A stretch of DNA of 64,000 bases from an uncultured Gammaproteobacteria bacterium (lineage in GTDB: Bacteria; Pseudomonadota; Gammaproteobacteria; JACCXJ01). How positions within the stretch are numbered: position 1 is the stretch's first letter; each line of letters starts with the position of its first letter. The stretch is taken from assembly GCA_963764725.1 (NCBI GenBank), contig CAVXTM010000018.1, positions 32,001 through 96,000 on the forward strand, in the 5' to 3' direction. Below are positions 1 to 64,000 of the stretch, piece after piece. Position numbers and translations under genes: made by a program. Under the pieces are notes generated by a model. The model had not been told where the DNA came from and ran no database searches. It worked only from the letters and a program-made list of their open reading frames with translations.

Positions 1-5
1 GCCCG

Positions 6-130
6 AAAATCAATTTTACTTCGCGGGCGGGGTATGAACCCCGCCCTTGACCAAAGAGAGAGTTGCACTACTCCCCTTTGGAAACCCCATTGCTAAAGTG
101 CCTGCCGTGAACGGCGGGGCATTCAGAATG
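6..130 (+). repeat. ~125-bp palindromic intergenic repeat, copy 1 of 4
   Basis: Near-identical to 39424-39542 (-), 48020-48146 (-) and 52108-52230 (+). Contains hairpins CCAAAG..GAG..CTCCCCTTTGG and CCTGCCGTGAACGGCGGGG. Confidence 0.9.
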
Positions 131-1486
131 AGCACAGTCGAATTGCGCGCGGCGGCTTCGCTCAGTGCCATCTATTTCCTACGGATGTTGGGACTCTTCC
201 TTATCGTACCGGTATTTTCCTTGTACGCGACCCGGCTCGCGGGCGCAACCCCGCTGCTCACCGGCCTCGCGCTAGGCGCCTACGGTCTAACTCAGACTCT
301 TTTTCAGATCCCGTTCGGAAGCTTCTCCGACCGGCTCGGGCGCAAGCCTGTCATCGCGGCGGGGCTGGTGTTATTCGCGATCGGCAGCGCCACTGCCGCC
401 CTCTCCGATCACATCCTCGGTGTCATCCTGGGCCGCGGACTGCAAGGCACCGGAGCCATCTCCGCCGCGGTGATGGCCTTGGCGGCCGATCTCACCCGCG
501 AGGAACAACGCACCAAGGTCATGGCTTTCATCGGCATCACCATCGGCCTCGCGTTCGCCAGCGCCTTTGTCATGGGGCCCGTGCTCGATGCGCGGGTAGG
601 TTTGCAGGGTTTATTTTGGATCTCGGCCGCCTTGGCGCTGGCTGCCCTCGCGGTCTTATTCCTCGCGGTGCCCGAGCCCGAGCGCAGCACGTTTCACCGC
701 GAATGCGAGCCCCAGTTGAGCCAACTTCGCGCGATCCTAGCGCATCCCGAGCTACTGCGTCTCGACGTCGGCATCATGCTGTTGCACATGAGCTTGACGG
801 CTAGCTTCGTCGCACTACCGATCGCCTTGCGCGACCATGCGAACCTCGCGAGCGCCGATCACTGGCGGGTGTATTTGCCCGCCCTCCTGATCTCGTTCCT
901 CGTCATGGCGCCTTTTCTGCGCCTGGCCGATCGAGGCGCGCATGGCAAAGCCATCTTCCTCGGCGCCATCGCCCTCCTCGGATGCGCGGAGCTGGGGCTT
1001 TTCCTCACGCATAGCGCCTACCCGCCGCTGTTGCTGCTGGTGGCTCTGTTCTTCAGCGGTTTCAACTTCCTGGAGGCACACCTCCCCGCCTTGGTGTCGC
1101 GCGTGGCGCCCGCGGACCGGCGCGGCACGGCCTTCGGGATCTATGCTATGTCGCAGTTCCTCGGGATCTTTATCGGTGGAGCGCTGGGCGGCTGGCTGCT
1201 CGGGAAACTCGGAATCACCGGTGTATTCGCGTTCTGTACCATGATCACCGCGCTCTGGTTCCTGATCGCAAGCCGGACCACCCTGCCGCCGCACCTCAGC
1301 AATCACATGGTCAAGATCGGTCAACTTTCGAGCACCGACGCCGGAACGCTCGCAGGAAAGCTTGGCGGCCTGGCGGGCGTCGCCGAAGCGGTCGTGGTGA
1401 GCGAGGATGGGATCGCGTATCTAAAAATCGATCGCGATCGCTTAGACTGGGACGCGCTCCGGGCGCTTCTTCCCGCAAGGGAGTAA
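128..1486 (+). CDS. yajR: MFS transporter (YajR-like, with C-terminal soluble domain)
   Basis: MFS motif A (GSFSDRLGRKPV), ~12 hydrophobic segments and C-terminal AGVAEAVVVSEDGIAYLKID. ATG at 128 preferred because the upstream ORF extension lies in the repeat. Confidence 0.85.
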   Translation: MSTVELRAAASLSAIYFLRMLGLFLIVPVFSLYATRLAGATPLLTGLALGAYGLTQTLFQIPFGSFSDRLGRKPVIAAGLVLFAIGSATAALSDHILGVILGRGLQGTGAISAAVMALAADLTREEQRTKVMAFIGITIGLAFASAFVMGPVLDARVGLQGLFWISAALALAALAVLFLAVPEPERSTFHRECEPQLSQLRAILAHPELLRLDVGIMLLHMSLTASFVALPIALRDHANLASADHWRVYLPALLISFLVMAPFLRLADRGAHGKAIFLGAIALLGCAELGLFLTHSAYPPLLLLVALFFSGFNFLEAHLPALVSRVAPADRRGTAFGIYAMSQFLGIFIGGALGGWLLGKLGITGVFAFCTMITALWFLIASRTTLPPHLSNHMVKIGQLSSTDAGTLAGKLGGLAGVAEAVVVSEDGIAYLKIDRDRLDWDALRALLPARE

Positions 1487-1602
1487 GCAGCGTAAGATTG
1501 ATCCCTAACCGCCGGCGACGAAATCACCCGGGATCACTAGCCGCGCGGCGGCGGCAACCTACGAACCGCACCACGGCCGAGCCGCGGAGGGAGGTACTGG
1601 AG

Positions 1603-2001
1603 ATGGATTCCACCGATGCGATTGCGGCCCTGATGAGTTGGGCCGTGACGTTGTCCCATTATCCCAGTCCCAGTCATCTACCCGTCATCGAATATGCCCC
1701 GCACCGGTTTTTCGTCGAGCACGCCTGTGGCGGAAAGAAATGCGGCGCCATCGGCTGGTATGACAACCAGGGCACGATTTACATTGATGAGCGTCTAAAA
1801 GCGCAAGATACCGTATCGACCCGCGGGCTGATCGTGCATGAGATGGTACACTATCTCCAAGACCTGAGCGGAAACTTCGATCCGACCGGCTGCCGGGATT
1901 CACGTTTCCGCGAACAAGAGGCCTATGCCATCCAGCGCGAGTTTATCGCCCGCGCCGCCGGCCAAGCCGCGTTTCTCACCATGACGTTCCGGGACTGTTG
2001 A
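1603..2001 (+). CDS. Hypothetical HExxH-motif protein (DUF6647-like)
   Basis: GGAG RBS then ATG at 1603. Motifs [12 protein letters not shown] and [11 protein letters not shown]. Confidence 0.6.
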
Positions 2002-2177
2002 GCTACGGAAGCTCTACAAAAGTGTCGCGAGCAAGCCCAGATGCGCGAAGCCGCGGAGCGCCCACCTCGGCCATGTCTTTACCGATGGCCCGGCGCCGAC
2101 GGGAATGCGTTATTGCATTAACTCCGCGGCCCTGCGGCTAGACAAGGACTCGGAGTAGATCGAATCGCGCCGAGCAT

Positions 2178-2390
2178 TCAGTAGCCCGCGCGAGTATCGA
2201 TGCGGTCGGACATAGGCTGCCCGCGCGCGGCGGTGTTGAGCAAGGCGGTCAAATGGACGGCCGCGCGCTCTCGGTTTCTTCAGACCAGCCCGCCCGATGG
2301 GGGCTCATGACGACGTTATCCAGATCCTGGAACGGAAAGCTTGAGGGAGCAGCCGGGATACCGGAGCCGGCGCCCACTCGATACATATAA
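2178..2390 (-). pseudogene. C-terminal fragment of a D-2-hydroxyacid dehydrogenase
   Basis: [18 protein letters not shown], then after a frameshift [25 protein letters not shown], which is the typical C-terminus of this family. Confidence 0.75.
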
Positions 2391-2458
2391 CTCGCCGATA
2401 GCCCATCCAAATGCAGCCCAAGCGATCCAACTAACATACAGTAGTATTTACAACCGTT

Positions 2459-2480
2459 CATTATTGTGTACACTATAATG
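2459..2480. promoter_or_regulatory. 22-bp palindrome overlapping a TATAAT box; candidate operator of the XRE-cupin regulator
   Basis: CATTATTGTGT|ACACTATAATG, with TATAAT at 2474-2479 just before the GTG at 2483. Confidence 0.55.
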
Positions 2481-2482
2481 CG

Positions 2483-3028
2483 GTGCAACAAGTAGCTCTT
2501 CGTATACGTCAGTTGCGGGAAGACAAGCGACTCTCGATCCGCGCCTTGGCAGAGCAGGCGGGTGTTTCAGCGAGCGCCCTCTCCCAGATCGAAAGCAGCC
2601 AGGTCTCACCGTCTGTCGCGACTTTGCAGAAGCTCTGCGGGGCATTGGAGCTGCCTATTGCGGCCCTTTTTTATGAGCCCGATGGCGGCAATAGCCCGGT
2701 CATCATGCGTGCCAACGCCCGTCGCCAGGTCTACAGCGCTGAATCACACACGATCATAGAGCCCCTGGCCCGGGGGACCACACGCAACAAGATGCAGCCC
2801 CTGCTTCTGACGCTGGAGCCCGGCGGGCAATGCGGTGAGCATCCTTACACGAGCGTGGAGGGTGAGGAGTTCGCGATCGTCCTCCGTGGACGCATCTTGT
2901 TTGAGCAGGAGAATGCCGTGCACGAGTTCGGTATCGGCGACGCGCTGTATTTTAATCCCCATCTACCGCATAACTGGCGCAACAAGAGCGAAAAGATCGC
3001 CAAGGTCCTGGTCGTGGTAGCCCGATGA
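2483..3028 (+). CDS. XRE-family HTH + cupin transcriptional regulator (PuuR/SutR-like)
   Basis: N-terminal HTH ([21 protein letters not shown]) and cupin motifs [10 protein letters not shown]...[14 protein letters not shown]. Confidence 0.9.
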
Positions 3029-5048
3029 CACCCGTGCTGTTCGTGTCCCCCGTTGAGCTTACGTCTGGCTCACGGTGGCCGTCTGGCTGGTTCTGGGAGT
3101 TGCGGCGATCGCCTTGCAGCAACGTCCCCAGCTCTTGCTGCGCATGATCTTTCCGCTCACCGCCGTGGGCGGGCTCTGTCTGATGGTTGCAGGGTGGTGG
3201 GGAATACACGCCCCCCCGAGCACGCTCGTCCTCCCGCTTGGATTGCCTGATCTCCCCTTCCATCTACGAGAGGACGCACTTTCCGGGTTCTTTCTATTGC
3301 TTCTAGGAAGCGTCGCCTTTGCCGCCTCCATCTACTCGGCAGGTTATTTCCGCAACGGCCTAGGCGCGCATGCCCTAGCGCTCCTGACCCTGCAATACAA
3401 CGCCTTCCTCGCGGGCATGGCCCTGGTGCTCCTTGCCGATGACGCCTATTCGTTTCTGGTGGCCTGGGAGGTGATGGCGGTTTCCTCGTATTTCCTCGTG
3501 ACCACCGAACACCACGAGGAACAGAACCGCCGGGCCGGATTTATCTATCTGCTCATGGCCCATGTGGGTGCCGTGTCCATCCTGCTGAGCTTCGGGGTCC
3601 TGCATGGAGGTGCGGGACAAGGGGGCTATGCCTTCGCCGCCATGCGACAGGCGCCGTTGAGCGATTTCTGGGCCTCGGTCGCCTTCTATCTCGCCTTCAT
3701 CGGGTTTGGCGCCAAGGCGGGAATGCTGCCCCTGCATGTCTGGCTGCCGGACGCCCATCCTGCCGCGCCGACGCCGGTCTCGGCGCTCATGAGCGGGGTC
3801 ATGTTAAAGACCGCGATCTACGGGATGGTGCGCGTGACCTACGATCTCATCGGCCACATCCAGTGGCCATGGGGGCTGGCCGTGTTGCTCGTGGGCACCG
3901 CCACCTCGCTTTTCGGTGTGCTCTATGCGCTCATGCAGCATGACTTGAAGCGACTGCTCGCCTATCATTCGGTCGAGAACATCGGGATTATCTTGATCGG
4001 CCTTGGGCTGTCCCTGATCTTTTTTGGGACGGGACACGTGTTGCCGGGAGTGCTCGGACTCGTGGCCGCCCTCTACCACACGCTTAATCACGCGGTGTTC
4101 AAGGGACTCTTGTTTCTGGGCGCCGGCGCGGTCCTGCACGCCACCCATGAACGGGACCTCAACGCGATGGGCGGGCTCATCCATCGGATGCCTCATACGG
4201 CCGTGTATTTCCTCGTCGGGGCGCTCGCGATCTCGGCCTTACCGCCTTTAAACGGCTTTATCTCCGAATGGCTCACTTTCCAGACGGCCTTGCAGGCGTT
4301 CACTCTCGAACGCAGCGGGTTGCGGAGCCTCATCCCGCTCGCCGCAGCGGTGCTGGCGCTCTCCGGGGCACTCACGGCCATGTGTTTCGTAAAGGTCTAC
4401 GGGATCACCTTCCTGGGCAGGGCACGGCGGATCAAACCCGAGGACGTCCGGGAGGCGGGCTTTGCGGAGCGCGCCGGCATGGCTTGGTTGGCCGCAGGCT
4501 GTTTCTTGCTGGGCCTGTTTCCGCTCTGGTTAATACGGCCCTTGAGCACCGTGAGCGAATCCTTGACCGGTCACGGATTGAATCAGGAGACCTTGACCGC
4601 CGGCTGGCTCTGGCTCATCCCCGTGAGCCGAGCGCAGGCGAGCTATAGTCCCGCGATCTTCTTTGGGGTCGTGGTGGCGCTCGTAGCGCTGACCTTTTTC
4701 GCGGTGCGCTACGTCTATCACGGCCGGTTGCGCCGCAGCGACCCCTGGGATTGCGGTTTTCCGGCCCAGACGGCCCGGATGCAGGATACGGCCGATGCCT
4801 TCGGCCAGCCGATCCGGCATGTCTTCGCCCCCATATTCCTCATGCGCAGGCGCCTGCCCGCCCCGGACGATCCGGCGCCGAGCTTCGAGCTCCATATCGA
4901 AGATCGCCACTGGCATTGGCTATACCTGCCGCTCGCCCGTTTTGTCGAGGCGGTGTCCGCGCGGATTGGCAGGATCCAGCACGGGCGCATCTCCATCTAC
5001 CTCCTATACAGCTTCGTGACCCTCATCGTCCTTCTCGCCCTGGTGTGA
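3025..5048 (+). CDS. hyfB: Hydrogenase-4 component B / Ehr antiporter-like subunit
   Basis: AKAGMLPLHVWLPDAHPAAP and LKRLLAYHSVEN. Open frame from 3075; a coupled ATG at 3025 is out of frame by one base (possible indel). Confidence 0.9.
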
Positions 5049-5053
5049 GCTTA

Positions 5054-5998
5054 ATGCTAGCGAGCGCTCTCTCACAACTCCTGCAATCGCTCCTCGTGGT
5101 CCTGCTTGCCCCCTTGTTCCTGGGCTGGGTTAATAACCTGCGCGCCTGGCTACAGAATCGCCGCGCGGCCGGGATCCTGCAACCGTATCGGGACCTGGGC
5201 AAGCTTTTTACCAAGGAAGCGGTGGTGGCGCACAATGCCTCGTTTCTCTTCCGCGGTACGCCTTACATCCTCTTTGGCGCCATGTGGCTCGCGGGCGGGA
5301 TCGTGCCGGTGCTGGCCACGGACCTGCCCTTTGCCCCGGCCGCGGACGCCATCGCGCTCGTTGGCCTCTTCGCCCTGGCCCGAGTGTTCATGGCGCTCGC
5401 CGCCATGGACATCGGCACGGCGTTCGGGGGCCTGGGCGCGCGCCGGGAGATGCTGATCGCGTTCCTGGCGGAGCCCGCCATGCTCATCTCGCTCTTTACC
5501 GCCTCGCTCATCAGCCACTCCACCGCGCTCAACACGATCGTCGAAAGCATCGCCTTCCGCGAGCTCGATCTCTATCCCAGCATGGCCTTCGCCGCGATCG
5601 CCTACCTCTTGCTGCTGCTCGCGGAAAACGCCCGCATCCCGGTGGACAACCCCGCCACGCACCTCGAGCTCACCATGATCCACGAGGCCATGTTGCTCGA
5701 GTATTCCGGCCGCCACTTAGCGCTCATGGAATGGGCCAGCGCCAGCAAGCTCCTGGTCTACACCACCATCGGCATCACCCTGTTCCTGCCCTGGGGGATC
5801 GCCAAGGCCGGCCACTGGTCGGACCTCCCGCTGGCATGCTTCGCGCTCCTTGCGAAGCTCCTCGCCGCCGGGCTGGGACTCGCGCTCCTCGAGACCGTGC
5901 TCGCGAAACTAAGGTTGCTACGCGCCCCGGAGTTCCTGACCACGGCCTTTCTACTCGCGGCGGTCGGTTTGCTGGTCCATTTCATGGTCGAGGTATGA
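5054..5998 (+). CDS. hyfC: Hydrogenase-4 component C (NuoH-like membrane subunit)
   Basis: QPYRDLGKLFTKE and ENARIPVDNPATHLELTMIHEAM. Confidence 0.9.
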   Translation: MLASALSQLLQSLLVVLLAPLFLGWVNNLRAWLQNRRAAGILQPYRDLGKLFTKEAVVAHNASFLFRGTPYILFGAMWLAGGIVPVLATDLPFAPAADAIALVGLFALARVFMALAAMDIGTAFGGLGARREMLIAFLAEPAMLISLFTASLISHSTALNTIVESIAFRELDLYPSMAFAAIAYLLLLLAENARIPVDNPATHLELTMIHEAMLLEYSGRHLALMEWASASKLLVYTTIGITLFLPWGIAKAGHWSDLPLACFALLAKLLAAGLGLALLETVLAKLRLLRAPEFLTTAFLLAAVGLLVHFMVEV

Positions 5999-6678
5999 TG
6001 CCTACGATACCGTATGCCGAACTGCCCCTGGATGCACAACTGGTCCATGTGCTAGCGGCCTTTCTGCTCATCGTCGCCTTCGCCATGTTGGCGCAGCGGC
6101 GTATTTTGGCCCTGATCCACCTGTTCGCGTGGCAGGGTCTGGTGCTCACCTTGAGTACCGCCACCGTCGCGGCGGTCTCCGGACAAGATCATCTCTACTA
6201 TTCCGCCATCCTTACCGTGTTGCTCAAGGTCTGGATCCTCCCTCATATCCTACACCGGTTGGTCGTGCGCCTGCATATGCTTCGGGAGCTCGAGGCGCTC
6301 ATCAATATCCCGGCCACGATGCTGCTCGGACTGGTGCTCGTGATCTTCGCCTTCGGTCTCGCGACCCCCATTTCCGCGCTGGCGAGCACGGTCACGAAGA
6401 GTTTAATTGGGATCGCGCTCGCCTCGGTGCTGCTATCCTTTCTCATGATGATCACGCGCCGCCAGGCAGTCACCCAGGTCATCGGTTTTCTCGCCATGGA
6501 GAATGGGCTCTTCTTCGCCGCCACCAGCATCACCTACGGCATGCCCATGGTGGTCGAGCTTGGAATTGCCCTGGACGTACTGATCGGTGCGGCCATCATG
6601 GGCATTTTCTTCTTCCATATTCGTGAGGCCTTCGACAGCCTGGACCTCACGCACCTCGAACAACTGCGGGAGCGGTAA
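5995..6678 (+). CDS. hyfE: Hydrogenase-4 component E
   Basis: QVIGFLAMENGLFF...PMVVELGIALD; operon position. Confidence 0.88.
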   Translation: MMPTIPYAELPLDAQLVHVLAAFLLIVAFAMLAQRRILALIHLFAWQGLVLTLSTATVAAVSGQDHLYYSAILTVLLKVWILPHILHRLVVRLHMLRELEALINIPATMLLGLVLVIFAFGLATPISALASTVTKSLIGIALASVLLSFLMMITRRQAVTQVIGFLAMENGLFFAATSITYGMPMVVELGIALDVLIGAAIMGIFFFHIREAFDSLDLTHLEQLRER

Positions 6679-6679
6679 C

Positions 6680-8128
6680 ATGTTCTTGTACCTGGTACTG
6701 GGGATCCCGCTCGCCGGCATGGTGCTGTTGGCCTTTCTGGGGCATAGGCAAGTCGGTGCCGCGCTTAACATCGGCGTGAGCGCGCTCACCCTGCTCGCCG
6801 CCGGCGCCCTCACCCTGCAGGTCATGCGCACGGGTCCGATGACGCTATTGAACGAGCAGTTCTTCGTGGATGCATTCAACGTGTTCCTGGTGGTTTTGAC
6901 GGCCTTCGTGTCTCTGACTACTGCGCTCTTCTCGCGACCCTACATGCGGGTGGAGGAACACCACGGCCGGCTGACCGCACGTAGGCTGCGGCTCTATCAC
7001 AGCATGTATCAGTTGTTTATGTTCACCATGTTGCTCGCGCTTTTGACCAACAACGTGGGGGTTCTGTGGGTGGCGATGGAAGGCGCGACCCTCGCCACGG
7101 TGCTGCTGGTCAGTCTCTACCGGACGCCGGCTAGTATCGAAGCGGCCTGGAAGTATTTCATCCTGTGCGGTGTCGGTATCGCGCAGGCCTTGTTCGGCAC
7201 CATCCTGCTCTACTTGGCGGCGGAGAAGGTGTTGGGCAGGGGCGGCACCGCCCTCTTGTGGACGCATTTGAACGAAATGCGCACGAGCCTGGAACCTCGG
7301 GTGCTGAGCCTTGCGTTCATCTTCATGTTGATCGGTTATGGGACCAAGGTAGGGCTCGCGCCCGTACATAATTGGTTACCGGATGCCCACTCGGAAGGGC
7401 CGACACCGGTGTCTGCCGTGCTCTCGGGGCTGCTCTTGAACGTGGCCCTCTATGCCTTGGTGCGTGCTAAGGTCTTGGTGGACGGAGCCCTGGGTACCGC
7501 CTTCGGCAGCCGGCTGCTTATAGGGTTTGGCCTAGTCTCGGTGGTGATCGCGGTGTTTTCCCTGGCACGCCAGAACGACATCAAACGGATGTTCGCCTAT
7601 TCGTCCATCGAGCACATGGGACTCACCACCTTCGCCTTTGGCTTGGGAGGCCCCATCGGTACCTTCGCGGCGCTGCTCCACATGACCGTGCATAGCTTGA
7701 CGAAGTCCGCAATTTTCTTCGCTGCCGGGCATGCTTCCCAGATTGCCGGGAGCCAACAGATAGCCCGCATTCGCGGGCTTATCCAGCAGTGCCCTAGGGT
7801 GGGCTGGGGGCTATCGCTCGGTACGCTAGGCATCCTCGGCTTGCCGCCTTTCGGTGTTTTCACCAGCGAGTTTTTGATCATAACGACTACGATGCATGAC
7901 CAGCCCTGGGCCACGCCGATTCTGCTCATATCGCTCGGGGTCGCATTCGCTGCCATCTTCGGCAAGGTGCAGCCCATGGTGTTCGGCGCCACGGACGCAC
8001 CTACCTTACCACACCCGCCGGCTCTGTTGCCGGTCTTCACACACATGGCCCTGGTGCTGCTGCTTGGCCTCTATATCCCCCGCTTTCTTACCGAGTGGTA
8101 TCACCAGGCCGCGCGCTTTATAGGGTAA
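6680..8128 (+). CDS. hyfF: Hydrogenase-4 component F
   Basis: EAAWKYFILC and GYGTKVGLAPVHNWLPDAHSEGP. Confidence 0.9.
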   Translation: MFLYLVLGIPLAGMVLLAFLGHRQVGAALNIGVSALTLLAAGALTLQVMRTGPMTLLNEQFFVDAFNVFLVVLTAFVSLTTALFSRPYMRVEEHHGRLTARRLRLYHSMYQLFMFTMLLALLTNNVGVLWVAMEGATLATVLLVSLYRTPASIEAAWKYFILCGVGIAQALFGTILLYLAAEKVLGRGGTALLWTHLNEMRTSLEPRVLSLAFIFMLIGYGTKVGLAPVHNWLPDAHSEGPTPVSAVLSGLLLNVALYALVRAKVLVDGALGTAFGSRLLIGFGLVSVVIAVFSLARQNDIKRMFAYSSIEHMGLTTFAFGLGGPIGTFAALLHMTVHSLTKSAIFFAAGHASQIAGSQQIARIRGLIQQCPRVGWGLSLGTLGILGLPPFGVFTSEFLIITTTMHDQPWATPILLISLGVAFAAIFGKVQPMVFGATDAPTLPHPPALLPVFTHMALVLLLGLYIPRFLTEWYHQAARFIG

Positions 8129-8134
8129 TAAGTC

Positions 8135-9763
8135 ATGCGACTCGACCAGCTCGAAAAGCTGCCCAGGATTCGACGGATCGGTTTGGACCAAATCTTACTT
8201 GCATGGCACGCGGTGGTGGACGAGGAGAACTTCCGGACGTTGGCGGCAAACGTAAAGGCCAAGGGGGGCCGCTTGGTCGCCTTGTGGGGCTCAGATAACC
8301 TCCCGCTATGCCAAGTAGCGGGTATGGAGCGTGGGCAGCCGTCAGTTCGGTTCAGCGTCCATGCGGCGTTTTATGTTCAGGTGCACGCGAAATTTATCGT
8401 GAAGCCGGGTTTGCTGTGGGTGAGCCTGGATGTGCCGGACGATTTGACCTCGTCTCAGACCTTCCCGAGTCTCTCCGGCCTTTTTCCGGCCGCCGCGCGC
8501 ATGGAGCGGGCGATCCATGACCTCTTAGGCGTGGCCGCCGTGGGGGGGCTTGCGGACGGTAGACCCTGGCTCCGTCATGGCGCCTGGCCCGCGGGTCAAT
8601 TCCCCCTGCGGAAAGATTTTCCCGCTCCCAAAAGCTTTGCAGACACGCCTGATGACTACGCGTTTGTACACGTTCAAGGCGAAGCGGTGCACGAGATCCC
8701 GGTGGGGCCGGTGCATGCGGGTGTCATCGAGCCGGGTCATTTTCGCTTTCAAGTCGTGGGGGAGAAGATCCTGCGGCTGGAAGAGCGCCTGGGCTACAAG
8801 CACAAGGGTATCGAGAAGCGCTTCGAAACCATGGATTTCATGACCGGTGCCCGTCTTGCGGGACGCATCAGCGGTGATAGCACGGTGGCCCATACCTTTG
8901 CCTATGCTCTGGCCATCGAGAATTTGACGGGGAGCCACGTACCCCCGCGGGCCGCGTGGCTGCGCGCGCTTTGTCTCGAGCGGGAGCGCATCGCCAACCA
9001 CTTGGGTGATCTCGGGGCGCTTGGCAACGACGCGGGACTCGCCTTCGCTCTCGCCCAATTCAGCCGGCTCAAGGAAGGAATGCTGCGCATCAATCACAAG
9101 CTCGCAGGGCATCGCTACCTTATGGATGTGGTTACGCCGGGGGGTCTCGCTAGGGACTTCGACGACGATGGGGTCCATCTGATCGAGAAGGAGTCCCAGT
9201 CGCTCCTCGGCGAGATCGATCGGTTGCAGGAGATCTACGAAGAGCACGCAGGCCTCCAAGACCGGATGGCAGATACGGGCCAGATCAGGCCCGAACTTGC
9301 CTCACGATTGGGCTTGATCGGCGTGGCCGGCCGCGCCAGTGGGCAGCACTGCGACCTGCGCGTCCAGTACCCCCTGGCGCCTTACGAACGGCTCAAGGTG
9401 AAAATGTGCACGCATCAAGACGGTGACGTGGACGCGCGGGTGGCAGTGCGTTTCGGCGAGTTGCGAGAATCCTTGCGTCTCCAGAAAGAGATCCTCGCGC
9501 AATTGCCCGAGGGCGCCGTACAGGCGCCGCTCAATGCGGCCGTACCCTATGCCTGCGGCATCGGCTGGGTGGAAGGCTGGCGCGGCGAGGTGTTCACCTG
9601 GGTGCGTGCGGATGACGACAATCGCATCGACCGCTGCCATCCCCAGGACCCCTCCTGGGTGCTCTGGCCGGCATTGGAATACGCAGTCCTGGGGAACATC
9701 GTCCCAGATTTTCCCCTGATCAATAAATCCTTCAATCTAAGCTATAGCGGACACGATCTGTAG
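8135..9763 (+). CDS. Ehr large subunit (NuoC/D, HycE/HyfG-like) lacking NiFe-binding cysteines
   Basis: GPVHAGVIEPGHFRF and GYKHKGIEK. L1 site reads RISGDS and the C-terminus SFNLSYSGHDL, with no CxxC at either site. Confidence 0.88.
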   Translation: MRLDQLEKLPRIRRIGLDQILLAWHAVVDEENFRTLAANVKAKGGRLVALWGSDNLPLCQVAGMERGQPSVRFSVHAAFYVQVHAKFIVKPGLLWVSLDVPDDLTSSQTFPSLSGLFPAAARMERAIHDLLGVAAVGGLADGRPWLRHGAWPAGQFPLRKDFPAPKSFADTPDDYAFVHVQGEAVHEIPVGPVHAGVIEPGHFRFQVVGEKILRLEERLGYKHKGIEKRFETMDFMTGARLAGRISGDSTVAHTFAYALAIENLTGSHVPPRAAWLRALCLERERIANHLGDLGALGNDAGLAFALAQFSRLKEGMLRINHKLAGHRYLMDVVTPGGLARDFDDDGVHLIEKESQSLLGEIDRLQEIYEEHAGLQDRMADTGQIRPELASRLGLIGVAGRASGQHCDLRVQYPLAPYERLKVKMCTHQDGDVDARVAVRFGELRESLRLQKEILAQLPEGAVQAPLNAAVPYACGIGWVEGWRGEVFTWVRADDDNRIDRCHPQDPSWVLWPALEYAVLGNIVPDFPLINKSFNLSYSGHDL

Positions 9764-9781
9764 ACCCCAGCACCGGAAACG

Positions 9782-10597
9782 ATGTATAGGATTCTCCGAG
9801 ACACGCTGCGCGTGGGCATCATTACGGAAGACCCGCCCAGTGCCGACCCCTCGCTACGTTCGCAGGCCCAACGGCTGGAGCAAGCGGCCCTCAAGCGCTT
9901 CCGGCACAGCCTCGCGATCCGCCACGTCGATGCAGGCTCATGCAATGGCTGCGAGCTTGAAGTCCACGCCCTCAACAATCCCTATTACATGCTGGAAGGA
10001 CTGGGTTTTCGATTCGTCGCCTCGCCCCGTCATGCGGACCTACTGCTTGTGACCGGCCCGGTGTCCCGGCACATGGAGACTGCGCTCAAGCGGACCTATG
10101 CGGCGATCCCGGAGCCGAAGCTTGTGGTGGCGGTCGGTGACTGCGGGCGTGATGGCGGGATCTTTGGCTGCAGCTATGCGAGCCTCGGGGGGGTGAGCGC
10201 CGTGATCCCCGTTGATGTAGTCGTGCCGGGGTGCCCGCCTTCCCCAATGGCCTTGCTCCAGGGGTTGATCACAGCCGTAGCTGTGGAGGAGGGGTCTTGG
10301 GTCCGCCGCAGCAAGCACTGCGATCGCCATCTCCGCGGGAGGAACCCCGTTATAATGCAAGCTATGGACGGGAATGCCGGGGAAAGCCGCATGAGGTCCA
10401 GGGTCTCGATCGGGGTGCCCGCCCACGGAACGATCAGCGCACGCAGCATCGGGCTCGCCGTGATATCCACGCGGCTTGGAAATCCGTGGACGACGAAATC
10501 GGCCGGCCGCGGCGGAACATCTCCAACGGTCAACTGGATTTCCGGGTGTAGGCGCGCGCGCAGCGCGGCAAGATGTTCGGGTTCGGGTCCGCACTGA
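9782..10597 (+). CDS. Ehr small Fe-S subunit (NuoB/HycG/HyfI-like) with read-through tail
   Basis: GSCNGCELE, SPRHAD, GDC and PGCPP. Homologous part ends near 10290; the rest runs antisense through a pseudogene. Confidence 0.85.
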   Translation: MYRILRDTLRVGIITEDPPSADPSLRSQAQRLEQAALKRFRHSLAIRHVDAGSCNGCELEVHALNNPYYMLEGLGFRFVASPRHADLLLVTGPVSRHMETALKRTYAAIPEPKLVVAVGDCGRDGGIFGCSYASLGGVSAVIPVDVVVPGCPPSPMALLQGLITAVAVEEGSWVRRSKHCDRHLRGRNPVIMQAMDGNAGESRMRSRVSIGVPAHGTISARSIGLAVISTRLGNPWTTKSAGRGGTSPTVNWISGCRRARSAARCSGSGPH

Positions 10598-10623
10598 ATA
10601 TGCACTTTCAGGGGCGTTGCCAA
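10300..10623 (-). pseudogene. N-terminal fragment of a D-2-hydroxyacid dehydrogenase
   Basis: LRALIVPWAGTP, then after a frameshift PGIPVHSLHYNGVPPAEMAIAVLAAA. Ends before the Rossmann GxGxxG motif. Confidence 0.7.
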
Positions 10624-10844
10624 CGTTACTAAATCAGGATCTGGAATTCGGCGAGGTTGTTGAGCATAATGTGCGCCGACCGCCGGTGTCGGCGGTTAGA
10701 GCCCTACACCGCGCGGGACGATTCGTGGGAAGTCGAAACCTGAGAGTTTGTGAACAGATCGTCGCGAGCAGCTCCGGGCGTCAGGAGCCGCGGAGCGAGC
10801 GGCGAGACATATAACACGATAGACGAGGAGGGATTTAACAAATT

Positions 10845-12197
10845 ATGGCTGTTGCGATTGTATTGGTGTTGCTTGTCGTTGGCTCCCTCCTGTTTCACTT
10901 CCTGAGTCCGTGGTATTTCACCCCGATCGCCTCCAACTGGAGCATGATCGATGACACCGTTACGATCACGTTCTGGGTCACGGGGTTTGTCTTCGTCGTG
11001 GTCAATTGTTTTATGGCCTATGCCGTGGTCCGCTACCGTTACCAGAAGGGAAGGCGGGCGACATATGAACCCGAGAACAAGAAGCTGGAGTGGTGGCTTA
11101 CCGGATTGACCACCTTAGGCGTCGTCGCCATGTTGGCACCCGGCTTGTTCGTGTGGGCGAGATTCGTCGAGGTGCCTAGAGAAGCGTCGGTGATTGAGGC
11201 GATTGGCCAGCAGTGGAACTGGAGCTTTCGCTTTCCCGGGAAGGATGGCGTGTTGGGCACAGTCGATTCCAAATACGTTAGCATCGAAAACCCGTTTGGT
11301 ATAAATACAGACGACCCCAGTGGGCAGGACGATGTGCTGATAGCCAGCAACGAGGCACACCTCCCTATTGGCAAGCCGGTCAAGGTGTTGCTCCGCTCCA
11401 ACGACGTTCTGCATAACTTTTCAGTGCCACAGTTCCGGGTCAAAATGGATCTGGTGCCGGGCATGGTCCCCTATATCTGGTTCACCCCCACCCGGACCGG
11501 GAAATTTGAGATCCTCTGTGAAGAATTATGCGGCATTGGACATTTCGCCATGCGCGGCAGCGTCGTGGTAGAGGACCAGGCCGCGTTTCATACCTGGTTA
11601 AGCAGCCACCCGACGTTCGCGCAATCCTCCTCTCGAGAAGCCGGCGATGCGGTCGCGGGCATGCCACTCTATGCTATGTGTGCGGCCTGTCATGGCCCGC
11701 AAGGAGAGGGTAATCTTGCGCTGAATGCGCCAAAATTGAGCGGACTGGAAGACTGGTACCTGAAACGGCAATTGAAATATTTCAAGCAAGGTACGCGGGG
11801 TACACACGCCGAGGATGTGTTCGGTAAACTGATGGCGCCGATGACGGCGACGCTGGTCGATGACGTCGCTATACAGAATGTCGTCGCCTATATCAAGACG
11901 CTGCCCGATAATCCCGCCCCCACCACGGTAACCGGGGATGCAGCAAGAGGCAAAAAGGTTTATGCGACCTGTGGCGCCTGTCACGGTCCTAATGGGCAGG
12001 GCAGATGGTCCACAAATGCCCCCCGGACGGCGGGTATGAGCGACTGGTATATGGTTACTCAATTGAAAAATTTCAAACAAGGTATACGCGGCGCCCACCC
12101 ACGAGACATGTTCGGTCCGCAGATGGGCCTCATGGCCGACATTCTGACTGACGACCAGGCAATCAATGACGTCGTTGCTTACATCAATACCTTGTGA
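10845..12197 (+). CDS. coxB: Cytochrome c oxidase subunit II fused to two c-type cytochrome domains
   Basis: CuA motifs DVLHNF and CEELCGIGHFAM; CxxCH motifs CAACH and CGACH. Confidence 0.93.
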   Translation: MAVAIVLVLLVVGSLLFHFLSPWYFTPIASNWSMIDDTVTITFWVTGFVFVVVNCFMAYAVVRYRYQKGRRATYEPENKKLEWWLTGLTTLGVVAMLAPGLFVWARFVEVPREASVIEAIGQQWNWSFRFPGKDGVLGTVDSKYVSIENPFGINTDDPSGQDDVLIASNEAHLPIGKPVKVLLRSNDVLHNFSVPQFRVKMDLVPGMVPYIWFTPTRTGKFEILCEELCGIGHFAMRGSVVVEDQAAFHTWLSSHPTFAQSSSREAGDAVAGMPLYAMCAACHGPQGEGNLALNAPKLSGLEDWYLKRQLKYFKQGTRGTHAEDVFGKLMAPMTATLVDDVAIQNVVAYIKTLPDNPAPTTVTGDAARGKKVYATCGACHGPNGQGRWSTNAPRTAGMSDWYMVTQLKNFKQGIRGAHPRDMFGPQMGLMADILTDDQAINDVVAYINTL

Positions 12198-12280
12198 TGG
12201 CCGGCCCGCAGGAAGGTCTCTTCTGAGTAAGCGGTTTAGACTGCGTTGACTAATGAATAATTAGCGAAGAGGAAATATTA

Positions 12281-14056
12281 ATGGCTTACGTCGCACATGA
12301 CGAATCGGCTCACGTCCCACCTGCCGAAGTTGAAGAGGTAGAACTCTACCATCCGAAAACGTTCATTGGGAAGTACGTCTGGAGCCAAGACGCCAAAGTC
12401 ATTGCCATCCAGTACGCGATCACCGCGATCGCGGTGGGGTTGGTGGCGTTGGTGTTGTCGGGGATCATGCGGTTGCAACTGGGGTACCCAAACACCTTTT
12501 CCTTTATCGACCCAAGCAATTACCTGCAGTTTGTCACCATGCACGGCATGATCATGGTCATCTACCTGCTCACCGCGCTGTTCTTAGGGGGTTTTGGCAA
12601 CTACCTCATCCCGCTCATGGTCGGCGCCCGCGACATGGTTTTCCCCTATGTCAACATGGTGAGTTACTGGGTCTATCTGTTCGCCGTGCTGTTACTGATG
12701 GCGAGCTTCTTCGTGCCCGGCGGGCCCACGGGTTCCGGGTGGACCCTGTACCCGCCCCAGGCCATCCTCGAGGGCACTCCGGGGGCGAGTTGGGGCATTA
12801 TTTTGATGCTCGTTTCCCTGGCTTTCTTTATCGTTGGTTTCACCATGGGTGGTTTGAACTATGTGGTGACAGTGTTGCAGGCGCGCACTCGGGGGATGAC
12901 GATGATGCGCCTGCCCTTGACGGTATGGGGCATTTTCATGGCCACTATCCTGGCCCTGTTGGCCTTTCCCGCCTTATTCGTCAGCGCCATCATGATGACC
13001 TTGGACAGCTTGCTGGGTACCAGTTTCTTCATGCCCGCCATCGTTTCGATGGGACAACAGCTTGATTACGGGGGCGGCAGCCCGATTTTGTTTCAACACC
13101 TGTTCTGGTTCTTCGGCCATCCCGAGGTCTACATCGTCGCCCTGCCCGCCTTCGGCATCGTCTCCGATCTCATCAGTGTGCATGCGAGAAAAAACATTTT
13201 CGGCTATCGGATGATGGTGTGGGCGATCCTGGCCATCGGCGCCCTGAGCCTCGTGGTGTGGGCGCACCACATGTACGTCAGCGGTATGAACCCGTACTTC
13301 GGCTTCTTCTTCGCCGTCACTACGCTGGTCATCGCCATCCCCACCGCCATCAAAGTCTACAACTGGGTGCTGACCTTGTGGCGGGGTAACATCCATCTCA
13401 CCGTCCCCATGCTGTTTGCCATCGGCTTCGTCTTCACATTTATCAACGGCGGGTTAACGGGCCTGTTCCTGGGTAACGTGACCGTGGATCTCCCGCTTTC
13501 CGACACCATGTTCGTGGTCGCCCACTTCCATATGGTGATGGCCGTGGCGCCCATCATGGTCGTGTTCGGGGCGATCTACCACTGGTACCCCAAGATCACC
13601 GGGCGCATGCTGAACGATACTATGGGCAAGTTCCACTTCTGGGCCACCTTCCTCGGAAGTTACGCGATTTACTACCCTATGCACTACCTGGGCATTTTGG
13701 GCGTGCCGCGCCGGTATTACGCCATGGGAAACACTGATTTTGTTCCCGAATCGGCGCACTCCTTGAACGTCGCTATCACCATCGCAGCATTGATCGTGGG
13801 TGCCATTCAACTGGTGTTTTTGTACAACCTGGTCTGGAGCTATTTCAAAGGCAAGCCATCGGGTGGCAACCCTTGGGGCGCCACCACGCTGGAGTGGCAA
13901 ACCCCCGATACCCCGCCGAAACACGGCAACTTTGGCCCGACGCTACCGGTGGTCTATCGCTGGGCTTACGACTATAGCGTGCCGGGCGCCGATGAGGACT
14001 TCATACCGCAAAACCAGCCGCCGGGTCTGAAAACCAGGGGCCTCGAGGAGACGTAG
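12281..14056 (+). CDS. coxA: Cytochrome c oxidase subunit I (A1 type, CoxN-like)
   Basis: TMHG, WFFGHPEVY, WAHHM and AHFH. Confidence 0.95.
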   Translation: MAYVAHDESAHVPPAEVEEVELYHPKTFIGKYVWSQDAKVIAIQYAITAIAVGLVALVLSGIMRLQLGYPNTFSFIDPSNYLQFVTMHGMIMVIYLLTALFLGGFGNYLIPLMVGARDMVFPYVNMVSYWVYLFAVLLLMASFFVPGGPTGSGWTLYPPQAILEGTPGASWGIILMLVSLAFFIVGFTMGGLNYVVTVLQARTRGMTMMRLPLTVWGIFMATILALLAFPALFVSAIMMTLDSLLGTSFFMPAIVSMGQQLDYGGGSPILFQHLFWFFGHPEVYIVALPAFGIVSDLISVHARKNIFGYRMMVWAILAIGALSLVVWAHHMYVSGMNPYFGFFFAVTTLVIAIPTAIKVYNWVLTLWRGNIHLTVPMLFAIGFVFTFINGGLTGLFLGNVTVDLPLSDTMFVVAHFHMVMAVAPIMVVFGAIYHWYPKITGRMLNDTMGKFHFWATFLGSYAIYYPMHYLGILGVPRRYYAMGNTDFVPESAHSLNVAITIAALIVGAIQLVFLYNLVWSYFKGKPSGGNPWGATTLEWQTPDTPPKHGNFGPTLPVVYRWAYDYSVPGADEDFIPQNQPPGLKTRGLEET

Positions 14057-14058
14057 TC

Positions 14059-14727
14059 GTGGCGATCTCATTGGTAGTTGTGGCCGTAATCATGGCCGCT
14101 GTTGCAGTGTGGCTATTGCGGCTGACGCTAAACACCAAGCCCTGGATCGAGCAGCAGCACCCGATCAAAAACGTTCGCGGCGAAAGTGCGTTATCCCTGC
14201 CCCCGGTGAAAGTGGGTCTTGGCGTGTTTCTTGCCGTCGCCACGTCTCTGTTTGCGCTCTTTATCAGCGCCTACTTCATGCGCAGGATGGGGTCGGACTG
14301 GACTACCTTGGCCGATCCGACGGTGCTGTGGTGGAACACGGCACTGCTGATCTTGGGAAGTATCTACTTTCAACGGGCACGAACGGCGGCACAACGGGGG
14401 CAGATAGACGGCGTGAAAGTCGGCCTGCTTGCCGGAGGGGCTTTTACCTTTGCCTTTCTAGCAGGACAGCTTTGGGCGTGGCAACAACTGAACGCCTCGG
14501 GTTTTTATTTAGCGGCGAACCCCGCAAGCGATTTCTTTTACCTGCTCACCGCGCTGCACGGCTTGCACCTGTTGGGCGGTCTGTGGGTCTGGGGCAGAAC
14601 CACCGCCAGGGTGTGGCGCGGCTTTGACGTGGCGGACGTGCGCTTGAGCGTGGAGCTGTGCACCGTTTACTGGCACTTTCTGCTCGTGGTTTGGCTGATT
14701 TTGTTCGGTCTGCTGTTGTCTACGTAA
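14059..14727 (+). CDS. Cytochrome c oxidase subunit III family (CoxO-like)
   Basis: FYLLTALHGLHL and YWHFL. Confidence 0.88.
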   Translation: MAISLVVVAVIMAAVAVWLLRLTLNTKPWIEQQHPIKNVRGESALSLPPVKVGLGVFLAVATSLFALFISAYFMRRMGSDWTTLADPTVLWWNTALLILGSIYFQRARTAAQRGQIDGVKVGLLAGGAFTFAFLAGQLWAWQQLNASGFYLAANPASDFFYLLTALHGLHLLGGLWVWGRTTARVWRGFDVADVRLSVELCTVYWHFLLVVWLILFGLLLST

Positions 14728-14742
14728 CGGGAATCAAAGTAT

Positions 14743-15470
14743 ATGACGCAATCTGTGCTGACAAGTACGGGACATCATCCCCTCCTCTGCCTGAAGGTTT
14801 GCAAGGCATCATCGCCGACTGGTCCTCGGACCAGCGGGCCTTTAAGAAGGTCCCCTGGGGCAAGGCTATGATGTGGATCTTCCTCCTCAGCGATACCTTT
14901 ATCTTCACCTGTTTTTTAACCAGTTATATGACCGTGCGCATGTCCACCACGGTCCCTTGGCCCAACCCCAGTGAGGTCTTCGCGTTGACGATCGGGGGAC
15001 ATCACATCCCTCTCATCCTGATCGCCATCATGACCTTCATCTTGATCAGCAGTAGCGGGACGATGGCCATGGCCGTCAAGTTCGGTTATGAAAAAAATAA
15101 AAAGATGTGCTCTATCTTGTTGGTGGTGACCGCGTTATTCGGCGCCACCTTCGTCGGCATGCAGGCCTTTGAGTGGACCAAGCTGATCGTGGAGGAGGGG
15201 GTACGCCCCTGGGGCAATCCCATGGGCGCGCCCCAGTTTGGCGCGAGCTTTTTCATGATCACGGGCTTCCATGGCTTTCACGTGTCGGTCGGCGTGATAT
15301 TCCTGATCATCACGGCGATAAAGGTTATACGGGGCGATTTGGATCGCCAGAGGCCAGGTTTTATGACCGGCAGGAAGGGGAACTACGAGATCGTCGAAAT
15401 CATGGGTCTGTATTGGCACTTCGTCGATCTGGTGTGGGTATTCATCTTTGCGTTCTTTTATCTTTGGTAG
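14743..15470 (+). CDS. Second cytochrome c oxidase subunit III family protein (CoxP-like)
   Basis: MWIFLLSDTF, TGFHGFHV and GLYWHFVDLVW. The ATG at 14743 needs one extra base (GGG run near 14768) to join the main frame. Confidence 0.85.
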
Positions 15471-15478
15471 GAGATAAC

Positions 15479-15907
15479 ATGGCTCACGTAGAAGGGCAAC
15501 AACATCCGATTGGCGTTTATTTATGGATCTGGGGATTGCTGTTTGTTCTCAGCACGTTTTCTTATCTCGTCGACTACTTCCACTTTCAGGGTTACCTCAG
15601 GTGGTCACTGATCCTGCTGTTCATGTTGCTGAAGGCGGGCCTGATAGTCGCCGTCTTCATGCACATGCGCTGGGAGCGGCTAGCCCTGATGTATGCCATT
15701 TTGGTGCCGCCTCTTTGTTTGCTTGTGTTGATAAGTCTCATGGCGGTCGAAGGGGACTACACGTTTTCGACCCGACACTCGTTCTTCGGGCAGGGATCCG
15801 AGGTCCCCGTCGAGCATGCGTCGCGCGCACACGGCGCCCCGGCGGGTGAAGCATACGTTCTCCCCGCGCAGATCGGGTCAGCGTCCGAAGTATCCCCACA
15901 AAAATAG
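15479..15907 (+). CDS. Cytochrome c oxidase subunit IV family (CoxQ-like)
   Basis: GGAG RBS; KAGLIVAVFMHMRWE. Confidence 0.85.
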   Translation: MAHVEGQQHPIGVYLWIWGLLFVLSTFSYLVDYFHFQGYLRWSLILLFMLLKAGLIVAVFMHMRWERLALMYAILVPPLCLLVLISLMAVEGDYTFSTRHSFFGQGSEVPVEHASRAHGAPAGEAYVLPAQIGSASEVSPQK

Positions 15908-15957
15908 CTGAGATATCAGGCGCGGCCGATTTTCAATGTCCTCAAGACAGCCGCGTT

Positions 15958-16530
15958 TCACATTGTTTCCTCCGGATCTTGGGTCATCGCAGTGTCTAGC
16001 CGGGGATCCGAAACGTCGTCCGGCACCGCAGGGTAGGCCTCAGCGAAGGGAGGCGTGGGTACACGACCTTGCTGCACCGGATAAACGTTCGATGGCTGCT
16101 CGGCCGTGGCGGTTGAAGCCTTGGGTGTGAGGGCGTGCGGCGTAGACAACACCGTCACCGCCGGCAGATGACTCCCCTCGAGTGGATAGATCGCATAGGA
16201 GAAGCCATCGAGGATCTTCTTGACTCCTTCGGTGAAGGGCAGCGCGGCCACCTCGGCGAATACCGGCTGAGCCTCGGTTACAGGATCGATGAGAGTAAAT
16301 CGTGCGCCGGTTGCGGCGCCAAGTTGACGCAGTACCTGTCCGAGCGGGGCACCATGGGCGCGAGCATCGAGCAGGCCCTTGACGTAGCGAATGGCGAGCG
16401 GCTCGACAGTCTCGGGCTTATCCTTGGAAACGCGTTTCATCGGGTACGCCTTGGCGTGCGCGGCAGGTGGCGATAGCCCCACGAACAGGGCCAGAACTAA
16501 GAAGAGATACCTGTCAGTTTTCATTTGCAT
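15958..16530 (-). CDS. Secreted hypothetical protein (signal peptide; weak secretin/STN N-terminal-like region)
   Basis: Signal peptide ending AHA; APLGQVLRQLG...F...VKKILDGFSY. Its 3' end is duplicated at 24132-24313. Confidence 0.55.
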   Translation of the reverse strand: MQMKTDRYLFLVLALFVGLSPPAAHAKAYPMKRVSKDKPETVEPLAIRYVKGLLDARAHGAPLGQVLRQLGAATGARFTLIDPVTEAQPVFAEVAALPFTEGVKKILDGFSYAIYPLEGSHLPAVTVLSTPHALTPKASTATAEQPSNVYPVQQGRVPTPPFAEAYPAVPDDVSDPRLDTAMTQDPEETM

Positions 16531-16687
16531 TCCTCTGGACAGAATCCTCTGGTTGAAAAAAGAGGCAACAACGCACCCTCCGCCTTTTCTTTACGATCGG
16601 AACGACAAGTGTAAGTGCCAAAGCACTCGATCCGCACCGTAGGGTTTGAAGCCCTCTGCCTGGAAGGCGTCCTGACGGCTTCACTTA

Positions 16688-16718
16688 TTACTCACGTACA
16701 GGGTCGCGGAGATTTGCC
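16688..16718 (-). promoter_or_regulatory. GGCAAAT-N11-TGTACGTGTGTAA motif (ECF-promoter-like); other copies at 19811-19841 (-), 20971-21001 (-), 21942-21972 (-), 22072-22102 (+), 24323-24353 (-)
   Basis: Six copies with identical spacing and variable spacers, four of them pointing into nearby gene starts. Confidence 0.7.
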
Positions 16719-16908
16719 GAAGGGACTAAAAAAATCAGCTCTTAAGTGGCGGCTTGTCTTCGGCCTGCAAAGCCAGCGCTTTTTTCTCGACGAACAGGGC
16801 CGGACGACTTTATCGGCGGATCCGCCAACTGCTTGGTTAGTGCAGAAGCTTGCAAGGAGGCAAGAAATTGGCGTATGACACAGGTCGCCGGCGACTGACA
16901 GAAGGGTT

Positions 16909-16954
16909 GTAGGGTGCGCTGAGCGCGCCATTTGGTGCGTGCAACGCACCCTAC
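16909..16954. repeat. GTAG-type REP doublet
   Basis: GTAGGGTGCG...CGCACCCTAC inverted pair; degraded copy near 24539-24580. Confidence 0.65.
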
Positions 16955-16959
16955 GGTTA

Positions 16960-17730
16960 CCACTTGATTGATCCTCCGGTACTGTGGACAGCCCCAGTTA
17001 GGTCTGATCGTGGCGGTGGCCTGGTTACCCGCGGTCACGGTCTTGCAGTCCACGACCCCGTACACGATCGAGCCGTCGGCGTTGGTGGAAAGCCTCTCGA
17101 TGCGGTGTGATCCGGGCGTAACGTTCGCGAAGACCGTGGTGTAGCCGCACTTCTTGTAACCGTTGCCCAAAGGCGTTTCCATACGCATCACCCTCCTCGA
17201 CTCGCCGGTCGTGGCCAGCCTGAATGTCTCGTCGAAACAGGTCGCGTGGCTGAACGTATCGTAGGAAGCAGTCGCCTTGATGGATCCGTAGATCGCCGGT
17301 GGCTTATCCGGACCGGCTCCTCCGGGTATCTCCAAGTTTGGCGGAATCGGTCGACCCACGTCGCCGTAGGTGAAGTTGAAGCTGTACCAGCCACCATAGA
17401 TCCACGGCGACTCCTCTTCAAAAGCCCAGGTCCAGACCGACCGGCCGTTTTCGATGCGAGTCACATAGTGACTGTCCACCGGTTTCTCTCGTGGTCGTTG
17501 TATTCCTTACCATTGGACAACTTGTACGTAAAGTCCTGGGTCCAGCCCTTGAGGGTGCGGAAGTTCCATTCGGGATCTCGGATGTCGAGTTCCATCTGGA
17601 TGAGGGAATCGGTCCCCGAGTCAGCCCTGGGACAGGTGTGCACCTGAACCATGTACCCGGTTTGTTCAGTCACGGGGAGCGATTGCATTGTCCGGGCGTT
17701 GACGCCTCCGCAGGTCGCAACGGCCATCAA
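16960..17730 (-). pseudogene. Fragmented hypothetical, probably extracellular, protein
   Basis: Two overlapping minus-strand ORFs (17461-17730 and 16742-17479), rich in W/Y/T/G. No clear start; the 3' end reads into a repeat block. Confidence 0.45.
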
Positions 17731-17747
17731 TCCGCACAGCCAGGCAA

Positions 17748-18218
17748 GTGAGTTTCGAGCCTGAGGGCATCGACATCGAACACGTTGCCGAGGAGCTTGA
17801 AAGCATGGGCAAGACCCAACAACGCGTGCTGCTTAGCCGTTTAACCGTGCTGCTTGCCCACCTCATGAAATGGCAACGGCAACCTGAACTGCGTTCCAGA
17901 AGTTGGAAGAACACCATAACGATCCAACGGATCGACCTTCAGGAACTACTGCAAGACAACCCCAGCCTTCAACCTCAGACGGGAGAGGCGTTAAACCGGG
18001 CTTACCGAAAAGCCAAGCTATTAGCCGCCGGGGATACCAATATGGATGAAACCAGCTTTCCAGAGACTTGCCCGTATTCCTTCGAGCAGGCGATGGAGGA
18101 GGCGTTGGCCGGAATGAAATGTCCCCCTAGGGGAGGTTTGAACCCCCCCTTGGTGTTCATCGCGACCTCCTGTGAGTGCTCACAAAAATACACTGACGAT
18201 TCAAGCAAACAGACATAA
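17748..18218 (+). CDS. DUF29 family protein (N-terminally truncated)
   Basis: IDIEHVAEELESMGK, LLAHLMKWQRQP..RSRSW and FPETCPYS. Confidence 0.8.
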   Translation: MSFEPEGIDIEHVAEELESMGKTQQRVLLSRLTVLLAHLMKWQRQPELRSRSWKNTITIQRIDLQELLQDNPSLQPQTGEALNRAYRKAKLLAAGDTNMDETSFPETCPYSFEQAMEEALAGMKCPPRGGLNPPLVFIATSCECSQKYTDDSSKQT

Positions 18219-18508
18219 GCTAACCAAATTTGAGGCCTCTTAATAGTGTTGCGCTTTAAGGTTTCCTTTGAGGAACAGGACCGCGGCCTCGACTTCAGGC
18301 CCATTTGAGATAGGCTTGGCCTTTCCTCTTGCCTGAGTAGCCGTAGGTTGGCGCGGATTCCTTGCTGCATTTGACCAAACGCACGTAGGATCCTGGTTAG
18401 TGGTCGATAAAATCACCCTTAGAATATGCCACCGCCTGTCGCCTCTAGTACGGCTCACAAAGTCTTGGGCTCTTTGTACGGCGTCATATCGCAGCCCAGC
18501 TACGCGAT

Positions 18509-19141
18509 TTAGTTACGTGTATTCACCACATTGTAGGAAACAAGTTCCTGCCTCGTTAGATAGGTAGCGCCTAAATGACTCGTCTCAAAGTTTGGAAATA
18601 ACAAGCGCAGGGATACGGACATCTCGATCAAATAGTCCGCTAGTTTTTTGGCAGTAAGCGCAGATTCTTGCTCTACAAATAAGATTAATTTTGCCGCCCC
18701 TTGAGGTCCCTCTGCTTTAATCAGTTCCATAACCGCTTCAACATACCCTACACTCCGCACAGTACTAAACATATGCACACCGAACCTTCCGCCTGGGTCG
18801 ATATAACGGATGACACCGCCTAAAAAGGCGAACGTACAAATACTCCCGCAGGTGGCGGCTTTCCGAATTCGGGTGGCTAGTCCAAGAGAGCGGATTTTTC
18901 GTCCTATTTCGAGTCCTTCGTCAACAACGCCGCCCGGGGAATCGAACCAAACCTCATCGACGCTACCCGCCCTACGCACGGCGTCTGCAAAATTGATACT
19001 ATCGCCCGGATCAAATCCCCCCTTTAAAAGCACCACTTTGTTGCTGCCCAACTGGCCGATTTTGATCTCCAGGGCATCGGCGTGCTGACTTATACAAAAA
19101 ATAGGTAGCAGTAAAAAAGCCCAAAGAACGCCTTTTTTCAT
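18509..19141 (-). CDS. Secreted ClpP/crotonase-like protein (COG3904-like)
   Basis: Signal peptide; FDSPGGVVDEG, CGSICTFAFLGG and GVH. Lower GC than the core genes. Confidence 0.7.
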   Translation of the reverse strand: MKKGVLWAFLLLPIFCISQHADALEIKIGQLGSNKVVLLKGGFDPGDSINFADAVRRAGSVDEVWFDSPGGVVDEGLEIGRKIRSLGLATRIRKAATCGSICTFAFLGGVIRYIDPGGRFGVHMFSTVRSVGYVEAVMELIKAEGPQGAAKLILFVEQESALTAKKLADYLIEMSVSLRLLFPNFETSHLGATYLTRQELVSYNVVNTRN

Positions 19142-19707
19142 CAGGAAACCCTCTTCCAGCCGCCTCCGTTGGGATCACGGCAGTGCATGCCATTTTCACT
19201 CACCTCCTTTCCTTGGACATAAGCCACCTCGTGTGTTTGCCGGCATTCCTGTCCCCTGGTGTCATAACCCACAGGAGTGGCAGTTGTCTGCCCTTCGACA
19301 TCTTTGTTGTGGTCGCTTTTCCACGTTACCGCCGCCGTTTGGCCAGATTCGACGGGTGTATCCAACGCTTTTTGAGTCGCGCCAGCAGCAATTTGCCGGT
19401 CACGTTCGTCCAGATACCGAGCGATAGTATAGCCGGCCGTGCCACCGACCAGACCACCGATTGCTGCACCGATCCATGCACCATCCTCACCGCCGATTGC
19501 CTTTCCTATCAAAGCGCCTACTCCTGCACCAGCTACGGTTCCTAAACCTGTGCTAACCTGACTTCGATTGGTGCCAGCGCACGCAGTCAGACTACCCGCT
19601 AAGAACAAAATCACAAAAAACTTTGCACCTTCGTTTCTGAACGTTTTCGGTAGGTTTTCGATGCTGCAATTTTCTTGACTAATAGACATATTCGCTTCTC
19701 CTTTCAT
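19141..19707 (-). CDS. Glycine-zipper lipoprotein (17-kDa surface antigen-like)
   Basis: Lipobox LTAC, glycine zipper GAGVGALIG...GAAIGGLVG and C-terminal CR...CR..GGGWK. Confidence 0.8.
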   Translation of the reverse strand: MKGEANMSISQENCSIENLPKTFRNEGAKFFVILFLAGSLTACAGTNRSQVSTGLGTVAGAGVGALIGKAIGGEDGAWIGAAIGGLVGGTAGYTIARYLDERDRQIAAGATQKALDTPVESGQTAAVTWKSDHNKDVEGQTTATPVGYDTRGQECRQTHEVAYVQGKEVSENGMHCRDPNGGGWKRVS

Positions 19708-19867
19708 AAGGTCTTCTTTTCGTTAAAATCCGGCGGACGCGGGACAAAGCTTTCCACATCCGTAGCCATTTAGCCGTCCTAGCAAATCAGCATTTTCCTG
19801 AATGCATTAATTACAGACGTACACGGCCCCCGAAATTTGCCAAAGAGTTGAAAAAACGTACACCGCT

Positions 19868-20079
19868 TGCAGATGGAGGGCTTAATGGCCACGTGCCCAC
19901 TACCCCCGTATACGTCACACCTCCTATCCAGTTCCTGTTCGTCGCCCCGTAGCTTTGGATTGGACTTCCTTCAGACCCCACCTCGCGGTGACGCCCTTGC
20001 CCTTCTCCTAACCTTCGGCTCTGCGAATACGTGGTATCGGGACTCTCACCCGACTCGCTTCGTGCCATGCTCGGCACAC
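19868..20079 (-). ncRNA. 5' fragment (domain I) of a group II intron, class C-like
   Basis: Minus strand starts GTGTGCCGAGCATGGCACGAAGCGAGTCGGGTGAGAGTCCCG (GUGYG 5' end); no RT ORF follows. Confidence 0.7.
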
Positions 20080-20110
20080 ACGCCTGAATTAAGGACGATT
20101 ATGCAGTTCA

Positions 20111-20782
20111 ATGCCCCGTCGTCCACGGATCGCTTTGGCCGGTGTGCCGCTACATCTCATCCAGCGAGGCAACAACCGCGCTGCCTGTTTCTTCGAGGAG
20201 GAGGAGGACTACCGGTTCTATCTCGACCTCGTAGGCGAGCTCTCGGGCAAGTTCGGTTGCGCGGTACATGCCTATGTGCTGATGACCAATCACGTGCATC
20301 TGCTCCTCACACCAGACAAGGCAGACAGTGCCTCGTTGCTGTTGAAGCACCTGGGGCAGCGTTACGTTCAGTACATCAACCACAGCTATCGTCGCAGCGG
20401 TACCCTTTGGGAAGGCCGTTTTCGGTCTTGTGTTGCACGGGAGACGGACTATGTGCTCGCCTGCTACCGGTATATCGAGATGAATCCGGTACGGGCAGCG
20501 ATGGTCAAGCACCCGCGGCATTACCGTTGGTCGAGCTACCGGATTAACGCCGAAGGGCGCGCATCGAATGTGATTACTCAGCACGAACACTACCGAGCAC
20601 TGGGGCGCTTAGAGCAAGCGCGCCGGGAAGCCTACCGGGCCTTGTTCAAAACCGAGCTGGACCCGGAGGTGCTACGGGACATCCGCTTGGCGACCCATGG
20701 GAACTACGCCCTAGGAATTGCAGAAAACCCTCCAGCGCGCTTTGCACTATCTATCTCTCAACGCACGGCGCGCCCATCCTAA
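20111..20782 (+). mobile_element. REP-associated tyrosine transposase (Y1/HUH, RAYT-like)
   Basis: MPRRPR...HLIQRGNNR, YVLMTNHVHLL, LWEGRF, YIEMNPVRA and WSSY. Confidence 0.88.
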
Positions 20783-21189
20783 GAGAGACCAGCGCTCAGG
20801 ACGCCTTAAACTCGGTTTGCAGCACGTTTACGGTGCCTCTTAAGAACTAACGTATGAAGCTCTGCTAATTTCAATAAATAAGAACCCGGTTTACACCGAG
20901 CGTATCGCGTGCCGTTCGGGTTTCCCCAGGTCAGGACAATTCCTGTTGGGGATGCGTACACACGCATTGATTACACACGTACAAAGCTCCCAATATTTGC
21001 CGGTTGAGTGAAAATATTTTTTTCGCATTCGCTATAGACGGCGGGAGATGGGCGCGAAAGTGGATTGCGCAGAGAGGTTGTTTGTAAACGATATTTGCGA
21101 CATAACAAGAAGTGGGGCGAGCCGGAACTCGCCCCACCAGTAGTCTCAACTTCGCTTTGAAAAGAGACTCGGCGTTACCTGGCAGCCTT

Positions 21190-21759
21190 CTAATTCTGCA
21201 CGACCAGCGATTTCGCGCGGATGTATCCACCGTCCAGATAACTACCGAATTTTACTCGGACCTGATGGGTACCCGCCGGAAGTGTGTTGATACGGGCATC
21301 GATCCCCGAATAGGACCAACCGTACCCGCTGCACAGGTAGGGGAAGATTTGTGTGGGAACCGCGTCTTGCCAACCTGCAGGTCCTTGCGGATTTACCTCG
21401 ACCTGGGCCTTCACGTACGAATCTGAATAGATATCGGAACTGACGGGGAAAGATTCTCCGCCGTACAGTTCATAGCCCGTACATTCCGCGTGAAAGCTAA
21501 TGAGTACTTCCTGATTGGCTGCGGAGGTCGTAAAACTGTATTCCGTGCCACCGGGGTCAGCACCATTAAAATCCACCGTTCCGTTGCCGGGGACGCCTGG
21601 TTCGCCAGAGTCCGGGCTTGCTTGCTTAGTTACATTGGTCTTGATCAAGAGGATGGCCGCCGAGGCTTCGGTGGTCGCGAGACCCATGGCACTCGCGAGC
21701 GTCAGGGCAGCGAGCGTTTTGAACTTTGAATGTGTAGTTTTCATGGTATGTTGCTCCAA
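21190..21759 (-). CDS. Secreted hypothetical protein
   Basis: Signal peptide MKTTHSKFKTLAALTLASAMGLATTEASA; beta-rich mature part. Confidence 0.65.
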   Translation of the reverse strand: MEQHTMKTTHSKFKTLAALTLASAMGLATTEASAAILLIKTNVTKQASPDSGEPGVPGNGTVDFNGADPGGTEYSFTTSAANQEVLISFHAECTGYELYGGESFPVSSDIYSDSYVKAQVEVNPQGPAGWQDAVPTQIFPYLCSGYGWSYSGIDARINTLPAGTHQVRVKFGSYLDGGYIRAKSLVVQN

Positions 21760-22181
21760 CTTAGCTAATTGACTTTCGGTCTAGATTTTGGTCGCTCCTA
21801 ACCTGCTACTTGACCGTGGCTAGCAACCGAAAAGTGGCCTGATACCGGTCTTCGTGTCCTACGGTGCCTTCTCTCACAATCCCTTTTACCTATGTGCCGG
21901 AGCTCGTTCGGCCCGGAACAGCGTTCCTCTGAACGCACTGATCACACACGTACACGGCCGGCGAAATTTGCCAGCAAAGAAAAATTTTTGTAGGTTCTCT
22001 TGCTTCAGGTTCCGCCCCACTCTCCATCCATGTTCGTGGACTGCAAACCAAGACCGCCGCCGGAAGCTTTTCGCGAATCTGAAACGCAATGTACGTGTGT
22101 AAGGAGTGAAGCGGTGGTTAGCGTGGATTGCCGACCACCGCTGAAATCACTGGGCTGACATCCTCATGTCGGAGGTGTGCG

Positions 22182-22452
22182 ATGAACAAATGCCGCTCAG
22201 CGCTTCAAGCGCTGACACGCAAGACTCTCGCGGAGGAGAACCGCCACTATACGGGCCGCGGTGGGATCAGCGAGGAAACTCGCGGTCTCGGCTTCCTCCC
22301 CGCCTATCGCGAGCGCAACGGGTAACATCCATCTATCGCGCTTCGCCGATGGGCGCCGGGCTCCGATCCACTTGTTCGACGGACTGCCAGAGCAACTGGT
22401 CTTGAGGCGGGAGGTCTCCGGCAAGGTCGTTGCCCTCAAGGACTCGGTGTGA
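22182..22452 (+). pseudogene. Conserved hypothetical protein, frameshifted and 3'-truncated
   Basis: GGAGG RBS; EENRHYTGRGGIS..GFLPAYR continues in another frame as HLSRFADGRRAPIHLFDGLP. Cut at the repeat starting 22459. Confidence 0.55.
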
Positions 22453-22458
22453 ACTACG

Positions 22459-22806
22459 AAAAAGGGACGGATTTATTTTTTAGCCCTTCGGGGACGTCCT
22501 CTGCCCCGGTGCTCGACGCGAATGCTCAGTTTTCGCTCAATCTCGTCTGCAAAACACTGTGTGCCGGTTGTCCACAGCTTAACGCGGAAGGCATTCTTGA
22601 GCCCAAGGAGGTTTGCCAAGTAGCATTGAAAGTCTTCCTCGATGGCGAAAACCACCTGCCGGTTGTGATCCCGCTGAGAGACGTGATGAGCGACTCCGGG
22701 TATAATAATCTTTAGCCTTCTCTTGGCATGGCTTGTTCCTCCTGAACACTGACCGCGGAATCAGTATTGCCGGAGCCTTTGCGGGAAATACATCCGTCCC
22801 CTTTTT
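22459..22806 (-). mobile_element. Internally deleted RAYT-like transposase remnant with inverted terminal motifs
   Basis: AAAAAGGGACGGATTTATTT / AAATACATCCGTCCCCTTTTT flank IIIPGVAHHVSQRDHNRQVVF joined to the C-terminal RGRGRPRR. Confidence 0.7.
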
Positions 22807-22899
22807 CTGTCTAGGACTTCCGGTTCGTGACTGAATCTCAAGAATCACCATGCCGGGGCCAATTCGCGGCCGTGTCTCGCTGACAGATAGATAGATCAA

Positions 22900-22983
22900 G
22901 TGAAACTTGGTCGCTGGGTGAAAGCTACGGAATCAGCGTATCCCTGGGAACGGGAAGCGCTTGGCTATCTTCGGCAGCATTTG
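22900..22983 (+). pseudogene. Possible 5' scrap of BREX-2 pglW
   Basis: (V)KLGRWVKATESAYPWEREALGYLRQHL resembles the PglW N-terminus as I recall it; not searched. Confidence 0.45.
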
Positions 22984-22993
22984 CGAGGGTCGA

Positions 22994-23191
22994 ATGAAAT
23001 TCAATGAGCTGGTAAGGCTGCTGGAGAATAATGGTTTCGAGATTGTGAAAGAGAAAGGTTCAATCAGGTATTACGCCAAGCCCGGATGGAATAACGTAAT
23101 CCGGGTGGACTATCACGGGAACAAGGAGGTCCCCACCGGTACCTGTCGCGCCATTCTGAAAGCGGCAGCGATAAACACACGAAAAGGGTGA
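22994..23191 (+). CDS. hicA: HicA-family toxin
   Basis: LVRLLENNGF...KGS...HGNKEVPTGTCRAILKAA. Confidence 0.85.
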   Translation: MKFNELVRLLENNGFEIVKEKGSIRYYAKPGWNNVIRVDYHGNKEVPTGTCRAILKAAAINTRKG

Positions 23192-23436
23192 CCGCGATGA
23201 TCGACTTGCCTTACGGACTCGTAATCGAGGCGACTGAAGAACCGGACTATTTTGGCTTCTACTCGCCCGAATTGGAAGGTTTTACCGGGGTGGGGCACTC
23301 CGTTGAGGATTGCCTGTACAAGGCTAAATGGGGCATGAAAGAACATGTGGCTTTGTTGAAGGACCGGGGACTCCCCATGCCACCGCCCAATCCCGACCCC
23401 ACGATCACGATCCAGAACGAGCGCAGGGCGGCGTAG
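23188..23436 (+). CDS. hicB: HicB-family antitoxin
   Basis: YSPELEGFTGVGHSVEDC...GLPMP; coupled to hicA through GTGA. Confidence 0.85.
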   Translation: MTAMIDLPYGLVIEATEEPDYFGFYSPELEGFTGVGHSVEDCLYKAKWGMKEHVALLKDRGLPMPPPNPDPTITIQNERRAA

Positions 23437-23528
23437 TGGCTAGATCGGCACGTTGAACCTCGGCACTAGCTAGATCACGCGGAAGCTCCGCGTTTTTATG
23501 TGCGTTCCGGGCACAGCTTAAGGATTGG

Positions 23529-23594
23529 TTGATCGAAAGCGGACTTCTCGAAGACCTCAAGCGCGTTCTAAAACGCCTGGAGGACGACCTGCGG
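23529..23594 (+). pseudogene. Possible 5' scrap of BREX-2 pglX
   Basis: AAGGA RBS, then (L)IESGLLEDLKRVLKRLEDDLR, resembling the BREX-2 PglX N-terminus as I recall it; not searched. Confidence 0.4.
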
Positions 23595-23622
23595 AGTGCC
23601 TTGCTCGTCCATTTCAACTCCA

Positions 23623-23883
23623 TCAACGCGGTACGGGCAAGGGCTTGTTGGCATCGAGACTATCCGCCCAAGCTTGCACGGCCTGATGATCGATGACGCG
23701 GCCAGCATCGACCTCCGTTAAGGCCTCGAGTGTAAGGCGCCGGCGTTCTTCCTCTTGGTCAATCCAGGCTGTCAGCGCCTGCTTCACGATCCAACCACGC
23801 GATCGTTCGAGGCGAGCAGCTAGCTGATCCACCTTTTCCGCAAGAGCCAGCGGCACGTGTGCAGTCAAAACCTTGTTCGTCAC
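23623..23883 (-). CDS. CopG/RHH antitoxin; its coupled RelE/ParE toxin (MELKWTSKAL, 23595-23626) is truncated
   Basis: TAHVPLALAEKVDQLAARLERSRGWIVKQAL...VQAWADSL. Confidence 0.8.
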   Translation of the reverse strand: MTNKVLTAHVPLALAEKVDQLAARLERSRGWIVKQALTAWIDQEEERRRLTLEALTEVDAGRVIDHQAVQAWADSLDANKPLPVPR

Positions 23884-24033
23884 AGGGACCCTCTTGGACA
23901 GTGAAGAAATTTCAATCGTAGTGATTAACAATGAATTAGTGCAAGAGGCTATTGCCAAATTGTGTGATACCCCAACTCGATACTACTCCGTCGATCAAGT
24001 TTGGTCGTTTTGTGGATTGGCGCCAGCCTATCG

Positions 24034-24104
24034 AGGAAGTCCGGATGCGGAAAACCGCTCGTACGGTGTGCGCGGCGAAAGGGGCCAGCAGGAGCTATCC
24101 CGGA
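24034..24104 (+). ncRNA. Degenerate group II intron 3' end (domains V-VI)
   Basis: GTCCGGATGCGGAAAACCGCTCGTACGG resembles domain V; ends CTATCCCGGAT. Confidence 0.45.
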
Positions 24105-24131
24105 TTTTGTGGCCTGGCCCCCTTCCGGCGC

Positions 24132-24580
24132 CCTCATGACAGCCGCGTTTCACATTGGTTCCTGCGGATCCGGGGTCATCGCAGTGTCCAGCTGGGGCGC
24201 CGAGGCGTCGTCTGGCATCGCGGCAGGGTAGGTCTCAGCTAAGGGGGGCGGGGGTACAGGACCTTGCTGCACCGGATAAACATTCAATGGCTGCTCAGCC
24301 TGGCGGCTGAAGCATTGCGCCTCTAAGGAGCTACACGGCGGTTGAAATTTGCCGAAGGGGACTAAAAAAAATCAGCGCTCAAGTGGCGCCTTGTCTCCGG
24401 CCTGCAAAGCCAGCGCTAGGGCCGGACGACGTTATCGGCGAATCCGCCAACTGCTTGGTTAGTGCAGAAGCTTGTAAAGGAGGCAAGAAATTGGCCGTAT
24501 GACACAGGTCGGCGACGATCGGTAGATGGTGAAGTGTTGTAGGGTGCGAGGGACGCGCGATTTGGTGCGTCCAACGTCCA
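24132..24580. repeat. Diverged direct duplicate of 15940-16121 joined to a duplicate of 16690-16950
   Basis: Shared strings such as GACAGCCGCGTTTCACATTG, ACCTTGCTGCACCGGATAAAC and CCGCCAACTGCTTGGTTAGTGCAGAAGCTTG. Confidence 0.85.
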
Positions 24581-24799
24581 ACGCGAAGAAAATTTCCAAA
24601 CTTCAGAAAAAGGGGGCGCAAGGCGCCCCCTTGAATTCGAGACCAATACCCAAAACCTTGCTTAGGTCCGGTTTCTGATCAACCAATCGCACGATACGTA
24701 CACGACCGATCAATAGCCTGACTTTCGAAAGTCAGCATAGATAACATCATCATCGATCCCAACCTTATTGGCTGTTGAATCAAAAAGCCAGCCCCCGAA

Positions 24800-25642
24800 C
24801 CGCGATCGCGGCAATTCCGATATCGTCGAGGAACCCTTCGATGCCATCGACATTACGAGCGAAACTCAGACCTACGGGGTGAGCTTAAGCCACCCTTTTT
24901 ATCGCACCCCGAGGCGCCAGTTGCTCGCCGAGCTGGTATTCGAACGAAGACGCAGCGAGACGTTTCTCCTCGGCGAGCCCTTTCCCTTTTCGCCTGGAAC
25001 TGACGACGGTAAAAGCGACGTCACGGTGCTGCGCTTGCGGCAGGAATGGGTAGACCGCAGCCCCACCCATGTGCTCGCATTACGATCCACCCTAAGCTTC
25101 GGTCTCGATGCCCTAGGCGCTACCGAGAATCCGGGGATCTCCCGGACGGCAAGTTCTTCGCCTGGCTCGGCCAGGTACAGTGGGTGCGACGGCTTTGGGA
25201 TACCGATAACCAGGTACTCGTTCGGAGTGAGCTGCAGTGGGCGGCCGATCCGCTGCTGCCCTTGGAGCAGCTCGGTGTCGGAGGTGCGAGTACGGTGCGG
25301 GGCTATCGCGAGAACCTGCTGGTGCGGGATCGGGGTTTTGTGGGCTCGATCGAGTTTCGCTTTCCTGTATTCCGGCTGCCGCTGCCTTTCATCACCCAGG
25401 AACCCGAGGACGGCCAAGTGCAATTGGCGACGTTTTATGACTTCGGATGGAGCGAGAATGTGGAAGAACCTTCGCCTGACCCCAGGACCATCTCGAGCGC
25501 GGGGCTGGGCGTGCGCTGGGATCCGCACCCGAAGATCCACGGCGAGCTCTATTGGGGGTTTGCGTTCCGCAAGGTCAACACGGAAGAAAAGGGGCTGCAG
25601 GATCACGGGATCCACTTTGCCCTGGATGTGGCCTTGTTCTAG
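24800..25642 (+). pseudogene. ShlB/FhaC (TpsB) outer-membrane transporter, C-terminal half, frameshifted
   Basis: GGASTVRGYREN (VRGY motif), ISSAGLGVRW and terminal F. POTRA region absent; frame change near 25135. Confidence 0.8.
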
Positions 25643-25674
25643 CGAAACATTGGCCCAGCTTCCGCTGCGCGCAG

Positions 25675-28600
25675 TCAGGGCTTCGCGCTCGGTTTCGTTG
25701 CGTCCTGCGGCGCTGGCGTGCCCTCGATGCGTTCCACCACGGGCGCATTCCATGAACCGGTGAGCTTATAACGCCGCTGCCACATCTGGTTGATGCGCTC
25801 GGGGATTTCGGTAAAGACCTGCTCGGCCAGGAAGACCGCCGCACCCGCGCCGAGTCCGACCGGGCCGAAAAAGGCGCCGACCGCGGGAAGGCTGCCGGCC
25901 AAGGCCGGGGTCACCGTCACCACCTGATCGTAATCCCGGGTTGCGAGCCCCGTACGGCCGGCGACCTCGACACGCCCCGAAGGGCCTTGCATCACTAGAC
26001 CGTCCGTATAGGCGTTCCCGCTCGCAATTATGAACTTACCTTGGATCTCGTCATAGGCGAATCCGGTCCTAAAGAGATCGACTAGATTGAGCTGCAATAA
26101 GCGCCGGATCGCATGCGGGCTCACGAGCCCAAAGATACGGCCGACGCCTTGATCGACATCGAGCAACCTACCGTCGCTTATGTCTAGATCGAGTGTCCCG
26201 TCGAGCCGGCTCAACTGAAAATCCGCCGGATCGCCCGGCCAGCGCGCGTGGATATCGAACGCGGTGGCGCCTCCTTCGAGTGCGACGGCGTGATACCCGA
26301 AGGTCTTGAGCAGCTTGCTCAGATCGGGCGCCCGGACTTTGATATCGAAACGCGAACCGCGCCCGCTGTCTCCGGTCTGCCAACTACCCGCCGCATCGAT
26401 GCTGAAGTCGGGCCGCGCGAAGGATACCTTCGGGAGACTCAAGCCCGCGAGGCCGGGGCGGGCCCGCACCCGCAGGGCGCCCAGTGCGCTCGTGCCATAA
26501 GAGAAGTCCTCGCACCTGATTGAGATCGCGGGCAGGCGGCGCGGGTCAATCTCTCCGGGATCCCGCAGGCGCGCGCCCGGAATGAGCTTGAGGCGAGTGA
26601 AGCTGGCATCGAGCAGTCCCCCTGGGTGAGCGCCCGGTAAGCGGATCGATCCGCGCGCATCCGGTCCATCCGTGTCGATGCGCCAACGGCGGTTTTCCTG
26701 CTTTGCCCGCAGGCGCAAGTCTTTAAAGACGAAGCCGAGTCCTTCCAGCTTCGCGACCGATACGTCGATACTCAGATCCTCCGGGATCCGAAAGGCTGCC
26801 GATCGACCAGCACCCCATCGCCGCGAAAAGCCCTGCCATTCGGTCAGTGATAATTGCTCTAACTGTCCCCCGATCCAGTAGTCAACCCCCGCTATGGGGG
26901 CTCGCTCGCCGGGGCCAAAATAAATCCAAGCGCCGGCAATCGGCTGGGCGCCGGTTCGCAGCGCCAACCGCGCCCGCATTCGCTCACCGTAACCGACGGC
27001 GATTTCTCTGGTCCCGGCAGCACGCAGTGACGCGGTTAGCGTGACCGGCGCCGCCGTTTCCGCGGCTTTCCCGAAGGGCGCCGGAAGACTAATGCGCATG
27101 CCGGTCAACGGCGAGCGGACCTGCAATTCCGCCGGCCGCGCCGATTCCGGTAGTCTCAGCGTGGCCTCCCAGCTGGTCTCCCCGGCGGTTACCCGAAACC
27201 GGCCGCGGCTAAAATAATCATGATATTTGGACGGCAATACGATACGCAGATGCTGCTCGATGTACGGCCAGTCCGCGCGCCCGCGGGCTTTCACCCAGCC
27301 GCCTCGTTCTCGGGCGCCGCCCTTGGTCTCGATCAGGATGGCGCGCTCGAAAAGCCGTGCTCGAAGTCCCTCGCTCGACCAAGCGCCACCCGCAAAGCGC
27401 AGCGTGCCCCGGAGATCCGTGAGGGAGTACGGGCCGCTCTTGAGCGTGTTCCCGGGAAAGGTCAAGGCCCCGCCAACCGTGGCCTTTTGCGGATAGAGCG
27501 GGATGTCCATGTCGAGGTCCAGCCGCGCCTCGCCCCCGATTTCGAGGGGCGCAATCCGCTGACCGGCTCCGGACTGCAAGGGGCTATTCGATACGAAGCG
27601 CTGCATATCGCTCGCGCTGCCGCTCGCTCGGCCGCGCACGATCACATGGCGTTGGCTGACCCCCAGGTCTGGAATGCTGGCGCTGACATCGCCTAAGCGC
27701 ACACCGTAGGTAGTGGCTGCGGGCGCGGCCACCCGCAGCTCCCGCCCATCCAACGTGACTTGCGCGTCGATACCCTCGATACGAGGCCAGTGCTTGGAAT
27801 ATTCCAGTACACCCCCGGTTAAGTTGATCTCCACCGCAAAGCGGCCCTCGTCCCGATCGAACGGGAACCGATCCAGCGGGCCCCTTAACACGACGGCGCC
27901 CGATCCGATCGTACCGCCCTGCAACGCCTGGCTTAGCCACTCCCGGCCCTTGGACGGAAGATCGCTAGGGAGATACTTCGCCAAATCACTGATGCGTCCC
28001 TTGTCGATCCCGGCCCACAGCCCGGCATCGGCCGCGCGCCCCTCCCGCATGACCAGATTTCCCATGATCTGTAATCGGAGATCGGGGTTCTCGACCTCGA
28101 GACCGGGCGTGTAAATGCGCCAACCGTCCGCGAGCGCACGCCACCCGACCTCACCGCTCGTACGCTCGAGGCGAAGGGGGGCCTTGAAGTGAGGCACTGC
28201 GTCGATTTGCAACGGGCCGCCGGAGAGGCGTAACCGGCCCTGCTCGGCATCCGTTTCCAACACCCCCGAAAGGCGCTCCACACCGGGGATCGCCGGGCTT
28301 CTTTGCACGGAGACGGAATCCAGGCCCGTCTTGAGATAGAAGCGCGCGGCCCCGGAGCGATCAGGATGATAAGCGAGCTCGACCTCGCGCAGCAGGCCGC
28401 GGGGCCGGAGTCGTCCGAGCAGCGTTTTGCTTTCCTCGGGCAAGGACTCGGACAGGATCAATACGCGCGAGAGATCCGTAAGTTCGATGTGGCTGGCGTA
28501 AGCGATCAATCGCCGCACTCCGTGCGGGTCGGGGGGCGCCAAAGCCAATCCGAAGCGCGCCTCCGGCCAGGACCCGTCCGGAGTGGCGATCGCGACGCGA

Positions 28601-29541
28601 TCGGCGCCCATGCGCCAACCACCACCGGGGCTAGCACGGGCGAGGAAGCGTCCGCTGGTCGCTAACATCTCAAACCGGTTCTCACCCGCGCCCACGGCGA
28701 AGCCCCCGGTCTTGAACTCACCCGCGATCTCGGTCACCTGGCCCTTGCGCCAAACACCCCAAGTGCGTAGCTTCAACGCTCCCCCGCCCTGCCGGACGCG
28801 GATCGATGATAGATAGTGGCGCAACAACGCGGGGCCGATATCCTCGGCCTCGGCATAGAAGTTGGCGTTCCAATCACGATCGAACGGATCACCCGTTCCG
28901 CTCATCGCGATGAGCAGACGCTTGCCGACCTCAGGGGGCGGCCGCAAGGTCAATTTGAGCCCTTGCCGCGCCAGTGCGCCCGTGCTATCCAAGCGCACGT
29001 AGGGCAAGGCCCAGGCGCCGTGCCGCGCTTGGTGATCGTGCCAGCGGATCCGCGTGCCCTCGATGGCGACTTGCGGCTGGCGCAGCAGCCAGCGCAGCAT
29101 GCGCGCGTCCGTGCCGTCGATTCCTTCGATGACGAACTCCCCGTCGCGCGTGCGCGCCACGGTAAACTTGGCCCCGGAGAGCGCGAGCCCCCCCAATTGC
29201 AGTTGCCGCCGCCCGAGGCTCGCCCACACATCGATGCCGATGACCGCGCGCTCAAACTCCATCGCGGGGCGTAAGGTCTCGCCGTTGAGCACGCGAAGCC
29301 CGGTCAACACCAGGCGCGGATCCCACCCGTCCCATACGGCCCGCACGGCCTCGACCGTGACCGGCCGGCCCAGGAATCTACCGAGGTAATCCTCGATTCC
29401 GGTAGGCTGCCCGGCTATCCGCGGTAAAACCATGCGGGCGCCGAGCGCCCCGAGCGAGAGAATAAGCGCGAGCACTGCCAGAGCCGGCAGCGCGCTTAGC
29501 AACGATTGAAGAACGATGCGGCGGAACATTCTTAACCGCAA
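25675..29541 (-). CDS. yhdP: YhdP family (AsmA-like) lipid transport protein
   Basis: 1288 aa with an N-terminal TM anchor and C-terminal YKLTGSWNAP; directly downstream of rng. Confidence 0.9.
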   Translation of the reverse strand: MRLRMFRRIVLQSLLSALPALAVLALILSLGALGARMVLPRIAGQPTGIEDYLGRFLGRPVTVEAVRAVWDGWDPRLVLTGLRVLNGETLRPAMEFERAVIGIDVWASLGRRQLQLGGLALSGAKFTVARTRDGEFVIEGIDGTDARMLRWLLRQPQVAIEGTRIRWHDHQARHGAWALPYVRLDSTGALARQGLKLTLRPPPEVGKRLLIAMSGTGDPFDRDWNANFYAEAEDIGPALLRHYLSSIRVRQGGGALKLRTWGVWRKGQVTEIAGEFKTGGFAVGAGENRFEMLATSGRFLARASPGGGWRMGADRVAIATPDGSWPEARFGLALAPPDPHGVRRLIAYASHIELTDLSRVLILSESLPEESKTLLGRLRPRGLLREVELAYHPDRSGAARFYLKTGLDSVSVQRSPAIPGVERLSGVLETDAEQGRLRLSGGPLQIDAVPHFKAPLRLERTSGEVGWRALADGWRIYTPGLEVENPDLRLQIMGNLVMREGRAADAGLWAGIDKGRISDLAKYLPSDLPSKGREWLSQALQGGTIGSGAVVLRGPLDRFPFDRDEGRFAVEINLTGGVLEYSKHWPRIEGIDAQVTLDGRELRVAAPAATTYGVRLGDVSASIPDLGVSQRHVIVRGRASGSASDMQRFVSNSPLQSGAGQRIAPLEIGGEARLDLDMDIPLYPQKATVGGALTFPGNTLKSGPYSLTDLRGTLRFAGGAWSSEGLRARLFERAILIETKGGARERGGWVKARGRADWPYIEQHLRIVLPSKYHDYFSRGRFRVTAGETSWEATLRLPESARPAELQVRSPLTGMRISLPAPFGKAAETAAPVTLTASLRAAGTREIAVGYGERMRARLALRTGAQPIAGAWIYFGPGERAPIAGVDYWIGGQLEQLSLTEWQGFSRRWGAGRSAAFRIPEDLSIDVSVAKLEGLGFVFKDLRLRAKQENRRWRIDTDGPDARGSIRLPGAHPGGLLDASFTRLKLIPGARLRDPGEIDPRRLPAISIRCEDFSYGTSALGALRVRARPGLAGLSLPKVSFARPDFSIDAAGSWQTGDSGRGSRFDIKVRAPDLSKLLKTFGYHAVALEGGATAFDIHARWPGDPADFQLSRLDGTLDLDISDGRLLDVDQGVGRIFGLVSPHAIRRLLQLNLVDLFRTGFAYDEIQGKFIIASGNAYTDGLVMQGPSGRVEVAGRTGLATRDYDQVVTVTPALAGSLPAVGAFFGPVGLGAGAAVFLAEQVFTEIPERINQMWQRRYKLTGSWNAPVVERIEGTPAPQDATKPSAKP

Positions 29542-29601
29542 GAAAAAATTCCCGTCAATGCGAGCGCCGCCATCCTTAGGGCGAGATAGGGTCGGCCACT
29601 G

Positions 29602-31137
29602 TTATAGCAGGACGACATCGTACTGCTCGGGTCCATACATCCCTTCGGCACGGACCGTGATTGGCCTGCCGATGAATCCCTCGAGCTCGGCCACGCCCGC
29701 CGATTCCTCATCCAATAGCCTATCGGCGACACAAGGAGAGGCAATCACGAGCAGCTTTTTAGCATCGAATTGGCGTACCTCGCGCAGGATCTCGCGCAAG
29801 ATCTCGTAACACACGGTCTCGGCGGTCTTGGTCGAACCGCGCCCCCCGCACGTAGGGCAGGATTCGCACAGCACGTGCTCGAGGCTCTCGCGGGTGCGTT
29901 GGCGCGTGATCTGCACCAGCCCGAGCGAAGTTATTTCGCTCACCGCGACGCGGGCATGATCGCGTTCCAGATTCTTCTCCAGCGCCCGCAGCACTTGACT
30001 CTGATGATCCGCATCCTCCATGTCGATGAAATCCACGATGACGATTCCGCCCAGGTTGCGCAAGCGCAACTGCCGTGCGATCGCCTGCGCGGCTTCGAGG
30101 TTGGTCTTGAAAATGGTCTCTTCGAGGTTGCGATGCCCGACGAAGGCCCCGGTATTAACATCCACCGTGGTCATGGCCTCGGTCTGATCAAACACCAGAT
30201 GGCCGCCGGATTTCAGCTCCACGCGCCGTTCCAAAGCCCGCTGGATCTCGCTTTCGACCGAGTAAAGATCCAGGATCGGCCGCTCGCCGCTATAGTGCTC
30301 GATGCGATCCACGAGATCGGGAATGTACTGGCGCGCAAACTCGCTGACCCGTTCATAGGTCTCGCGCGAATCGATCCGGATCTTTTCAACCTCAAAGGCA
30401 ACCAGACTGCGCACGGTTCGCAACACCAGCGGCAGGTCCTCGTAGATCACGCCGGGCGCTTTGGCTTCGCCTAGCTGCAAAGACAGCGTGGACCAGAGCC
30501 GCTGCAAAAACTCCATGTCCATCTGTAGGCTGTCCTCGGCCACGCCCTCGGCAGCGGTTCGAACGATGTACCCGGAAGGCCCGGGGCACGGCCCGAGATT
30601 GCGTCTCGGCACCGGCGGCTGCGCCGCCGTGGGAGCCTCCACGGCCGCCTTGAGGTCGGCATCGCGATCGAGTATCACCTCGCGAAGCCTGGTCCGCTCA
30701 AGCTCATCGGCAATTTTCTGCGACACGGCGACGGTCGCGCACTTCGGGAGCAACACCAGGTAGCGCGAGGGAATACAAAGCCGCGTGGTGAGCCGTGCGC
30801 CCTTGCCGATTAGCGGATCCTTCGTCACCTGGACCACGATCTCATCGCCCTCCCGCAGGAGCCGGCTGATACCGGTATCGTTGTTCCCCCGCGCGTCGTG
30901 CTCGGGCCCGAAATCGAGGATGTCATGGAGATGTAAAAAAGCGCTGCGTTCGAGACCAATGTCCACGAAGGCTGCCTGCATTCCCGGCAACACCCGGGAA
31001 ACGCGCCCGAGGTAGATGTTGCCGACCAAGCCCCTTTTCTGGCGGCGCTCGATGATGATTTCTTGCAGCACGCCGTTCTCGAGGGCGGCGATGCGCGTCT
31101 CTTGGGGCGTCACATTGACTAGATATTCTTCGGCCAT
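29602..31137 (-). CDS. rng: Ribonuclease G
   Basis: VGNIYLGRVSRVLPGMQAAFVDIG, DVNTG and LRNLGGIVIVDFIDM. Confidence 0.95.
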   Translation of the reverse strand: MAEEYLVNVTPQETRIAALENGVLQEIIIERRQKRGLVGNIYLGRVSRVLPGMQAAFVDIGLERSAFLHLHDILDFGPEHDARGNNDTGISRLLREGDEIVVQVTKDPLIGKGARLTTRLCIPSRYLVLLPKCATVAVSQKIADELERTRLREVILDRDADLKAAVEAPTAAQPPVPRRNLGPCPGPSGYIVRTAAEGVAEDSLQMDMEFLQRLWSTLSLQLGEAKAPGVIYEDLPLVLRTVRSLVAFEVEKIRIDSRETYERVSEFARQYIPDLVDRIEHYSGERPILDLYSVESEIQRALERRVELKSGGHLVFDQTEAMTTVDVNTGAFVGHRNLEETIFKTNLEAAQAIARQLRLRNLGGIVIVDFIDMEDADHQSQVLRALEKNLERDHARVAVSEITSLGLVQITRQRTRESLEHVLCESCPTCGGRGSTKTAETVCYEILREILREVRQFDAKKLLVIASPCVADRLLDEESAGVAELEGFIGRPITVRAEGMYGPEQYDVVLL

Positions 31138-31242
31138 CGCCGGTTTACATCGCTCGGTGGAGGCGGATCGCATTAATCTAAACGAATTCGCTGCGTCTGC
31201 CGAGTCTTGTCGCGCACCCTTGAGTCGCCCGAAGATGCGCTA

Positions 31243-31387
31243 AGGAAATTCTGAATAAGTGTTATGAGCACGCCCATCTGCGCGAAGCCGCGCAGCGAGA
31301 CGCGAGACATATCAAATAGATAGGCGAGCCGCGAGCGAGCGCGCGACAAAGCAGATGGGCGGCGCAGTAGTTTATTCAGAGTTTCCC
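31243..31387. mobile_element. ~145-bp MITE with terminal inverted repeats
   Basis: AGGAAATTCTGAATAA ... TTATTCAGAGTTTCCC, flanked by TA on both sides. Confidence 0.75.
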
Positions 31388-31452
31388 TAACATGCTATAA
31401 ACTGCAAACATACCCTCGTATGATTAATGCCGGAGCGAAACTGCCTGCAACT

Positions 31453-32691
31453 ATGTCACCGACCGAATCCACCCTCACCCTCATCCTGGCGCTCGGGGCC
31501 GACACCCGTCTGGCACCGTTAACTACCGACCGCGCGAAGTCTGCGATCCCGTTCGGCGGCAACTACCGCGTCATCGACTTCACCTTGGCCAATTGTCTGC
31601 ATTCCGGGCTGCGGCGCGTACTGGTATTCACGCAATACCGGTCGCATTCATTGCAGCGGCACCTGCACGACGGCTGGTCTATCTTCAATCCCGAGCTCGG
31701 TGAATTCATCACCTCCATACCACCGCAGATGATGAGCGACAGCGCCGGCTACGCGGGGGCAATCGATGCCCTTTATCAAAACCTCCACATGGTGGAACGC
31801 AGCGCTTCGGATTATGTCTGCGTGCTCTCGGGCGAACATGTCTATCGCATGGACTACGCCGCGCTCATCGACTTTCACGTCGCGCGCAAGGCGACGGCCA
31901 CGATCGCGTGTATTCGCCCCGATGATCTGATCTACAAGGATTTTCAATGCTGCGTCGAGGTCGAAGGCGAGGCCGTCACGGCCTTTGCTGCCCCGGTCCC
32001 GGGGGCACAAGCAACCTCGCTCGCGTCGATGGAGATCTATGTATTCTCGAAGGCGGCGTTCGTGCAAGCGGTCACGGAGATCCGGCGCGCGGCGCCTCCC
32101 GGCCCGGTCGATCCCGCCACCGCACTGATCCCGCATTTCATCCGCCAAGGTGCGCGCGTTCTCGCCTACCTCTTCGGCGGGAAGAGGGGACGCGTCACCC
32201 AGGACCGGTATTGGCGCCGCATCGAGACCTTGGACGACTACTATGAAGCGAACATGGATCTCCTGCGCCCCGAGCCGCCCATCGACCTTTATCAACGCGA
32301 CTGGTCGATCCGGACCTACCACGCTCAAAATCCGCCGGCCCGCACGGTGCCCGGCCGTTCCTCCGCCGAGGGCGTGTGCATTAACTCCATCGTCGCGAGC
32401 GGCACAGTGATCGCCGGTGGCGGCGTCAACCACAGCATTCTGTTCCCTCGCGTCTCGGTTGAAGACGGCGCGACGGTCGAAGACTGTATCCTCTTAGCCG
32501 GCGTCGAGGTGGGAGACGGAGCGCGCCTGCATCGCTGCATCGTGGACAAGCACGTCCAGATCCCCCCCGGCGAGACCATCGGCTACGATCGCGCGCGGGA
32601 CGCGGAACGGTTTACCGTAACGCCGAAAGGCATCGTCGTGGTGCCCAAAGGCTTTCGATTCGCCCGCCCCGCCGATGGACCTCATCACTGA
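31453..32691 (+). CDS. glgC: Divergent glucose-1-phosphate adenylyltransferase-like protein (probably non-catalytic)
   Basis: RAKSAIPFGGNYRVIDF and a C-terminal hexapeptide beta-helix, but key motifs are altered (LALGAD, SGEH, no FxEKP). Confidence 0.8.
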   Translation: MSPTESTLTLILALGADTRLAPLTTDRAKSAIPFGGNYRVIDFTLANCLHSGLRRVLVFTQYRSHSLQRHLHDGWSIFNPELGEFITSIPPQMMSDSAGYAGAIDALYQNLHMVERSASDYVCVLSGEHVYRMDYAALIDFHVARKATATIACIRPDDLIYKDFQCCVEVEGEAVTAFAAPVPGAQATSLASMEIYVFSKAAFVQAVTEIRRAAPPGPVDPATALIPHFIRQGARVLAYLFGGKRGRVTQDRYWRRIETLDDYYEANMDLLRPEPPIDLYQRDWSIRTYHAQNPPARTVPGRSSAEGVCINSIVASGTVIAGGGVNHSILFPRVSVEDGATVEDCILLAGVEVGDGARLHRCIVDKHVQIPPGETIGYDRARDAERFTVTPKGIVVVPKGFRFARPADGPHH

Positions 32692-34120
32692 GTTACGCCG
32701 TCTGCTGCCGCGGGAGGCGGTCATCGCCGATCCCGCCTCGCTCTCCGTCTACGAGTGCGATGCCTTGTCCGCGTATCGCCAATCCCCGAAAGTCGTGGTC
32801 TTACCGCGCACGGCCGAAGAGGTGCGAGCGATTCTGCGCCTATGCCACCGCTTGCGCGTGCCGGTCGTGGCTCGCGGCGCCGGCACCGGACTCTCGGGCG
32901 GCGCGCTGCCCCATGCCGAAGGGGTATTACTGAGCCTCACGCGGCTAAACCGCATTTTGAACATCGACCCAGTGAACCGGACAGCCACGGTGGAACCGGG
33001 CGTTCGCAATGCGGAGATCTCCGAGGCCGCGGCGCCCCATGGCCTTTGCTATGCCCCCGATCCCTCCTCCCAGATCGCCTGCACTATCGGCGGCAACGTG
33101 GCCGAGAACTCCGGCGGAGTTCACTGCCTGAAATATGGACTTACTCTCAATAATCTCTTGGCCTTAACTGTAATGACCATTGAGGGTGAATGCCTGGAAC
33201 TCGGCGGCCAGGCATTGGATGCGCCGGGATATGACCTGCTCGCGCTCATGACCGGGTCCGAGGGCCTGCTCGGGATCGTTACCTCGGTCACGGTGAAACT
33301 CTTACCTCAACCGCAAGCCGCGCAGGTCTTGCTAGCGGCGTTCAAACGCGTCGAAGACGCCGGTAACGGCGTGGCCGCGGTGATAGCGGCCGGGATCATT
33401 CCCGCGGGTCTCGAGATGATGGACCGCTTAGCGATCGAAGCCGCCGAGGATTTCGTGCATGCCGGTTATCCGCTCGATGCGGAGGCGATTCTGTTGTGCG
33501 AGATCGACGGCCATCCGGCCGAAATCGAGGCGGAATTGCCGCGTGTCGCGGAAATCCTTAAAGCCCAAGGGGCGACGGAAGTACGCGTGGCCAGAGACGA
33601 GAGCGAACGGCAGCGCTTCTGGACCGGGCGCAAAGCCGCTTTCCCGGCCATAGGTAGGATTGCCCCCGATTACTATTGCATGGACGGCACCATCCCGCGC
33701 CGGCAACTCGCCACGGTGCTATCGCGCATCAGCGCGCTGTCGCAAGAGTTCGGGCTGGCGGTGGCCAACGTCTTCCATGCGGGCGATGGTAACCTGCATC
33801 CGCTCATCCTCTATGACGCCAATGCCCCCGGTCAATTGGAACGGGCGGAAGCGTTGGGCGAGAAGATTCTCGAAGTTTGCGTCGAGGTCGGTGGCACCAT
33901 CACCGGGGAACATGGCGTGGGGGTCGAGAAGCTAAACCAGATGTGCGTCCAGTTCAACGCCGAGGAGCTTGAGCAATTTCATGCCGTCAAACGCGCCTTC
34001 GACCCCGACGGTCTTCTCAACCCCGGCAAAGCGATCCCGACGCTTAGGCGTTGCGCCGAATTCGGGGCGCTGCACGTGCACGCCGGCAAGCTGCCGTTTC
34101 CGGAGCTTGAGCGGTTTTAG
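32675..34120 (+). CDS. glcD: Glycolate oxidase FAD-linked subunit
   Basis: RGAGTGLSGGA, PDPSSQIACTIGGN, HAGDGNLHP and GEHGVG. Confidence 0.92.
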   Translation: MDLITELRRLLPREAVIADPASLSVYECDALSAYRQSPKVVVLPRTAEEVRAILRLCHRLRVPVVARGAGTGLSGGALPHAEGVLLSLTRLNRILNIDPVNRTATVEPGVRNAEISEAAAPHGLCYAPDPSSQIACTIGGNVAENSGGVHCLKYGLTLNNLLALTVMTIEGECLELGGQALDAPGYDLLALMTGSEGLLGIVTSVTVKLLPQPQAAQVLLAAFKRVEDAGNGVAAVIAAGIIPAGLEMMDRLAIEAAEDFVHAGYPLDAEAILLCEIDGHPAEIEAELPRVAEILKAQGATEVRVARDESERQRFWTGRKAAFPAIGRIAPDYYCMDGTIPRRQLATVLSRISALSQEFGLAVANVFHAGDGNLHPLILYDANAPGQLERAEALGEKILEVCVEVGGTITGEHGVGVEKLNQMCVQFNAEELEQFHAVKRAFDPDGLLNPGKAIPTLRRCAEFGALHVHAGKLPFPELERF

Positions 34121-34159
34121 GGGAAAGGGCGGTCGTAGTGATAGGTTCACCCAAAGCTG

Positions 34160-34637
34160 CACCATTTCGAATAGGCCGCCGCGTGGCGCGTGCCTTCGTT
34201 GAACGTATCGGATGCGTCGGTGAACACGAACACCTCGTAGCCATCTTGGAGCGCCGAGAGGGCAGGGAACGCCACGCACACTTCGGTGAGAACGCGGGCG
34301 ATGAGCAACTGCTTGCCGCCCCGGTCGCCTTGACCGTCTTCACAAAGTCCTCGTTATCCCAGGCATTTATGTTACCTGGACGGGCAATGAAGGGCGCGTT
34401 CGGAAAGGTGTCCTTCAAGTCCGGTAGGATTGGCCCGTTTGGTCCATCCTGAAAGCTGGTGGTTAGAATGGTCGGCAGCTTGAAGTACTTGGCGAGGTCG
34501 GCAAGCGTAAGGACGTTATTCTTGAATTCGGCAGGCGTAGAATCCTGCACAAGATTGCAGAGAGCGCACTGGTGATCCACCAGCAGGCAAGCGGCGTCAT
34601 CTTTCAATAGCCGGGTGTACTTATACGATGTGCTTAT
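34160..34637 (-). pseudogene. YcaC-like isochorismatase-family hydrolase pseudogene
   Basis: LLVDHQ, TTSFQDGPNGP and RPGNINAWDNEDF. ATA instead of ATG after GGAGGAG, plus a frameshift and 3' truncation. Confidence 0.8.
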
Positions 34638-34685
34638 GATTGACTCCTCCTGCGGTTGATTGATCCGAAGTGGATCGGTTGTGGT

Positions 34686-34750
34686 GCCCAGCGCTCCGGT
34701 TCAGCGGTGGTGCGACAGCACCGGCCGCTGCAACCGGATAGACGTTAACC
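34686..34750 (-). other. Integron attC-like recombination site
   Basis: Minus strand GGTTAAC...CCGGTTGCAGCGG...CCGCTGAACCGG...GCTGGGC, starting 5 bp after a stop codon. Confidence 0.65.
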
Positions 34751-34755
34751 AGTGC

Positions 34756-35398
34756 TCATAGAGCATTCCGCCGCGCTTCCGCTATCTTGTAGGGGCTCCA
34801 CGTTTTCTCCAAGATCGGCATGAGGCGCGAGCGAGCGGCGCTGATTTCCTGGCTGAGCCTTCTCAATGTATCTGGTCCTTGCCGCAACATCGTGAACAGG
34901 CTTTGACGGCGTGCCTCCAATTCCCGATCTAACGCGCTGATGTCCCGTGGATCGACAGGTTGATTGGGATTGAACCGGAAATTTCGTTCGTGTCCCCGTC
35001 GCCACTGAACCAAATCAGATGTCAGGGCCTCTCCGAAGCCCGGTATCTGGGTGATCTTTTGTCCAGCGATATCTGCCGCAGTTTCGATCCCGTATGACGC
35101 CAGCATCGAGGTCCGCCCCGGCCCGATGCCTCGGATTCCGGCCCGCTCGATGCGAAAGCGATCGAGATAACGTTGCCGCTGCTCGCTCTCGCGCTGCGCT
35201 TCGAGTTTCGCCATTCTCCGCCGGCGTTCATGCGGCAGATCAATTAGCTCTGTGCGCGAATTCTCCAAGCTCTTCAGCTTCTCCGAAAAGGCGTTCCGGG
35301 ACGCTTCGCGCTGCCATCTGCCGAGAGCATTCTGCCATTCGGCATGAGTAGCGGAGTACGTCCGTTCAGCGGCCGATCGCTTGCTGCCTTTTAGCATT
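34756..35398 (-). pseudogene. C-terminal fragment of a YegI-like kinase/helix-hairpin-helix protein
   Basis: IRGIGPGRTSMLASYGIETAADI...IPGFGEAL..W.R..ERNFRF; the kinase domain is missing. Confidence 0.7.
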
Positions 35399-35648
35399 GT
35401 AGCTCGTGATTCGATTGCTGTAGCCCGGGAGGTGACTCGAAAGCAGTTTGCCCCAGCCCTTCGATGTCGTTGCGCCAATCACGATGTAGTTCGCTGACGA
35501 CGGCCATTCAGTTTACCAATTGCAGGCCTGCGCCCGCGAGTACGCCGGCAGGAAATGGGTGGAGCACGCAATCGAAAGCTCCGCGCGTCGAGGGGCGACA
35601 GGCTCCCAGCTTGACAGTATGCATGGAGCATCCTTACGATACATACGC

Positions 35649-35894
35649 ATGAAGACCCGTGTCACCATCACCCTAGATCCTGAAGTGCATGCCCGCGCCA
35701 AGGCGGTGGCACGGGCGCGGCGCACCACCGTCTCCGGCTTGATCGAGGCGTTTCTCCGTTCGGAGCAGGCGGCCGGGACCGGCAGTTCGCTGGTCGATGA
35801 GGTGCTCGGATGTGCCGAACTGCGCACCGTGGATCCCGGACGCGATCCTCTCTATGACGCCTTGCACGCCCGCCACATCGCCCGCCGCCGGTGA
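35649..35894 (+). CDS. Antitoxin (DUF6364/RHH-like)
   Basis: MKTRVTITLDPEVHARAKAVARARRTTVSGLIE; coupled to the PIN gene. Confidence 0.75.
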   Translation: MKTRVTITLDPEVHARAKAVARARRTTVSGLIEAFLRSEQAAGTGSSLVDEVLGCAELRTVDPGRDPLYDALHARHIARRR

Positions 35895-36286
35895 GAGTCC
35901 TGCTGGATACCGACGTCCTACTGGACGTGGCGCTGGCACGTGAGCCGTTTGCCGCAGACAGCGCGGACGTGCTGCGCTGGGCCGAAGCGGGCGGCGCGGC
36001 GGCCGTGGCCTGGCACTCGCTGACTAACTGCGCTTACCTGCTCAAGGGCGGCGGGCGGCCTTTCCTGGAACGCCTGCTGCGCCTCGTCGAGGTGGCGCCT
36101 GTGGCGACCGCCGATGCCCGGCGCGCCCTGGATCTGCCCCTGTCGGACGTCGAGGATGCGTTTCAAGCGGCCGCCGCGCTGGCCTGGCAGGCGGACGTAA
36201 TCGTGACGCGTAACGTTTCGGACTACCGTCGCTCGCCGGTGCGAGCGCTTTCACCCGCGGCCTTCCTCAAGCACGCCGCCACCTGA
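35891..36286 (+). CDS. PIN-domain (VapC-like) toxin
   Basis: VLLDTDVLLD, DVEDAFQ and IVTRNVSDY. Confidence 0.85.
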   Translation: MRVLLDTDVLLDVALAREPFAADSADVLRWAEAGGAAAVAWHSLTNCAYLLKGGGRPFLERLLRLVEVAPVATADARRALDLPLSDVEDAFQAAAALAWQADVIVTRNVSDYRRSPVRALSPAAFLKHAAT

Positions 36287-36360
36287 TCCGCCTACGATAT
36301 CTGGCCAACCCGCGCCGCCTCATTCGGGAGAGAATACAGCATTCAAAACGAGCCTCAATG

Positions 36361-37017
36361 TCATCCGCCATAATAACCTCGCGAATTATCTGCCCCCACA
36401 CATATCACCACGAGATGCCGTGGCGCTACCAGCGCCGGAACCTCAAGCCGATGCACCTGCGCTTCCGGGACCGCGGACCCTAGCGCCTCGATTTCCGCCG
36501 CCGGGTAGCTTCCCTTCATCGCTAGGATGCGCCCGTCGTCGCGACTCACGGGCAGGGCCAAACGCACCAGCATGTCCAGCGATCCCACGGCCCGAGAGAT
36601 CACGGTCGAAAAGGCGGTTTCGGGACGATAGTCTTCGGCCCGCGCGTGCACGATCTCGACGCGCCCCGGCCCTAGCTCGATGAGCACTTGGCGCAGGAAA
36701 CGGATCTTCTTGAGGCTCCGATCGAGGAGCACCCACTCTCGATCGGGATCCGCGAGGGCCAACACCATGCCCGGTATACCCGCGCCGCTGCCGATATCGA
36801 GGAGCCGCCCGCCGTAGAGGTAGGGGAGTACGGCGAGGCTGTCCAAGAGGTGCCGCGCCACCATCGCATCGAGATCACGGATCCCGCTGAGATTGTAAAT
36901 GCGATTCCAGCGGTGCAGTAAGCGCAGGAATGCGATCAGGGCTACGCGCCGATCCGCCGCGAGATCGAGTCCCAAGGATCCGAGCCCCGCGTCCAGGTGG
37001 AGCGCGAGCGCATCCAC
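36361..37017 (-). CDS. rsmG: 16S rRNA m7G527 methyltransferase
   Basis: WNRIYNLS, HLLDSL, DIGSGAGIPG and SRA; downstream of mnmG. Confidence 0.93.
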   Translation of the reverse strand: MDALALHLDAGLGSLGLDLAADRRVALIAFLRLLHRWNRIYNLSGIRDLDAMVARHLLDSLAVLPYLYGGRLLDIGSGAGIPGMVLALADPDREWVLLDRSLKKIRFLRQVLIELGPGRVEIVHARAEDYRPETAFSTVISRAVGSLDMLVRLALPVSRDDGRILAMKGSYPAAEIEALGSAVPEAQVHRLEVPALVAPRHLVVICVGADNSRGYYGG

Positions 37018-37021
37018 GAGC

Positions 37022-38905
37022 TTACGCGCTCTGGGCGCAACGTTTCTTCAAATGCACGCGCAGCAATGAAATCGCCGCGGGGGTGATGCCTGAGATCCGC
37101 GAGGCCTGCCCGAGCGTCGCGGGCCGGTATTGCGATAGTTTTTGAACGACCTCGGCCGACAAACCGCGAACGGCTGTATAGTCCAAATCGAGCGCCAGCG
37201 GAGTCTCCTCTTGCGCCAGATTTCTCGTCACCTCTTGCTGTTGCCGATCGATGTAACCGCTGTAGCGGGCTTGGATCTCGATCTGCCCGGCTACGGTGGG
37301 ATCATCGACGCCGGGCCCCGCGCCGGGCAATGACATGAGAGCTGAATAGGCTAAATCTGGCCGCCGTAACAGCTCGGCGAGTGTTTGCTCGCGCGCCAAT
37401 GGCCCGCCGAGCACGCGCAGGGACTCGGCGGGCGGGATATCGTCGGGCCGCAACCAGGTCGCGCGCAGGCGCGTTTGCTCGGATGCGATCCGGTCGCGCT
37501 TGGTTTCAAACCCGCGCCAGCGCGCATCGTCCACCAGACCCAATGTTCGGCCTTTCGGCGTGAGCCTGAGATCGGCGTTATCTTCTCGCAACATCAGGCG
37601 GTACTCGGCGCGGCTGGTGAACATCCGGTACGGTTCGCTCGTGCCGCGGGTAATCAAATCATCGATCAGCACGCCGATATAGGCCTCATCGCGGCGCGGC
37701 GTCCAAGGGTCGCGATCCCGGACCCTCAAGGCGGCGTTCATTCCGGCGATCAATCCCTGCGCGGCCGCCTCCTCGTAGCCGGTCGTGCCGTTGATCTGGC
37801 CGGCGAAAAATAACCCTCGAATATGCTTGGTCTCGAGCGAGGGCTGCAAGTCGCGCGGGTCGAAGAAATCGTATTCGATCGCGTAACCGGGACGGGTGAT
37901 ATGGGCTCGCTCGAAACCTACGATCGATCGAACGAACGCCATCTGGACGTCGAAGGGAAGGCTGGTCGAGATCCCGTTCGGATAGACTTCCTCGGTCTCC
38001 AGGCCTTCCGGCTCGACGAAGATCTGGTGGGTCTCCTTGGCGGCGAAACGCACGACCTTGTCCTCCACCGAGGGACAATAGCGCGGTCCCACCCCTTCGA
38101 TATTGCCGTTGTACATCGGCGAGCGATGCAGCCCCGCGCGGATGCACGCATGGGTTTGTGCGTTGGTGCGGGTGATATGGCATTGGACCTGGCGTGGATG
38201 TTCGGCGTTCGTGCCGAGAAAAGAAAATATCGGTACCGGTTCGTCCCCCGGTTGCGTCTCCATCTTCTCGTAGTCCAGCGTGCGTCCGTCGAGCCGCGGA
38301 GGTGTCCCTGTCTTCAGCCGGCCGACACGGAACGGCATTTCCCGCAGCCGCTGCGCCAAAACGTTGGACGGGGGATCCCCCGCGCGGCCTCCTTGGTGGT
38401 TTTGATCGCCCACATGGATCTTACCGCCGAGAAAAGTCCCCACGGTCAAGACGACACAGGGCGCCTCGAAGCGCAGCCCGATCTGCGTGACGATCCCAGC
38501 GATCCGGTCACCTGCTAGGATCAGGTCCTCGACTGAGTTTTGAAAGATCGTAAGATTGGATTGTGCTTCGAGCGCTCGCCGCACGACGCGCTTGTAGAGG
38601 GTCCGGTCGATCTGCGCACGGGTTGCGCGCACCGCCGGACCTTTGCGGGCGTTCAATATCCTAAACTGGATCCCCGCCCGGTCGGCGGCTCGCGCCATCA
38701 ACCCGCCGAGGGCATCGATCTCCTTGGCCAAATGCCCTTTGCCGATGCCGCCGATCGCCGGGTTGCAGGACATCTGCCCGAGCGTCTCGATGTTCTGCGT
38801 CAATAGCAGCGTTCGGGCGCCGAGCCGCGCCGCGGCTAACGCCGCCTCGGTTCCGGCGTGGCCGCCCCCGACGACGATGACCTCAAAGCTATCGGTATAC
38901 AACAC
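37022..38905 (-). CDS. mnmG: tRNA uridine 5-carboxymethylaminomethyl modification enzyme
   Basis: [22 protein letters not shown] and [16 protein letters not shown]. Confidence 0.97.
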
Positions 38906-38958
38906 GCGACCGAGCTAAAGGCGGGACATCCACCTAAGGTTCGATCCAGTTCAATGAG

Positions 38959-39375
38959 CTACTTCGCGCCCAGGATTATCGCGGCGCGTTGGTAGTCCTT
39001 GGGTTTTACCCAGAAGATCATGCCGAAGCGGCCGTTACCGGTGCTAATGGCATCCGCCGCGGTGACATTGATCTTCTTATCCGCAAGCTTTGCCAGCGGG
39101 GCTAAGACGGCGCCCACTTCGTCATCCCCTTGAACCAAGAATCCCTTTCTCGGGTTGCTCACTTTCCATTTGTTAAGCTTGGCGAGCTTGGTCAGATCCG
39201 CCATTTTCTCCGGCATAAGGTCGAACTGCGCCAGACCTTGGCCGCACGGAAACGCGCTTAACGCAAGCAAGTTGACGCCTGCTTCCTTGAGTACTTTTAG
39301 GATCTTCCCACCCTGCCCCGCGCGGCTAGCGATGGTGAGGTAACAGTAGTCCATCTTGCGAACGGTGTGTGCCAT
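38959..39375 (-). CDS. Tandem ACT-domain-like protein
   Basis: RAGQGGKILKVLKEAGVNL and DEVGAVLAPLAKLADKKINV. Confidence 0.65.
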   Translation of the reverse strand: MAHTVRKMDYCYLTIASRAGQGGKILKVLKEAGVNLLALSAFPCGQGLAQFDLMPEKMADLTKLAKLNKWKVSNPRKGFLVQGDDEVGAVLAPLAKLADKKINVTAADAISTGNGRFGMIFWVKPKDYQRAAIILGAK

Positions 39376-39423
39376 GTTTTTTCTCCTTGATCGGTGTCCA
39401 CGAATTGTTCAATCGATTCTTAA

Positions 39424-39542
39424 TTCTGAATACGCCGCCGTTTTTGGCGGGCACTTTAGCATTGGGGTTTCCAAAGGGGAGTAGTGCAACTCTCCCTTTG
39501 GTCAAGGGCGGGGTTCATACCCGTCCGCGTAACATCAATTTC
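39424..39542 (-). repeat. ~125-bp palindromic repeat, copy 2
   Basis: Reverse complement of 6-130. Confidence 0.88.
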
Positions 39543-39587
39543 CACTGTAGAATATTACCATATGATTATAGCACTTGAGGGTAACAA

Positions 39588-40436
39588 ATGGCCGCTTCGG
39601 CAAAGCAGCGAGAGCTCGAGTTCAACAAGTTACAGAAGCGCATACGCCGCAACGTAGGTCGTGCGATCGAGGACTTTCGAATGATCGACGAAGGCGACCG
39701 GGTGATGGTGTGCCTTTCGGGTGGCAAGGATTCCTACACGATGCTAGATATCTTGCTCAACCTCAGGCGGCGCGCTCCCGTGGCATTCGAGCTTGTGGCC
39801 GTCAACCTCGATCAAAAACAGCCGGGCTTCCCCGAGGATGTATTGCCGCTTTATTTGCAACGCCTCGGTATTCCCTTCCACATCATCGAGCAGGACACCT
39901 ATAGCATCGTCAAGCGCGTGATCCCAGAGGGCGCGACCCTATGCGGGATCTGTTCGCGGCTGAGACGTGGTGTTTTATACAGATTCGCGCGTGAGCACGG
40001 TATGAGCAAGATCGCGCTCGGTCATCACCGCGATGATATCGTGGAAACGTTTTTCCTGAATATGTTCTTCGCCGGTAAGCTGAAGGCCATGCCGCCCAAG
40101 TTATTGAGCGATGATGGGAAGCACGTGGTGATCCGGCCGCTCGCCTATTGCGCCGAAACCGATATCGCCGCCTACGCGGAGGCGAAACAGTTTCCGATCA
40201 TCCCTTGTAATCTCTGTGGATTGCAAGAGGACCTGCAACGCGTCGCCATCAAGAACATGTTGCAACAGTGGGACAGGCAAACGCCCGGACGGTTGGAGAC
40301 GATTTACCGGAGCCTGCAACACGTGGTTCCCTCGCACCTCGGCGACACCGCGCTCTTTGACTTCGCACGCTTAGGGCGCACGAGAGGCGAGGGACTCCCC
40401 ACCCAAAAATGGCTGGTCGCGGAGGAAGCACAATGA
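39588..40436 (+). CDS. ttcA: tRNA 2-thiocytidine synthetase
   Basis: [22 protein letters not shown] and PCNLCG. Confidence 0.95.
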
Positions 40437-41542
40437 GCCCGCTCACTGCGCCCGCCGATGCGCGGGCGCTCATGCATTCGATTCTGCAACGCATCGCCAC
40501 CGGACCGGAGATGAGCAAAAGCATCTCGGAAGCCGATGCCCGGGGCGGGATGCGCGCCGTGCTCGACGCGCAGATCGATCCCGTGCAAGCCGGTATCTTT
40601 CTCATCGCACTGCGCATGAAGCGCGAAACCGATGAGGAGACGCTCGGGGTGCTCCAAGCGCTCCTTGAAATCACGACCACCGTCACCGCTCACGTCGATG
40701 AACTTCTGGTGCTGAGCGACCCGTATGATGGCTGTAAACGCATGCTGCCCGCCTCCCCGTTCTTGCCTGCCCTGCTCGCCGCGTGCGGCGTACCCGCGAT
40801 GACCCACGGCATCGAGATCCTCGGGCCTAAATTCGGCCTTACGGCTCGGCAAGTGCTGCGCGCGGCGGGTCAAGCGGTCGGCCTGAGCATCGCCGAGGCG
40901 GCGGAAAGGGTCGCGGACCCCGGCATCGGTTGGGCCTATGTAGATCAATCGTCATACGCACCCCAACTGCACGCGCTGACGCAGCTACGCAATCTGATCG
41001 TGAAGCGCTCGGTGCTCAACACCGCCGAGATCGCGATCGCGCCCATTCGCGGCCGCCGGAAAACGCATTTGATCACCGGCTATGTGCATAAAAACTATCC
41101 GCGGATCTATGCCCTCCTCGCCCGCGCCGCGCGATTCGACTCGGCCTTGATCGTGAAAGGCTTGGAAGGCGGCGTGATCCCCTCCTTGCAGAAACCCGCA
41201 CGCTTGTTCTACTACCGCGGACAAACGGAACTAGAATCGATCGAAGTTGACCCTACCGGTTTAGGGTTCGATCAAACCGAAAAGGCAACTCGTCCCCCTG
41301 CGCCGGGAGCTTCGGGTCCCTTGGCCGCGGATCCGAAATCCCTTGCACGCGCCGCGGCCCATCAAGGAATGGAGACGCTGGACGGTAAACCAGGATCCAT
41401 GCGGGACGCATTGGCCTTCGGCGCCGCCTTGTGCTTATGGCACATCGGCCGTCACGCCTCCGTGAGTGACGCCGTCGAGGAGGTGCACGGCGTGCTAACA
41501 AGCGGCGCAGCTTTGGGGCGTCTCGCGCGCGGGGAGTCTTGA
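40433..41542 (+). CDS. Anthranilate phosphoribosyltransferase-like protein (YbiB/TrpD2 group)
   Basis: [19 protein letters not shown] and VKGLEG. Confidence 0.75.
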
Positions 41543-41548
41543 AGTTGC

Positions 41549-41618
41549 GTAGGATGTGCCGACGTTAGGAGGCGCATCGGTCGCGACCGATGGGCTTCGT
41601 AAACTCAGCCCATCCTGC
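41549..41618. repeat. GTAG-type REP doublet
   Basis: GTAGGATGTGCCGA...GCGCATC spacer GATGGGC...TCAGCCCATCCTGC. Confidence 0.65.
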
Positions 41619-41707
41619 ACGCGCTAGTGTAGTGTCTGGTAAATAATTTACATAAAAGCGACTACAAAAATTCCCTCTCCCTCCCGGGAGAGCAACCGTG
41701 TTCAAAG

Positions 41708-42908
<1,201 letters not shown>

Positions 42909-43092
42909 GGCTAGGGTGAGGGGAGGTTAGCACCGTGGTTCTGATCCCCTCATCCCAACCTTCTCCCGGAGGGAGAAGGGGTAAAAATTATGCAAGCTTC
43001 TATCGAGACAGGTTACTAGGCACAGACCGCATAGTCGGCTAAAACGAAGTCGCGCTTATACTTTCCTTATAACTCCACGCATTGGACCGCAC

Positions 43093-45026
43093 ATGCCGCG
43101 CGTCTTTCTCAACTACCGCCGCGATGATAGCGAAGGCATCGCCGGGCGGATCTTCGACCGCTTGCGTGATCGCTTCGGGCCGGAGAACGTCTTCCGAGAC
43201 CTCGACACCATCGCACCCGGGGCGGCGTTCGCGAGCGTGATCGGCGAGGAGATCGCAAAGTGCGATGCGTTGATCGCCATCATCGGCAATGATTGGCTCG
43301 AAGCGAAAGATGTCGAGGGCAAGCGCAGACTCGATAGTCCCCGTGATTTCGTCCGGACCGAAATCTCCGAAGCGTTCTCCCGTAAAAAGCTCGTCATCCC
43401 CACGCTGGTCAACGGCGCACGCATGCCCGGGGCCAAAGATTTGCCAGCGGAGATTACCTTACTGGCGGAACGCAATGCGATCGACATTAGTCCCGCTCGT
43501 TTCGAGCACGATATAGAGAGATTGATACAAGGAATCGCGGGGAACGTCACGCAACCGCAACCTCATCCCGGTGGCGCTGGATCAGCGATCCGAATCATCA
43601 GCGCACGCTCGGTGTCATCGGCGCTTTCATCGCGGCACTCGCCGCCGGAGGATGGCAACTATACGTACACTTCTTCGCTGCCTCAAAACCAGTTTCACCA
43701 ACGAGCGTCTCGGTCGGAGATGGTGGTATCGCCGGAAACGTTAACACTACGGCAGGGCCGGGCGGCGTGGCGGTCACTAATACAGGGGCCAATACCACCA
43801 TCAACATCGGCGTCACGCTCAAGGAACACGAAGAGCGCCTCAAACGCCTGGAACAAGAGCTACGTGCGGAGCTCGCCAAAACCAGCGCCGCCGAGAAAGA
43901 CAGACTTGCGCTCTTGGAGAAAGAGTTGGCCGCGGCCACCGCAAAGCGAGAAACGCCAGAAGCATCGCTGGCTGAGTTTAAGGCAACGCTGGCCGAGGCG
44001 ACCCAGGTCCTAGCGAAGTTCAAGGGAGATCTGCCTGAGGACCAGTTGAAACAAGCCCAGGCAGCGCTAGCCAATGGCAACACGGCCACTGCCGAAGCGC
44101 TCTTCGGCAAGGTGCTTGAGCAGGGCAAGGCGCAAGCCACCGCCATCAACGAAAAGGCAGCGGAAGCGGCATACCAATTAGGGGAGCTTGCCTACGAACA
44201 GATCGACTACAAGAAAGCCTATGCTTATTACCGGGAGGCGGCCAAGCTCGAGCCGGACAATCCGACGTACCTCAATATGGCGGGGAGACTTTCCCAGGAG
44301 GTCGGACGATACGCCGAGGCACAGCCCTTCCTCGAAGAAGCGCTCCAGATCCGCGAGAAGGCCCTCGGCCCCGAGCATCCCGATGTGGCTCTGAGCCTCA
44401 ACAACCTGGCGGCGCTCTACGACGACCAAGGCCAGTACGAGAAGGCCGAGCCGCTTTTCAACGCGCATTCGCCATCAATGAGGTTAAAGCCCTCGGGCCG
44501 GAACAACCACCCAGCGGTGGCCACGAGCCTCAACAACCTGGCGTCGCACTATGGCGACCAAGGCCAGTACGAGAAGGCCGAGCCGCTCTATCAACGCTCA
44601 CTCGCCATCCGCGAGAAGGCGCTCGGCCCCGATCATCCCGATGTGGCTATAAGCCTCAACAACCTGGCGATGCTCTACAACACCCAAGGCCAGTACGAGA
44701 AAGCCGAGCCGCTCTATCAACGCTCGCTCGCCATCCGCGAGAAGGCGCTCGGCCCCGATCATCCCGATGTGGCCGCAAGCCTCAACAACGTGGCGGGGCT
44801 CTACAACACCCAAGGCCAGTACGGGAAGGCCGAGCCACCCTACCAACGCGCACTCCAGATCCTTCAAAAAGCTCTGCCGTCGGACCATCCTAACCTCGTT
44901 CAGGTGATGGAAAATTACTCAGCGTTACTTGCAAAACTCAACCGCGATCCGGAGGCCAAAGAATGGCAGGTTAAGGCAGACGCCGCTCGTCGGCAGCACG
45001 CAGAAAAGAACCGTGGCGCGCCATGA
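43093..45026 (+). CDS. TIR - TM helix - coiled coil - TPR repeat protein, split by one frameshift near 43563
   Basis: TIR (VFLNYRRDD, DFVRTEI). The second frame gives TLGVIGAFIAALAAGGWQLY and then repeats of HPDVAxSLNNLAxLYxxQGQYEKAEPLY. Confidence 0.8.
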
Positions 45027-45111
45027 TGGCTACACGTCGGCAAGCAATGTTAAACCTGTTAGCTCTGTCGGTACGGGCGGGTTTATCTGAGTCCTGATCT
45101 CTAGACAACGC

Positions 45112-46788
45112 TCAGAACAAACCGACGACCTTCCCCTTATCGTCGATATCGATCTTCTCGGCGGCCGGGACTTTCGGCAGACCGGGCATGGTCATGATGT
45201 CGCCGCAGATCATGACAATGAATTCGGCGCCGGCCGAGAGCCTGACCTCACGGATGTTGATCACGTGACCAGCGGGGGCGCCCCGCGCCGCAATGTCGGT
45301 CGAGAATGAGTACTGGGTCTTGGCGACGCACACCGGATAGTGCCCGTAGCCGTCGTCTTGCAGCTTCTGGATCTGGGCCTTCACCTTGGCGTCCGCCGCA
45401 ATTCCCTGCGCGCCATAGGTCTTGGTCGCGATCGCATGCATCTTATCCCACAAGGGGGCCGAGTCCTCGTACAAGAAGCGGAAATTGCTTTGGCCTTTGG
45501 CGATCATGTCCACCACCGTGTGCGCCAGCTCCTCGGCGCCCTTGCCGCCCTCGGCCCAATGCCGCGCAAGCACAACCGGCGCGCCGTGCCCGGACATTTT
45601 GGTCTTGATCAATTCCACCTCGGCTTGGGTGTCCTGCGTGAAGTGATTGAGCGCCACGATACAGGGCAACCCGAACTGCGTGCCTATGTTGGAGACATGC
45701 CGCTCGAGATTCGTGAGTCCTTTCTCGAGCGCGCCGAGATTCTCGATGTTGAGCGATTTTAAATCTACGCCTCCGTGGTACTTGAGCGCGCGGATGGTGG
45801 CCACGATGACCACGGCGTCTGGCCGCAAACCGGATTTCCGGCACTTGATGTCGATGAATTTTTCCGCGCCGAGATCGGCGCCGAACCCGGCCTCGGTCAC
45901 CACATAATCGGAGAGCTTCAGCGCCGCCTTGGTGGCGATGACCGAATTGCAGCCGTGGGCGATGTTGGCAAAGGGCCCACCGTGGATGAAGGCCGGATTG
46001 TTCTCGAGGGTCTGGGCCAGATTCGGTTTCAGCGCGTCCTTCAGCAGCACCGTCATGGCGCCGTGGGCCTTGAGCTCGCGCGCCCGCACCGGTTGCTGTT
46101 CACGGGTGTAACCGACCACGATATTACCCAGTCGTTGTTTGAGATCTTCGACGGAATTCGCGAGACAGAAGATCGCCATGATCTCCGAGGCCACGACGAT
46201 GTCGAAACCGTCCTGCCGCGGGAAGCCGTTAGCAGGACCACCGAGCGCGGCGGTGATATCGCGCAAGGCTCGGTCGTTCATGTCCACGACCCGCCGCCAG
46301 GTGATCCGGCGCACATCCACCCCGAGCGCATTGCCGTGATGGATGTGGTTGTCCAGCAGCGCCGCCAAGAGGTTGTTGGCGAGACCGATAGCGTTGAAAT
46401 CGCCGGTAAAGTGCAGGTTGATGTCCTCCATGGGCACCACCTGGGCATAGCCGCCGCCCGCCGCCCCGCCTTTCATTCCAAAGACCGGTCCGAGCGAGGG
46501 CTCGCGCAGACAAATGCAGGCTTTCTTCCCGAGGCGATTGAGCGCATCCCCGAGTCCGACCGTCGTCGTGGTCTTACCTTCGCCGGCCGGGGTCGGCGTC
46601 ATGGCCGTGACCAGGATCAGCTTCCCGTCTGGACGGCTAGCCAGACTATCGATGTAGTCTAAAGACAGCTTCGCTTTAAAATGGCCGTAGGGTTCGAGGT
46701 GCTCATCCGCGATCCCGAGACGATCGCGGGCCATATCGATGATGCGCTTGAGTCCTGCTGCTTGGGCGATTTCGATGTCAGAAGCCAT
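45112..46788 (-). CDS. fhs: Formate--tetrahydrofolate ligase
   Basis: [32 protein letters not shown] and MTMPGLP. Confidence 0.97.
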
Positions 46789-47070
46789 GCCAGTCCTCCG
46801 ATGATTTATGGCCGCACACGCTAGGAGTGCGGCCTTGTTTGTCATTTTGCGACAGCGGTTTTTTTAACCGGATTAATAGTACCCCCTTCGTCCGTTGCAG
46901 AAGGAGGTGCGTAACGAACGCCATTTCTTTTGTTACCCTCACCCCAACCCTCTCCCAGAGGGAGAGGCAATTGCGTTGTTCCGGCATTAAAGCCACCAGG
47001 GCTATTTTGCGGCTTTATTCTAGCGTAGCGCTGCGAATTGTGAACAAGGTTCAGTCCAGAACGAGACGCT

Positions 47071-47991
47071 TTACTCCAGTTGATCTTTCTCCGAAGCGCC
47101 TACGACCCCAGCCGCCATCTCTTCGGTGCTGGACACCGGGGTTTTCGAACCTGCCATGGCCAAGACCCCTGACGCGCCAATCAAAACCGCGCCCGCGATC
47201 GTCATGCCGTCCGGGATCTCACTCCAGAGGATCCAGCCGATGGCGCTCGCGAAGATCACGGTCGTATAGGTATAAGGACCCACGCGCGCCGCCGGGGCGA
47301 GCGCATAGCCACGGGTGAGCAATAATTGCCCCTTGGTCGCAAACAAACCCGCGAGCGCCATGAGCGCAAGCGCCGGCACGGTGGGCGTTTGCCAGGTCCA
47401 GAGCAAGGGCACGGCGGAAACGACCGTGCTGACGGCGCTAAAGTAAAAAACGGTACGCACCGTGGGCTCGGTCGCGGCCATTCCGCGCACCGATACCATC
47501 GCGACCGCGGCCAGCAAGCCCGATAGGGCTCCGATCATTGCGGCGAAAGTGAAGAGCCCGTGTCCGGGGTTCAGGATCAAGGCCACCCCCAGAAACCCGA
47601 CCACTGCCGCCCAACCCACCCGCCACGACATCGTCTCCCCCAGCCACAGCAACGCGATGGGCGCGATGTAGAGCGGCGCGCTGAAGTTGAGCAGCACGGC
47701 CTCGCCGAGATTCAAGTGCGCAAGCGCATAGAAGAAGCAATACATCGCGGCTAGCCCCGCGAACGATCGCAGCAAGTGCTGCGGGAATTGCGCCGTTGCG
47801 AGGCTCGACACGCCGCCGTAGGCGCGGATCCAAGGCAGCAGCGCCACCAAGCCGAAGCCATTGCGCAGAAACACCACCATCTCGTTCTCGAGCTCGCCGG
47901 AGGCGATGCGGATCGCCGTGCTCATGAGCGCCATCATTAGCGAGGCGCCAACGGCACAAAGGGCGCCACGGGTCATAGCGTGAATTACCAT
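47071..47991 (-). CDS. DMT/EamA family transporter
   Basis: ~10 TM segments; WLGE and WSEIPD motifs. Confidence 0.88.
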   Translation of the reverse strand: MVIHAMTRGALCAVGASLMMALMSTAIRIASGELENEMVVFLRNGFGLVALLPWIRAYGGVSSLATAQFPQHLLRSFAGLAAMYCFFYALAHLNLGEAVLLNFSAPLYIAPIALLWLGETMSWRVGWAAVVGFLGVALILNPGHGLFTFAAMIGALSGLLAAVAMVSVRGMAATEPTVRTVFYFSAVSTVVSAVPLLWTWQTPTVPALALMALAGLFATKGQLLLTRGYALAPAARVGPYTYTTVIFASAIGWILWSEIPDGMTIAGAVLIGASGVLAMAGSKTPVSSTEEMAAGVVGASEKDQLE

Positions 47992-48019
47992 CTCGGCTCT
48001 GCTTCTCAATAAAAACGCG

Positions 48020-48146
48020 CGTTCATTCAATGATACCCCGCTGCTTGCGGCGGGCACTTTAGCGTTGGGGTTTCCAAAGGGGAGTAGTGCAACTCTCCCC
48101 TTTGGTCAAGGGCGGGGTTCATACCCGCCCGCGAAGTATATTGATT
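48020..48146 (-). repeat. ~125-bp palindromic repeat, copy 3
   Basis: Reverse complement of 6-130. Confidence 0.88.
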
Positions 48147-48332
48147 CTATCCCAGGCCCGGGCGCAGGCACGAAATTCCTGGCGCCAAAGCACGGCCCAG
48201 GCCGCTCTCGAGCGTTGACGTTGGCAACATCGGAAACAGCGCCGTCCAAAGTTACCAAATGACCTCTGATCTGGTAGCATCGTGCCGCATGCGCGCTCAA
48301 TGCACCTTATTCGGCCGTCCCAGGCTGCCTAG

Positions 48333-52098
<3,766 letters not shown>

Positions 52099-52107
52099 TT
52101 ACCTGGT

Positions 52108-52230
52108 AAAATCAATTTTACTTCGCGGGCGGGGTACGAGCCCCTTGACCAAAAGGGGAGAGTTGCACTACTCCCCTTTGGGAACCCCAATGCTAAAGTG
52201 CCTGCCGTAAACGGCGGGGTATTCAGAATG
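52108..52230 (+). repeat. ~125-bp palindromic repeat, copy 4
   Basis: Direct match to 6-130; sits between eno and ftsB. Confidence 0.9.
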
Positions 52231-52275
52231 AATCATCGCTACAGGGTGCGTGGAACATTGCGTGATCTCAAGCCG

Positions 52276-52578
52276 ATGACGCCGCTTGCGCTCATTCTCC
52301 TCCTGCTGCTGGGCGGATTGCAGTACAAGCTTTGGAACGGCCAGGGAGGTCTCCTGGAGTGGTGGGCGTTGCGCGAGCAGAAACACAACCAGATCCTTGA
52401 AAACCGGCGGCTCAAAGAGCGCAACAGCAGTTTGGAGGCTGAGGTTGCCGATCTTAAAGACGGGCTGGAAGCCATCGAAGAGCGGGCACGCAGCGAGATG
52501 GGAATGATCAAGACCGACGAGGTGTTCTATCAGATCATCGATACCGGACCGCGTAAATCGATCGACCCGGTCCGCTGA
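52276..52578 (+). CDS. ftsB: Cell division protein FtsB
   Basis: LQYKLWNGQGG and AIEERARSEMGMIK; eno-ftsB-ispD synteny. Confidence 0.92.
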   Translation: MTPLALILLLLLGGLQYKLWNGQGGLLEWWALREQKHNQILENRRLKERNSSLEAEVADLKDGLEAIEERARSEMGMIKTDEVFYQIIDTGPRKSIDPVR

Positions 52579-52588
52579 GCGGTATTGG

Positions 52589-53266
52589 GTGGCCATCCCC
52601 GCGGCGGGGAAAGGCGCGCGGATCGGCACCGATCTGCCGAAGCAGTATCTTCCCCTTCTCGGCAAACCGATCATCGCGCATACGTTGGAGCGATTTCTCG
52701 AGCTACCGGCCATCGATGGAATCGTGGTTGCTATCGCGGCCGACGACCGTTATTGGGATTCGATAACTATCAGCAATCGAGGCAAAGTCTCTACCGTCGC
52801 GGGCGGCGCCGAACGCTGTCATTCGGTACTGGCGGCCCTGGAAAACCTGTTACGGCGAGCCAGTCCCGGAGACTGGGTATTGGTACACGACGCCGCGCGT
52901 CCCTGTGTTCGGGCTAAAGACATCGGCCGTCTCATAGAGCGCTGCTCGCGGCATGAGACGGGCGGGCTTTTGGCCTTGCCGGTACGCGACACCATGAAGC
53001 GCGCGGATGACGCTCAGGAGGTCGTTGAGACCGTATCGCGCGCGCGCCTTTGGCATGCCCTGACCCCGCAGATGTTTCGTCTCGGCGCGCTCTACCAGGC
53101 GCTCACCGAAGCCCTGCGTGAGGGACGGATCGTCACCGACGAGGCCGAGGCCATGGAGCTCATGGGCCATACGCCCTGTCTGGTGGAAGGCCATCCCGAT
53201 AACATCAAGATCACCCGCTCCGAAGATGTCGCGTTGGCCGAGTCTTTCCTGAGAGCTTGTGAATAA
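52589..53266 (+). CDS. ispD: MEP cytidylyltransferase (start uncertain)
   Basis: [18 protein letters not shown] and NIKIT. Confidence 0.93.
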
Positions 53267-53462
53267 ATCTACTGCGCAGCCCGCCCGCATCGTTGCGCGG
53301 TGCTCGGAATCCTCATGTATTTCCATATACACTGCGGTTGCTCGCCCCATCCTTGGGACTCGCCCCTTCGGGGCTTGCGCTCCGTTTCGCTCCCGGCGAA
53401 ACGGTCCTGCGCGCCGTGCGCCTCGCGGGCGGGCGTGCTCGCTACGATTTCTTCACAAGCTC
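53253..53462. mobile_element. 210-bp MITE inserted in the ispD 3' end
   Basis: GAGCTTGTGAATAAATC ... GATTTCTTCACAAGCTC, with TGA on both flanks. Confidence 0.85.
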
Positions 53463-53487
53463 TGAGCAGCTTTCGGCAAGAAGCGCT

Positions 53488-53958
53488 ATGCGAATAGGTC
53501 ACGGCTACGACGCGCATCGTCTCGTCAGCGGGCGCGCGCTTGTCCTAGGCGGGGTGAGCATTCCGCACGACCGCGGCCTGCTCGCCCACTCCGACGGCGA
53601 CGCGCTGATTCACGCTATTTGCGACGCGCTGTTGGGAGCGGCGGCGCTCGGCGATATCGGTAAGTTTTTCCCGGACACCCAAGCGGAATGGAAAGGGGTG
53701 GACAGCCGGGTGCTGCTGCGCGAGGTGGTGGCGATGCTCGCGCGGAAAGGATTCCGCATCGCCAACGTCGATGCCACGATCGTGGCGCAACGCCCGAAGC
53801 TCGCACCTTACTTTCCGGCCATGCGGGAACACCTTGCCGCCGATCTCAAGATCGCGATCGAAAGGGTCAACGTCAAGGGAACGACGACCGAGGGCATGGG
53901 CTTCGCCGGCCGCGAGGAAGGCATCGCCGCCCATGCCGTTGCATTGCTCGAAGAATAG
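53488..53958 (+). CDS. ispF: MECDP synthase
   Basis: [15 protein letters not shown] and TTEGMGF.GR.EGIAA. Confidence 0.96.
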
Positions 53959-54288
53959 AGAATACGATCTATACTCTTTCGAGTCGCACGCCCCGCCTGG
54001 TACCCAGACATACCCAGACTCGCGCGTGTTTTTTTTAACGTGTGAAAAACCGAGGATCGTTTTCGAGCCGGTAATCCGACAGCGGATATTCCTTCGCTCG
54101 GGTTTTCCGAACTTCGCCATTTCGCAAAGTTTCCCGTCAGACCGTAAAACAACCCGAATTTCGTCCACTCGCAATCGGTGAGCGGCCGTATGTGGTTGCA
54201 CGGCGTATAGAGAGGGCCGGGCAAAGCACCGGAGCCACATAGCCCGCCAAATTCTCTAAACGGGCTATCCACTTAACGCAAGTCACCG

Positions 54289-55254
54289 CTATATGTTGGG
54301 GTCCGGGCTGTTGACGATTTGGCGGTAAGACACTGGCGGCGTCGCCACGGCCTGTTGCATCAGGCGGTAGAAGAGAAGCCCGCGGGAGCGAGAGGTGCGC
54401 CGGTTGAAGCGAAACGTGTATTCGTCGAGGTAGTAGTCGAGGTACCTGCCACTTACCGCGCCTTGGTGAGTTCCGAGCAGCCAGCGTTTGAGCAGAGAGG
54501 CGATGCGGTGGACACCGGGCATCAGGACATGGGCCGGGTCTCCGCTGTCGGAGAGATTCGTCTTGATGCGCGTATATCCAGACTTCGTCATGTCGTTGTA
54601 CCCGCCCCAGGCGTCGGTGAGAACTTCCGAACCGGGCTCAATGCTCTCGCGCACGAAAGGGACGAGATTGGCGCCGGAGGCGTCGGCCACACGTCTCATG
54701 CGCACGCGTCCAAATCCCTTCGGTTCGTGTAGTTCGACGGCGATGACCACAATCTCCTTTCGTTCTGCTCCACGGCCACGCTTACCGCCTTTTTCGCTGC
54801 CTCCTACGAGCGTCTCGTCCACTTCAACGCGACCATGAAGCCGCTCGCGCCCAGCTCGCACCATCGCGCGTCGCAGCTTATGCAACCAGGTCCATGCCGT
54901 TTGATAGCTTCCCAACCCCAGAACCCGCTTCAGGCCGAGAGCGTTGGCTCCATGCTTCTGACTCGTCACAAACCATATCGCCGCCAACCATGTCTTCAAC
55001 GGGATACGCGTTCGCTCGAACATCGTACCTGCCGTGACCGAGATCTCTGCACCGCAATCCCGACAATGCAGGTAACCTCGTCCCGTGATCCAGGGCGCAC
55101 CGCTGGACCCACAGCGTGGACAGTGGTAACCCGCTGGCCAGCGAAGGCCCGCAAGATACTCGCGACAGCCCGCATCGTCCTCGAAAAAATCATTGAACTC
55201 GCCGAATGTCCGAGGGTAGTCGGACCCGCCGACTGGCCCTTCCCCTGTCCCCAT
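54289..55254 (-). CDS. IS1595-family transposase
   Basis: Zn ribbon (CPRC...CRDC), VEVDET, TDAW and YLDEYTFRFNRR. Confidence 0.95.
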   Translation of the reverse strand: MGTGEGPVGGSDYPRTFGEFNDFFEDDAGCREYLAGLRWPAGYHCPRCGSSGAPWITGRGYLHCRDCGAEISVTAGTMFERTRIPLKTWLAAIWFVTSQKHGANALGLKRVLGLGSYQTAWTWLHKLRRAMVRAGRERLHGRVEVDETLVGGSEKGGKRGRGAERKEIVVIAVELHEPKGFGRVRMRRVADASGANLVPFVRESIEPGSEVLTDAWGGYNDMTKSGYTRIKTNLSDSGDPAHVLMPGVHRIASLLKRWLLGTHQGAVSGRYLDYYLDEYTFRFNRRTSRSRGLLFYRLMQQAVATPPVSYRQIVNSPDPNI

Positions 55255-55267
55255 GGGTAGCAAACAC

Positions 55268-56525
55268 TAGTATAACGATTCTATAAAACATTTACTTTTA
55301 TGAGTAGCGGTGTCATCCTGGCTTCCCAGGCTTATCCATGGTCTGGGAGGGTGATGATGGCGGGAAAGACAAGGCGGGCGGCGCTGGAGGTTTCGGCAGA
55401 TGAACGCGAGAGGTTGGAGCGTTTGCGGGATTCGCGCAAGGCGCCGAAGCGGGAAGTCGAACGCGCGGCGATCCTGCTGCGCTACGCCGTGGGTGAGGGT
55501 CCGGCGGCGATCCAACAGGCGTTGGGGGTGAGCCGGCCGACTATTTACAAATGCATCGACAAGGCGCTGGCGGCCGGGGTGGACGCTGGACTGAAAGATC
55601 ACTACCACCGCCCCAAGGAGCCGCTGATTACACAGCAGGCGAAGGCGTGGGTGTTGAGATAGCGTGCACGAAGCCCACCGATCACGGCTTGGCGGCGGAG
55701 TTGTGGACGCTCTCCGCGCTCGCCCGCTATACCCGCGAGCACGCCGCTGTCGCGGGGCATGGGAGCCTGGCGCAGGCGGGCAAGGCGACGATCTGGCGCA
55801 TCCTGCACGCTGCTGAGATCAAACCCCATAAGGTGGAGTACTACCTGGAGCGCCGCGATGCGCAGTTTGAAGAGAAAATGTGCGAGGTGTTGATGGTCTA
55901 CCAGGAAGTCGCCCTTGCCAATGCCGCGCAGGCCTTGGGCGAGGACGCCGGTTCGGTCATTACCGTCAGCGTGGACGAGAAACCGGGCGTTCAGGCGATC
56001 GAGACTACCGCGCCCGATTTGCCGCCGGTGCCAGGGCAGCACGGCACCTGGAGTCGGGACCACGAGTACCAGCGCCATGGAACCCTGTCCATTCTCGCGG
56101 CCGTGGACTTGCACACCGGCGAAGTCATCGCACAAGTTCATCCGCGCCACCGTAGCCGCGAGTTCATCCTGCTGCTCAAGGAACTCGATGAGCACTACCC
56201 GAAGGCGTGCACCATTCGCGTGATCCTGGACAACCATTCAGCGCATATCTCCAAGGAAACCATGGCCTACCTCGCTTCGCGGCCCAACCGGTTCATCTAC
56301 GTCCATACGCCTAAGCACGGCTCTTGGCTGAACCTGATCGAAACCGTGTTCGGAAAAATGGCCCGTACGTTCCTCAAGGCTATACGCGTCAAGTCTCGCG
56401 AGGAACTTAAGAAGCGCATCTTGCAAGGTGTGCATGAGATGAATCTCGCCCCAGTCGTTGTGCGCTGGACGAAGTTCGATCTGGGGCTGGCATAACAGTA
56501 AGCTAATTGATGAATCGTTATACTA
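55268..56525 (+). mobile_element. IS630-family element; transposase 55354-56495 split by a frameshift near 55656
   Basis: TIRs TAGTATAACGATTC / GAATCGTTATACTA at a CTAG site; SVDEKPG, LDNHSAH and SWLNLIE. Confidence 0.92.
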
Positions 56526-56676
56526 GATGTTGTGGTGACTTGCGTCAAGTGGATAGCCCGTTTCTCTAAAACACGGCTTGATGTTACGAAGGGCTTAGTG
56601 AAGTTCTCGCGAAGCAACGCGATTCGGTCATATATCATGGCTTAAAGTCGTGTTAATCGACTCGCAGTCACTACTA

Positions 56677-56705
56677 TTGACAACAGCGTTGAGGGCGACT
56701 ACATT
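56677..56705 (+). promoter_or_regulatory. Sigma70 promoter of the retron operon
   Basis: TTGACA-17 bp-TACATT. Confidence 0.8.
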
Positions 56706-56711
56706 ACGCTC

Positions 56712-57060
56712 GGGCGCTGGTTATCCGGCGTACTCAGCTCTTTGACAAGACGGAGCCTCAGCGCAAGACCTTAAGCGGTACGGATTTGTTCGTGCCGAAG
56801 TTGGGGGCTAAGCCCCCCTGAATGGCCCGCGATATCCTCGTGGGCCGCGTGCTCGAAGCACGCATGCTCCTCTCATCTCGATCTGCTCGGCATGGCAGCA
56901 CGGTAATTCGTTTGACGCCTTGAGATCAGATATGTAGGGGGCAAGAGCGCGCACATGCGCTCGCGAAATCTGAGTCACTCGGTCCACTCGGGCCTCTCTC
57001 GGGGTCTTGCCACACGGGCAAGGGGCAATTTGGCCCCTGTTCAGAGAGGTTTTGTCATGA
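56712..57060 (+). ncRNA. Predicted retron ncRNA (msr/msd-like structured leader)
   Basis: At least 7 stem-loops; GCAAGACC (56763-56770) pairs with GGTCTTGC (57003-57010); lies upstream of a retron RT. Confidence 0.75.
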
Positions 57061-57284
57061 AAAGCATTGCGCTGAAGGAAGCACTGCGGCTGATCACCAA
57101 AGTGCAGACTAACCCGAGAGTAGGACCTGGCCAAGGAGATCAGTTGCAAAAGGCGAAACGAGAACTGGAGTCAATCGCACGATCCGGCAAGCTGGATAGG
57201 CAAAAAGTCTTTCTAGCTATCGAGATCGTTGCGACAGTTCTTCTAGAACTCGTTGAGGACGATGCAACCCGAAGGTCGGAGTGA
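57057..57284 (+). CDS. 75-aa small helical protein, candidate retron effector
   Basis: GAGAGG RBS then ATG at 57057; overlaps the HTH gene through GTGA. Confidence 0.7.
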   Translation: MKSIALKEALRLITKVQTNPRVGPGQGDQLQKAKRELESIARSGKLDRQKVFLAIEIVATVLLELVEDDATRRSE

Positions 57285-57646
57285 TTCAGAATCTAATGCA
57301 ACAAGACTACGCCAAAGCGTTCCGTATCATCCGCGCGGCCTTCGGACTCCGACAGTCCGAACTGGCCGAGCGGATGCCCATTACCGCGAGCCAGCTCTCG
57401 CTCATAGAAGCCGGGAAGCGCCAGCCGAGTCTGCGTGTAGTGAATGGTTTGGCAAACGCGGTCGGTGTGCCGGCCGCACTGATTTCCCTGCTCGCATCTA
57501 CTGCGAACGACGTTGAATCGAAACCGGACGAGGACATCTCCGACCTCGCTCGTGCGCTCCTGCGGCTCCTCGTGTCAGCGAGGGAAGAGCCTCAGCGCTC
57601 GTTCAAATTTCAGGGAGTAGGAGGTGCAACCGATCCTATCTGTTAG
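57281..57646 (+). CDS. XRE/Cro-C1 HTH protein, retron-associated
   Basis: GLRQSELAERMPITASQLSLIEAGKRQPSL. Confidence 0.88.
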   Translation: MIQNLMQQDYAKAFRIIRAAFGLRQSELAERMPITASQLSLIEAGKRQPSLRVVNGLANAVGVPAALISLLASTANDVESKPDEDISDLARALLRLLVSAREEPQRSFKFQGVGGATDPIC

Positions 57647-58550
57647 GGATCTGGCGTCGCGACTGGGCACGCCTGCTGCTCGGCTTCGTGAAATCGCCGA
57701 CGATATTAAATCGCATTACAAGGTCTGGCCGCTGTTGGATAAAAAGAAGCATAAAGTTAGACACCTGAGGGTTCCCAGCAATGAGCTGAAGGAGATTCAG
57801 CGTCGGATAAAGAACAACATACTCGCGCCGATCACGCTCCGCGAAGGAGTGCATGGTGGAGTTCGCGGCCGATCGCCACGTTCAAACGCCACCCAGCACT
57901 TGGGTCGGCCCTGTGTGGTAAATCTCGACGTCAGGGACTTCTTCCCCAACGTTCGCCACTGCGTGGTTTACCGGTTGTTTCGGCGCGAACTCGGATTCGG
58001 CCGGGACGTAGCGAGACTCTTGACTCGACTGACCACACTCAACAGTCAGCTCCCCCAAGGCGCCCCAACAAGCACAGCCGTCGCCAACGTGCTTCTCGCG
58101 TTGCCCGTCGATGGCCCAATCTCCGTCGAGGCCGAACGCTTTGACGTCCGCTATACACGCTTTGTCAACGACATCACGTTCTCCGGTTCCAATCCGAGAC
58201 CATTGATCAACGTGGTCGGTCGAATGCTGTCGCGAAGACGATTGCCCATGTATCGGAAGAAGGCAAAGTGGCACTCGAAACCAAAGCTTAAGATCACCTC
58301 GAACTCCAAGCCTCAGGAAGTAACGGGCCTAATCGTAAATTCTAGAACAGGCCCAAGTGTCTCTCCACAACACCGAGACAATATCCGGGCTGCTATTTTC
58401 GGGCTTCGCAATACGACTGATGAAGCAGTGCTGCGCGCAGCGGCGAGTTCCATTCGCGGCAGAATCGCTTACGTTCGACAATTCAACCCCGGTTCGGCCA
58501 ACCGTATGCAGCTATGTCTGGAATCAACGCTCGCTCGGTGCGGTAAATAG
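57624..58550 (+). CDS. Retron-type reverse transcriptase (type VI-like; YxDD reads FVND)
   Basis: NATQH (region X), LDVRDFFP, LPQGAPTS, YTRFVNDITFSG and QEVTGLIVN (region Y VTG). Confidence 0.9.
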   Translation: MQPILSVRDLASRLGTPAARLREIADDIKSHYKVWPLLDKKKHKVRHLRVPSNELKEIQRRIKNNILAPITLREGVHGGVRGRSPRSNATQHLGRPCVVNLDVRDFFPNVRHCVVYRLFRRELGFGRDVARLLTRLTTLNSQLPQGAPTSTAVANVLLALPVDGPISVEAERFDVRYTRFVNDITFSGSNPRPLINVVGRMLSRRRLPMYRKKAKWHSKPKLKITSNSKPQEVTGLIVNSRTGPSVSPQHRDNIRAAIFGLRNTTDEAVLRAAASSIRGRIAYVRQFNPGSANRMQLCLESTLARCGK

Positions 58551-58747
58551 GGACAGGCCACGGTTTTCTATTGAACGCGGTTGCGCTCAAACCGGCATCA
58601 GCCATGCGTCTTGGGCTCCTGTAGCGCCCAGTGCATGTGCATGAGAGCGACGGCATCGGCCCCCGGCCAAAGCCTTCAGTTGTGGGCTGTTGCTCGTGCG
58701 GCGGCTGCGGTAGTTCGGCATGTAATAACACTCATCGCAGATTCGTT

Positions 58748-58897
58748 ATGAGCCATCGGATCAACATCATTCTCGACGACGATATTTGGGAGTCTCTGCA
58801 AGCCGTTCCCAAGGGTAAGCGCAGCCCGCTCGTGAATCAGGCGATTGCCGCCTGGCTCGTCCAGAATAACCGCCGCGGCGCGCTGGGGAGGCGATGA
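58748..58897 (+). pseudogene. Short RHH/CopG-type antitoxin remnant
   Basis: MSHRINIILDDDIWESL...KRSPLVNQAI; no toxin gene follows. Confidence 0.5.
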
Positions 58898-59126
58898 ATA
58901 CATTACGCAAGCGGGATAGACCGCTCGCCGGTGCGGCGGAGGATTGGGTGCGCGAAGACCGCGATCGGCATCGATGAGGATCGTCGTCCCCGACGCCTCA
59001 GTGTTGCTCAAATGGGGGTTCCTGCCGAACGGGAAACGTATATCGAGCCAGCGTTCGCGCTACGGGATGCGGGCAGTGCAGGCTCACATGGATCCATAGC
59101 GGGGAGAAAATGCCCGGCCCCGCTCG

Positions 59127-59960
59127 CTAGCGCTCTCCGCGAGCGCTTACGAAGGCGACCTTCACCCCCGCGTTGCTGACACCCAAGTAGCGAAGGAACA
59201 CGTACCAAAAAAGCGTAATGGCCAGCATCTCGACGGTCTCTTCAAACGCCTTGCCGAAGTGTCTGACCATGCCGAAGGCCGGCGCAGGCGCATCGTCCGC
59301 GATCCAGACTCCGGTATCAAGAAATTGGGCGATGAGTCTGTATATATTCCAGGGGTGCCCGGGCATCAGCCCTTCAATGAAATCAAGACCCACCGCGAAC
59401 GCCTGGAGGCTGAGCGCCGCGATGACAAGCCACCGTTGCCCGGCTTCCCGTAGCTCCCGCCAGAGAAACACGAATAGATACAGCCCGAGCAAGCCGAATA
59501 CCGGAACGAACAGGAGCTGCCAGGGGTAACTCGGGAAACGCTCAAATACCGATCCGGGTGCCCGGGAGAGAGCGTAAAAAGCGCTCCCTAGCCGCTCGTG
59601 GATCTGCACGCCGTCATCGATCGCCATGTAGATGAAAAGCGCGGCCACGATGGCCCAGCCGCGGCCCCTCTGTGAGGCCGAACGAGCCTGTGCCACGAAG
59701 TAGATCATAAGCGCGGTCAGCCCGGTCAGAAGCGTCTGGGTGGCCCCGAACCAAGACGCCGCGCTGTCTTCGCGGGTGATGTTGAAGAGGCGCCGCAGCG
59801 GTCCGATCGCTGCTCCTAGTCGATAGTTCATGACATAGTCGAGCAGGAGAAACGCGAGCCCGAGAAAAATGCCCATCCAAAGCACACGCCGAGCGACCCG
59901 CACGAGGTCCAACGTGAGAGCGGGGGCAGCGATAGCGTCGCTTTCAAAGGTAAAGCGCAT
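59127..59960 (-). CDS. Multi-pass membrane protein of unknown function
   Basis: 6-7 hydrophobic segments; IDDGVQIHE and EETVEM motifs. Confidence 0.7.
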   Translation of the reverse strand: MRFTFESDAIAAPALTLDLVRVARRVLWMGIFLGLAFLLLDYVMNYRLGAAIGPLRRLFNITREDSAASWFGATQTLLTGLTALMIYFVAQARSASQRGRGWAIVAALFIYMAIDDGVQIHERLGSAFYALSRAPGSVFERFPSYPWQLLFVPVFGLLGLYLFVFLWRELREAGQRWLVIAALSLQAFAVGLDFIEGLMPGHPWNIYRLIAQFLDTGVWIADDAPAPAFGMVRHFGKAFEETVEMLAITLFWYVFLRYLGVSNAGVKVAFVSARGER

Positions 59961-60205
59961 GCCGGAGGATGACGACTTGATCAATGCAAAGCATACCGCC
60001 TCAAAGCTTCACCGCCCAACGCCACGCCATTCAGTAGCCGTTCAGCTTGGACCTGTAGAGTGTGCATTCGTACAATCGGGATGATCCTCTCCTCTCGAGT
60101 GTGCCAAGGTTAATGCATCGCCGGCGAGAGTGCATCGCGTTTTGGTCTTAGAAAACCATATCTCGCAATACGCAGCGAAGCGGGCATCGGTTCAGGAGGT
60201 TTTTA

Positions 60206-60532
60206 ATGCACGGGGTCGGTACTGGAATTCTCGAGCAAACGCCGCTAACACGTGTGCACAGACGCTTAGCGATTTTGGTTCCCATCGTCGCTTCGTTGGC
60301 CATATCGCCGTGTGTCTTCGCCGACCCCCCGTACCGGACGCCAGCACCTGGATACTACTCTAAACATCACCACTTTCATCACTTCGGCGACGACGATGAT
60401 AGTAGTGATGACGAAAGCAGCGGCCACGGGTATAGACGCTATTCTTATGATTATGATGTGCACCATCACGATCACTATTATGACGGCAATCCCTTCGACG
60501 ATGAGGCCTATGAGGTCGAATACGAATGGTAG
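60206..60532 (+). CDS. Small secreted His/Asp/Tyr-rich protein
   Basis: Hydrophobic signal ending VFA, then HHHFHHFGDDDDSSDDE and HHHDHYY. Confidence 0.5.
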   Translation: MHGVGTGILEQTPLTRVHRRLAILVPIVASLAISPCVFADPPYRTPAPGYYSKHHHFHHFGDDDDSSDDESSGHGYRRYSYDYDVHHHDHYYDGNPFDDEAYEVEYEW

Positions 60533-60865
60533 TGAGCAGGGCGGAATCACTCGGTTCGCGGCCACGAGATTAGCGATCCACCGGCATTGGACTCGCCCAC
60601 CCTAGGATTTAAACACCCCGTCGCCCCCCACGGCCGCCGGTATTCAACCCAAATCCAACAGACTGCTAGGTCGAGGGCTCGGATGTTTGACAACTCACTA
60701 GCCTAGCACTACCGTGCCTATTGATTCCGGTGCGGGTGCGGAGGCTGCACGTAGGCCGACAGCCGGTCCAGCCACTCCTTATTCATCCTGGCCCCCGCCA
60801 TTGCAGCGGGACATTCTAACAGGCAGGTCAGTAACAACTATTGATCGAGGGATCGTTTAATCGCC

Positions 60866-63023
60866 ATGGAAGAGGATTTGACCATCGCGGATCTGAGCAT
60901 CGCATCAGACGCCGATTGGCACTTACCCGGGACGAAGCTTCATCGGTATCGCGTCGACAGCGTCCTCGGCCAGGGGGACTATTGGTTAACCTATTTAGCC
61001 AGTGACCTGAACCTGGGCCGCCCGGTTATTATTACCGAATACATGCCGTGCGAGATCGCCATACGCGATACGCGCGGCGTGATTCATCCTGCCGCTGCGG
61101 AGCATGGCGCGGAGTATAAGGCTGGGACTTGAGTGCTTCCTGACTGACGCGCAAAAGCTCGCCGGGATCAGGCATCAAAATATCGCCCTAGCGTTGAATG
61201 CCTTCGAAGCGAACAACAGCGCTTATATCGTCGTCGCGCACGAGCAAGGCAAGAAAGCAGAACACCTCTTTGATGGCTCAACTGTGGCGGAAAAGGAGCT
61301 TCTCGCCTTGGTATTACCGATCCTGGACGGGCTCGAAGCGATCCACGCAAGCGGCTATATTCACCGCTACATTCAGCCGTCAAACATTATTATTCGTCCA
61401 GATGGGAGCCCCGTGTTAACGGGCTTCAACCCGGGCGGCGGCGCTCTCTTCAACCCCGCTAGCACATTGACCAAGCATTTCCCATCGGACTTCGCGCCCA
61501 TCGAGCTTTGCTTTGGCGATGGCGAGCTGCATGGCCCGTGGACCGACATTTTCAGCCTTGGCGCAACGCTCTACCAGGCAGTGGTTGGCGTTGCACCGGT
61601 AGCTGCAATCGAGCGCAGTCGCATGGTCGTCCAAGGCGAAACCGATCCGCTGATGTCCGTACTGCCGGTTGGGCAGGAAAACTATAGCGATGCCTTTCTT
61701 AAAGCCATTGATCATGCCTTACGTTTTTTACCCACGCAGCGGCCGCTGACCGTTGCGGCGTGGCGCAAGGAGCTATCCGGGAACGACTCGCTCGACATCG
61801 ACTTTGTGATCCGGCCTAAATCAGAGCACGTGGTCAAGCTGCGTGATGATGTCGAGACACTACGAGCCCAGGAAGATCACAAGCGGCGCGTGGCCGAAGA
61901 GGAGCGGACCGTCAGGAAGCTTCTCGACCTCGCGCGCACCGCCATAAGCGAACACGATCTGCAGACGGCTCAGACCAGGCTCGACGAGGCCGCGGGAATC
62001 GCACCGACATCGGAAGCCGTAGCCCACCTTCGCGAGGAGCTCAAGGCGCGCGAGACCGCGGTCGTAGAGCAACGCCTCGTGAAGGAGACGCGGCACCTAC
62101 AGGCCGAAGAGACCGCGAACGAGTTAGTTACGCTTGGCCGCGATCCGACGGGCAACCAAGCACGGCCCGCCGTTGCAGGGAGGAGGGACGGGAAAATTGA
62201 GAGCATCCCGGCGTTAAATCGGTCATTACAACCAGCGGATGTTCCGGTGAACATCCCGATAATGAACGACTGGGTACGGAGCACGGTCGATCCCTCCAAT
62301 GAAACGGCGGGCGGCAGTCCCCCCGAACGGGACCTGCGACGACGGCACCGCGGCAAGTGGCTCGGATACTCTGCCGCGACCGCAGGGATAGTGGGTCTGG
62401 GACTCTCCTTGGCGTGGATGCGTCCGGGTTCGTTTGCTATCCTCTACGATGCGGCAGACGAATGGCTTTCCGGAAACCTCTTTCGTGACGAGCCAACCGA
62501 AACCCTGCCCAAGCCGGCGGCCCAAGTACCCGTACCGGGACGTGAGGATCCAGCCGGAGCGCCGCCCGTTTTCCAACCGCGCTTGGATCAGGAGCAATGG
62601 GACGCGGCTCGGACCAGGCTCGACGAGGCCGCCGTGAACGCACCGGAATCGGAAACCGTAGCCGGCCTTCGCGACGAGCTCAAGGCGCGCGAGACCAGGC
62701 AAGTAGCGATCCGAGAGGTCACCCCCTCGCGTGTTCGTGTGAGGCCGGGCGAGACCGTACGGTTTTATACCGAATATTCTCTAAGCCTTCCGGCGAGCGA
62801 CAAGGAAGCTCATGTGAAAGCCACCTGGGTGCTGCTTCGAGGCGGCCGGAAAATCGGGCGAGAAGGTATCGACAATCGATACGCAAGGGCAGGCCTCAAT
62901 ACCGCGGTAACCGAGCTGACATTACCACCCCGGACCGCATCCGGGGAATACACCGTCGAGCATCGGGTGCAGGTGGGTGATAGCTTCGATGTGGCGCACT
63001 CGCGTTTTGTCCTAGCGAGGTAG
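60866..63023 (+). CDS. Ser/Thr kinase-fold (pseudokinase) membrane protein, frameshift near 61125
   Basis: Kinase fold recognisable (FAPIE, GPWTDIFSLGATLY) but with IITEY, HRYIQP and TGFN at catalytic positions; TM helix and C-terminal beta domain. Confidence 0.75.
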
Positions 63024-64000
63024 TGCGACCCTGGCCTCCGCGTCGAACACGGTTGCGACGGCGGGCGTGGAGCGCCGGCGGGCGAGCAGCGTATAGGCCG
63101 TAGGGATCACGAACAAGGTCAGGAGCGTCCCGAGCGACAGTCCGCCTACGATAACCCAGCCGATGGGTTGGCGGCTCTCGGCACCGGCGCCTACCGCCAA
63201 TGCCAATGGTGCGGCGCCGAGGATCATCGCGAAGGTGGTCATCAGGATCGGCCGTAACCGCAACCCCGCCGCCTCGATCACGGCATCGAGCCTGGCGTGT
63301 CCCCGGCCCTGAAGCTGGTTAGCGAACTCCACAATCAAGATACCGTTCTTCGTGATAAGGCCGACCAACATCACCAGTCCGATCTGGCTATACACGTTGA
63401 GCGTGCCGCCGGAGGCCTTCAGCGCCAACAGCGCGCCGGCGACGGCAAGCGGTACGGTCAAGAGGATGACCAAGGGATCGATAAAGCTCTCGAATTGAGC
63501 CGCCAAGACGAGGTAAATGAATATTAGTGCCAAGGCAAAGGTCGTATACAAGGTCGTGCTGGACTCACGAAACTCCCGTGATTGCCCGTCAAGATCGGTA
63601 CGTGCCGCCGGCGGCAAAACTTCCTTGGCAGTTTCTTCCAGGAACCGTAGCCCATCACCTAATGAATAACCGGGAGCTATGCCCGCGCTAATAATTGCGG
63701 CGCGCAGCCGATTGAAGTGATTGAGCGCCACGGGAGCGACGGTCTCCGTCACGGCAACCACGTTGTCAAGCTGCACTAACTGGCCAGCCCCGCCGCGCAC
63801 ATAGATCGACGTCAGATCGTCCGGCGTTCTACGCTCGGCATCCGCGACTTTCACGATGACGTCGTACTGTTCTCCCTCCCGCTTGAAACGCGTAACCTGG
63901 CGGCCGCCGAGCAGAGTTTCGAGCGTGCGGCCGATCTCCGCCACCTCGACGCCGACGTCCGCCGCCTTGTCGCGGTTGACCGCGATCCGCAACTGAGGCT
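63012..64000 (-). CDS. RND efflux permease (AcrB/AcrD/AcrF family), C-terminal part; runs off the window
   Basis: YLVLAAQFES, GLITKNGILIVEFA and RLRPILMTT. Confidence 0.93.
   Translation of the reverse strand, partial: PQLRIAVNRDKAADVGVEVAEIGRTLETLLGGRQVTRFKREGEQYDVIVKVADAERRTPDDLTSIYVRGGAGQLVQLDNVVAVTETVAPVALNHFNRLRAAIISAGIAPGYSLGDGLRFLEETAKEVLPPAARTDLDGQSREFRESSTTLYTTFALALIFIYLVLAAQFESFIDPLVILLTVPLAVAGALLALKASGGTLNVYSQIGLVMLVGLITKNGILIVEFANQLQGRGHARLDAVIEAAGLRLRPILMTTFAMILGAAPLALAVGAGAESRQPIGWVIVGGLSLGTLLTLFVIPTAYTLLARRRSTPAVATVFDAEARVALPR

Follow-up and report, generated by a model that had tools for sequence, protein, structure and literature searches.

The analysed DNA carries a Type VI retron, identified from its sequence, with the gene order SP-HTH-RT, and the 5' leader of its RNA can pair with the ribosome-binding site (RBS) of the small protein (SP) gene in a helix conserved across homologous loci. 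The window, by which we mean the whole stretch of 64,000 nucleotides analysed (contig CAVXTM010000018.1 of an uncultured Gammaproteobacteria bacterium), contains the features collected in Table 1. The best explanation of these, to which we give about an even chance of being right, is that a Type VI hybrid RNA keeps SP translation off through the conserved leader-RBS helix, that msDNA releases it, and that the copy in this genome, whose reverse transcriptase (RT) carries N182, is probably stuck off.

Two Type VI retrons, both described in preprints, provide the points of reference. In Retron-Vpa2 of Vibrio parahaemolyticus (Zhang et al., bioRxiv 10.1101/2025.10.22.683967), a hybrid RNA is described that sequesters the SP RBS and AUG; translation of SP requires msDNA to accumulate, msDNA supplied in trans suffices, and the authors invoke matched short direct repeats. 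In Retron-Sen3 of Salmonella enterica (Garcia-Rodriguez et al., bioRxiv 10.64898/2026.04.27.721009), sequestration of the RBS is predicted as well, but SP is reported to be constitutive and restrained by HTH. The initial annotation of the window had presented its RNA switch as a departure from the usual protein-level neutralisation in retrons. That claim to novelty is outdated, the idea having been published in 2025-2026.

Table 1. Coordinates of the retron features within the window
Feature	Position	Strand	Description
GTCA-N6-TTGAC element	56667..56681	+	Overlaps -35 hexamer; candidate HTH operator
Sigma-70-like promoter	56677..56705	+	TTGACA-17-TACATT; 10/12 consensus matches
5' stem-loop	56714..56731	+	GCGCUGG-UUAU-CCGGCGU; directly upstream of leader and inverted repeat; predicted fold
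GCUCUUU box	56737..56743	+	Six of seven positions invariant
Leader strand	56743..56759	+	Pairs with SP ribosome-binding region; registers 56743-51 (initial annotation) and 56749-59 (favoured)
a1-like inverted repeat	56763..56770	+	GCAAGACC; perfect pair with 57003-10
Four msr-like hairpins	56776..56863	+	56776-97, 56803-17, 56824-46, 56847-63; predicted folds
Long imperfect stem	56865..56943	+	Candidate msd (reverse-transcription template); predicted fold
Direct repeat, copy 1	56938..56945	+	GGGGCAAG; msd side
Small hairpin	56945..56962	+	GAGCGC-GCACAU-GCGCUC; 3' of long stem; predicted fold
IR1	56969..56980	+	UCUGAGUCACUC; pairs with IR2 past SP gene
a2-like inverted repeat	57003..57010	+	GGUCUUGC; partner of 56763-70
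Direct repeat, copy 2	57016..57028	+	GGGCAAG 57016-22 and GGGGCAA 57022-28; 5' side of RBS-proximal hairpin
RBS-proximal hairpin	57021..57038	+	AGGGGC-AAUUUG-GCCCCU; predicted fold; helix 5, 91.7% of cells paired
SP Shine-Dalgarno, spacer and start	57044..57059	+	GAGAGG 57044-49, ATG 57057-59; 3' strand of leader helix
SP	57057..57284	+	75-aa small protein, presumed toxic effector; ATG 57057-59, stop 57282-84
IR2	57279..57290	+	GAGUGAUUCAGA; spans SP stop codon (57282-84); just after GGAG 57278-81 upstream of HTH start
HTH	57296..57646	+	Cro/C1-type, 116 aa from ATG 57296; PADLOC HTH_VI, Pfam HTH_31 and HTH_3
RT	57624..58550	+	Retron reverse transcriptase, 308 aa; 23-nt overlap with HTH gene
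Codon AAC (N182)	58167..58169	+	First Asp position of F-V-D-D catalytic box

Gene content and retron class

That the region holds a retron, as first annotated, was borne out, and the PADLOC profiles RT_VI and HTH_VI placed it in Type VI. The best PADLOC model for the RT was PDLC02952 RT_VI (9.5e-63, 210.1 bits; RT residues 3-292 against profile positions 5-276 of 279), followed by RT_III-A with 178 bits. The HTH protein, whose start codon was fixed by comparison with 19 homologs, matched PDLC02926 HTH_VI at 1.6e-17 and Pfam HTH_31 at 3.6e-11, as well as HTH_3. The HTH gene overlaps the RT gene and the SP gene lies upstream of it, the arrangement that goes with this type. Present in the RT are SNATQH and EVTGLIVN, which correspond to the retron-specific motifs NAxxH and VTG. 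All three reading frames are intact.

SP matched no family in Pfam or PADLOC; 72 homologs were found at E<=0.01. Its predicted fold consists of three helices (pLDDT 90.9), and analogy with the SPs of Vpa2 and Sen3 suggests that it may be toxic. Homologous loci were collected by a profile search of genome contigs with an 18-sequence SP alignment. The HTH gene follows SP in 19 of them (all the loci from which an HTH ORF was extracted), and the RT catalytic box was located downstream of SP in 14. Directly upstream of the retron in the window are IS1595-type and IS630/DDE_3-type transposase genes (54289-56495). An Rfam scan of both strands of 54000-62000 returned 0 matches at E<=1.

Promoter and 5' elements

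The promoter at the 5' end of the region predicts a transcript start at about 56712. A strict TTGAY-N16-18-TAnnnT promoter was found in 15/23 loci, and in 14 of these 15 the -10 element ends 28-38 nt before the GCUCUUU box. The box itself is present in 23 of the 24 loci examined (L014 being the one without it), with invariant columns G31, T33, C34, T35, T36 and T37 in alignment A3, and it precedes the SP start codon by 290-387 nt. At a fixed distance from the box (-66 to -77), GTCA[N5-10]TTGAC occurs in 20/23 loci; we infer that this element may be the operator of the HTH protein. The 5' stem-loop (helix 1) had 98.2% of cells paired in 24 sequences, and 3/7 of its pairs changed on both sides.

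The leader pairs with the SP ribosome-binding region

In the pairing first proposed, TGACAAGAC (56743-51) is complementary, with one G:U, to GTTTTGTCA (57049-57), which runs from the last G of GAGAGG to the A of the ATG. This was verified. A proposed extension through GCTCTT/AAAAGC contains one C.A mismatch and requires a 2-nt bulge. RNAfold favoured a shifted register, GACGGAGCCUC (56749-59) with GAGGUUUUGUC (57046-56), which has 11 bp at -14.6 kcal/mol versus -9.2 for the original 9 bp; inspection of the duplex in the closest relative, L002, found the shifted register there. Within the window alone, support for the duplex over chance was modest: its value was -17.6 versus -9.95 +/- 2.9 for 1000 shuffled leaders, 1.8% of which were as low.

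Comparison across loci gave strong sequence support for the pairing. For 23 non-identical loci, cognate leader/RBS duplexes averaged -14.9 kcal/mol, versus -9.36 +/- 0.6 when partners were permuted, and 0/20,000 permutations were as low; the cognate partner was the best of all partners in 10/23 rows. This covariation check indicates that the pairing is conserved through compensatory change. At least 4 nt of positions -7 to -1 were paired in 23/23 loci, at least 3 of 4 nt of the SD core in 16/23, and at least 2 nt of the start codon in 11/23. The same permutation test applied to the RBS and the early coding sequence gave no signal (-6.32 versus -6.67; 16,339/20,000 as low). Because of this null result, the leader/RBS test is not automatically positive, and it is the leader that is the conserved partner. 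A local hairpin between the RBS and the early coding sequence, part of the window's full-length MFE, was rejected as a conserved partner since it showed no covariation.

RNAalifold on MAFFT alignment A3 (539 columns) missed the leader-RBS helix, since the leader is variable and its sequences are not aligned in a common register. Accessibility predicted from the window's single sequence was equivocal. In the ncRNA-length transcript the SD was 0.32 unpaired natively and 0.24 +/- 0.09 with shuffled leaders, and in the full hybrid-RNA fold the AUG was 0.94 unpaired; this measure does not discriminate, since shuffled leaders keep the SD about equally paired.

The retron RNA fold and its candidate msd

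The leader-RBS helix lies directly outside an a1/a2-like helix. As had been claimed, GCAAGACC (56763-70) and GGTCTTGC (57003-10) form a perfect 8-bp pair, and 3/6 pairs of this stem (helix 2) changed on both sides among the aligned loci. Counted together with four other helices, 94.4% of cells were paired and 18/31 pairs changed on both sides, with 0/500 shuffles as high; slid controls for the same five-helix count reached at most 48.8% paired. The hairpins of the initial annotation (56776-97, 56803-17, 56824-46, 56847-63, 56865-56943, 56945-62 and 57021-38) were all in the MFE fold, the MFE of 56737-57065 being -154.5 kcal/mol. Covariation backs the first and third msr-like hairpins (helices 3 and 4). 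The long-stem region varies in length and sequence between loci; SL3 of Sen3 and the Vpa2 msd, as these are described, suggest by analogy that it serves as the template.

This layout bears on a processing model put forward for the window, by which reverse transcription of the msd and RNase H removal of the template would cut the same RNA and detach the leader from the RBS. In retrons generally, RNase H trims the template. Here the template sits between both strands of the leader and a1/a2 helices, and without it a helix within one molecule would therefore become a weaker helix between two pieces. The leader and a1/a2 pairings, about 19 bp in all, would nevertheless keep these pieces joined. 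Unmasking of a start in this way is a hypothesis; the Vpa2 msDNA is described as working in trans, its SP being switched on by msDNA made from another retron, with cis cleavage unneeded. We regard processing in cis as improbable.

The ncRNA and SP form one structural unit

A second long-range pairing spans the SP gene. In a fold of 56700-57300, IR1 and IR2 formed 12 bp with one G:U, and inspection revealed a long duplex with compensatory changes in most of 22 loci. The exceptions were L020, which has a truncated SP and no duplex, and L028, in which the duplex lies further downstream. Cognate IR1-IR2 pairs gave -22.25 versus -17.65 +/- 0.66 for permuted ones, with 0/20,000 as low. IR1-IR2 crosses the leader and a1/a2 helices, and these pairings must therefore be alternative conformations or a pseudoknot.

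No terminator-like site was found on the + strand of 56400-58800. RNA-library contigs matching the window with 0 mismatches cover 56779-57286 without a gap, although such a contig is no proof of a single transcript. The contigs (X6 and X9, from one study) do not cover 57310-58600, the HTH/RT region, which is not evidence of differential expression. The claim that ncRNA and effector mRNA are one molecule thus stands in the structural sense, given the IR1-IR2 covariation, the lack of a terminator-like site and the contigs. Most likely, the ncRNA and SP mRNA are transcribed as one hybrid RNA from the promoter at 56677-56705.

Matched direct repeats covary between loci

This SP lineage also has a pair of direct repeats of 7-9 nt. 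One copy adjoins, or forms part of, the small hairpin that follows the candidate msd stem, and the other immediately precedes the RBS-proximal hairpin. Their sequence varies between loci and the copies match within each locus. Across the family, the longest common substring was 7.48 for cognate regions versus 5.53 +/- 0.25 for permuted ones (0/20,000 as high), the regions having been picked after the data were seen; in the window alone, the 7-nt repeat does not exceed the non-cognate background (row mean 6.4, max 8). Tentatively, this co-variation may be read as evolutionary evidence that msDNA pairs with its own hybrid RNA by the toxin start, as a DNA antisense trigger that would open the leader-RBS helix. 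A Vpa2-type switch would thus occur in a lineage with Sen3-like RNA features, and the N182 RT would be a natural locked-off allele.

Variation in the repeats or the operator may already appear in Fig S4 of Zhang et al. or in the supplements of Garcia-Rodriguez et al.

Translational versus protein-level control of SP

In the mechanism that we favour, the helix between the leader (56749-59, overlapping 56743-51) and the SP SD, spacer and start region (57046-57) would block SP translation. After phage attack, msDNA would accumulate and SP translation would be released, by analogy with Retron-Vpa2; in the release step, msDNA may pair with the matched repeat beside the RBS hairpin. HTH would add a further layer of repression, directed at the RT, at SP itself or at both. 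A translational switch controlled by the RT, as originally suggested for the window, has a precedent in that such a switch is reported as demonstrated in Retron-Vpa2. It does not follow from the leader-RBS helix alone, because in Sen3, as described, a sequestered RBS coexists with constitutive SP.

The window could instead follow the Sen3 pattern. The leader-RBS helix would then be an architectural outer extension of the a1/a2 stem, concerned with RT binding, priming or complex assembly and not with gating translation; SP would be constitutive and neutralised by direct HTH binding, and phage interference with a host pathway would free it. Retron-Sen3 is described as having the same predicted RBS sequestration, 5' stem-loop and IR1-IR2, all of which occur in the window too, and yet its tagged SP was seen without phage; its HTH is reported to neutralise SP without ncRNA or RT. 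The predicted HTH-SP complex of the window lends this pattern weak support, with an ipSAE of 0.58 (best control 0.00), at least 88% of contacts agreeing between runs and partner pLDDT of at least 76. The ipSAE mark was reached by 58/80 solved complexes and 2/110 mismatched pairs; of those passing, only 7 of the 80 solved complexes, and both mismatched pairs, had values <=0.60. Covariation in the leader-RBS helix, however, reaches the SD and start codon, beyond a structural stem, and co-varying matched direct repeats are unexpected under purely protein-level control. We consider control of the Sen3 type possible, if doubtful.

An active-site variant in the RT

The catalytic box of the window's RT reads F-V-N-D in place of an intact Y/F-x-D-D. 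At position 182, 120/120 other aligned sequences have D and the window alone has N; DD is present in all 14 homologous-locus RTs in which the box was found. At 58167, DNA contigs from relatives (runs X1 and X2) have G. Among the sequencing runs, none contained more than 0.34 of the sampled words, and none with the source organism's RT region was found. N182 amounts to a single base change, which may be recent or an assembly error. Going by general knowledge of polymerases, N182 would presumably abolish RT activity. With the first Asp of the FVDD box replaced by N, reverse transcription may therefore not occur in this copy, and with N182 in place of the catalytic Asp the proposed switch would probably be stuck off in this genome. 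N182 bears on the activity of this RT copy, not on its ancestry.

The departure from D seen in 120/120 homologs, and the two IS transposase genes directly upstream (54289-56495), would also suit a decaying or domesticated remnant, in which the RNA structure is a relic without present function in this genome. Against this, the SP, HTH and RT frames are intact, as are the promoter, the helices and IR1-IR2; window-identical RNA-library contigs cover the ncRNA and SP; and N182 requires only one altered base, which may have arisen recently or be erroneous. We judge a remnant to be quite unlikely.

Comparison with known systems

The window resembles Vpa2, as described, in its SP-HTH-RT operon, in its likely hybrid RNA of ncRNA and SP with the SP RBS/start predicted to be paired, in a 3' inverted repeat past SP that anneals back to the ncRNA, in short direct repeats (one msd-side, one RBS-side), and in the proposed logic whereby msDNA turns toxin translation on. 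In Vpa2, the RBS/AUG is placed in local stem-loops of a second arm, whereas here the conserved pairing is with the 5' leader, and no covariation was seen in the local RBS/CDS hairpin. SP has 55 aa in Vpa2 and 75 aa here. The repeats are sequence-conserved in the description of Vpa2 and here differ between loci while matching within a locus. The N182 RT also sets this copy apart, Vpa2 being compared by description.

With Sen3 and the cl2075 cluster, as reported, the window shares IR1-IR2 flanking SP, a helical SP of 75-79 aa and hosts among Beta- and Gammaproteobacteria. The features of a Type VI hybrid RNA or cl2075-type ncRNA, namely a1/a2-like covarying repeats, an RBS in the basal stem, a 5' stem-loop and IR1-IR2, were all found. 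The 5' stem has 7 bp here and 5 bp in Sen3/cl2075, and the GCUCUUU box precedes the start codon by 290-387 nt in the loci here, whereas the element reported there lies no more than about 280 nt from the start. Sen3 is described as controlling SP post-translationally, and the likeness of the window to cl2075 (sister cl3272) is by description only. The published Type VI SP clusters are cl2075, cl2760, cl3272, cl3897 and 'Large'.

Canonical retrons such as Retron-Eco1 (Ec86) keep their ncRNA apart from the effector mRNA, and their msDNA serves as a protein-level antitoxin. The window has in common with these retrons the NAxxH and VTG motifs of the RT, msr hairpins within an a1/a2-like repeat and a long stem resembling an msd; unlike there, the effector's RBS belongs to the ncRNA fold. 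A long-range 5'-3' fold-back also keeps the ribosome-binding region of hok-type type I toxin mRNAs closed until the RNA is remodelled. This is a resemblance only, without homology, and hok has no retron, RT or DNA product.

Implications for Type VI retrons

The proposed mechanism is already known from Vpa2, and the window carries a further Type VI retron; the picture of what Type VI retrons are is unchanged. Only for Type VI, among the retron types, has reverse-transcribed DNA been reported to turn a toxin on instead of restraining it, and its two studied examples disagree, with translational control in Vpa2 and post-translational control in Sen3. The window adds an SP lineage that is mostly environmental and associated with Gammaproteobacteria, along with a natural active-site variant of the RT, N182. 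Within this SP lineage, the leader-RBS helix, the SP-spanning inverted repeat and the matched direct repeats visibly co-evolve, and these co-evolving pairings provide ready compensatory-mutation designs for telling the control modes apart.

Genes and elements of the retron locus

The retron leader region occupies an intergenic stretch of 560 nt. On one side of it lies an IS630/DDE_3-type transposase gene (55551-56495); on the other are three genes in a common orientation, encoding the small presumed toxin SP, an HTH protein and a reverse transcriptase (RT). The best PADLOC profile for the RT was RT_VI (9.5e-63, 210 bits; runner-up RT_III-A, 178 bits), and the HTH protein matched HTH_VI (1.6e-17). 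On the basis of these matches and the gene order SP-HTH-RT, the locus is classified as a Type VI retron. Pfam and PADLOC assigned SP to no family. Its homologs at E ≤ 0.01 number 72, and its structure model shows three helices with confidence (pLDDT 90.9). An Rfam scan of 54000-62000 gave no match.

The HTH protein, at 116 aa, has a C-terminus ∼9 residues longer than those of 19 homologs (103-110 aa), and this extra stretch overlaps the start of the RT. Two transposase genes (54289-56495) immediately precede the retron. The ORFs just 3' of the RT gene (58631-58897 and 58931-59179) had no Pfam match; by eye, a stretch of the former may resemble a ribbon-helix-helix antitoxin. Further downstream, a 639-aa ORF (61104-63023) has a Ser/Thr protein kinase domain at its N-terminus (Pfam Pkinase, 3.1e-15).

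Table. Genes and RNA or DNA elements in and around the retron
Feature	Position	Strand	Remarks
IS1595/ISXO2-type transposase gene	54289-55263	-	
IS630-like transposase gene, two frames	HTH part 55300-55662; DDE_3 part 55551-56495	+	
Predicted promoter TTGACA-17-TACATT	56677-56705	+	10/12 consensus positions
Conserved 5' stem-loop	56714-31	+	7 bp; 98.2% of cells paired
GCUCUUU box	56737-43	+	after 5' stem-loop, before leader strand; 6/7 positions invariant
IR1-IR2 pairing	56969-80 with 57279-90	+	12 bp; fold extended through SP
SP	57057-57284	+	75-codon ORF
Cro/C1-type HTH gene	57296-57646	+	start ATG 57296 set from 19 homologs
Reverse transcriptase	57624-58550	+	308 codons

The leader can cover the ribosome-binding region of SP

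The initial annotation proposed that the leader folds back over the SP translation start, and all the helices it listed were found in place. TGACAAGAC (56743-51) pairs with GTTTTGTCA (57049-57) with one G:U, and the a1/a2-like repeats GCAAGACC (56763-70) and GGTCTTGC (57003-10) form a perfect pair. The MFE fold of 56737-57065 (-154.5 kcal/mol) contains every internal hairpin of that proposal. Extension of the leader helix through GCTCTT/AAAAGC is possible, but requires one mismatch and a bulge. RNAfold favored a neighboring register, GACGGAGCCUC (56749-59) with GAGGUUUUGUC (57046-56), of 11 bp and -14.6 kcal/mol, versus 9 bp and -9.2 for the annotated one. The favored register spans the Shine–Dalgarno (SD) GAGG through the last base before the ATG. 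When the duplex of the closest relative (L002) was inspected by eye, this register was kept (CCUU/GAGG, GGCG/CGCC), whereas the annotated one was not. The two registers overlap and are mutually exclusive, and either would cover the ribosome-binding region. In the window, the leader/RBS duplex scored -17.6 versus -9.95 ± 2.9 for 1000 shuffled leaders, 1.8% of which were equally low. Thus, the window alone gives modest above-chance support for the pairing.

Leader–RBS pairing is conserved across homologous loci

A search with the SP alignment yielded 30 related loci, 25 from metagenomes and 5 from genomes; the genome matches include Sinimarinibacterium flocculans, Gammaproteobacteria MAGs and one Pseudohongiella MAG. 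For 26 loci, the sequence 5' of SP reached about 330 nt or more. We removed exact duplicates over the compared stretch (L006 = L005, L017 = L016) and L014, which is without the conserved 5' motif. L003, nearly identical to L001, was kept in the MAFFT alignment of the ncRNA (A3) and left out of the duplex tests, for which the final set was 23 sequences, window included. The region upstream of SP in L014 has neither the 5' stem-loop nor the GCUCUUU box, and this locus may be a degraded copy.

Every leader (25 nt from within the GCUCUUU box) was combined with every RBS segment (-22 to AUG). Cognate duplexes averaged -14.9 kcal/mol versus -9.36 ± 0.6 for permuted ones (minimum -12.1; n=23), and 0 of 20,000 permutations were as low. 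A leader's own RBS was its best partner of all in 10 of 23 rows. Within cognate duplexes, at least 4 nt of positions -7 to -1 were paired in all 23 loci, at least three of four SD-core nucleotides in 16 and at least 2 nt of the start codon in 11; pairing was poor in L023 (-6.9). These data confirm the leader–RBS pairing and show that it is conserved over homologous leaders.

A local hairpin between the RBS and early coding sequence, present in the full-length MFE of the window, was also considered as a conserved partner. It was rejected, because the cognate/permuted test, applied to the RBS segment and CDS nucleotides 1-27, gave no signal (-6.32 versus -6.67; 16,339 of 20,000 permutations equally low).

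The core ncRNA covaries on A3 (24 sequences): 94.4% of cells were paired, and 18 of 31 pairs had changes on both sides. No shuffle out of 500 was as high on all five measures, and slid controls reached at most 48.8% paired. RNAalifold on A3 did not recover the leader–RBS helix, since the variable leader is out of register among these sequences.

Promoter, 5' elements and the IR1-IR2 pairing

Of 23 loci, 15 have the strict form of the promoter, and in 14 of these its distance to the GCUCUUU box is nearly constant. Judging from its position, the transcript likely starts near 56712 and would open with the 5' stem-loop. The GCUCUU of the box is complementary to AAGAGC (56942-47) in the window; because the box does not vary, covariation is uninformative on any partner. 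An inverted repeat GTCA/TGAC within GTCA-N6-TTGAC (56667-56681) overlaps the -35 hexamer. Its position is fixed in 20 of 23 loci, and the HTH protein may use it as an operator. Neither Type VI preprint (Retron-Vpa2, Retron-Sen3) has the word 'operator' in its main text.

The IR1-IR2 pairing covers the SP stop codon and follows GGAG (57278-81) upstream of the HTH start. By eye, most of 22 loci have a long duplex with compensatory changes; it lies further downstream in L028 and is missing from L020, where SP is truncated (58 aa) and which may be a degraded copy. Cognate duplexes averaged -22.25 versus -17.65 ± 0.66 for permuted ones, with 0 of 20,000 equally low (n=21). Because the a1/a2 pair encloses IR1 but not IR2, this pairing crosses the leader and a1/a2 helices, as either an alternative conformation or a pseudoknot. 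Consequently, when the long transcript is folded, its nested MFE structure lacks the leader helix.

Two metatranscriptome runs from a single study gave contigs identical to the window (X6, 56779-57286; X9, 56795-57077 and 57077-57278), which bridge the ncRNA–SP junction, although such contigs show neither transcript ends nor a single transcript, and such libraries can contain DNA.

An asparagine in the RT catalytic box

The RT catalytic box reads F-V-N-D, with N182 encoded by AAC (58167-69). Asp occupies this position in 120 of the 120 best homologs aligned to the RT, and the 14 RTs of homologous loci in which the box was found all have DD. Relatives' DNA contigs from two metagenome runs carry G at 58167. 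No run containing the source organism's own RT region was found, so N182 may be either a real inactivating mutation or an assembly error. A search of the source genome for a second match to the RT found none. A polymerase lacking the catalytic Asp is predicted to carry out little or no reverse transcription, as would this RT if N182 is real. In Retron-Vpa2, catalytically dead RT gives no toxicity and abolishes defense (10.1101/2025.10.22.683967); by analogy, the system here would be non-toxic yet non-defending.

Translational gate or protein-level control

In Retron-Vpa2, as described by Zhang et al. (10.1101/2025.10.22.683967), a hybrid RNA combines msr-msd with the coding sequence of SP, and stems contain the RBS and AUG. 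Translation of SP requires msDNA accumulation, via phage triggers or HTH loss, and msDNA in trans suffices. The same authors describe 7-nt direct repeats, one on the msd side and the other in the riboregulator, and propose that the reverse-transcribed copy anneals to the latter. For Retron-Sen3, Garcia-Rodriguez et al. report a predicted sequestration of the RBS, a conserved 5' stem-loop and an IR1-IR2 pairing that flanks SP, yet SP is made constitutively and neutralized by HTH (10.64898/2026.04.27.721009). All RNA features of the Sen3 paper are present in the window, and the logic proposed for Vpa2 fits it. A full-text literature search for retron with 'hyRNA' matched the Zhang et al. preprint alone.

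Leader covariation extends to the SD and start codon, favoring a translational gate. Direct repeats would count for it too. Relative to the ATG, copy 1 (about -125 to -97) is mostly within or beside the small hairpin that follows the long stem on its 3' side, and copy 2 (about -45 to -34) is immediately 5' of the RBS-proximal hairpin. The repeat word, 7-9 nt and often containing the palindrome GCGC, varies among loci yet is identical within each. The longest common substring averaged 7.48 nt for cognate regions versus 5.53 ± 0.25 for permuted ones (n=23; none of 20,000 permutations reached the cognate value), with both search regions picked post hoc and the position of copy 1 differing among loci. 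The window has 7-nt repeats (GGGGCAA, 56938-44 and 57022-28; GGGCAAG, 56939-45 and 57016-22), a match not above its non-cognate background (row mean 6.4, maximum 8).

The Sen3 data, by comparison, would count for protein-level control, to which a predicted HTH–SP complex may lend weak support. Its ipSAE was 0.58 (best control 0.00), in a range (≤0.60) holding just 7 of 80 solved complexes and both mismatched pairs that passed the benchmark mark, which 58 of the 80 and 2 of 110 mismatched pairs reached. At least 88% of contacts were shared among runs, and partner pLDDT was at least 76. Accessibility estimates from the window alone did not discriminate between the two modes.

The pairing reported in the initial annotation is confirmed and conserved, and its interpretation as an RT-controlled switch is partly supported. 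That interpretation is a rediscovery rather than a new mechanism, because both preprints already describe the design in relatives. The small additions, of specialist interest, are the co-varying direct repeats, the conserved promoter-overlapping inverted repeat and, if N182 is real, a natural RT active-site variant.
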